Source: Fibrobacterales bacterium
GTDB taxonomy: Bacteria; Fibrobacterota; Fibrobacteria; Fibrobacterales; JAOPTW01
Assembly (NCBI GenBank): GCA_051532055.1
Contig: JAOPTX010000022.1
Location: 1 to 38,919, forward strand
Direction of reading: 5' to 3'
Length of the DNA stretch: 38,919 nt
In this document: one piece after another, positions 1 through 38,919 of the stretch
How positions within the stretch are numbered: position 1 is the first letter of the stretch
Layout of the letters: the number at the start of each line of letters is the position of its first letter
Program-made: the position numbers and the translations under genes
Notes under the pieces: model-generated
Told to the model about the DNA's origin: nothing
Databases searched by the model: none
The model's input: only the letters and a program-made list of their open reading frames with translations

Positions 1-2
1 GG

Positions 3-233
3 GCCACATTGATGCCGGCAATCGAAAAATGCGACTGGGAGACAGCCGGATCGACTGCCCATAGGGTAAAAGGAGCTTCGCGTACTGTAGGGGCTCACCA
101 ATTTGCCCAAGTGGCCTCTGAAGTCGAAACTGAAGCTCGTAGTGGTGGTGTTACGGACCTTACATGTAAAAGTATTATCGAGGCTCACACCAGCCTCATT
201 TTCGAAATAGGAGCTCAATATGGCAATGAGTGA
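3..233 (+). CDS. Hpt (histidine phosphotransfer) domain, probably the 3' end of a hybrid sensor kinase or Hpt protein (5' partial)
   Basis: AHRVKGASRTVGA matches the Hpt H-x-L-K-G-x-S-x-x-x-G-A motif. The frame is open to the window edge and the stop overlaps the next response regulator gene. Confidence 0.85.
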   Translation, partial: ATLMPAIEKCDWETAGSTAHRVKGASRTVGAHQFAQVASEVETEARSGGVTDLTCKSIIEAHTSLIFEIGAQYGNE

Positions 234-1014
234 ATCTGAAATAAAAACGAAACGACTCCTTATCATAGATGATCAGTGGTTCATCCGTCAGACCATAGAA
301 GATATGGCAAAAGATTTTATCTGCCGAAATGTTTCGAGTGTTGGCAGTGCTGATATCGCACTGGAACTGATACAAAAAAAGACCTTTGATCTCCTCATAG
401 TAGACCTTGAGATGAAAGGTATTAATGGTCTTGAATTCATTAAACAGATTAGATCTGACAAAACCCGTCAGCCTGCCGATACCAGAATAATAATTATGAC
501 CTCTCATTCCGAACGTGAAATTCTTGGTTCAGCTATTGCTCTAGACATAAACGGCTTTATTGTAAAACCCTGTTTACTCCCTGTTCTTAAAGCAAAAGTT
601 TTCAAAGCCTTCGACGAAGGTTTTTCAGTGCGCAGCCCTCTTGCCTATGAAATAATTGCCACCAATATCATTTCGGATTCAAGCGTAAATACAGAAGAGC
701 CAGAGAGTGAAGAACCTGCAGGTGCAAAAGAACCTCAAAAGAGCTCCGATACCGACACTGAAACGGTCCAAGAACCACCATCTCCCGTAACTGCAACGAT
801 TATTGAAAACGGTAAAGAGGTTGAGGTCAACGTCCTCTCAGTATCTATCGATACTCTTGAGGAAGGAATGCAGCTCAGCAATGATATCAAATTCAATAAC
901 GGCGAAATATTGTTAAAATCAGGTGCTAGTCTTTCTCAACAAATGATAAACCGTATCAAAGAACTTAAAGATAATCTTCCTGAATCTGTGACCATAGCTT
1001 CAGTAGAGGCATAA
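220..1014 (+). CDS. Response regulator (REC domain, acidic linker, small C-terminal domain)
   Basis: REC motifs LLIIDD, LLIVDLEMKGINGLE (phosphoacceptor Asp), IIIMTS and FIVKP. A Pro/Glu-rich linker precedes a C-terminal LEEGMQLSNDI...GEILLKSGASLS module. Confidence 0.9.
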   Translation: MAMSESEIKTKRLLIIDDQWFIRQTIEDMAKDFICRNVSSVGSADIALELIQKKTFDLLIVDLEMKGINGLEFIKQIRSDKTRQPADTRIIIMTSHSEREILGSAIALDINGFIVKPCLLPVLKAKVFKAFDEGFSVRSPLAYEIIATNIISDSSVNTEEPESEEPAGAKEPQKSSDTDTETVQEPPSPVTATIIENGKEVEVNVLSVSIDTLEEGMQLSNDIKFNNGEILLKSGASLSQQMINRIKELKDNLPESVTIASVEA

Positions 1015-1579
1015 TGTTCCCATTACTTTTGACTCGCTCGGCAAACGGTCAACGCGCGCCGAACTAGTTTCTGCAAGAGCTTCTTCACTCATTTTAACAA
1101 CATGAGATACATCATTTATCCATAATCACCTATGACTCGGAAGACCCCAAAAATAGGACTTACATTCCTATCTAACTATCTAAATCAGAATTTGGTACAT
1201 AGGGAATATTTTTCAACGGTTCATTTTCCTCAATAGCACGATGAATTGCTTCACTCGTGTGGAGCTACCTCTACATGGTAAACTATAGAAACAACAAGAG
1301 GTCTTTTACTTTTTAAGTTAGCGTAGTATGCGAAGTGTCACAATTACCACCACTGTTCTTTTTAGATATTCAAAGACAAATGGATATTAATATCTTTTGG
1401 CATTTTTTTTAAAGTACCATTATCGAATCTCTGTACAGGGTTGCATGATCATATGGAATAAGTCAACAAATGTCAACACCCGATACCCCATTCAACCCAC
1501 TATGCCTCCAAAGCATGCATAAATAACAGATATTATAAGAGAGATATAGAGTTAGTAGAAGCTGTGATTTGGGGGAATA

Positions 1580-3592
<2,013 letters not shown>

Positions 3593-3739
3593 TAATGGTT
3601 CACCTTTTAGTAACTCAAGTGCTACAAAAAACACATAATTACCACCAGCATTTGAGTTTAAATCAGAGACAATACTTCTATTTGTATTAGGAGACATAGA
3701 GAAAACACACGAGCATCTTCCCCTCCATTCTCATTTATA

Positions 3740-4966
3740 CTACTCACCAAACTGTTCATCAATATTGCGATAGATAACATCATAATAGCTATTTATCGAT
3801 TCAGGGATAGTCTGTGAGAAAGAGATAGCCGTATACTGGGTAGGCGGTGGATTGTTTTCATCTTGGATAGCCCCCGGGACATATATATGGTGCCTTTTCC
3901 ATTCTAGTTGGGTAACGCGCTTGTCTGTATAGATCCTATAGACCCCATACGCATCCGTAGTATCAACTTCAGTAGATCCATCCTCAAAGAGCGCAGTAAC
4001 TTCCATTCCTTCAGTGCTAAAAATTGGACCATAGAAATCCCAATCCTTACCATACATATCTTCCTGATCTTCAATATCACCATCCCGACTTTCTCCCAAG
4101 AGTTCAACAAATACCCCGCTCAAAGTACAATCCGAACAGCGCACCTGTGGGTCAGAAAAAAGAATGTTCCTCACTCCATCAAATGAAACGACCTCTGTAT
4201 AGTAATTTTTCGAGACAACCATCAAACCATCTCCTTTTACTACGTGAGGTTGATTCAAAAATTTATTTTTTTCTAATGCAAGCACTTCTAAAGTATCAGC
4301 ATCTTTAAGATAGACCAAAGAAACGGTATCGAAATTCAATGAGTCTATAGCCCCAAAGAGTACTTCTGCACTATACCCCTGTCTAATACACTCTGCGATA
4401 ACCTCATCCTTTTGTTCTTCATCATACCCTTCACACTCATCTCTCAAAAAACTTTTAAACTCTGACTCACACCCTGATACATTTAAATAATCATCGATAG
4501 ATTCACAATAGTAATCATCACACCCGCCGTCATCACAGTCATTGTCATCTCCCCAGCAGTGCTCCCACTCATAATCAGATGTAGCTTCGCCACAAAAAAC
4601 ATCAGTTCTTCTACCCATTTCTTCACTTGAGTCATCGTACTCTTCAGAGCTTTCATCGACATAATCCCAAGAGGACTCTTCGGAAGACTCTTCAGAATAA
4701 GAGGATTCCATGGGGTCATTCCCCCAACAGTTCTCCCATTCATAATCAGAAACTGCATCGCCGCAATACACACCCGATCGTTTACCCCGCTCTTCACTTG
4801 ATTCTTTGTATTCATTTGAACTCGATTCATCAAATTCCTCAGAACTTGAGGCAGAAGCACCTTCTTTTGAACCATTTTGATTAGCGGGAGTCCCAACAAT
4901 GCAAGCATTGCACAGGACACATAGAGTGATAAGGAATACTATTTTTAAAAGATAGGTCGGTTGCAT
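3740..4966 (-). CDS. Acidic, Cys-rich putative lipoprotein of unknown function with an internal duplication
   Basis: 408-aa ORF with a hydrophobic N-terminus ending in CNAC. Asp/Glu/Ser-rich N-half contains two copies of CGxAxSDYEWExCWG. Confidence 0.75.
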   Translation of the reverse strand: MQPTYLLKIVFLITLCVLCNACIVGTPANQNGSKEGASASSSEEFDESSSNEYKESSEERGKRSGVYCGDAVSDYEWENCWGNDPMESSYSEESSEESSWDYVDESSEEYDDSSEEMGRRTDVFCGEATSDYEWEHCWGDDNDCDDGGCDDYYCESIDDYLNVSGCESEFKSFLRDECEGYDEEQKDEVIAECIRQGYSAEVLFGAIDSLNFDTVSLVYLKDADTLEVLALEKNKFLNQPHVVKGDGLMVVSKNYYTEVVSFDGVRNILFSDPQVRCSDCTLSGVFVELLGESRDGDIEDQEDMYGKDWDFYGPIFSTEGMEVTALFEDGSTEVDTTDAYGVYRIYTDKRVTQLEWKRHHIYVPGAIQDENNPPPTQYTAISFSQTIPESINSYYDVIYRNIDEQFGE

Positions 4967-5066
4967 AAGCGATCCTCTCGGAGATGTAATTACTATTAAT
5001 ATAGAGTATTATCAGTCTTCTAAAGGGACTTAAATGTTACCTGTAGTAAGCGACATTGAGAAAACA

Positions 5067-5342
5067 TTAATCGATTGTATTGGAATATTTATCAACCGTA
5101 ATGATTCTAAAGGTATAAGAATTAATAGTAATCCTTATATTGTGAGTAGCATTGGATATATAATAGTTTTTGCCTTTTTTAATAAAGCATTCTATTTCAG
5201 ACTCTTGCAACACCGTTAGCATCAGGCGTTCAATCTGCTTTTTTGAATAGGCCGTACCGAGCTTCTTGTTTATTCTTCCGTATACGAGTTCGGTGTAACA
5301 GTGCTTCTCTATAATTTCTGCTTTGTCAATATCCATTATCAC
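5067..5342 (-). CDS. DUF3781-like small protein
   Basis: YTELVYGRINKKLG...KKGKNYY...ITINSYTFRIITV pattern recalled for DUF3781. The GTG start overlaps the upstream stop (GTGA); an alternative ATG lies at 5336. Confidence 0.7.
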   Translation of the reverse strand: MIMDIDKAEIIEKHCYTELVYGRINKKLGTAYSKKQIERLMLTVLQESEIECFIKKGKNYYISNATHNIRITINSYTFRIITVDKYSNTID

Positions 5343-8300
5343 TGACTCGCTTCACGAACATATCCAAATTTTAGATACTGACTTTGCTTGGTCACCAGTT
5401 GATGCCCCTCTTTAAAATCATAGTAGTCCTCAATCAATTGTGCCCGTAAACTATAATTCACTTGACTGATAATCACCCCTGTTGCGACAGCGGTATTCTT
5501 ATCTGTTTTGAGTATCAAGGCATCATTTTCTAATTGAGGCAGCCATTCTAAGAACAGTTTTGTTTGATTCAATTCATTAAAAAAGGATGCATCTTTCAAC
5601 TGAATGTGTTGTGACTTTGAGGTAATGAATTGTCCCAATTGATCATAAAAATAGACTTGGACCTCAATATACACCTCCCACTTGGGTACATTATCACCAC
5701 CTATGGTATTTTCAATAAGGCGCAACTCCTCAGGCAAATAGTCATTAAAGGTGGGTACATCGATATCCAATACAATTGTGGGCCCTACATGTCTATTTTC
5801 TGTTCGGTAAAACTCTCCATCGTTGTCCTCATCACCTTCAACAAGTAAATACTCATTCATTGTACTTGGATCCATAACTGTTGTTCTAAAGCCCTTAGAG
5901 TCCTGCGCATCCCTATCAGAAATCACATCCCTCATCTCTTCACCATCAAACGTTATAAAAGGTTTTTCCCATGCGACATTGAGCTGTGAATTACCCGTAA
6001 CATCAAATTGAATAGGAACTGCTGGATTCTTTTCATGAGCCCTATTGCCCACTCCATCTACAAAGGCAGCGCCATCCCTATACGCCAAACGAATGGAGTC
6101 ATTAAAAAATAGTGAATCTTCTGTTAACCGTATAAACCATTCAAGGGTATGAGAGGGGTCAGTCTCAACATGAAATACGTCAGGAATATACTCATCGCGA
6201 CTCCTGATAATAAAGTCCCTGCCTTCAGTGCGTACGAGAGGTTCCGACATTACCAATCTCAAAAGTGATCGATCTTCAACCATCCAGGCACTCACCACAA
6301 TAGGCCCAATTGAATCAACCAACGGTACTGTTTGACAAAATGATTCATTCTCAAACTCTCCACACATTTCGAGAGTACCCGTTCCATCACTGTTATAGCC
6401 ATTTGTTTTTGTTGCGGCAAAATAATCTGAGAATGAGAAGCCAAAGTCTTGATGTCTACTATTCTGACGAACCGTTTGATATAACGAATCGTCGGGGCTA
6501 TTCCATACAATGGTTACAGAGCTCACCGATTGGCGTTCAGGTGAGTCTTCAAAATAAAAAACATGAATAGAGTCGGCACTGCCATCTCCATCAGTATCGT
6601 AAATAGCCGCTATTTCTGGTTTGGGCACTAAGGATACCGGTACCAATAATGAATCTTTTTGTTCAGTATCTCTCGAGTCAATAAAGGTCCCCACAATTTC
6701 TACTGCGTCATCAGTATACTCAGTTACATATTCAGAAAGATCGACATGGGTAGTAAAGAGTCCTGATGCGTCTTCAATTGCGGTAACCTCAATAGCACCC
6801 CCTTCAGGAAAGCTTATTGACACAGCGACCGTTGAATCCTCTATCCCATCATCGTCAATAGATATACTAACCTGCGCCATACTCTTTGAGTCTAGCACCA
6901 AACTAATGCCGGTAAAATATTCTCCAATGCTCACGGTCTCTTGAGCAAAATCTCGCGGATCATTGGGATGCTGCCAAAAGAAGGAGAGCTCCGTATCTTC
7001 TTTAATTTCTACAACCGAATTTTTTGAACGAATCGTTTCTTGAGTAAAGAGAAGGTCAACAGCCGTAGTGAACTGTACCCGCTCTCCTTTCCTATCAGAG
7101 CCTGTTTGGACACTCATTTCACTATCCTTACCCTTATTGGTATTCCATTCAAATTCAATATCATTGAGGTTCTCATTGGAAGTTTCTAGCTGCCCCCACA
7201 AACCGTCATCAGAACGCTTGACAGTGGTAACCGCAGTACCCTCTTCATCAACAACCGTTACCATTGATCGCTCATTACACAGGACATCAAAGTGATCATC
7301 ACTCAAAGAGGTACTATACTTACCTGATTTTACTGCAATGGTAAACGATACCTCTTGTGAGAATGAAGCGTCATTGTACTCAACAGTCAGGGTGATATCA
7401 TTATTCCCTGTATCAAGGGGCAATTCGTTATCAAAGGTTAACAGGACATTGTCATTACTTACTACGTCCTTACTGTCGAGCCGTGTACTTTGCAATCCGT
7501 AACCAGAAACATTTTGCAGCACTACAGACTCAAGTTCTGCACGCTGCTTTTCTTCGATATAGCTAATAACTTCAAGAATCTTGTCTGATATATTCGTTCC
7601 TCTCCTATCCTTTATCTGATTATAACTCCCCCCTGTAGTATCTGCCATTTCATTCATAAAACCATCGTAATAGTTTTCATCTAACAATCTACATTCTTCA
7701 GGTCTACTCGGTTCACTGTTCCCCAAGAAGAACATGTGAAACTCAGCCAAAGGTGTCTCACCATCTTTTTCAAAAAGTAAGGGAATAATTCTATCTTTGG
7801 GCTGACAAATGGTATTACCAGCGCGAGGAATCCCATCAGTGATAAAAAAGACATACCGGTTGTATTCTGCAGTGTCAATACTATTAAGAAAGGTTTTTCC
7901 CAGTTCAAGGGCACTTATATAATTTGTATAATACATCTCTTTAAGAGTTATTTTTGTTTTTAATTCAGTGATATTTTTTTCATTTGATATCAATATTTCT
8001 CTTGCATTGTTTTGTGGGGCATTTGAACCAAACTCAACATACCCCGTTAATGATTCAATTCCCTGCTTATATTTACTATTTAAGCTATCAAGACTCGTAA
8101 TAATTGCCGAAGCACGTTTGCCATCAGGATCTCCTTCTGGGATCCCCTTGGCACCACTCATACTATTTGATTGGTCTAAAATAAACAGGATCGCAGGGGG
8201 TTTTCCTTGTGTCTCTTTTTTAAGGGGACACAAGACAATGCTCTCTTTTTCAAATCGTGTTGTATTTTCGGAAACCGCAATTACCGATCCATCCAACGTT

Positions 8301-8422
8301 TCAAGATCGAGACAACTGGTGTCAGTATCGCTTGTTTGAGTTACCAGCGAACAGCGTTTATCATCTTTTGAATAAAGAATACTACTGGATAGTAATACTA
8401 ACAGAAGAAGTATTTTATACAT
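5339..8422 (-). CDS. Large secreted vWA-domain protein with Ig-like middle and a Fibrobacter fibro-slime-type C-terminal domain
   Basis: Signal peptide MYKILLLLVLLSS (ATG at 8422 preferred over GTG at 8449). MIDAS-like LFILDQSNSM and FFITDG, a DTDGDGSADSI Ca-binding-like motif, and C-terminal FYDQLGQFI...ATGVII...KFGYVR. Confidence 0.8.
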   Translation of the reverse strand: MYKILLLLVLLSSSILYSKDDKRCSLVTQTSDTDTSCLDLETLDGSVIAVSENTTRFEKESIVLCPLKKETQGKPPAILFILDQSNSMSGAKGIPEGDPDGKRASAIITSLDSLNSKYKQGIESLTGYVEFGSNAPQNNAREILISNEKNITELKTKITLKEMYYTNYISALELGKTFLNSIDTAEYNRYVFFITDGIPRAGNTICQPKDRIIPLLFEKDGETPLAEFHMFFLGNSEPSRPEECRLLDENYYDGFMNEMADTTGGSYNQIKDRRGTNISDKILEVISYIEEKQRAELESVVLQNVSGYGLQSTRLDSKDVVSNDNVLLTFDNELPLDTGNNDITLTVEYNDASFSQEVSFTIAVKSGKYSTSLSDDHFDVLCNERSMVTVVDEEGTAVTTVKRSDDGLWGQLETSNENLNDIEFEWNTNKGKDSEMSVQTGSDRKGERVQFTTAVDLLFTQETIRSKNSVVEIKEDTELSFFWQHPNDPRDFAQETVSIGEYFTGISLVLDSKSMAQVSISIDDDGIEDSTVAVSISFPEGGAIEVTAIEDASGLFTTHVDLSEYVTEYTDDAVEIVGTFIDSRDTEQKDSLLVPVSLVPKPEIAAIYDTDGDGSADSIHVFYFEDSPERQSVSSVTIVWNSPDDSLYQTVRQNSRHQDFGFSFSDYFAATKTNGYNSDGTGTLEMCGEFENESFCQTVPLVDSIGPIVVSAWMVEDRSLLRLVMSEPLVRTEGRDFIIRSRDEYIPDVFHVETDPSHTLEWFIRLTEDSLFFNDSIRLAYRDGAAFVDGVGNRAHEKNPAVPIQFDVTGNSQLNVAWEKPFITFDGEEMRDVISDRDAQDSKGFRTTVMDPSTMNEYLLVEGDEDNDGEFYRTENRHVGPTIVLDIDVPTFNDYLPEELRLIENTIGGDNVPKWEVYIEVQVYFYDQLGQFITSKSQHIQLKDASFFNELNQTKLFLEWLPQLENDALILKTDKNTAVATGVIISQVNYSLRAQLIEDYYDFKEGHQLVTKQSQYLKFGYVREASQ

Positions 8423-8847
8423 GCATACCTTGTTAACAATGTAAGACACTCAATGAAGTGGTAGATACTTATGTACCTACGATTCATTTTGGTAGAATCG
8501 AACAACAGATGTACTATTTTCGGATTACTTAAATTTATTCTATTTAAGGCCATTCGCAATGAGTATCAGTAAATAACTGTTTATTTTACATTATCGACGC
8601 TTTTTCGGTAAGACTTCCTCAAAACAGAACAAAAACTGTCCAAATACATCGATTTTAGTCCCTACAATACAATGCCAATATCTATACCGAGTCGTAAGGT
8701 GCCTTCACCAGTGCATATTCTTCGTCTCCTAATATTTAAATTACCCATCCATCACCCGCTTACAAAAGCAACACATATACCCCTCATAAAAATGTATACT
8801 CTCTATATCACTTTCCACAAATAACTACACACCCAAGGAGCTTGGTA

Positions 8848-11478
8848 ATGAAACAATCTTTTCTTACTACTCAATTCTTGTTTCAGAGTATCACCGTTGC
8901 AATCATTGCATTCGGTATCTTTCTCTACGTAAACCCTATTACTCCTACAGTAAAACGTTCCCATCAAAAAAGTCCTATCGTAAAAAAGATTAACAAATCC
9001 AAAAGGGTCACCGCTCCTCCTGTACTAAAGAAAAAATGTACCAATGGCATGCTCACCTATGTCAAAAAGGGGAAAACTGAACAGCTTCCCCTTATCCATT
9101 CTGATGTTGCCGTAACACTATCAGGGCTTCTCGCTCGAGTGACCCTTACTCAAACCTTTGTAAATAGTGATGTAAACCCACTTGAAGTTGAGTACCTCTT
9201 CCCTCTTAGTGAAAAAAGCGCCGTCGATTCTATGACTATGCGTACCCCTTCACGATTGGTCTATGGTATCGTTAAAAAGAAAGAAGAAGCCGAAGCAGAC
9301 TATCAGGCAGCCCTAAAGAAAGGACAACGGGCATCAGTTATCCATCAAGTCCGCAACAACATCTTTAAACAAAAGTTGGGCAATGTAATGCCTGGTGACA
9401 CTATTGAAATTACCATTAGCTATTTAGAAGAGGTCTCCTACGACCTTCATACCCTAAAATATCACTTCCCTATGACCATTGGTCCATACTTTACCCCCAA
9501 CAGCAAGGATTCAACCACTCGTGATTCTATCGGCAAATCCGTTTCAACGCCCTACATGGCTGCCAAACATCGTGACGGCTCAACAATCTCACTCACCCTC
9601 AAAGTACACGCACATCCAGCCATACACTCATTTCACTCTCCGAGTCATCGTATCAGTACCACCCTTCCCAAAGATGGTTGGTACACTATAACGTTAAGTA
9701 GCCATGACCAAATACCCAATAAAGATTTTATGCTCGAAGTCCCCTATAGCAATAGTACGCCCTTGAGCCAGTTTACTCTTGAAAAAGGTGAAAAGGAGTC
9801 ATTCTGGCATCTCACCCTCTTTCCTCAAGTAGAAAAGCAAACCACCACCCACCCACGAGATCTAACTTTTATCATGGATCGATCGGGAAGTATGCGTGGC
9901 TTTCCCCTTGATAAAAGTAAAGAGGTAATGAAACACCTCCTCAATACCATCGGCCCAGACGATCGGTTCCGGATAATTAAATTTGCGGGGTCCGCAATTG
10001 AAATGAGCTCAGTACCTCTTCCGGCTACTCCTGATTATATTCAAAAAGCACTGACATTTATTCAAGAGACACGTAGTAGTGGTGGTACCAGGGTAGTGCC
10101 CGCTCTTGAAAAAGCTCTTTCTTATCACATAGACCCTCATCGTGAACGAATGATCATTTTTATGAGTGATGCCTATGTGTCCAATGAAGCAGAAATCAAC
10201 ACCCTTATCAAACAGAAGATTGGTACCGGTAAAGTATTTACCCTCGGTGTTGGGTCAAGCGTCAATCACTCCCTTCTCCGTTCTATGTCAATAGTTGGCA
10301 ATGGCTACTATAGTTATATTCGCCATGATGGTGATGCACAAAAAGGAGTAGCCGAACTCTATAAGCGCATGCAGGCCCCCGTACTTAATCAGCTAAAATT
10401 ATCAGGAGATATTGTCAAAGGGTCAATGATCTACCCCAAAGTAATTCCTTATTTGGGTGGTGGCCAACCCCTGCAACTCACGGGTATGATTCCAACGAAC
10501 AAACTCCCACTCAGTAGTTCCACTGGGTTTCTGCAAAAAATGATACAGCGTATAGCACCTTCCGATACCACTGTTACCATCAGTGGTATTTTGAGTGATA
10601 GTACTCCATGGTCAGAATCTTTACATCTCAATACCGCAGCCGAAGCTTCCATTGGCCTCTCGGCTCTCTGGGCACGAAAGAACATTGAACACATAGAGTA
10701 TCACCAAGGGAAGTATACCCGCGGTGACAATATTCTCACCAAAAGACAAGAGAACCAAATTACCCAATTGGGTCTCAAATATCAGATCATGACTAAAAAC
10801 ACCAGTTTTCTTGCCGTTGAAAGCCTCACCGTCAACTATAGTGGTACGCATAAGACCACCACTCAACCCAATCATCATCCCGTAGGAGTAGCCCAATATA
10901 TTACACCAGCACCACCAATGAGACCGCAACCTCGTAAGGCTCACTTCAAAAGCAGCGCTCGACATACTGCAAGCACACCAATGGTAATAGAAAAATCTAA
11001 CTACTCCGCTTTAACAATATCAGGAAGAAAAGGCGTAAAAAGTGAGAGCTCGCATTCAGCATATCAAAGTAATGATTTAGGCACAATGCTCTCAGGCATA
11101 GTTGGTGGTGGGGGTGGCGCAGTGTCAATAGGAACCAAGGGAAAATTTCGAGCCCCTTCATCTTCAAACATTGTCATTACTGGTAGTGCTACTCTACGAT
11201 CTAAAGCATCAATTATGCGTATCATTAGAAGTCGTTCCCCTGGATTACGCCATACCTACAATACGTTTCTTAAGAAGCATCCAGGGTTTAGCGGTCGTAT
11301 CAGTATGAGCCTCACCATTGCGCCATCAGGAAAAGTCACCTCCATTACTATAGAAAACAGTAGTACAGGAGTAGCACTCTTTGATAACGAAATCAGAAAT
11401 AAGGTAAGACGGTGGAAATTCGAGCGGATAGCATCAGGGGACTGTACCATAACAATCCCCCTTGCGTTTTCTGAATAG
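8848..11478 (+). CDS. VIT + vWA domain protein fused to a TonB-C/AgmX-PglI-like C-terminal domain
   Basis: AAGGAG RBS before ATG 8848 and an N-terminal TM segment. VIT motifs ARVTLTQTFVN and YLFPLSEKSAVDSM, MIDAS DRSGSM, and C-terminal RSPGLRHTYNTFLKKHPGFSGRI...IAPSGKV...VRRWKF. Confidence 0.88.
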   Translation: MKQSFLTTQFLFQSITVAIIAFGIFLYVNPITPTVKRSHQKSPIVKKINKSKRVTAPPVLKKKCTNGMLTYVKKGKTEQLPLIHSDVAVTLSGLLARVTLTQTFVNSDVNPLEVEYLFPLSEKSAVDSMTMRTPSRLVYGIVKKKEEAEADYQAALKKGQRASVIHQVRNNIFKQKLGNVMPGDTIEITISYLEEVSYDLHTLKYHFPMTIGPYFTPNSKDSTTRDSIGKSVSTPYMAAKHRDGSTISLTLKVHAHPAIHSFHSPSHRISTTLPKDGWYTITLSSHDQIPNKDFMLEVPYSNSTPLSQFTLEKGEKESFWHLTLFPQVEKQTTTHPRDLTFIMDRSGSMRGFPLDKSKEVMKHLLNTIGPDDRFRIIKFAGSAIEMSSVPLPATPDYIQKALTFIQETRSSGGTRVVPALEKALSYHIDPHRERMIIFMSDAYVSNEAEINTLIKQKIGTGKVFTLGVGSSVNHSLLRSMSIVGNGYYSYIRHDGDAQKGVAELYKRMQAPVLNQLKLSGDIVKGSMIYPKVIPYLGGGQPLQLTGMIPTNKLPLSSSTGFLQKMIQRIAPSDTTVTISGILSDSTPWSESLHLNTAAEASIGLSALWARKNIEHIEYHQGKYTRGDNILTKRQENQITQLGLKYQIMTKNTSFLAVESLTVNYSGTHKTTTQPNHHPVGVAQYITPAPPMRPQPRKAHFKSSARHTASTPMVIEKSNYSALTISGRKGVKSESSHSAYQSNDLGTMLSGIVGGGGGAVSIGTKGKFRAPSSSNIVITGSATLRSKASIMRIIRSRSPGLRHTYNTFLKKHPGFSGRISMSLTIAPSGKVTSITIENSSTGVALFDNEIRNKVRRWKFERIASGDCTITIPLAFSE

Positions 11479-11502
11479 TGATTTTATCTAGTTAAATTAA
11501 AA

Positions 11503-11536
11503 GGCAGTCTCTTGTACTAATCTATAAAGGGCTGCC
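11503..11536. terminator. Possible bidirectional intrinsic terminator
   Basis: Imperfect stem GGCAGTCT.../...GGGCTGCC between convergent stops at 11478 and 11550. Confidence 0.4.
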
Positions 11537-11549
11537 GGTTTAATCTTAA

Positions 11550-12146
11550 TTATAGTGGCAACAATTCTCTACCATAGAGTTCATTAATAATCTGTGCAAA
11601 GGCAGTGTAAATTGCTGCTGAACCACAAATAATTCCTTCAATGCCTGCAATTACTTTTAACACAGGGCTTTCTGTACTGTCCGCAATAGCGAGAAGAAAA
11701 AAGAGCAGTGCCAGCGATGCAAAGACAAACTGCAGTGCACGACTTAATTTCAATGTTCCCAAAAACATACCACTGGTAAAGATACCCCAGATTACGAGAA
11801 AAGAAATTATCGCTGGCTTTTGAGGCGCCTCGACGAGTCCCATTTTTGGAAGCACAATAAGCGCCACAAAAGAAAGCCAGAAGAATCCGTAAGAGATAAA
11901 GGCTGTTGTACCAAAGGTATTGCCTTTTCTAAACTCCATGAGCCCTGCCATTATTTGTGCAATACCACCATAGAAAACGCCCATGGCTAAGATCATTGAT
12001 CCTAATTCAAATAGACCTGCGTTGTGTAAATTCAAAAGAACAGTCGTCATACCAAATCCCAACAATCCTAAGGGAGCTGGATTAGATGATACATCAACTT
12101 GGTGTGTTACCACGGTTTCTTTGGGGAGTGTTGCGATGTGTTCCAT
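11550..12146 (-). CDS. satP: Acetate/succinate uptake transporter, GPR1/FUN34/YaaH (AceTr) family
   Basis: Signature [24 protein letters not shown] and [16 protein letters not shown], with six hydrophobic helices in 198 aa. Confidence 0.95.
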
Positions 12147-12493
12147 AGTGATTCCTCTCGTGAGTAGTATGGGGTGAATACTGTTTTATAGTACTGCGCC
12201 CAAAGATAGCTCTTGAAATCCCCCTCTGGAGCAGATGAATTTCAATCAAAGGACTCTTCGAGGAAATAATTATTGAGCCTTATTTCAGCTGTTCAAATAT
12301 AACTGCACTCTACGAATGTTCACAAAACTACACCACATTTTTAAAGGGAGGCTGAAGCTCAATTACCGTAATTATAAAAGTATCCATGTTAAAACCTTCT
12401 ATTCACACACTCTATCAATGTGAATTTGTAGCACAATACAGATTATACCTATTTGAGGTATAATCCACTCCACACCATAAGAGTTATACCAGA

Positions 12494-12652
12494 TTAATCT
12501 TCTATGTCAATTTTGATTTCCCACTCGGGCTCTTCTTCGATATCGATCACTGGAGACCAATCTTTTTTATGACAGGGTAACGATGCAGAGACACTATCGT
12601 CACTCATCTCTTTACTGCTATCTTCCTGTGCATTCTCTGACCATTCTGGCAT
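12494..12652 (-). CDS. Uncalled 52-aa acidic small protein, last gene of the putative effector operon
   Basis: Manual translation: MPEWSENAQEDSSKEMSDDSVSASLPCHKKDWSPVIDIEEEPEWEIKIDIED*. RBS CAGGAG lies 5 nt upstream, and the start is 21 nt after the previous stop on the same strand. Confidence 0.65.
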   Translation of the reverse strand: MPEWSENAQEDSSKEMSDDSVSASLPCHKKDWSPVIDIEEEPEWEIKIDIED

Positions 12653-12673
12653 CATAACTCCTGTTGTGTGTAC

Positions 12674-13012
12674 CTATTTGATTCGCTTGTAGGTAAGATA
12701 GATGCGACTATCCTCAGACATAGCTGAATCAAGAAGCGGTTCACAAATATATTGATACTTCGTTTTACTGAGAAATTTTGTATCAAGACCATAATAGAGA
12801 TCCACAAAAAGGGTAATATTCCCTTCTGTTGAAAACCCATTTCTTTGGGCAGTTCTCACGTAAGCATAGAGCTGCTCTTCAAGTTCTGTATCATCAAGAG
12901 AGGCAACAGCATCGGGAAATACTTTTCTTACATGCACAGCCAGTCGTACCAAAAATTTCTGTACCGTTGGTTGCATAATTTTATGCATTTGTTCATCACG
13001 AATTACAAACAT
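12674..13012 (-). CDS. Small helical protein of a type seen beside or fused to DUF4123 adaptors
   Basis: MFVIRDEQM...FLVRLAVHVRKVFPD...AQRNGFSTE...LYYGLD..F pattern, recalled from DUF4123-neighbouring ORFs. It starts 16 nt after the lipoprotein stop. Confidence 0.6.
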   Translation of the reverse strand: MFVIRDEQMHKIMQPTVQKFLVRLAVHVRKVFPDAVASLDDTELEEQLYAYVRTAQRNGFSTEGNITLFVDLYYGLDTKFLSKTKYQYICEPLLDSAMSEDSRIYLTYKRIK

Positions 13013-13028
13013 ACCGCTATCCCGTTAC

Positions 13029-14141
13029 TTATTTCCCTACCATGCCATCGGTAATGAGAGCAGCAAGTGTAGGTTCACTCATATATTCTCCTGCAAATGC
13101 ATAGAGAAAGTAGGTTTGATGTCGAGGAACCACTTGTTGAAAGTCAAGGAGGTTGATGTTAAAATACCCTTGAGCATTTCCATTTTCTACAGGCTGATAA
13201 CTCGGAACTCGTAACCGCACCGTCATGCCATCACCATAATCAGCCCCAACAAGTAATAGTGTTATGGGTACAATTGCTGTAGGTGTTCCTTCGCCCCAAT
13301 TCATATTGGGAATATCTTCGGGTTTTGACGGAAGATTAAATGCGCCACTCACCATCCACCTATCGCCTGGATTCAGTGTTTGCACTCGTTCTACTTGAAA
13401 TATCACGCCTGTTTCATTAGGAATAGCTGGTGAATTACCTCGTTTTTCAAAAGAGGGAAGAGCGCGCTCCGGATCAATGGGAGGAAATATCTCCGGAATA
13501 ATTTTTGCCCGTTCATCAGCAATAAACTGTTCAGCTGCAGGGTCAGTGAATTGCTTTTCAGATTTTTTCAACACAATCCGCTGACGATTTGATACACGAT
13601 CGCGCAAGATCACCGTCGCAATAAACTCATTAGGCATCCACTCAAAATTAAAACGCTCATGGAGGTCTATTTCGTATAACAGAGCCTTATAGCTTGATGG
13701 AGAAGGGTTTTTATTTTTAGGTTCATCATCCTCATCCTCATCTTCAGGGATAATAACACCCGATGCATACAGACGATTTTGATGCAGATCCATAAGAAGT
13801 AAATGACCATGTACATCCATTGGTAATTGGTCCATCTGCACAGCATTTCCTGCTCGTAATACTATAAGAGGCATCTCAGTTGTACTATCAATAATAACCT
13901 TGCTGGGGCTCCCAATAATGACCCCGTCAAATTTTTCACTCCTGAGTTGTTTGCTCACCAGCATCTGTTCTTTAGAAGGGTTTGAAAAATACTCTTCATC
14001 ACTCATACTGAATCTTAAATCGGTAGTTGAAGGCACTGTGCTCATTGGGTATTCCTTTTTCTGTTGTATATATTCTTTTGAGCTACAGCTGATCATAACA
14101 ATCAACAATGCGGCACTATAACTTTTAATATTTAATAGCAT
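13029..14141 (-). CDS. Putative lipoprotein, candidate immunity protein
   Basis: 370 aa with AALLIVMISC lipobox-like N-terminus. Its start overlaps the upstream metallopeptidase-like gene by 10 nt. No recognisable catalytic motif. Confidence 0.6.
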   Translation of the reverse strand: MLLNIKSYSAALLIVMISCSSKEYIQQKKEYPMSTVPSTTDLRFSMSDEEYFSNPSKEQMLVSKQLRSEKFDGVIIGSPSKVIIDSTTEMPLIVLRAGNAVQMDQLPMDVHGHLLLMDLHQNRLYASGVIIPEDEDEDDEPKNKNPSPSSYKALLYEIDLHERFNFEWMPNEFIATVILRDRVSNRQRIVLKKSEKQFTDPAAEQFIADERAKIIPEIFPPIDPERALPSFEKRGNSPAIPNETGVIFQVERVQTLNPGDRWMVSGAFNLPSKPEDIPNMNWGEGTPTAIVPITLLLVGADYGDGMTVRLRVPSYQPVENGNAQGYFNINLLDFQQVVPRHQTYFLYAFAGEYMSEPTLAALITDGMVGK

Positions 14142-16657
14142 TCTTCTGCTCGACCTAACCAGCTTGAATGCAAGTCTTCTAAGTTTCGAGCCCGTATATG
14201 GTCACGACAGGATGGGCAAAATGAAGGTCGATTATCAGCCGATCCACCACTACCAAACAATATACACGTCCCTCGTGTACTACCAAATTTTGGGAGTAAA
14301 ATATTTGCATTAGAAACCCCATGAGCACAGTGTGACCCAACATGAATAGGGCGATGACCGTCATCTACATCCGGTAATCTATTAGAATAGTAAGTCCCTC
14401 CCACATCATCAACAGTCATTGCAGTAAGCCCTGGTGCCGGTTCTGATTTATTAGTTGTAATAGTCATACCCATTGCATGAGCAAGTTCATGGCAGAATGT
14501 TGATGAGGCCGCCCCAGAAATATCTTTCTTGTGGCAATAGAGAATGCGTGAGCCACGAGCAGAGCCATTCGAAGCTCCATGAGTTTTAATTTTATATCCA
14601 ATATCTATGGGACAACTATTTGGACTTTCACCACCAACAAACTCACCAGGATAAGGTTTGCCATCGGGATCATCCCCTTCCTTTAGCGTTAACTTAAGGG
14701 TCTTATAGTCGGGAAATGTAAACCAATCTCTACTCATCTCACCACTTCGTGCATTCCCATCATCATCAAGCCCTGGATGAAAGGGTTTTAATGGAGTAAC
14801 CGCCTCTTCTAATGCACTCTTGACATTATTAAAGCGATCCTGTTTTCTCGTATTACCAGCCTCTGCATGTACAGAAATATTAAATCGATACCCATACTCT
14901 TTAGCTGTTTTTACTGCAGTAAAAATTTGTGTTACAAAATTGGTAATATCTGATTTTTGAGAGTCCGAAAGATCGGTTTCTCTGTGTCCTACAGTAGGAT
15001 TAGGAAAATCTAACGTAACGTCACCCACTTTACCAGTAGTATCCTTCAATATAACTTTTCCATTAACCGCATCTTCAGTGGTAGGCCCTGCTCCAAGGTC
15101 TTCCATCTCTGGCTTATAAACATTAGGGTTATCTATAATTGCATCCCAAGGTAAATCCGCAGAGTCAGGTAGTGAAAAAGGATACCCAGTATCAAATACC
15201 TTTTCAAATAGGTACCCACTAATACCAGTAAAATCAATCGTTTTCTCTGTGAGTGTTTCAAACTCTGCAGGAGTCTCTTTTTTATATTTAAATATTCTAT
15301 CACACAGCATAAAATGTAATACACGAGTGTCATCTGTAACGGTATACGGGTCGGGTGCATACCATTTTAATGGTCCACTTGGTGTATACCGATCGCGCCC
15401 CGCATCTTTAACATAGTCGCCACTCATAACAGCATCGCCCAAATCTGCTTTTGGTATACTCTTACTCTTCAAAAGATCAAACTCTACGAAGGTTGCGGCA
15501 AGACGTATTTTTGCTTTAGATTTTATATCATCATGAACATCTTTTGCCGCTTCTCCCGCTTTGTTTTGACCATCGTATAAGTCTGCCGCCATAAAGTCAG
15601 GATAGGTCAGTTCATAATAGAGCTTGCGCCAATTGGTAAACGTAACCTTGTCATCACTGCACGCATCAGTACTTCCTATGGAAATCTCACATTGGTCGCC
15701 CCCCGCATTACCCAGGCATACGTCAAATTCACCAACTCCCCCATCAAGCTTCAGATCAACTTTCGCAGTATATTCTAGACGTTCTGTTACTTCAGTTGGA
15801 TCACCATCGACACTTTTTCCGGCCAGTATCGCAGTTTTTGGTAATGTTCGGGCACTCTTTTTAGCAACCGTCCCATCATTACCCAAAAACTTTGTTTTTA
15901 CAAAAACAGTGATCCCTTCTTTTCCAATAGGCTCTGCAATGGTTACTCCATCTTCACTTCTATCGCCTTTTACCCCTACTTGTATCGTAATGGTATTTCC
16001 TTTAAAATCCTGACCATTACTATCGGTCTCTTGATTCACCCACTGCTTGGGAACTTTTCCACCATTAGTATTCAAGCTTTTGGGTGTGACAAATTGTGCT
16101 TCAAAATTGAGTTTCCCCGATAATTTCAAATCTCTGAGGGCTTCGCCGACCTCCTCGGTATTGGTAATTTCATAGGGGTGTTTCCCTTTTAAGGTAAAAG
16201 GGAGTTTTTTAGTCAAGGGAATTTCAGCAACCCCAACCTCACCCTCTTTAGCTGTTTTGATTGATGCACCTTGCTGTTCGCCACCTTGCATAAGTTTTAT
16301 AGGAAATTCAGAATAGGCCTCATCACCTCCCTCATGTACTACTTTTACCTTTGCAGCTTTCGGCCAAATGTATATTTCATCATCATTATCTACTCTCGTT
16401 CCCGATGCATCAACTTCCACATAATAGGTAAGTACTTGATGCTCTTTCTTTGGGTCAACTTCTGGTGCAGTAAATTTACAGGTTGCTGCCTTGCCGGTGC
16501 GTGCCGAAGGGTCGCTCGATATTTGCCCCGTCTCCCTATTAATCTCTACTCCATCAAGCAAAAAGACAAATGTTATCGCTGCATCTTCCGGCTCACCGCG
16601 TTGCAGTAACGCAACCATGCCAAATTCTTTATTTTCGAAAATATCTCGCTTACCCAT
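14132..16657 (-). CDS. 841-aa protein with C-terminal HExxH zinc-metallopeptidase-like domain, candidate secreted effector
   Basis: FCHELAHAMG motif (14477-14491) followed by GSHC, GTCILFG and FCPSC. Beta-rich N-terminal half, no signal peptide, divergent from a DUF4123 gene. Confidence 0.65.
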   Translation of the reverse strand: MGKRDIFENKEFGMVALLQRGEPEDAAITFVFLLDGVEINRETGQISSDPSARTGKAATCKFTAPEVDPKKEHQVLTYYVEVDASGTRVDNDDEIYIWPKAAKVKVVHEGGDEAYSEFPIKLMQGGEQQGASIKTAKEGEVGVAEIPLTKKLPFTLKGKHPYEITNTEEVGEALRDLKLSGKLNFEAQFVTPKSLNTNGGKVPKQWVNQETDSNGQDFKGNTITIQVGVKGDRSEDGVTIAEPIGKEGITVFVKTKFLGNDGTVAKKSARTLPKTAILAGKSVDGDPTEVTERLEYTAKVDLKLDGGVGEFDVCLGNAGGDQCEISIGSTDACSDDKVTFTNWRKLYYELTYPDFMAADLYDGQNKAGEAAKDVHDDIKSKAKIRLAATFVEFDLLKSKSIPKADLGDAVMSGDYVKDAGRDRYTPSGPLKWYAPDPYTVTDDTRVLHFMLCDRIFKYKKETPAEFETLTEKTIDFTGISGYLFEKVFDTGYPFSLPDSADLPWDAIIDNPNVYKPEMEDLGAGPTTEDAVNGKVILKDTTGKVGDVTLDFPNPTVGHRETDLSDSQKSDITNFVTQIFTAVKTAKEYGYRFNISVHAEAGNTRKQDRFNNVKSALEEAVTPLKPFHPGLDDDGNARSGEMSRDWFTFPDYKTLKLTLKEGDDPDGKPYPGEFVGGESPNSCPIDIGYKIKTHGASNGSARGSRILYCHKKDISGAASSTFCHELAHAMGMTITTNKSEPAPGLTAMTVDDVGGTYYSNRLPDVDDGHRPIHVGSHCAHGVSNANILLPKFGSTRGTCILFGSGGSADNRPSFCPSCRDHIRARNLEDLHSSWLGRAEECY

Positions 16658-16986
16658 TATATATAGACACCCCTACAGTTATCATATCAACACAGTATAT
16701 AAAATTAATATAAGATTAAATCGTCCTATTCCAAGGTTCAACTCACTATTCCAACTTGAAAAAGAAATCTTATAACAAAGTGGTGGTTCTTGCTTGAATT
16801 CTCATATAGATTTAAATAATTTCCTACTAGCCTACTACTCAATTCACTATATTACAGAGTAAAATATAATTATACAACAAAGAACGAAGCCAGAAATAGT
16901 TTAAATATCGTTTATTACAATTACCTTAATAGTTGCTAGTGTATTCTTTTTTTACATACTCACATACTGACCAGAGCGGTTGCCCT

Positions 16987-17565
16987 ATGACTACAAATGA
17001 GCCTACAAACCATCCCCCAATTGCTTCCCTTGAATCTTTACTGTGGCCTATTAGTGAAGACCGTTCAGATTACTGGGTCTATGCGGTTCTTGATGGCGCC
17101 CAAAACAGATCTATTGCATCAACGCTCTTTGATAGCTTTGCACGCTATGAATGCCTCTACGAAGGCGAGCTTACCAGTGAAATGCGCGCAGTCGCCCCCT
17201 ATCTCATTCGTCTTCGCCAAGGCACCCCCTATACTCAATGGCTCTTTGACAATGTTCCCGCCAATAACTGGGGAATCTTTATTAAAAGCACTGCAAACTT
17301 CAAAGAACTTCGCAGACACCTCCGCCGCTTTTTGCGGGTAAAATCCGAAGAAGGAAAAACACTCCTCTTTAGATGGTACGACCCTCGAGTTATGAGAGCC
17401 TACTTACCCACTTGTACCGAAGAAGAACTCAATTTTATTTTTGGACCTATGAGTCACATTATTACCGAAAGTGAAACCAACTATACTTTTCATGAATTTT
17501 CAATAGAGAGCACTGAACTGAGCTGTGAAACTGTTGAGACAGATACTCACGCCCTAGTCCAATAA
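16987..17565 (+). CDS. DUF4123 family T6SS effector chaperone/adaptor
   Basis: YAVLDGA, LYEG, APYLIRL, WGIFI, LRRHLRRFL, LLFRWYDPRVMRAYLPTC and IFGP are the DUF4123 pattern. ATG 16987 is preferred over TTG 16933. Confidence 0.92.
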   Translation: MTTNEPTNHPPIASLESLLWPISEDRSDYWVYAVLDGAQNRSIASTLFDSFARYECLYEGELTSEMRAVAPYLIRLRQGTPYTQWLFDNVPANNWGIFIKSTANFKELRRHLRRFLRVKSEEGKTLLFRWYDPRVMRAYLPTCTEEELNFIFGPMSHIITESETNYTFHEFSIESTELSCETVETDTHALVQ

Positions 17566-17576
17566 AAGGTGAAGCA

Positions 17577-18227
17577 ATGTCATTTGGTACATTTGATAAT
17601 GAAAAAGAGTGGTTTGGCTCCAACCAATCACCATTAGATAAATTTACGGGTGGTGGCGTTATGGCGCCAAGTCTTGACTCATCTCCACCAGCAGAAGCCC
17701 CATTAGAAGAGCTTGAAGACGAGCCCCCCACAGAGGAAATAGAAGAGAGTACAGAACCAAAAATTCAACTCTCAAATGCACAATTTATCAGACCCAACTC
17801 TGGGTATGAGATGGGTGAAAAATGCCGGATTACCGTGGATGTTGAAGTAATTGGTGAGAATCCAGACCCCAATGTTCATTTTGCCCTCTATGCCGATTAC
17901 AAAGACTCAAAAAATGAATTTTTATCGCGCACTGGAGCGAAGTATAGTAATGGAAAAGCTGAGACAAGCATTCATTTGGCCTATCCATCAGACTATCTAT
18001 CAGATTTAGATAGTCACACCGAAACAGACGCCTACTACTACTGTATTGCCTCTCATGACGAATGTGTTGAGGAAGCTCGTAGTCAAACTCTTGAACTCCC
18101 CGACACTGATGACAGTGCTGATGCCGCCGCTCAAGCCGCAGTACTCACTCAAGCAGCTGAAGATGGAACACCCTTTTGTGAAGAGTGTGAGAAACTTCGT
18201 AAACAAAAAGAAAAAGAGAACGCCTAG
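17577..18227 (+). CDS. Acidic hypothetical protein with C-terminal QAAVLTQAAEDGTPFCEEC tail
   Basis: RBS AAGGTG, starting 11 nt after the DUF4123 stop. Pro/Glu linker, beta-rich middle and a CxxC-containing tail. Confidence 0.75.
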   Translation: MSFGTFDNEKEWFGSNQSPLDKFTGGGVMAPSLDSSPPAEAPLEELEDEPPTEEIEESTEPKIQLSNAQFIRPNSGYEMGEKCRITVDVEVIGENPDPNVHFALYADYKDSKNEFLSRTGAKYSNGKAETSIHLAYPSDYLSDLDSHTETDAYYYCIASHDECVEEARSQTLELPDTDDSADAAAQAAVLTQAAEDGTPFCEECEKLRKQKEKENA

Positions 18228-18248
18228 GTAACAGTAGTGCTCTGCGCA

Positions 18249-19421
18249 CTACCAATACTGTTCGACATAATCGTACATATAGGTAAACGAAGGCCCTTCT
18301 CCATCTGCATATTCTGGAAAGGGAACATCTGATTTGAGCCACCCATCGCCCTCAGAATAATAGCGTTCAATGGCCCCCGTTTTGGTATTCCACATTACGA
18401 TATATGAATATTTTGAGCGCCCATTTTTGTTCAATCCAAAATGAGCCATTATATCACCCGCCCCTCCTGAGTTTTCCAAAAGATTTGTATGAGGAAGTGT
18501 AATGGTACTATTAACCCATACTTTTCCCGAATAGCGAAATTGGGAGCACACACCCGTTTTGGTATTCCATACCAGCACTGATTTTACAGGACCCTTAGAT
18601 AAAAGCCCTTTTGTTTTAGGTAACTCACTATACTGCATCATAATTTCGCCAACAGATCCAGTAGTCGTCACCATAGTTTGCTCTGGGAGAGTAGTATCTG
18701 ATTTATACCATTTTTTATCTTTAAAATAGTATCGCACCGATTGCCCCGTTTGTGTATTCCAAATAAGAGCAACATGATAGAGAGAGCCCGAGGGAGCTGT
18801 TACTATATGATAATCCATCATGACTTCTCCCGTTGCCCCTGCAGTCTGGAGAGGAGCCTCTGGAAGATTATATGGAGAACGAATCCAACGACCTTTTTTC
18901 TCATAAAACCGAGCAGATTCACCCGTTTTGGTATTCCAGAGGATCATTGCCTTAATAATTTTTCTTTTTGGTGAAAGTTTTTCATAGAAAGACGCCATTA
19001 TCGTCCCCGCTTCTTTGGGCAAATTATCAAATGACTCCTTTGGAAGTGTTCTTTTGGACTGTTGCCATTTTTTCTTATGATAAAAATATCGTTCGGTCTT
19101 TCCTGTTTTACTATTCCAGGCGTAGAGTGCTGTATACTTTTTACCCGACTTAGATTTCACCTGAATATGTTGAAAGAGTACTTCACCAATCTCTTGGCTT
19201 GATTCTACAATATTTTTAGGGGGTGTAACAGAAATCTCATTCCATTTCTTGTTCTTGTAGACAAACTCAGTAGAATTGCCTTTTCCACTATTCCACATCA
19301 ATACAGTGCGAATTTGTTTTTTAGACTCGATTGCTGTTGATGATGCATAATGAGGATTGTGTACTGGATTGTACCCATAGAGACTATGGATACAAAGGAT
19401 AAGAATACAGAGATATTTCAT
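18249..19421 (-). CDS. Secreted protein with six ~60-aa WNxx(T/K)G repeats (possible beta-propeller)
   Basis: Signal peptide MKYLCILILCIHSLYG. Repeats WNSGKG, WNSKTG, WNTKTG, WNTQTG, WNTKTG, WNTKTG, each followed by a Y/F-x-Y...W...P pattern. Confidence 0.8.
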   Translation of the reverse strand: MKYLCILILCIHSLYGYNPVHNPHYASSTAIESKKQIRTVLMWNSGKGNSTEFVYKNKKWNEISVTPPKNIVESSQEIGEVLFQHIQVKSKSGKKYTALYAWNSKTGKTERYFYHKKKWQQSKRTLPKESFDNLPKEAGTIMASFYEKLSPKRKIIKAMILWNTKTGESARFYEKKGRWIRSPYNLPEAPLQTAGATGEVMMDYHIVTAPSGSLYHVALIWNTQTGQSVRYYFKDKKWYKSDTTLPEQTMVTTTGSVGEIMMQYSELPKTKGLLSKGPVKSVLVWNTKTGVCSQFRYSGKVWVNSTITLPHTNLLENSGGAGDIMAHFGLNKNGRSKYSYIVMWNTKTGAIERYYSEGDGWLKSDVPFPEYADGEGPSFTYMYDYVEQYW

Positions 19422-19517
19422 AGATGATCTTAAAAAAGATAATGAGAGAAGGTAACATAATCAAAGTTTGATGTCAATTACCCATCCATTCTCTTTACAC
19501 TGTAAAAGAAGTACCCT

Positions 19518-21542
19518 TTATCGTATTAAATCAGCTTTAATAATGTAAAGGCCCTCACCAATCTGTGTATTAAATGAAAGCGTTTGATTGCCTTCGTATA
19601 ACGATTGCGCACCAAGGCTCGCTACATGATTACCCATTATATCGTATACAACAACAGAATAAACTCCAGTCTGCTGTACATCAATACCAATAACTCCATT
19701 GCTATTCACCCGGTGAATAAGAGTCCTATTTGATACTCTCTGTTCTCCAATAATAATGGGGCTAATAATACTGTCTTTGTCAGGAGCTACTCCGATAAAT
19801 TTAGTCTCAGAAGAAGAAGAAAGGCCCCCATCTTGGTCACTTGAGCTCACTCTATCTACAGACGATGAAGATTCACCAACGCTACTTTCTACTTGGCTAC
19901 TCTCATTTTCATCAGCGCTACTGAATGGTACTTCATCTTCATAATTTGCATCAGTAGGTGCCTGAGCACCAATACACGTGACGTTATCAATCAACAATTC
20001 ACTAGAGGTTCCCGTCGCACCGTATGCCTGCCAGACAAACGCATGAATATTTTTCAAATCAAGATCAGTACTGCGCTCTTTACGTACATTAGACTGCTTC
20101 AGGTTTTCCACATTGATTGTTGCCGTAGACCAGTCCTCTCTTGGGGCAACATCTGAACGGTGATACTGATCTGCATTTTCAATAGTGCCTTGAGCAACTC
20201 TAAAATGGTGAGCAGATCCTTTATAATCGTACTGAATAGCCGTACATGTGCTCAAATCCTGTGCAGTCCCCTCGGCATTAAGCGTCAAAACAATTTTTCC
20301 TGTTGGCTCCATAGGTGATCCACCATTTTTAAGGCGACAATCAACAAACTCTTGAACCGGACCAATATTATGGTCTTCAGGAAGGCCTACCTGAGGGCAT
20401 CCCGATTCAAATCCACCATAGCCATTATCAAAAACAAAAGCTGCTTGTATTGTTCCATCCTGAGGGAGCGCTTCACTCGGTGTTACTGTTGTTGCTCCAC
20501 CAGTTACTGCATCGTTCTCACTGCTCCAGGTACCACCCCAAAAACTCACCAAACCATCATCATCGAGATTATCTATTAATGCTTCTCGTGCGAGTGGAGT
20601 TCCCTGCTCTGTAACTGCTGCAGCAAAGTGCCATGGCGACACATCTTGATAATGGTGCATATGACCTTTTATCCAATCACCAATATATGAGTATGATGGA
20701 TGCCAAATACTTGACGTTTCATCTTTATCATTGATTGCCCAAGCTGCCCATGAGATACCTCTCTCATCCATCCAATCATACCAAATTTCAGTCTCTTCAA
20801 AATTGGGACTACCGCCACCTGATGCATGTACCGTTCCATATTCAGTTGCCATTAGCGGAAGGTTTGAAGCCAAAGCAACATCTCCAACCATTCGTAGTTC
20901 CTCGCGGTGTGAATCTGCATAAAAGTGGATGGTATAGCCAATATTTTCAAATTGATCAAGCGGTGACTCTGGTACATCATCAACCCGCTGAGACCACGCA
21001 CGCGTCCCTACTATGACTATGTTATCTGAATGTTCACGAATTACTGGAATCACTTGCTCAGCGAATGGCTTAATATCTTCTTTCCAATAATTATGATTGT
21101 CTTTCCCCAGTGGTTCATTATAAATTTCAAAGATTACGTTATCGTAACTCCCAAATTTTTGAGCCACATCTCTGAAAAAACCTTGCGCCGCACCGACATC
21201 TCCATGGTGTGAATGCCAATCAATAATGACATAGACTCCGCGTTCGATAGCCTGCCATATTATTTCATCACTCCACCAATCATTCGGAGTTACCGCAGCT
21301 CTCACCACATTTACTTTATAGTCGTCCACCATTGTATTAACAGTACCCTTGGTCCAAAGGTGCCCTGACCAATGACTCCAGAAAAAACTCATTCCTCTTA
21401 ATGGAACAACGAGTTCTGATTTAGCCCCGTGAATTCTATTACCACTTGCTTCTAGTTGCCCATAATAATCTACAGGTCCCGCCCAAACTGAGCTAGATAT
21501 TACACATATTGCGATGATAAATGCTTTTAGATGAATAGCCAC
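19518..21542 (-). CDS. Secreted GH5 (subfamily 2-like) endoglucanase with CBM11/CIA30-like module, Ser-rich linker and C-terminal sorting-like domain
   Basis: Signal peptide; LRGMSFFWS, YVIIDWH, IFEIYNEP, YTIHFYA, ATEYGT, ISWAAWAINDK. CBM-like DLSTCTAIQYDYKG...LLIDNV, and terminal VYDIMGNHV...EGLYII. Confidence 0.92.
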   Translation of the reverse strand: MAIHLKAFIIAICVISSSVWAGPVDYYGQLEASGNRIHGAKSELVVPLRGMSFFWSHWSGHLWTKGTVNTMVDDYKVNVVRAAVTPNDWWSDEIIWQAIERGVYVIIDWHSHHGDVGAAQGFFRDVAQKFGSYDNVIFEIYNEPLGKDNHNYWKEDIKPFAEQVIPVIREHSDNIVIVGTRAWSQRVDDVPESPLDQFENIGYTIHFYADSHREELRMVGDVALASNLPLMATEYGTVHASGGGSPNFEETEIWYDWMDERGISWAAWAINDKDETSSIWHPSYSYIGDWIKGHMHHYQDVSPWHFAAAVTEQGTPLAREALIDNLDDDGLVSFWGGTWSSENDAVTGGATTVTPSEALPQDGTIQAAFVFDNGYGGFESGCPQVGLPEDHNIGPVQEFVDCRLKNGGSPMEPTGKIVLTLNAEGTAQDLSTCTAIQYDYKGSAHHFRVAQGTIENADQYHRSDVAPREDWSTATINVENLKQSNVRKERSTDLDLKNIHAFVWQAYGATGTSSELLIDNVTCIGAQAPTDANYEDEVPFSSADENESSQVESSVGESSSSVDRVSSSDQDGGLSSSSETKFIGVAPDKDSIISPIIIGEQRVSNRTLIHRVNSNGVIGIDVQQTGVYSVVVYDIMGNHVASLGAQSLYEGNQTLSFNTQIGEGLYIIKADLIR

Positions 21543-21827
21543 ATTCTTTCCTTTTAAACTACTAGTGGTGTCTACTATGCTGTTTCGTTAGATGTAAGAA
21601 TTAATTGTGCTTTAAACATTTTGAGCAACTCCCCAAAAGTGTCCCTCTATAAAGCACCATTCTGTATCGTTAATCTATACTGAAACCCCATAAACACAAA
21701 GTAAAATTACAACATTGTGTTATATACACATAAACTAATTAACTGACTTGAGTATTTTGACCCAAAATAGGCCTTATAAATGCTATTTTGCCCATTAATG
21801 CCACTTCATTGTACCCAAAGGGACCAT

Positions 21828-22193
21828 ATGAAAAAGTCAAAAGACCCTCAAGTTCAAGCATTTCTCGATGACAAAAAAAGTTCACAGGAGCTCCACTTTT
21901 CAATTCTTCATGCACTCAGAAAGATTGTGTTCGATGCACTCCCCAATGTTGACGAACGTATGATGTATGGTGGAATCATGTTTTCAGTCGAAGATGACCT
22001 CGGTAATGATGAAGATTTTGGGGGTATATTTTCAAGTAAAAAGCATGTATCTTTCGAATTCTCACAAGGATACACTCTCAATGATCCTAAAAACATACTT
22101 GAAGGGAGTGGTAAATATCGCCGTCATTTGAAAATTAAGGCACTCAAAGACATCACTGATAAAGATGCAGCATTTTATGTAAAGCAAATATAG
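21828..22193 (+). CDS. DUF1801 (YdhG-like) domain protein
   Basis: LRKIV...ERMMYGG...KHVSFEFSQG...DPKNILEGSGKYRRHLKI. ATG 21828 follows AGGGA. Confidence 0.85.
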   Translation: MKKSKDPQVQAFLDDKKSSQELHFSILHALRKIVFDALPNVDERMMYGGIMFSVEDDLGNDEDFGGIFSSKKHVSFEFSQGYTLNDPKNILEGSGKYRRHLKIKALKDITDKDAAFYVKQI

Positions 22194-22271
22194 CCCCTAG
22201 ACCATTGTAAATACTTAGGCATAATGTAATTTTCAATGTATCTCACACTATACCTTTAAAGGATCCTATCC

Positions 22272-22691
22272 ATGTCTCAAAGCAGTGGCTCTATTAGCGT
22301 TGGTGTTGGCGTACTCATCATCCGAAACAATCAAGTACTCCTTGGTGAACGCAAAGGTGCACACGGTGAAGGAACATGGGCACTCCCTGGCGGTCATTTA
22401 GAATTTGGTGAAACTATCACAGAATGTGCTGCACGAGAAGTTCTTGAAGAAACAGGATTAGTGATTGAGAATGTTGGGCATGCAGGATTCACTACTGATA
22501 TTTTCTCAGACATACAGAAGCAATATGTCACCCTCTTTGCCCTAGCCCATAACCCTACGGGCGAACCTGAAACATTAGAACCGAACAAATGCCTAGGGTG
22601 GCATTGGTTCTCGTGGGATAGTCTCCCGAGCCCACTCTTTGCCCCTTTAGAATCTCTCATTGCCCAAGGGTACACCCCTGGAACCACTTAA
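22272..22691 (+). CDS. Nudix hydrolase (NUDT15/MutT-like)
   Basis: Nudix box GGHLEFGETITECAAREVLEETGL, with VGVGV..., RKGAHGEG and EPNKCLGWHWF. Confidence 0.93.
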   Translation: MSQSSGSISVGVGVLIIRNNQVLLGERKGAHGEGTWALPGGHLEFGETITECAAREVLEETGLVIENVGHAGFTTDIFSDIQKQYVTLFALAHNPTGEPETLEPNKCLGWHWFSWDSLPSPLFAPLESLIAQGYTPGTT

Positions 22692-22701
22692 AAAGAAAGT
22701 T

Positions 22702-24267
22702 CTACCAATCTATTGGGAAATAGTCCTTTAAGAACTGACCACTCCAGTGCTTTCCTGTTAGAATACCATCGATGAGTGGATCACAAATGCGGGCCGCACC
22801 ATCGACAATATCGAGGGGCGGTTGAAAATCATGTACTTTCTCTTTAAACTCTGCGAGATGCACTGGATCTTCATCAGTTACCCATCCAGTATCCACCGCA
22901 TTCATATAGATTCCATATTGAGTGAGTTCAGATGCTGAAGTATGAGTTAACATATTGAGAGCAGCTTTTGCCATATTCGTGTGTGGATGACGATCACTCT
23001 TTTTGAAACGGAAGAATTTACCTTCCATGGCCGATACATTGACGATATGTTTACAACCCGTATTTTCTCGTTTCATCATCTCAACTAAACGATTACATAA
23101 CACAAACGGAGCGACCGCATTAACCAATTGCAATTCGAGCATTTCTGAAGCTTTAATCTCACCCAAGCGTAAACGCCATGAGTTGGTAGTGCGCAAGTCT
23201 ACCTGTTGTAAATCAACATCAAGCTTGCCCTCTGGGAATAGTTTTTCTGGCTCTGTTAACGGGTAGTCATTGGTATAAGGCATTTGAGACAAGTGCGCTG
23301 AGTGTTCAAGGCCCATATTTACACCCATCTGATCATTCGTCCATGAGATAGGCAGTGCTTTATCTTCGGTTAAATCATTATGTGTAAAATCAGTCAGTGT
23401 CTTGATACATGACCGGAAACTACTCAACAGTTTTTGGGTCTGCATATCTTGTGTATCAAAAGGCTCCATCTCTAAATCCATAAGATGCTTATAGAAATTG
23501 GGTGGGCGCCGTACGGTCTGTGCCGCATTATTTATGAGGATATCCATACGATCAAATTTTTCTTCGATATGAGTACAGAAGTTCTCTACACTAGGCGTGT
23601 GTCGTAAATCAAGTCCATAAATATGGAGGCGCTCTCCCCATTTTTTAAAATGAGGTTCTTTTGCAAAACGTTTTGCCGAGTCTATGGGGAATCTTGTAGT
23701 AGCAACAACCGTTGCTCCTGATTCCAAAAGCATTAAGGTTGCCTGATATCCAATTTTTAAACGAGATCCTGTAATTACCGCCACCTGACCGGTGAGATCA
23801 CAGCGCTGAAAACGTTTTAGGTAATTTAAATCACCACACTTTTTACACATGGCATCGTAAAACGGATGAAGCGTTGAAAACTTCGCTTTACATACATAAC
23901 AGTTACGAGGAGAATCAAGCTTCACGAGTTCTTTATTTTTATCAACACCCGCATATTCAATTTGCATGGGTGCCGTAAATATAGTCGCTTCACGAGCTGA
24001 ACGGATTCCGGTCTGAGCACGAGCGGAACGCTCTCTCTCTTTACTCTTTAATTTCTGCTGTTCTTTTAATGCTTGTTTTTGCTCTTTACTCGCTTTACGA
24101 TCTGGACGAGAAAAAGTACCTGCAGCTTTTCTTAATTCAATAACCTGTTCTTTATCGAGTGAGTTAAACTGTTCTGGTGAACTATTTAATGTTTCTAATA
24201 CTCGAATACAATTTTTCAGCTCTTCTGCAGTGAGTTCAGGCTGGACACTATTTTCATCAGGATTCAT
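22702..24267 (-). CDS. Extended SDR-family oxidoreductase with N-terminal four-Cys motif
   Basis: [43 protein letters not shown] and MNAVDTGWV, with CYVC...CKKC upstream. Confidence 0.9.
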
Positions 24268-24426
24268 AAAGCTCTTCTCAAAAGGACGATATGGGTATTT
24301 AAAGGTACCCTTTATTCAATTCCACCCAAATATACCTAAATATTCAGTAAAGTATATAGGAGGTGGCACAAAGCACCATCAATTGAATAAGTATTAGGAC
24401 AGGTTTTTTAGTTTTTGGCTATTTAA

Positions 24427-24443
24427 GGGTGACAGAGCCACCC
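24427..24443 (-). terminator. Probable intrinsic terminator hairpin after the RIO kinase gene
   Basis: Minus-strand GGGTGGC-TCT-GTCACCC stem 26 nt downstream of the stop at 24470, with only a weak U-tract. Confidence 0.4.
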
Positions 24444-24469
24444 ATAAACACTTTTTTAGATAGGAACCT

Positions 24470-25321
24470 TTAAGAAGCTCGAGCAGCAGCTCGCGCCTTC
24501 ATATATTCAGCTTCTTCACGTGCTTCATTAATAGCCTCAAGAACGGCATTAACGTTGATATCTTTCTTGCTGCGTTTAAAAGTACCGGTCAAGATAGTAT
24601 CATGGGTTAGATTACCCGCTTTGTATATGGACCACATCTCTCTACCGTATTCGGTTTTTTTGAGACAAGGGGCATACTGACTAAAAAAGTCTCTGAGATT
24701 ATCCAAATCGCGTATTAAATAGGCGCCAGCGTTATTGTTGCTGGCTGCATCAACTGCCTGAGGGAAGTCGATGATGACTGGACCATTCTCATCAACAAGA
24801 ACATTATATTCAGACAAATCACCATGAACAATACCTGCACAGAGCATAACGAGTACATCGACAATCAATTTGCTAAAGTAATCCATCGCTTCGTCTTGAG
24901 TAAGCTCTACATCAAGAAGACGTGGTGCGACATCGCCATCATCACCAACAATCAATTCCATTAATAACACGCCATCCATACAGATATACGGTTCAGGTAC
25001 ATTAACACCAGCATCCGATACTTTGAACAGTGCATCAACTTCAGCATTCTGCCAAGCCGCTTCAATCTCTTTACGCCCAAACTTCGTGCGTTTTTCCATT
25101 GCTCTAGCTTTACGGCTATTCTGAACCTTACGGCCTTCTTGATACCCTGCTTGTTTTTTGAAATTTCGTTTTGTGATATCTTTATAGACTTTAGCACAGC
25201 GATACTCGCCCTGAGAATATACCACGAAAACATCGGCTTCTTTTCCGCTGGTTAATGGTTTGATTACATCGTCAATAAGTCCGTCTCGGACCATTCCTTC
25301 AAGGCGTTTTGGTAATTTCAT
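24470..25321 (-). CDS. RIO1-like Ser/Thr protein kinase (PA4780 family)
   Basis: SGKEADVF, CAKVYK, GVLLMEL, IVHGDLSEYNVL and VIIDFPQAV. Confidence 0.95.
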   Translation of the reverse strand: MKLPKRLEGMVRDGLIDDVIKPLTSGKEADVFVVYSQGEYRCAKVYKDITKRNFKKQAGYQEGRKVQNSRKARAMEKRTKFGRKEIEAAWQNAEVDALFKVSDAGVNVPEPYICMDGVLLMELIVGDDGDVAPRLLDVELTQDEAMDYFSKLIVDVLVMLCAGIVHGDLSEYNVLVDENGPVIIDFPQAVDAASNNNAGAYLIRDLDNLRDFFSQYAPCLKKTEYGREMWSIYKAGNLTHDTILTGTFKRSKKDINVNAVLEAINEAREEAEYMKARAAARAS

Positions 25322-25665
25322 CTATCCTGGAATCTGCTTAAGTGTATAATTGTCTGTTCAATTTACAATTTATTAAAATATTAGACAATTATCAGTACAA
25401 TTAGGGTTTGATTTTTGGCAAATCACATCTATTGCCTAAAAAAGCTCAGAAAAGGGGATTCTCTATAGTTTTTTTTAGCACTACGGGCAGATTCCCGTAC
25501 AAAGCATCCATCCATACATTCCTGTCAAGGCTATAGTCTTTTTATTAATCAGAATAAATGGAGAATGTATACCATTTATGATTTTGATACACTTTTAAGG
25601 ACTACTCTAAAAATTCTTTTTATTAATTTTGCGATACATTAAATTGAGTACATGGATATGGTTAT

Positions 25666-25953
25666 ATGGCGCTGATACATAAAGACGAATTAACATACAA
25701 CGATTACAGCTGGACAATCTACAGAGGTGATGATCCTCGAGTCACAGGTGTACCCGATGATACACTGTTTACCCCCACTGAAGGTCATGAACTTTTGTAT
25801 TTAATAAACAAAATGGCAAAGATTAATAATTTTAAAAAACTATTTTCTGGTCTCAAAGTTGAACGCATGGTACGCCAATCATTACCTGAAGAAATCGAGA
25901 CTCAACTGGAAGTCATGCAGTGGGTTGGCAAAAACTGGAATTCTTTTACCTAG
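25666..25953 (+). CDS. Small hypothetical protein
   Basis: Clean 95-aa ATG ORF filling an otherwise empty gap (YSWT...DDPRVTGVPDDTLF...EGHELLYLIN...VGKNW). Function not recognised. Confidence 0.65.
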   Translation: MALIHKDELTYNDYSWTIYRGDDPRVTGVPDDTLFTPTEGHELLYLINKMAKINNFKKLFSGLKVERMVRQSLPEEIETQLEVMQWVGKNWNSFT

Positions 25954-25992
25954 TCCCTTCTCTGAGCAGTTTACTGTTATCAAATGAGAGTC

Positions 25993-26673
25993 TTATTTTT
26001 TAATCCAAAGGGTTATTGCCTGCTGGATCTCTTTGTAAGCTTGCTCTTGTGGAACCCCAGAACGTTTTAACACTTTATGAGAATGGTCTCCACTCTCAAC
26101 GATATAGAGGGTCGCCTGTTCAAGAGCGTCAGTTACTTCAGTTATCAAATCTACTTTTGCAAAGGTATCACGGGTCCCTTGTATAAATAACATGGGTACT
26201 TGAATATTTTTGAGATGTGCAGCGCGTTCAATACCTATCTTACCCGGAGCATGTAACGGAAATCCAAAGTAGAGTAATCCTTTAATGCCCATTGCTTGCT
26301 CTGCTTCGGCCAAAGACGCCATACGACCCCCCATAGATTTACCGGCTACCCATATTTTTGTAGTACTTTTACCAATAGTGTCTTTATATACTTCTTTAGA
26401 TTTATCTACCGCACGACGTATGGTATCAGTCAACACTGGCGCTTTACTCGGGCCACCTTTTCCATTTTCTAAATAACCAAAGTTAAATCGAAATACAGCA
26501 AGGCCAAGACCCGTAAGAATATCAGTATAGTCCTGCATCGATCCATGAGTCATTGGTGCACCGGCACCATGGGCAAACACAACCATACCTTTACTCTTTT
26601 CAGGAGCTTCAAACAGATAGCTCACCGCACCTGGCTTGCAATCTACGGGAAATGTTCCCTTTACAATATTCAT
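25993..26673 (-). CDS. Alpha/beta-hydrolase (KANL3/Tex30-like family)
   Basis: AHGAGAPM, nucleophile elbow GKSMGGR, GFPLHAPG, QGTRD and GDHS. ATG 26673 (MNIVKG) is the more plausible start. Confidence 0.9.
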   Translation of the reverse strand: MNIVKGTFPVDCKPGAVSYLFEAPEKSKGMVVFAHGAGAPMTHGSMQDYTDILTGLGLAVFRFNFGYLENGKGGPSKAPVLTDTIRRAVDKSKEVYKDTIGKSTTKIWVAGKSMGGRMASLAEAEQAMGIKGLLYFGFPLHAPGKIGIERAAHLKNIQVPMLFIQGTRDTFAKVDLITEVTDALEQATLYIVESGDHSHKVLKRSGVPQEQAYKEIQQAITLWIKK

Positions 26674-26840
26674 TTGAGGCCTTGGTTGAATTCTTAAATA
26701 GTATGACAAAAATAGAAACAACACAGGTGTATATCAGTATTTATCTGCGCGTCAATTGTCAAATTTGCAAGGCTATTTGTTGGGGGCTTTTCTTAGTAAC
26801 TACATTGAGTCGTTATGCTGACATCATTGAAATAGCATAC

Positions 26841-27716
26841 TTAAGATTTATTATGGATAATGAACTGATCTGTTTTATGCTGACTCTTCCTGAAAGTCGA
26901 GGGCGTCTGTCCTATAATTTCTTTAAATTTATGACTAAAATAGGCAGTATCACTAAACTCGCATTTACACGCAATCTCTGTAATGTTTAATTCCGATCGA
27001 GAGAGTAAATTAATCGCTTCACTTATTTTTCTATTCAGGAGGTAATCCTTGAAGGATATTTGAAAATAAGATTTAAAGAGTCGAGAGAAATGAAATCGAG
27101 AAATATTGCACAGGGTTGCCGCCTCATCAAGTGTGATTGAAAATCTTTGCGTATCTTCAAGATGCATTAACAATGGATGTATCTTGGCCATAGTTTTATG
27201 CTGTTCCAATCGATCTTCATGTATCCCAAGAGATACTAATTTGTCATGAATAATAAGGAGCAACAGTCGCATTATCGTTTTTCTTGTCGGGTGTTGAATG
27301 AGGTCGTCACCCAATTGAAGAAGCCAATCGAGCAGTACATCTATACGAGAATTTTCTTCGTGATTCAACTCTATCACCAGCGGCCTGTTTCCGAGAGAAT
27401 TAAAAACCTCAAGATCCAGGTCAGTGTAAATACTCTTATCAAACTGGAGTAAAAATATTTTTTTTTCAGCTTCAGTTAGATACATTTCGTGAACCGCCAT
27501 TGAAGGCACAAATACCAAACTGTTCGCTTTTATTCTATACACCTTCTGGTTTATTATGAATCGTCCTTGAGCTTTCTTGAATTTCATTATTTCGGGCATC
27601 ATATGAAAATGAGCTTGGCACCCTACTGTAAGACGCTCTTTCGGCTCAAAATAGCGCAATCCGATTTTTTGGGTTGGTGGCAACCGGATATTTTCATAAA
27701 CAATTAAATTTTCCAT
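26841..27716 (-). CDS. AraC-family transcriptional regulator
   Basis: Cupin-like HFHMMPEI...VHE sensor, and HTH motifs TLDEAATLCNISRFHFSRLFK and NITEIACKCEFSDTAYFSHKFKEIIGQTPSTFR. Confidence 0.95.
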   Translation of the reverse strand: MENLIVYENIRLPPTQKIGLRYFEPKERLTVGCQAHFHMMPEIMKFKKAQGRFIINQKVYRIKANSLVFVPSMAVHEMYLTEAEKKIFLLQFDKSIYTDLDLEVFNSLGNRPLVIELNHEENSRIDVLLDWLLQLGDDLIQHPTRKTIMRLLLLIIHDKLVSLGIHEDRLEQHKTMAKIHPLLMHLEDTQRFSITLDEAATLCNISRFHFSRLFKSYFQISFKDYLLNRKISEAINLLSRSELNITEIACKCEFSDTAYFSHKFKEIIGQTPSTFRKSQHKTDQFIIHNKS

Positions 27717-27999
27717 AATGTCTACTTGCTCTCAATCTAAGATGTGAATTGAAACATTTAGGGACGGCGTACAGCATCTCATACCAGTATGAAACATATC
27801 TTTCAAAAATCATTTTGCAAACATAAAAGAAGCAACATTATAACTGTTAACAATAAAACCCCATTTCTTGGCACACCAAATGGCACATAAGATGCCCCAC
27901 AAAAGATAGGATTGTAAACTCAACACAACATTCTAGATAATCCAAGCCCCTCGCCTTTAACTATGGTATTATCCTCTACATACACTATTTGAGGTACTC

Positions 28000-28773
28000 A
28001 TGAAATTAACGAATAATACCATATTAATTACTGGTGGCTCCAGTGGCATTGGATTTCAAATGGCAAAGGTGTTACTCAAGCGTAACAACGTAGTCATTAT
28101 CACAGGGCGCAACCAAGAGAAACTTGATGATGTTAAATCGCGACTTCCTGGTATTACCACTATCCAAAGTGATGTGAGTAACCCACAGGATGTCCAAGAG
28201 CTCTATACTCAGGTATCAACAGAGTACCCTGACCTTAATATCCTCATCAATAATGCAGGTATTATGTGGACTATTAATTTACAGGATCACTCATACAATC
28301 TCGAAGAACTCACCAAAGAGCTTGATATTAATGTAAAGGGTACCATTTGGATGAACGATTTGTTCCTCCCTCTCCTCAAGAAAAATAAAAACAGTGCAAC
28401 GGTTACTGTCTCCTCTGGCCTTGCGTTTGTGCCCCTCCCTATTTCACCAGTCTATTGCGCAACCAAGGCAGCGCTCCATTCATACACTCAATCATTGAGA
28501 GAGCAGCTCTGTAATAGTGATGTGAGTGTATTTGAGCTGGCTCCGCCAGCTACAGCTACTGAGTTACTCGACACCTTTGATGAAGAGAATCTTAAAGGCA
28601 TTAGCGTAATGAGTGTTAAGGACATGGTAGATGCATTCATGGTAGGCTTTGCTAAAAACCGATTAGAGATACGCCCTGGTCAATCAAATCAGTTGAGATT
28701 TATGAGTCGCTTTTTTCCGAGGTTCATTTTAAAACAGATGAGTAAGACTGTCCAAACGATGCACGCAAAATAG
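28000..28773 (+). CDS. Short-chain dehydrogenase, DltE-like
   Basis: RBS GAGGT; ILITGGSSGIG, LINNAG, VSSGLAFVP, catalytic YCATK and ELAPP. Confidence 0.93.
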   Translation: MKLTNNTILITGGSSGIGFQMAKVLLKRNNVVIITGRNQEKLDDVKSRLPGITTIQSDVSNPQDVQELYTQVSTEYPDLNILINNAGIMWTINLQDHSYNLEELTKELDINVKGTIWMNDLFLPLLKKNKNSATVTVSSGLAFVPLPISPVYCATKAALHSYTQSLREQLCNSDVSVFELAPPATATELLDTFDEENLKGISVMSVKDMVDAFMVGFAKNRLEIRPGQSNQLRFMSRFFPRFILKQMSKTVQTMHAK

Positions 28774-28789
28774 AGAGGCACATCACCAC

Positions 28790-29923
28790 CTACAATCCCA
28801 AAGAATTGAGGTAGGTCATGTTTGTCTTAATAGTTTCATGGGGATCAAGAGTATGATCATGCTCAATAAAATAGTATTGATTGGGGTTTGCCAATAAAGC
28901 GGGTAATATAGTTGGGTAATCAATGTTACCTTCACCCAAATCTAATACGGTCTCGGCGCCAGGTGCGTCGAGGTCTTTAAGGTGAAATAGAGGAAAGCGT
29001 TCTGGAGCATGGGAGTAGTACTTCAACGGGTCAATGCCCGATTTATAGGCCCATGCAACATCCAATTGAAAAGAGACTAAATCCGGATCAGTGTCAGCCA
29101 TCAATACTTCGTAAGGTATCTCACCATCAATTGTTTCAAATTCAAATTCATGATTATGATACACCATTGTTAAGCCATTCTCTTTGAGTGTCGCACCCCA
29201 AACGTTTAATTCCTGAGCTAATGCCCTATACTGTTCAATAGTTTCTCGCTCAGTAGGAGCTAACCACGCCAACACCATAAAACTCGCTTTTAGCGTATTT
29301 GCACTAGCCATTAACTCGGGTAAGCTATCTCTAAGCGGGCCCGTTAAATGATGCGTTGATATAAAATCAACACCAATCTCTTGCCCCCACTCATAGAAGG
29401 TCTCAGCGGTATTCCCATAGTATCCAGCTAATTCTATCTGGTCGTATCCTGAGTCTTTAATGTATTGTAATGTCTCTTTAAAGCGCTCATCAAGATCCGT
29501 CCTGAAGGTATACATCTGCACTCCCCATACGGTTTCAGAAGAGCTGAGTGTCAGTTCTATAGAAGATGATTGCGATTCTGAAGATATCAAGACTGATGAC
29601 GACCGTTGATCCGAAGATACTTCATCATCATCAGAAGAGCGCTCCACTGAGGAATTCGTGATTGATGAAGATCCTTGAACAACAGATGACTCTCCTTCTT
29701 CAGAAGGGGATGAGACAAAAGAAGATACTGATTCAAAAGACTCTACGTTTTCACTCGATTCATATACACTTGAACCATTTGCACTTGAATTGTTTGCGCT
29801 CGACTCATGGACACTTGATACACCTATTTCACCTGGATTAATTTCATTAGAACATGAAGATATCAGTATTGAATAAACCAATAAGCACCCTAAAACCAAT
29901 ACTACGTTACTACTCACCTTCAT
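28790..29923 (-). CDS. Lipoprotein with Ser-rich linker and xylose-isomerase-like TIM barrel (sugar phosphate isomerase/epimerase family)
   Basis: Lipobox ISSC, ~110-aa Ser-rich tract, then GVQMYTFR, YHNHEFEF, QLDVAW, FHLKD, LGEGNID and IEHD metal-ligand pattern. Confidence 0.88.
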   Translation of the reverse strand: MKVSSNVVLVLGCLLVYSILISSCSNEINPGEIGVSSVHESSANNSSANGSSVYESSENVESFESVSSFVSSPSEEGESSVVQGSSSITNSSVERSSDDDEVSSDQRSSSVLISSESQSSSIELTLSSSETVWGVQMYTFRTDLDERFKETLQYIKDSGYDQIELAGYYGNTAETFYEWGQEIGVDFISTHHLTGPLRDSLPELMASANTLKASFMVLAWLAPTERETIEQYRALAQELNVWGATLKENGLTMVYHNHEFEFETIDGEIPYEVLMADTDPDLVSFQLDVAWAYKSGIDPLKYYSHAPERFPLFHLKDLDAPGAETVLDLGEGNIDYPTILPALLANPNQYYFIEHDHTLDPHETIKTNMTYLNSLGL

Positions 29924-30322
29924 AATTACCTCACCGTTACTCTATCTAAATGTACTCTTTTTTTATGTTTGATGTATTTTTACTCACCACTCACCTAATT
30001 ATACCTAATAATTTGGCTACAGTCTACCAGCAAACCCAAGAGAACCCGCCATCACCGAACCAAGAGACCGCAACACTAATGCCAACCATAGAGGCCACTG
30101 AAGCCATTAGTCAACGACTCAGGCGTACATCCTTAATCCCATTTAATGCACTTAAACCCACATCAAGCATAGCGAATCGTAATTTTACATCATTATTTCA
30201 ATAGTTATTTGGCTACAAACCTCTTTTAGTATACATTATCTACGAACTTTGATATTTGCAGCAGCTAATAAAAATTAGCCTGGGGTGTTCGTAAATAAGA
30301 CAACTGCTGAAAAGGAAGTACT

Positions 30323-32017
30323 GTGTTAAAAGGTAACAAAATAGTATCAATAGTTTTCATGATGATTCTCTGTAGTTTTATATCAGTTAAAGCAATAGGA
30401 CCGGTCGATGTATATGGAGAATTGAAAGTTAAAGGGCAATCCTTTGTCGGTTCTAAAAATCCCTACCAAAATGCTATTGTCCAAGTAAAAGGTTTAAGCT
30501 TTTTCTGGAATCAATGGGGAGGAGAAAAATTTTGGACTGCTGATGTGGTAGATCAAATGGTTGATGATTATAATGTAGAAATTCTCAGAGTTGCAGTCGC
30601 AACTACAGGCGGTGGTCAAGTTGCTGATCTTAGGTGGGCTATAGATGTCATTGATCAGTGCATTGCACGAGGGATCTATATTATAATTGATTTTCACTCA
30701 CACCAAGCCTGGGATGAAGTACCAGAAGCAAAAGCATTCTTTAAGGAAGCTGTAGAGAAATACGGTAAGTATGATAATCTTATATTTGAAATTTTTAATG
30801 AACCAATCACCGAGTCTCCCCATGATTGGACTCCGGTTAAGGAATATGCTGATGAGCTAATTGGGTATATCCGTGATTTAGGCTCTGACAACCTAATCCT
30901 TGTGGGTACACCTTCATGGTGCCAGATATATGATGGCATTAAGGAGAATCCCGTTATTGACCCAGATAATAACTCTGCCTATGTTATGCATTTTTATGCC
31001 TATTCTCATTTTGTAGATGATGATGGGATAGGCGATAATTTTAAGGCCGCCTTAGATGAAGGTCTTCCTTTTCTTGTTTCGGAATGGGGTGGCTCGCACT
31101 ATAACGGTGGGAGAGGTGAATTTACTAACACCTTTGATACTGAAAGTGCTGATGAGTGGCATGCGTTACTCGATGAATATGGTTTCTCATCTGCCATGTG
31201 GGCCATAAACACAGATGGGCAATCTTCGTCATTGTGGGGCAATGAAGGCCAAGGTGATACATATATTAGCGATTTACTAGCTAACTGGAAGACTATTGCA
31301 GACTGGAGAACCGGTAATATCCGCCCCCTACACGGAGAATTTTTAGCTGCTGTTTCCGATGTTGTTGTTGAGGTCTCTGATGCCAGTGTTGAGGCCAGTA
31401 CTGAGGTAAAAAGTATCGTGAGAAATGGGAAAAAACCGTATACCTATAAGTGGACAAAACAATCTGGGAGTGATCTTATACTTGGTGAGTTAAACAAAGA
31501 GAATCTCAATATTGAAGGACTAAAACTTGGTGAGTATCGTTTTACATTAGAAGTAGTTGATGCGGAAGGAGTAACTTCAGAATCTGAGTTTACCATCAGC
31601 ATTATTGAACCACAACTCTCATCAGAAGATCCCGAGAGCTCTTCATCCAAGGAAACAGTGTCGTCAGAAACAATCCTATCATTGTCGTCATCAAGTACAT
31701 ATAACGATGATGAAAATAAGGAATCATCTTGGGAAATCGAGAGCCCTCCAGCAGAGAAAGACAACGATACAACGAGTAATCTTCTGGTAGAGACAACCTA
31801 TGACATTAACGTATCTCTTATGTACCGTATCTCAAATGATATTCTGGTTCCAATTAAAGTCACGAAGGCAGGCAACTACACATTACGAATACATGATGTA
31901 CTGGGTAAACAAATTACCACTCAAGACATGAAATTCATTGATGCCGGTTTGCATACTCTAACTTTAGATTCGCCTATTGATGAAGGGCTCTATGTGGTCA
32001 TTGTAGATAAATACTAA
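30323..32017 (+). CDS. Secreted GH5 (subfamily 2-like) endoglucanase with PKD/Ig-like domain, Ser-rich linker and C-terminal sorting-like domain
   Basis: Signal peptide; VKGLSFFWN, YIIIDFH, IFEIFNEP, YVMHFYA, VSEWG. PKD-like YTYKWTKQSG...GEYRFTLEVVD, and terminal IHDVLGKQI...EGLYVV. Confidence 0.92.
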   Translation: MLKGNKIVSIVFMMILCSFISVKAIGPVDVYGELKVKGQSFVGSKNPYQNAIVQVKGLSFFWNQWGGEKFWTADVVDQMVDDYNVEILRVAVATTGGGQVADLRWAIDVIDQCIARGIYIIIDFHSHQAWDEVPEAKAFFKEAVEKYGKYDNLIFEIFNEPITESPHDWTPVKEYADELIGYIRDLGSDNLILVGTPSWCQIYDGIKENPVIDPDNNSAYVMHFYAYSHFVDDDGIGDNFKAALDEGLPFLVSEWGGSHYNGGRGEFTNTFDTESADEWHALLDEYGFSSAMWAINTDGQSSSLWGNEGQGDTYISDLLANWKTIADWRTGNIRPLHGEFLAAVSDVVVEVSDASVEASTEVKSIVRNGKKPYTYKWTKQSGSDLILGELNKENLNIEGLKLGEYRFTLEVVDAEGVTSESEFTISIIEPQLSSEDPESSSSKETVSSETILSLSSSSTYNDDENKESSWEIESPPAEKDNDTTSNLLVETTYDINVSLMYRISNDILVPIKVTKAGNYTLRIHDVLGKQITTQDMKFIDAGLHTLTLDSPIDEGLYVVIVDKY

Positions 32018-32030
32018 TTACTTTGTGATT

Positions 32031-32050
32031 GTCGCCACTCACGTGGTGAC
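32031..32050. terminator. Possible bidirectional terminator hairpin
   Basis: GTCGCCAC-TCAC-GTGGTGAC stem-loop between convergent stops at 32017 and 32071. Confidence 0.45.
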
Positions 32051-32070
32051 GTCAATAACATGACAATCAA

Positions 32071-32655
32071 CTATTGAGTAAGAGGAAACAACTGTACATT
32101 CATCTGATACACCGAATCGCTTTCTTGTGATTGCTGTGCCAACTTAAGGGTATCCCTTTGAAACTGTTGAATTAAGTTTTTCATTTTTGAGACATCAGTG
32201 CGTGCTATTGAAACAGTCATTGTTGATATATCTCTATCACTTTTTTCTTGAGTATCTACAGCATTCTCTACAAGTCTGATGAGGTTTTTCTGGTACGTCG
32301 AGATCACCTCGGATTTCCATGGACTACCGGCCCCCAAAAACATCTCAGCATTGTGGTAGACACCATCAGTATCAATATACAGATACCCGAGTCGGAGTAA
32401 GAGCTGTATGCTCTCCTGTGCCTGTGTTGCCGTAATGTGCGGGGTCAACTGTTGGGCAAGAGCAGTGTAATCCTTTCCCTTGAATGTATAGAAATCGAGC
32501 AGCGTATACAGAGCAGCGTGATACCAGGTATGATAAAAAGCATAGTTATCTACTGATACTGTTTCTATATGAGGCTCCTCAAGAGTATGCGACTGTTGAT
32601 TCGCGGGTACTTTTTCTTCAGGAGTCTGAGTGCTTTCATGTTGATTCATATTCAT
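32071..32655 (-). CDS. TIGR02147/DUF4423 family protein, short form
   Basis: WYHAALYTLL, LAQQLTPHITATQAQESIQLLLRLG, RDISTMTVSI and VYQMNVQLFPLT match the C-terminal part of this Fibrobacter-expanded family. Confidence 0.85.
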   Translation of the reverse strand: MNMNQHESTQTPEEKVPANQQSHTLEEPHIETVSVDNYAFYHTWYHAALYTLLDFYTFKGKDYTALAQQLTPHITATQAQESIQLLLRLGYLYIDTDGVYHNAEMFLGAGSPWKSEVISTYQKNLIRLVENAVDTQEKSDRDISTMTVSIARTDVSKMKNLIQQFQRDTLKLAQQSQESDSVYQMNVQLFPLTQ

Positions 32656-32710
32656 ACTCTATTTACGTTTTGTTGGGTTTCACTTCGCAATGCATCAAAT
32701 ATGAACGTTA

Positions 32711-34351
32711 TTAATAGTCCTTCTGACACCGTACCATTTGGGCGCCACCTTGCTGATTACGCCCTCCGGAATACCCATTGGTAAAGAGCATTCGCTGGTA
32801 TGCATCAGTATTAGGGCCTACTCTTGAGGTCCACCAAAAGGCATATTCAGAAGCAGCAAAACCAAGCCCAACTGACCAGCCGCCACTAGGGACTGCCGCA
32901 AAGCCAAAATGATCGGTACCATTTCTATCGGCGCCAGCAATATTAGTACCCCAACCCGATGTTGCTTTGTACATAAGGGTAACTGAAGCCATATCAACTA
33001 TACCAGAAATATCTCTCACATCATTGAGGAGCTGATTCCACTCTAATTCTCCAGGAAGATGCCATCCCGTAGGGCAAATACCTTGAACCCCCGGCTGAGC
33101 TTCTAGAGTAGAAGGCGCATCATTGTTCATTGCTACAGTCCAAGTGTACATTCGCCCTGCTACGGTACAATTTGATTCTGTATTATCATAACATAAACTC
33201 CCTGTCGCTGCATAATTGAGGTTTTCTGCCATCCACACATAGCCACCGAGGGTAAACCATGTATACTCTTGATTATCGCGAGCGTCAACGAAAGTACCAA
33301 TGATTTCCTCAGCTATGAGACTATCATTACTTACGCCATTATCACGTAATTCTTTTAGCATTACTCCAGATTCAAAGAGTACTCTCACGCCGGCATCCCC
33401 TGCTAACAATTCGGCAACAGTTGTTCCTCCCACTCGGAGATCGGATATTTCGGATTGAGTGGCAGTAGTATATTGCCCCCTTATGGAACTTGATACCAAT
33501 TCTTCTGAACTTGACGAGACAGTAGAGCTTATAGATTCGGAAGAGCTTAAAGCCACTGTAGCGCTCAATTCAGCTACAGATTCCGACGAAGAGACTGTGA
33601 CGGCTTCTACAGAAGAGACCGTTTGTCCCTCTGAGCTTGAAAGTGTCACAGTACCTTGGGCCTCTGCAGAGCTTTGGGCTGCTGCAGAGCTTGTTTGATA
33701 AGCCGAACCGACTTCATTATCAAAGGTAACATTATCGAGTGCTACAACCTCTCCGGGAATAGTTGTCACCCCTTCCTTCACCATTTCTTCATTGGTATCA
33801 ATATTCTTAAAAATAAGGTCATAGCTGTATTCAGGTAAATGTGGAATCGTGAGTGTCGCATTGCCAGAAACCGTATACTCTTCTTCAAAGCCCTTCAGCT
33901 TTACAAATACTGTACTCGCATCATACTGCGGGGCAAAGTCGATAGTGAGCGTTGTCAATTGAGTGAGTATGAGGGCCGTATCTATTCCCGTTCCAGCAGT
34001 ATAGGCAACATCATAGATCATCCCGTTTATTTTTTCATTTTGAATACGAATGCTATAGGTATTTGTTGATAACCCTTGAATAGTAAAAATACCGTGAGCA
34101 TCAGTATAGATTGTCTTTGTATCGTTACCCGAAACAGTAGGAGTACTTTTGGCTGCAATAGGACTAAAGATATTTGAAGATGTCTGGTAGGTCACTTCCG
34201 CACCTTCAACAGGTTTGCCCGCAGCATCGTATACTTCAGCGGTAATGCCATTAGTAGTGATTACCCCTGACCGGTCGGTCACCTCTGTAGATACAAATCC
34301 ACACGCTCCCAATACCCCTACAACAATACAGAAAAATAACCTATAAGCCAT
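32711..34351 (-). CDS. FISUMP (Fib_succ_major) domain lipoprotein with N-terminal carboxypeptidase-regulatory-like Ig domain
   Basis: Lipobox LGAC; VYDAAGKPVEGAEV...TDAHGIFTI; Ser-rich linker; FVDARDNQEY, WMAENLNY, GRMYTW, GICPTGWHLP, GFAAVPSG, FWWTS and VRCQKD. Confidence 0.92.
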   Translation of the reverse strand: MAYRLFFCIVVGVLGACGFVSTEVTDRSGVITTNGITAEVYDAAGKPVEGAEVTYQTSSNIFSPIAAKSTPTVSGNDTKTIYTDAHGIFTIQGLSTNTYSIRIQNEKINGMIYDVAYTAGTGIDTALILTQLTTLTIDFAPQYDASTVFVKLKGFEEEYTVSGNATLTIPHLPEYSYDLIFKNIDTNEEMVKEGVTTIPGEVVALDNVTFDNEVGSAYQTSSAAAQSSAEAQGTVTLSSSEGQTVSSVEAVTVSSSESVAELSATVALSSSESISSTVSSSSEELVSSSIRGQYTTATQSEISDLRVGGTTVAELLAGDAGVRVLFESGVMLKELRDNGVSNDSLIAEEIIGTFVDARDNQEYTWFTLGGYVWMAENLNYAATGSLCYDNTESNCTVAGRMYTWTVAMNNDAPSTLEAQPGVQGICPTGWHLPGELEWNQLLNDVRDISGIVDMASVTLMYKATSGWGTNIAGADRNGTDHFGFAAVPSGGWSVGLGFAASEYAFWWTSRVGPNTDAYQRMLFTNGYSGGRNQQGGAQMVRCQKDY

Positions 34352-34450
34352 ATACTCACCCTTTTCACTCTTTTAATAATTTAAGTCTGTCGCACAGAGG
34401 TAAAGATAGATATTGTAGTATTCTAATATATAGGAAGAGCAGATTTATAC

Positions 34451-34494
34451 AATTAACTAGGGTCAAAACTGTCTCGTTTTGACCCTAGTTAATT
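34451..34494. promoter_or_regulatory. Perfect 19-bp inverted repeat, core GGGTCAAAA-N8-TTTTGACCC
   Basis: AATTAACTAGGGTCAAAAC-TGTCTC-GTTTTGACCCTAGTTAATT between the two FISUMP genes. Operator versus terminator role is not resolved. Confidence 0.75.
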
Positions 34495-34546
34495 ATGTAG
34501 GGGTAATTCTCTATTCAATAACCCCTAAAACTAAAGGAGGTTCGTA

Positions 34547-35758
34547 TTAATAATCCTTCTGACAGCGTACCATTTGGGCGGCACCCTGACGATTACGATC
34601 CCCAGCATAGCCATTTTCATATATAAATCGTTGGTACGCATCAGTATTAGACCCTACTCTTGAGGTCCACCAAAAGGCATATTCAGGAGCAGCAAAACCA
34701 AGACCAACTGACCAGCCGCCACCGGGAACTGCCGCGAATCCAAAATGGTCTGTACCATTTCTATCAGCACCAGCAATATTAGTACCCCACCCCGATGTTG
34801 CTTTATACATTAGGGTAACTGTCGCCATATCGCGTACACCTGAAATATCTCTAACATCATTGAGGAGCTGATTCCACTCTAATTCACCTGGAAGATGCCA
34901 TCCCGTAGGGCAAATACCCTGAATCCCCGGCTGAGCCTCGAGGGTAGAAGGCGCATCATTGTTCATTGCTACAGTCCAGGTGTACATTTTTCCTGAAACA
35001 TCACAATTTGCTTCATCCCCATCATAGCAAAAGCTCCCTGGTCCAGCATCAAAATCAAGGTTTTCCCCCATCCAAACATACCCACCAAGCGTAAACCACT
35101 CATACTCTTTATTATCACGAGCATCAACGAAAGTACCAATAATTTCTTCGGCCACGAGACTGTCATTACTTACCCCATTATCACGAAGTGTTTTGAGCAT
35201 CACCCCTGAATCAAAGATCGCACGCACGTCAGCATCCCCTGCTAATAATTCAGTAATCGTAATTCCTGCTACTCGGAGTACTGCAATTTCGGAACTATTG
35301 AGGGCAGCATACTGCCCTAATGTACTTGATGATAATTGTTCTTCTGAGCTTGATGAGACCACAGAGCTTGAAATCATTACTGAGCTCGAGACGAGCGCTG
35401 AACTAGAAAGTGCTACTGAGCTTGAAACCGGTGCTGAACTGGAAAGTATTACTGAGCTTGAAACTGCTGCTGAACTAGAAAGTGTCATTGAACTCGATAC
35501 CGGCGCGGAACTGGAAAGTATCACTGAACTTGAGATTGCTGCGGAACAAGAAAGCATCTCTGAGCTTGAAACCTGTACTGAACTAGAAAGCGTCACCGAG
35601 CTTGAAACTGATACTGAACTAGAAAGCGTTACTGAGCTTGAGAGCGTTGCAGAACTTGAGAGTTCACCGGAGCCTGGGACTTCACCATCCTCTATTGCAA
35701 CAAAATCACACCCCATTAAAAGCCCCATGACGAGACATAAAAACAATGTATAAGCCAT
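34547..35758 (-). CDS. FISUMP domain lipoprotein, tandem paralog of 32711-34351
   Basis: Homologous signal peptide (MAYTLFLC...LMGC), SSSxxL/V repeat linker and near-identical FISUMP domain. Confidence 0.92.
   Translation of the reverse strand: MAYTLFLCLVMGLLMGCDFVAIEDGEVPGSGELSSSATLSSSVTLSSSVSVSSSVTLSSSVQVSSSEMLSCSAAISSSVILSSSAPVSSSMTLSSSAAVSSSVILSSSAPVSSSVALSSSALVSSSVMISSSVVSSSSEEQLSSSTLGQYAALNSSEIAVLRVAGITITELLAGDADVRAIFDSGVMLKTLRDNGVSNDSLVAEEIIGTFVDARDNKEYEWFTLGGYVWMGENLDFDAGPGSFCYDGDEANCDVSGKMYTWTVAMNNDAPSTLEAQPGIQGICPTGWHLPGELEWNQLLNDVRDISGVRDMATVTLMYKATSGWGTNIAGADRNGTDHFGFAAVPGGGWSVGLGFAAPEYAFWWTSRVGSNTDAYQRFIYENGYAGDRNRQGAAQMVRCQKDY
35372..35659 (-). repeat. Coding 18-bp degenerate tandem repeat, 16 units of SSS-x-x-(L/V/I)
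   Basis: SSSATL, SSSVTL, SSSVSV ... SSSVMI. Plus-strand units largely alternate between GAGCTTGA and GAACT(A/G)GA. Confidence 0.92.
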
Positions 35759-35919
35759 ATACTTATTTCCTAATTATTTAAAAATTAAACTATGCTGATC
35801 TACCACTAACCTCTCATCTAATCAGATGAGTAATGGCAACCAAGTGTGTTACCTGATGATAAAGATATGCATTGTTTAGTTCTTATACATAAGAAGAAGT
35901 GGCTTCAAAAGTATTACCG

Positions 35920-35945
35920 GGGTCAAAACGATTACATTTTGACCC
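35920..35945. promoter_or_regulatory. Second copy of the GGGTCAAAA-N8-TTTTGACCC palindrome
   Basis: GGGTCAAAA-CGATTACA-TTTTGACCC about 160 nt upstream of the 35758 start and just past the stop at 35964. Confidence 0.7.
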
Positions 35946-35963
35946 AACGGTTAACCATGAATA

Positions 35964-36392
35964 TTACATTCGCACTTTTCGTTGATCAAGTAAAGAGTTC
36001 TTGATTAACATGTACAAAGCATGAGGTAACAGGAAGAATGTCATTCCTGAATTGGGTATCATATATACTCCTAGAAGTACAAACAATAGATAGGAGACCG
36101 TGAAACTTAAAGGGAGCCACCCGCTCTCTCTAAGAAAGCCATGTATCAATAAACCAATAGGAATCATGAGAATACCAAAATAGAAAAACCAGAATGCCGC
36201 AAAGTGTTCGAAATCCATATGGCCAGTCACTGCAGGAAATTCATCCATTCCTGGGCTCACATTAAAGTAACACTTCTGAGCAAAATCGCTCATCTGCTTG
36301 CCAAAACCTTCAGATGAGTACGTAAGATTAGTGTGAAACAGTCCGATTACCACAAGAATAATTCCACTGGTGCATTTTTTTAAATAGTTCAT
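35964..36392 (-). CDS. Membrane protein, DUF6463-like
   Basis: SGIILVVIGLFHT...AAFWFFYFGILMIPIGLL...YMIPNSG pattern with four hydrophobic segments. Confidence 0.65.
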   Translation of the reverse strand: MNYLKKCTSGIILVVIGLFHTNLTYSSEGFGKQMSDFAQKCYFNVSPGMDEFPAVTGHMDFEHFAAFWFFYFGILMIPIGLLIHGFLRESGWLPLSFTVSYLLFVLLGVYMIPNSGMTFFLLPHALYMLIKNSLLDQRKVRM

Positions 36393-36584
36393 ATAAGTAC
36401 CTATACTAAAGAGTCGTTCAAAAGTAAATATTTTCTAGAACCACATGAGCCTATCCGCTTTCTTATATTTATTTTTTACAATACCTATTGATTGGTACAC
36501 GTCAATAATGAGTATCGGCATAGACGTGTTTTGAGGCTAATGTAATTGCTTGTCAATAAGATAGGAATGCGAAGGCAACAGTCC

Positions 36585-36944
36585 CTACCGTCTTGTACTA
36601 TTGTCTGGATTTTCTCTACAAACCTTGTTAATACACTCTGACATAATCAATTTCCATTTGACAGCATTACTTTCAGAAGAAACCACTCCTTCGGCGATAC
36701 TCTCAATCACTGTGTTTGAACTCATCAGTATCTCAGTTGTTACAGAGCTGTTAGATATCGATACAGAACTTGATGAAAGATCATCTAATCTCCCTTGTAA
36801 CTAAGATGTATCGACCTCAATACTAATATTCTCAATATATTTTTCAACAAGAGGTGTAGTAATAATCCCCTGTTTAATAATAGAATCCCCAGTACCAACG
36901 TCCTGGATTAAAATATCATACTCATACTGAGGGAGGTGCTGCAT
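36585..36944 (-). pseudogene. Degraded fragment paralogous to the middle of the 32711-34351 lipoprotein
   Basis: Translates as HLPQYEYDILIQDVGTGDSIIKQGIITTP versus HLPEYSYDLIFKNIDTNEEMVKEGVTTIP in the intact gene. In-frame TAG at 36801-36803 is followed by a Ser-rich tract. Confidence 0.65.
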
Positions 36945-37159
36945 TAAAAAGCCAGCACATAATAATTAAGTATATTGTTTTATACATCAGTAGTCCCCAA
37001 ATAATACTGCATCTATTGCATGCAAATATAGACATTGGCTCTAAAGAAATACTCTAATAATTAATTACCTTTAGAACATTAAATATAACCATAGCCCTGA
37101 TGACTATCAGTTCCGCCCTGCGGGTATTTTCATCTGAGACAAGGGTTGTATCATTGCAC

Positions 37160-38917
37160 TTAACTCAATACTTCTGTGATTTTTTTAAATAAGTCTTTTG
37201 AAAATACAGGTTTTTGTAAAAAACCTAATGCACCACCATCTACAACTTCTTGTGCACCTTCTGTAATACTATATCCAGACAACAATAACACCTTAACACC
37301 TGGATCTATTTTTTTAAGAGCTTGATATGTCTCTTTTCCATTTAAATCAGGCATAATCATATCTAAAAGAATAAGGTCTATTTCTTGCCATGATTCCTCA
37401 AATATCTGTATGGCCTCTTTACCACTACCACATGCAATAGCTTCATACCCTTCATCAACAAGGGCCATTTTCATTGACATGGCTAACATTTCCACATCGT
37501 CAACCACTAATATCTTCCAATCTTTCTTGGTTACTTGTGCTATGGGGGCATCACCGTCCCCTTTATGCGCAACAATAAATGGTAAGAAGATCGTGATAGT
37601 AGTACCCTCTCCTACGGCACTATCAACTTCAATAGCTCCATTGTGATTCATAATGGTTCCATACACTGAAGCCATCCCCATACCTGTTCCTTTTCCGAGT
37701 TCTTTTGTGGTATAAAAAGGCTCAAACATGTGTTGTAGTGTTTCACTATCCATTCCCTCACCAGTATCTTTTACAATGACTCGTATATACTCACCAAGTT
37801 GAATTTCATGATTATTCATATGAATATACTCTTCATCAAGTGAAACTACATCTGTAGTAATACTAAGCTCGCCACCGTTTGGCATTGCATCACGGGAATT
37901 TAAGCCAATATTGAGTAAAGTATTTTGAAGCTGCGAAGCATCCCCAGAAACTGTCATTGGATTGGAATGTAAGTCATGCAGTATGTTAATTTTTTTATCA
38001 ACACTATGCGTTAATATAGAGGTTACATCAATTATTATTTCATTCACATCAACTATCGTAACAACATATTTCCCTTTACGGGCAAATGCCAATAATTGCT
38101 TTGTAAGTTCCGCAGAATGTAATACTCCAGAAATGATATTTTTCATATATGAGTATTCTTTTGAATCCTTTTCCATGTGTTTTTTAGCAAGCTCGGCAAA
38201 ATTTAATATCCCCCCTAATTGATTATTAAAATCATGCGCTACTCCACCAGCTAATTGGCCAATGGCCTGCATTTTCTCATTATGACGAAGTTGAATAGCC
38301 ATAGTATTATACTCTGTTATATCTCTTCCTGTGCTCACAAACCCTGTAATAGCATTGGCTTCATCCCTTTCTGCAAGAATAGCCCATATTACCAAATGTT
38401 CTTGGCCATCAACGCCAATTTGACGATTCTCTATTCTGAATTTGTCTTCTCCACTTTTAAGCCATGCTTCAAAAGCATTAATAGTATCCTCACGGTCTTC
38501 TGGATGAATAAAGTCAAATGCCATCTTGCCAATACACTCTTCTGGTGGAATTCCAAAAATTGTAATAGCTGAATGGTTTACAAAAACAATTCTACCTTCG
38601 ATATCAACAATTGTAATAAGATCAGGAGTACTCTCAACGAGATCGTAATATTTTTTTTGACTTTTCATTAATATTCTGTCATTTTCTGCTTTTGAAAGAG
38701 TCGACCTTCTGATAAAAAGAAATCCTAATATTAAACAAGCCGTACCAAAAAACCACAAGCTTCCGAACTCAACCCTGTGTTCAATTACTAGTTTTTCTAG
38801 GGCATCCGCATGAGGCTTCCAGAGCACCGATACACTCAAACCTCCACGAATATCCCCAACCTTATACCCTTGACTTCCATGACATTTAAGGCACGATTTT
38901 TCAGTTATTAACGGGTC
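37160..38917 (-). CDS. Hybrid sensor histidine kinase (DUF3365-like c-type heme sensor, TM, PAS, HisKA, HATPase, REC); 5' partial
   Basis: Frame is open to the window end: DPLITEKSCLKCHGSQGYKVGDIRGGLSVSV. Then PAS FIHPED, H-box AGGVAHDFNN, NSRDAMPNGG, DTGEGM, FEPFYTTK, GTGMGM and REC LILLDMIMP. Confidence 0.95.
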   Translation of the reverse strand, partial: DPLITEKSCLKCHGSQGYKVGDIRGGLSVSVLWKPHADALEKLVIEHRVEFGSLWFFGTACLILGFLFIRRSTLSKAENDRILMKSQKKYYDLVESTPDLITIVDIEGRIVFVNHSAITIFGIPPEECIGKMAFDFIHPEDREDTINAFEAWLKSGEDKFRIENRQIGVDGQEHLVIWAILAERDEANAITGFVSTGRDITEYNTMAIQLRHNEKMQAIGQLAGGVAHDFNNQLGGILNFAELAKKHMEKDSKEYSYMKNIISGVLHSAELTKQLLAFARKGKYVVTIVDVNEIIIDVTSILTHSVDKKINILHDLHSNPMTVSGDASQLQNTLLNIGLNSRDAMPNGGELSITTDVVSLDEEYIHMNNHEIQLGEYIRVIVKDTGEGMDSETLQHMFEPFYTTKELGKGTGMGMASVYGTIMNHNGAIEVDSAVGEGTTITIFLPFIVAHKGDGDAPIAQVTKKDWKILVVDDVEMLAMSMKMALVDEGYEAIACGSGKEAIQIFEESWQEIDLILLDMIMPDLNGKETYQALKKIDPGVKVLLLSGYSITEGAQEVVDGGALGFLQKPVFSKDLFKKITEVLS

Positions 38918-38919
38918 CA

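Follow-up and report, generated by a model that had tools for sequence, protein, structure and literature searches.

A split cargo adaptor of Pseudomonas aeruginosa, encoded in the order PAAR4-TecT-co-TecT-TseT, was reportedly described by Burkinshaw in 2018, with the PAAR protein as tail donor and a DNase as cargo. Two further P. aeruginosa DUF4123 adaptors, Tap6 and Tap14, bind the C-terminal helix-turn-helix of VgrG, and vgrG lies upstream in all five neighbourhood types, from nine proteobacterial genera, of that study (PMC11582642). The RIX domain, found in secreted adaptors and polymorphic effectors of Vibrionaceae, is a short Arg-rich domain of two helices (PMC10435454). The recognition of signal-less T6SS cargo is still unsettled; MIX, FIX, RIX, PIX and WHIX, the delivery domains found so far, have each opened a new effector class. 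The six genes analysed here offer a candidate new delivery domain, a possible loading route with a DUF4123-binding tail that is separate from VgrG and PAAR, a candidate cargo handle (a Cys/Pro motif encoded after the co-adaptor) and an unnamed family of putative peptidase effectors with their immunity proteins (Table 1). They come from Fibrobacterota, a phylum in which 115 of 296 genomes carry the T6SS marker TssC and for which we found almost no T6SS literature. An earlier note had put the locus forward as its best candidate for a new system. The kind of system is not new, as both split DUF4123 adaptors and secreted adaptors taking the place of VgrG or PAAR have been described already.

Table 1. 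The six genes and their divergent junction, in coordinates of the window, the whole 38,919-nucleotide stretch of DNA that was analysed.
Feature	Position	Strand	Remarks
53-aa acidic protein	12494..12655	-	Pro-Cys motif; candidate stand-alone 'handle' linking co-adaptor to effector
112-aa candidate co-adaptor	12674..13012	-	co-TecT position (separate cargo-binding lobe of a short DUF4123)
370-aa candidate immunity protein	13029..14141	-	unnamed family; weak lipobox at Cys19
841-aa candidate T6SS cargo effector	14132..16657	-	C-terminal metzincin-like zinc peptidase domain
Divergent intergenic region	16658..16986		AT-rich; sigma-70-like match on each strand, at -16685 and +16843
Short DUF4123 (Tap/TEC) adaptor	16987..17565	+	conserved N-lobe only; Pfam PF13503, E 1.2e-31
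216-aa free-standing carrier	17577..18227	+	N-terminal module and VgrG/PAAR-type tail ending near PFCEEC

All six open reading frames lie where they had been placed before, four on the minus strand and two on the plus strand, and the smallest, previously counted as 52 aa, has 53 aa, or 52 from its second Met. The 370-aa gene overlaps the 841-aa gene by 10 bp. The GC content of the locus is that of its flanks, and the divergent junction is tiled by DNA contigs of run X1, a possible source of the assembly, which show no other joint at that point. The source organism is a marine bacterium. The reported lack of vgrG, hcp, PAAR and tss genes in the window is borne out, as 0 of 28 scanned window proteins match such a family. 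Only the DUF4123 product among the six proteins has a Pfam match, scoring 109.9 bits against a cut-off of 25.8; its reading frame was called at 16933-17565 from a TTG at 16933, and alignment A5 places the start probably at the ATG at 16987, giving 192 aa. Because 15 sigma-70-like sites were found in the scanned region where 15.3 were expected by chance, the promoter matches at the junction are no evidence of function. Nor did we take contigs of RNA run X2, which cover 12646-14107, 14192-16684, 17039-17256 and 17356-17878, as evidence of expression, since the run is from the same sample as the possible source, its contigs carry neither strand nor level, and the flanks are partly covered too. 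The earlier note had treated the divergent layout as a feature of the system, and we reject it as a conserved one: the same families are co-oriented in three other loci (L037, L029 and L050) and convergent in a fourth (L135). Judged by gene order the layout is incidental, because a Polyangium locus (L037) has all six genes in one orientation, and it would probably have arisen by cassette exchange, with a genus-conserved pair of DUF4123 and carrier genes and a swappable arm of co-adaptor and cargo.

The earlier suggestion of an orphan cargo module whose contractile system is encoded elsewhere agrees with a search of the genome, in which a T6SS occupies about 37-63 kb of contig C1 with tssA, B, C, E, F, G, H, K, L and M, hcp, vgrG and PAAR genes, tssH being recognized by its domains and position as encoding a Clp-type AAA ATPase. 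TssJ (PF12790) was not found in this 94%-complete genome with a profile whose control matched in E. coli. We found one VgrG gene and one PAAR gene in the genome, neither product with a match to the carrier's tail. That an eCIS or some other contractile machine takes the cassette as its cargo is highly improbable: an eCIS-type tube gene does occur in 15 of 33 effector-family genomes from other searches, including all 4 that lack TssC, but TssC is present in 29 of the 33, the tail is found on T6SS VgrG proteins, and neither the PF06841 tube nor the phage-type PF17482 sheath was found in this 94%-complete genome (in the first PF06841 search the control matched nowhere; in another, PF06841 matched 17 of 38 genomes). 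For this 94%-complete genome we reject an eCIS as the machine of the cassette.

In the carrier, PFCEEC sits 11 residues before the C-terminus, the only C-terminal PFCEEC in the genome, and the same tail elsewhere ends VgrG or PAAR proteins encoded just upstream of DUF4123. Of 80 loci examined from a metagenome motif scan, 59 match the tail profile, the tail being borne by 9 VgrG proteins, 8 PAAR proteins, 30 complete other ORFs and 12 cut ORFs; DUF4123 lies nearby in 50 of these 59 loci versus 1 of the 21 others. A Pfam scan found no PAAR motif in the 216-aa protein, the only PAAR of the genome being that on C1, and the window has no tailed vgrG or PAAR gene upstream of DUF4123, which is present in single copy in the genome. 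At 5 of 5 further DUF4123 loci in the phylum, a short protein bearing a related tail, and not VgrG, is encoded alongside. The adaptor itself ends shortly past the conserved lobe, and its relatives likewise have no C-lobe.

The more novel part of the locus is one that the earlier note overlooked, the N-terminal module of the carrier, which marks a phylum-wide polymorphic family. It consists of a short peptide, an acidic linker and a domain of ~130 aa at residues ~45-175, and matches no Pfam or NCBIfam family. With all rows from this genus left out, a profile of the module finds the carrier at E 4e-27, scoring 97 bits where none of 500 shuffles exceeds 10.9. The orthologue in genome G001 is 50% identical, and six orphan polymorphic proteins of the window's own genome share the module. 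Among 296 phylum genomes it is present in 29, each of them TssC-positive. Lysozyme, lipase, PG-binding, VanY-like and peptidase proteins bear it, it is fused directly to the 841-aa family in P0005, P0140 and P0112, and on contigs C3 and C49 of this genome module proteins are encoded directly upstream of related peptidases. A jackhmmer search from the bare module core returned no paralogues, which do appear with a longer N-terminal query and with independent profiles; a word-indexed search for the module in longer proteins found nothing, a weak negative. The module might be a generic beta-rich spacer, with the carrier binding the spike (for example a PAAR extension) by another surface or the short N-terminal peptide alone acting as the signal, and it would suit such a role that the peptide varies between clades, that the weak ESM Atlas leads for the 216-aa protein (0.76-0.78) are CARDB-like, and that the module is not always first, since an Hcp domain precedes it in L199. 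We regard this as very unlikely, given that in almost every locus inspected the module stands at the N-terminus, that the C-termini joined to it are toxin-like and unrelated to each other, and that it is found in 0 of 181 TssC-negative genomes of the phylum.

No signal peptide was seen in the 841-aa protein, which has no Pfam or NCBIfam family match and belongs to a family of 339 representatives at E<=1e-3. Its predicted peptidase domain carries H723-E724-H727, G774-H776-C777, C798, C814 and C817. The full motif is kept in 118 of 127 homologues longer than 600 aa and HExxH in 119 of them, and HExxH is invariant in 34 of 34 rows of alignment A9, whose rows were chosen by motif. In the PDB, the family profile gives weak metzincin matches throughout (best E 5.6e-4), and archaemetzincin chains match weakly along the Cys region (E 0.04-0.11). 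Archaemetzincins have the motif HEXXHXXGXXHCX4CXMX17CXXC as quoted in PMC3427221, and among metzincins the 841-aa family comes nearest to them in motif order, sharing HExxHxxG followed by HC, CxM and CxxC; the median spacers of the family, 46, 20 and 13 residues, stand against 2, 4 and 17 in the archaemetzincin motif. The 841-aa protein has no His three residues past the Gly, where the third ligand of HExxHxxGxx(H/D) would stand (residue 733 is Ile), the conserved HC following ~46 residues past the Gly, and its peptidase domain is the C-terminus of a ~840-aa protein paired with an immunity-like gene. At the putative Met-turn, 87 of 106 homologues have Met and the peptidase of the window has Leu. 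The protein appears to be an unnamed metzincin-like peptidase, which probably works like a metzincin and which we do not class as an archaemetzincin. Membership of Tox-MPTase1-5, families described as Rhs-associated in PMC3482391, was ruled out by the lack of a Pfam match to them, and an OmpA-like insert suspected by eye has no Pfam support. A word-indexed protein search returned the query alone, a weak negative, and a single-sequence query found no match in 60 close relatives. The family is present in 24 of 251 phylum genomes, all on the TssC-positive list.

A homologue of the 370-aa family is encoded in 36 of 37 effector loci, the sole miss lying at a contig end, and of 54 effector ORFs 44 have a partner gene no more than 600 nt downstream. 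Some effector loci also have tandem effector-partner pairs or additional copies of the partner gene, an arrangement typical of immunity genes. This conserved adjacency is what an effector-immunity pair would show, and neutralization by the partner is putative. By a crude test of 61 N-termini of the immunity family, 6 match a lipobox pattern, 20 are hydrophobic and 35 are neither, so that the signal of the family is variable as judged from its N-termini. The relay of carrier, adaptor and handle that we favour could be correct and the 841-aa protein still be a secreted peptidase that is non-toxic or acts on eukaryotes, the lipoprotein then being its partner and not its antidote. Such a role would fit the frequent lack of a recognizable signal in the partner family, the lack of an adjacent immunity-like gene at the related peptidases on C3 and C49, and the inactivity of archaemetzincins of similar motif on the substrates tested in PMC3427221; set against the near-constant pairing, the tandem and extra partner copies and the fusion of family members elsewhere to OmpA and PG-binding domains, we think it quite unlikely.

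The two small proteins stand between adaptor and cargo. The 112-aa family sits between the short DUF4123 and cargo in vgrG and PAAR operons and is present in 16 of 37 effector loci. It has no NCBIfam or PDB match, its ESM Atlas clusters (0.94-0.95) are all unnamed, and no significant PDB match came from the profiles of the 112-aa family, DUF4123 or the module; the labels 'helical' and 'Ig-like' are readings of sequence pattern only. We found no fusion of DUF4123 to the 112-aa family, a word-indexed search for longer fusions of the family gave none (a weak negative), and tblastn of plasmids with the 112-aa protein and with the tail gave no match. Of 30 genes that follow a member of the 112-aa family, 24 encode PC, CP or CE among the first 60 aa, versus a background of 6-15%. 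Homologues of the 53-aa protein, which is 37% identical to its Polyangium counterpart, occur in 14 of 37 effector loci by a profile partly trained on them.

Among the joint conditions under which the earlier note would have given up its proposal was that the two arms never occur together elsewhere; they do co-occur in other genomes. Two loci (L029 and L050) encode carrier, DUF4123, 112-aa protein, handle and effector in that order, and canonical operons of tailed vgrG, DUF4123, 112-aa gene and effector exist in L093 and L130, with effectors matching the 841-aa profile at E 8e-21 and 1e-26. On the evidence of neighbourhoods the gene set is beyond chance, because the same families recur together in unrelated phyla. 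Both arms might nonetheless be T6SS-related without being partners, the DUF4123 and carrier genes being left from an earlier cargo or serving another cassette, and the peptidase cassette having been inserted beside them and loading by another route. The available DNA, which includes many short contigs, has no DUF4123 near the effector in 31 of 37 loci and no 112-aa gene in 21 of 37, so the effector family may often load another way or in trans; arm orientation is not conserved; and G001, which has no match to the 841-aa family, has orthologues of the DUF4123 and carrier pair that serve a different cargo. The 112-aa protein of the window is also closer to that of Polyangium (31%) than to that of G001 (20%), and a second 112-aa family gene lies on contig C40 of the window's genome with an EEP nuclease, another cassette that the pair could serve. 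Partnership is nevertheless what the single Polyangium operon of all six genes, the canonical vgrG operons, the fusion of the module to the 841-aa family elsewhere, and the presence of just one DUF4123 and one tail in this genome argue for, and we consider an unrelated pair of arms unlikely.

We therefore favour, as probable, a relay in which an antibacterial effector would be loaded without a spike tail, through the carrier, the split DUF4123 adaptor and the protein with the Cys handle; its steps of binding, secretion and toxicity are those that the observed genes, T6SS, homologies, fusions and co-occurrences suggest. The T6SS encoded on C1 would take up the carrier by way of the N-terminal module, which also heads the genome's other orphan polymorphic effectors. 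The carrier's C-terminal tail, by homology to the tails of VgrG and PAAR proteins, may bind the short DUF4123, and the 112-aa protein, by its gene position, may be the separate cargo-binding lobe that grips an N-terminal Cys/Pro motif. Most speculatively, that motif would here reside on the 53-aa protein, which would attach to the 841-aa effector. The effector would act as a zinc peptidase against rival bacteria, probably in the cell envelope, and be blocked by the lipoprotein. We count against the relay the many effector loci with no DUF4123 or 112-aa gene nearby, the different cargo of the G001 pair, the Leu at the putative Met-turn, the missing TssJ, the missing fusion of DUF4123 and 112-aa protein, the mostly signal-poor immunity N-termini, the 4 of 33 effector-family genomes without TssC and the C3 and C49 peptidases without an adjacent immunity-like gene. 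More tentatively, the module could be an undescribed T6SS delivery domain that defines a Fibrobacterota-wide class of polymorphic effectors and that, joined to a VgrG-type tail, forms a free hub letting one DUF4123 load exchangeable cassettes of co-adaptor and cargo in trans through an N-terminal Cys/Pro handle, with a second unnamed N-terminal domain doing the same job in other phyla. If so, DUF4123 loading would be widely independent of the spike's own tail.

The locus shares with TecT and co-TecT, in the outline of that system, an N-lobe-only DUF4123 and a separate small protein in cargo-binding position, the 112-aa protein resembling co-TecT in gene position and order; the order tail donor, DUF4123, 112-aa family and cargo is found in many loci. 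It differs from that outline in a tail donor that is not PAAR, an extra 53-aa handle gene and a cargo that is a predicted peptidase, not a DNase. With the Tap/TEC adaptors it has in common the DUF4123 N-lobe, a short VgrG-type tail and nearby effector and immunity genes, whereas its DUF4123 has no C-lobe and no upstream vgrG, its tail is on a non-spike protein and its cargo family is outside the five described (PMC11582642). MIX, FIX, PIX and WHIX are likened to the module by analogy only. Both RIX (PMC10435454) and the module belong to orphan genes, form a common N-terminal region on polymorphic toxins and non-toxic adaptors, and replace VgrG or PAAR in otherwise homologous loading modules. 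The module is acidic, measures ~130 aa plus the peptide and is found in Fibrobacterota, so that by the published description of RIX, whose main text contains the term DUF4123 0 times, we set it apart and do not class it as RIX. The platform that RIX presents is a TTR domain that binds the effector directly, whereas the platform here appears to be a DUF4123-binding tail.

Of the six ORFs of the locus, all of which lie where the earlier note had placed them, the DUF4123 gene alone matches Pfam. The locus sits on C22, a contig of a 5.17-Mb genome that is 94% complete, in a window with Pfam Fib_succ_major domains, which point to the phylum Fibrobacterota; GC content across it is flat, and its divergent junction is tiled by DNA contigs of a possible source run with no alternative joint there. 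A neighbouring protein of 390 aa, whose N-terminus resembles a signal sequence and which contains repeated WNxKTG units, has no Pfam or NCBIfam match and no paralogue in the genome; its gene converges on that of the 216-aa protein (hereafter the carrier) and is outside the module locus.

Scanned for T6SS structural families, 28 window proteins gave no match, in line with the earlier note, and a genome search located the contractile machine it expected elsewhere: contig C1 carries tssK, L, M, A, B, C, hcp, E, F, G, a ClpV-type ATPase, vgrG and DUF2169, with a second, divergent arm encoding DUF2169-PAAR. That arm comprises DUF2169, a PAAR protein with CarboxypepD_reg-like extensions, a weak-LysM protein and an unannotated 1179-aa protein. 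The search yielded one VgrG and one PAAR gene; TssJ, an eCIS tube, a phage-type sheath and, despite two DUF2169 genes in the C1 cluster, a DUF4150/Tox-PAAR-like gene were not found in this 94%-complete genome. The VgrG C-terminus has no tail, the carrier is the only whole-genome match to the tail profile, and DUF4123 is present as one copy. We conclude that the locus is probably an orphan T6SS effector–immunity cassette with a loading relay that would operate without the spike's own tail; the proposed atypical loading module stands as a real T6SS cargo module and not as a new machine. Elsewhere, an orphan 389-aa protein begins like a lipoprotein and contains two Hcp domains in tandem, an unusual case of an exported Hcp fold. 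T6SS distribution in the phylum is patchy, with TssC in 115/296 genomes and in 0/101 and 0/19 genomes of the two largest genera of one large family, f4.

According to PMC11582642, the DUF4123 N-lobe binds VgrG at a short C-terminal helix-turn-helix, and TecT/co-TecT is a split form of this adaptor. By position, the carrier's PFCEEC end is predicted to be a DUF4123-binding tail of this kind, an assignment made because the VgrG at locus L062 ends in the same motif; a short DUF4123 gene directly follows it. A metagenome motif scan gave at least 120 rows, and 80 loci with DNA were examined. Among the matches listed, 59 of the 80 loci match the tail profile, and DUF4123 accompanies 50/59 tail-positive versus 1/21 tail-negative loci. 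The tails listed belong to 9 VgrG proteins, 8 PAAR proteins, 12 cut ORFs and 30 complete other ORFs, a few of these 30 being short or mis-started; free carriers are therefore common. One unnamed cluster accounts for 31/43 carrier N-termini, and the window protein and its orthologue in a same-genus genome (G001) form a cluster of their own. The larger cluster (L061-L143, L020-L023) is a second unnamed domain of ~90 aa, unrelated to the window module and with no informative Pfam match in five proteins scanned. DUF4123 occurs in 6/296 phylum genomes, and at all five other loci the gene next to it encodes, instead of VgrG, a short protein that bears a related tail. Variants include four tandem PFCEEC-type tails in one protein between DUF4123 and effector, and a half-DUF4123 fused to FHA (L102).

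The N-terminal region of the carrier is a module common to five orphan proteins of the genome, with a sixth paralogue on C49 recovered as a held-out match (E 1e-43). Four of the six have OmpA and/or PG-binding Pfam matches and all have homologous regions; their C-termini vary, and the genes that follow encode either an immunity-like protein (MORN-repeat or DUF3592) or a second protein that is large or has HExxH. Right after one such module-effector/immunity pair is what we take, by eye, to be a pair resembling HipA and an HTH antitoxin. An alignment-based search found the module in 29/296 phylum genomes, all among the 115 TssC-positive and none among the 181 TssC-negative ones (Fisher p 1e-13; 8e-6 without f4), p values that overstate the association because kin genomes are not independent. 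At their C-termini, module proteins carry among others domains of the phage lysozyme, class 3 lipase, VanY-like, OmpA and PG-binding types as well as short non-toxic extensions, and in one protein an Hcp domain precedes the module, with OmpA and PG-binding domains after it. The module has no match in Pfam, NCBIfam or the PDB that would give it a name; it may prove to be a T6SS delivery domain. A profile built from 27 rows, all outside the genus, recovers all six paralogues and the carrier at E 4e-27 (97 bits versus at most 10.9 for 500 shuffles). It also matches P0005, P0112 and P0140, all members of the 841-aa candidate effector family, and some organisms therefore fuse module and effector. 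Nothing else links the two arms as strongly as these fusions; this genome would connect the arms via small proteins instead.

Locations of the T6SS cluster, module proteins and associated features
Feature	Location	Strand	Loci
T6SS cluster	G000:C1:32673-63120		L006, L007, L011
Six orphan module proteins	G000 C74, C3, C32, C37, C27, C49		L184-L189
HipA/HTH-like pair	G000:C32:101445-103093		
Hcp-module protein	L199:1-2430	minus	L199
Second 112-aa family cassette	G000:C40:44238-47469		L010
Four-tail protein	L058:6487-7323	minus	L058
389-aa double-Hcp protein	G000:C42:163869-165038	minus	L009:8870-10039
390-aa WNxKTG protein	window 18249-19421	minus	

At E<=1e-3 the 841-aa family comprises 339 representatives, and HExxH...GxHC...C...CxxC is found in 118/127 homologues longer than 600 aa among the matches listed. 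Its profile matches the PDB weakly; all hits are metzincins, with archaemetzincins over the Cys region. The archaemetzincin consensus (PMC3427221) has the same order of elements with different spacers; the putative Met-turn position in the window peptidase is Leu, a result that counts against the reading. Tox-MPTase1-5 peptidases are described as Rhs-associated (PMC3482391). A GTDB scan gave 37 effector loci. The lipoprotein (candidate immunity) family is present at 36 of them, the 112-aa family at 16, the 53-aa family at 14, DUF4123 at 6 and the tail at 5, and none has vgrG. These counts carry two caveats: the profiles for the 112-aa family, the 53-aa family and the tail took some of their training sequences from the same loci, and contigs are often short. 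The proposed pairing of the two arms recurs in other genomes: at L037 all six genes point the same way, the order at L029 and L050 is carrier, DUF4123, 112-aa, handle, effector, the arms converge at L135, and at L093 and L130 a more remote member of the family sits in a canonical vgrG operon. Of 33 effector-family genomes, 29 have TssC and 15 an eCIS tube, the 4 that lack TssC being among these 15; within the phylum the family occurs in 24 of 251 genomes, every one of the 24 TssC-positive (tallies that include the unpublished genome G253, on which alone no claim depends). Against a relay, adaptor genes are absent nearby in most of the 37 loci; against an effector–immunity pair, two related peptidases in the genome lack an adjacent immunity-like gene. 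The localisation signal of the immunity family is also inconsistent, a crude test of 61 N-termini giving 6 lipobox, 20 hydrophobic and 35 neither.

G001 also has DUF4123 and a carrier, the latter 50% identical to that of the window. The co-linear genes that come next encode a 112-aa protein and a 1042-aa cargo that both differ from those of the window, and G001 has no match to the 841-aa family. Among the rows aligned, the nearest relatives of the window 112-aa and 53-aa proteins are the L037 versions. Both observations fit a constant hub of DUF4123 and carrier whose cargo arm would have been exchanged, and the divergent layout, earlier regarded as a feature, would therefore be incidental. The same history leaves room for two T6SS-related arms that are not partners, the hub being a leftover or serving another cassette; set against the loci that hold both arms, we consider this unlikely.

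Under the preferred relay reading, the 112-aa protein would act as co-adaptor. In vgrG operons, its family lies between a short DUF4123 gene and cargo, presumably the co-TecT position; no fusion of DUF4123 to the family was found. For 41 family genes the next gene was callable in 30, and 24 of these have PC, CP or CE within the first 60 residues (13/17 in metagenome loci outside profile training), against backgrounds of 147/2486 long ORFs of the genome and 85/575 in the loci. In the 841-aa subfamily the motif is on a separate acidic gene of 53 to 140 aa, and we infer that it is a candidate handle on the 53-aa protein, which the co-adaptor would grip. A second 112-aa family gene on C40, with no DUF4123, precedes genes for a 172-aa protein with the Cys/Pro motif, an EEP-family nuclease-like protein and a 441-aa protein of no assigned function; this cassette may use the window DUF4123 and carrier in trans. 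At L228-L233 and L243-L245 short DUF4123 genes are followed by a tandemly duplicated form of the 112-aa domain, about 250-300 aa long, and three phylum genomes have frames of similar length.

Searches of the literature that covered main texts, few of them from subscription journals, found next to nothing on Fibrobacterota T6SS and no mention of the PFCEEC motif; related loci could be listed in dbVgrG and in the tables of DUF4123 neighbourhoods that belong to PMC11582642. T6SS delivery domains catalogued in PMC12135965 and PMC10673891 include MIX, FIX, RIX, PIX, WHIX, LysM and PG_binding_1, and the available portions of these accounts do not describe a free DUF4123-tail carrier. RIX secreted adaptors substitute for PAAR or VgrG on TTR-type platforms, and the main text of PMC10435454 does not mention DUF4123; the window carrier differs in its predicted DUF4123-type tail. 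By the features compared the locus is a member of neither known class, and its mode of action would resemble that of TecT/co-TecT joined to a secreted adaptor of the RIX style.
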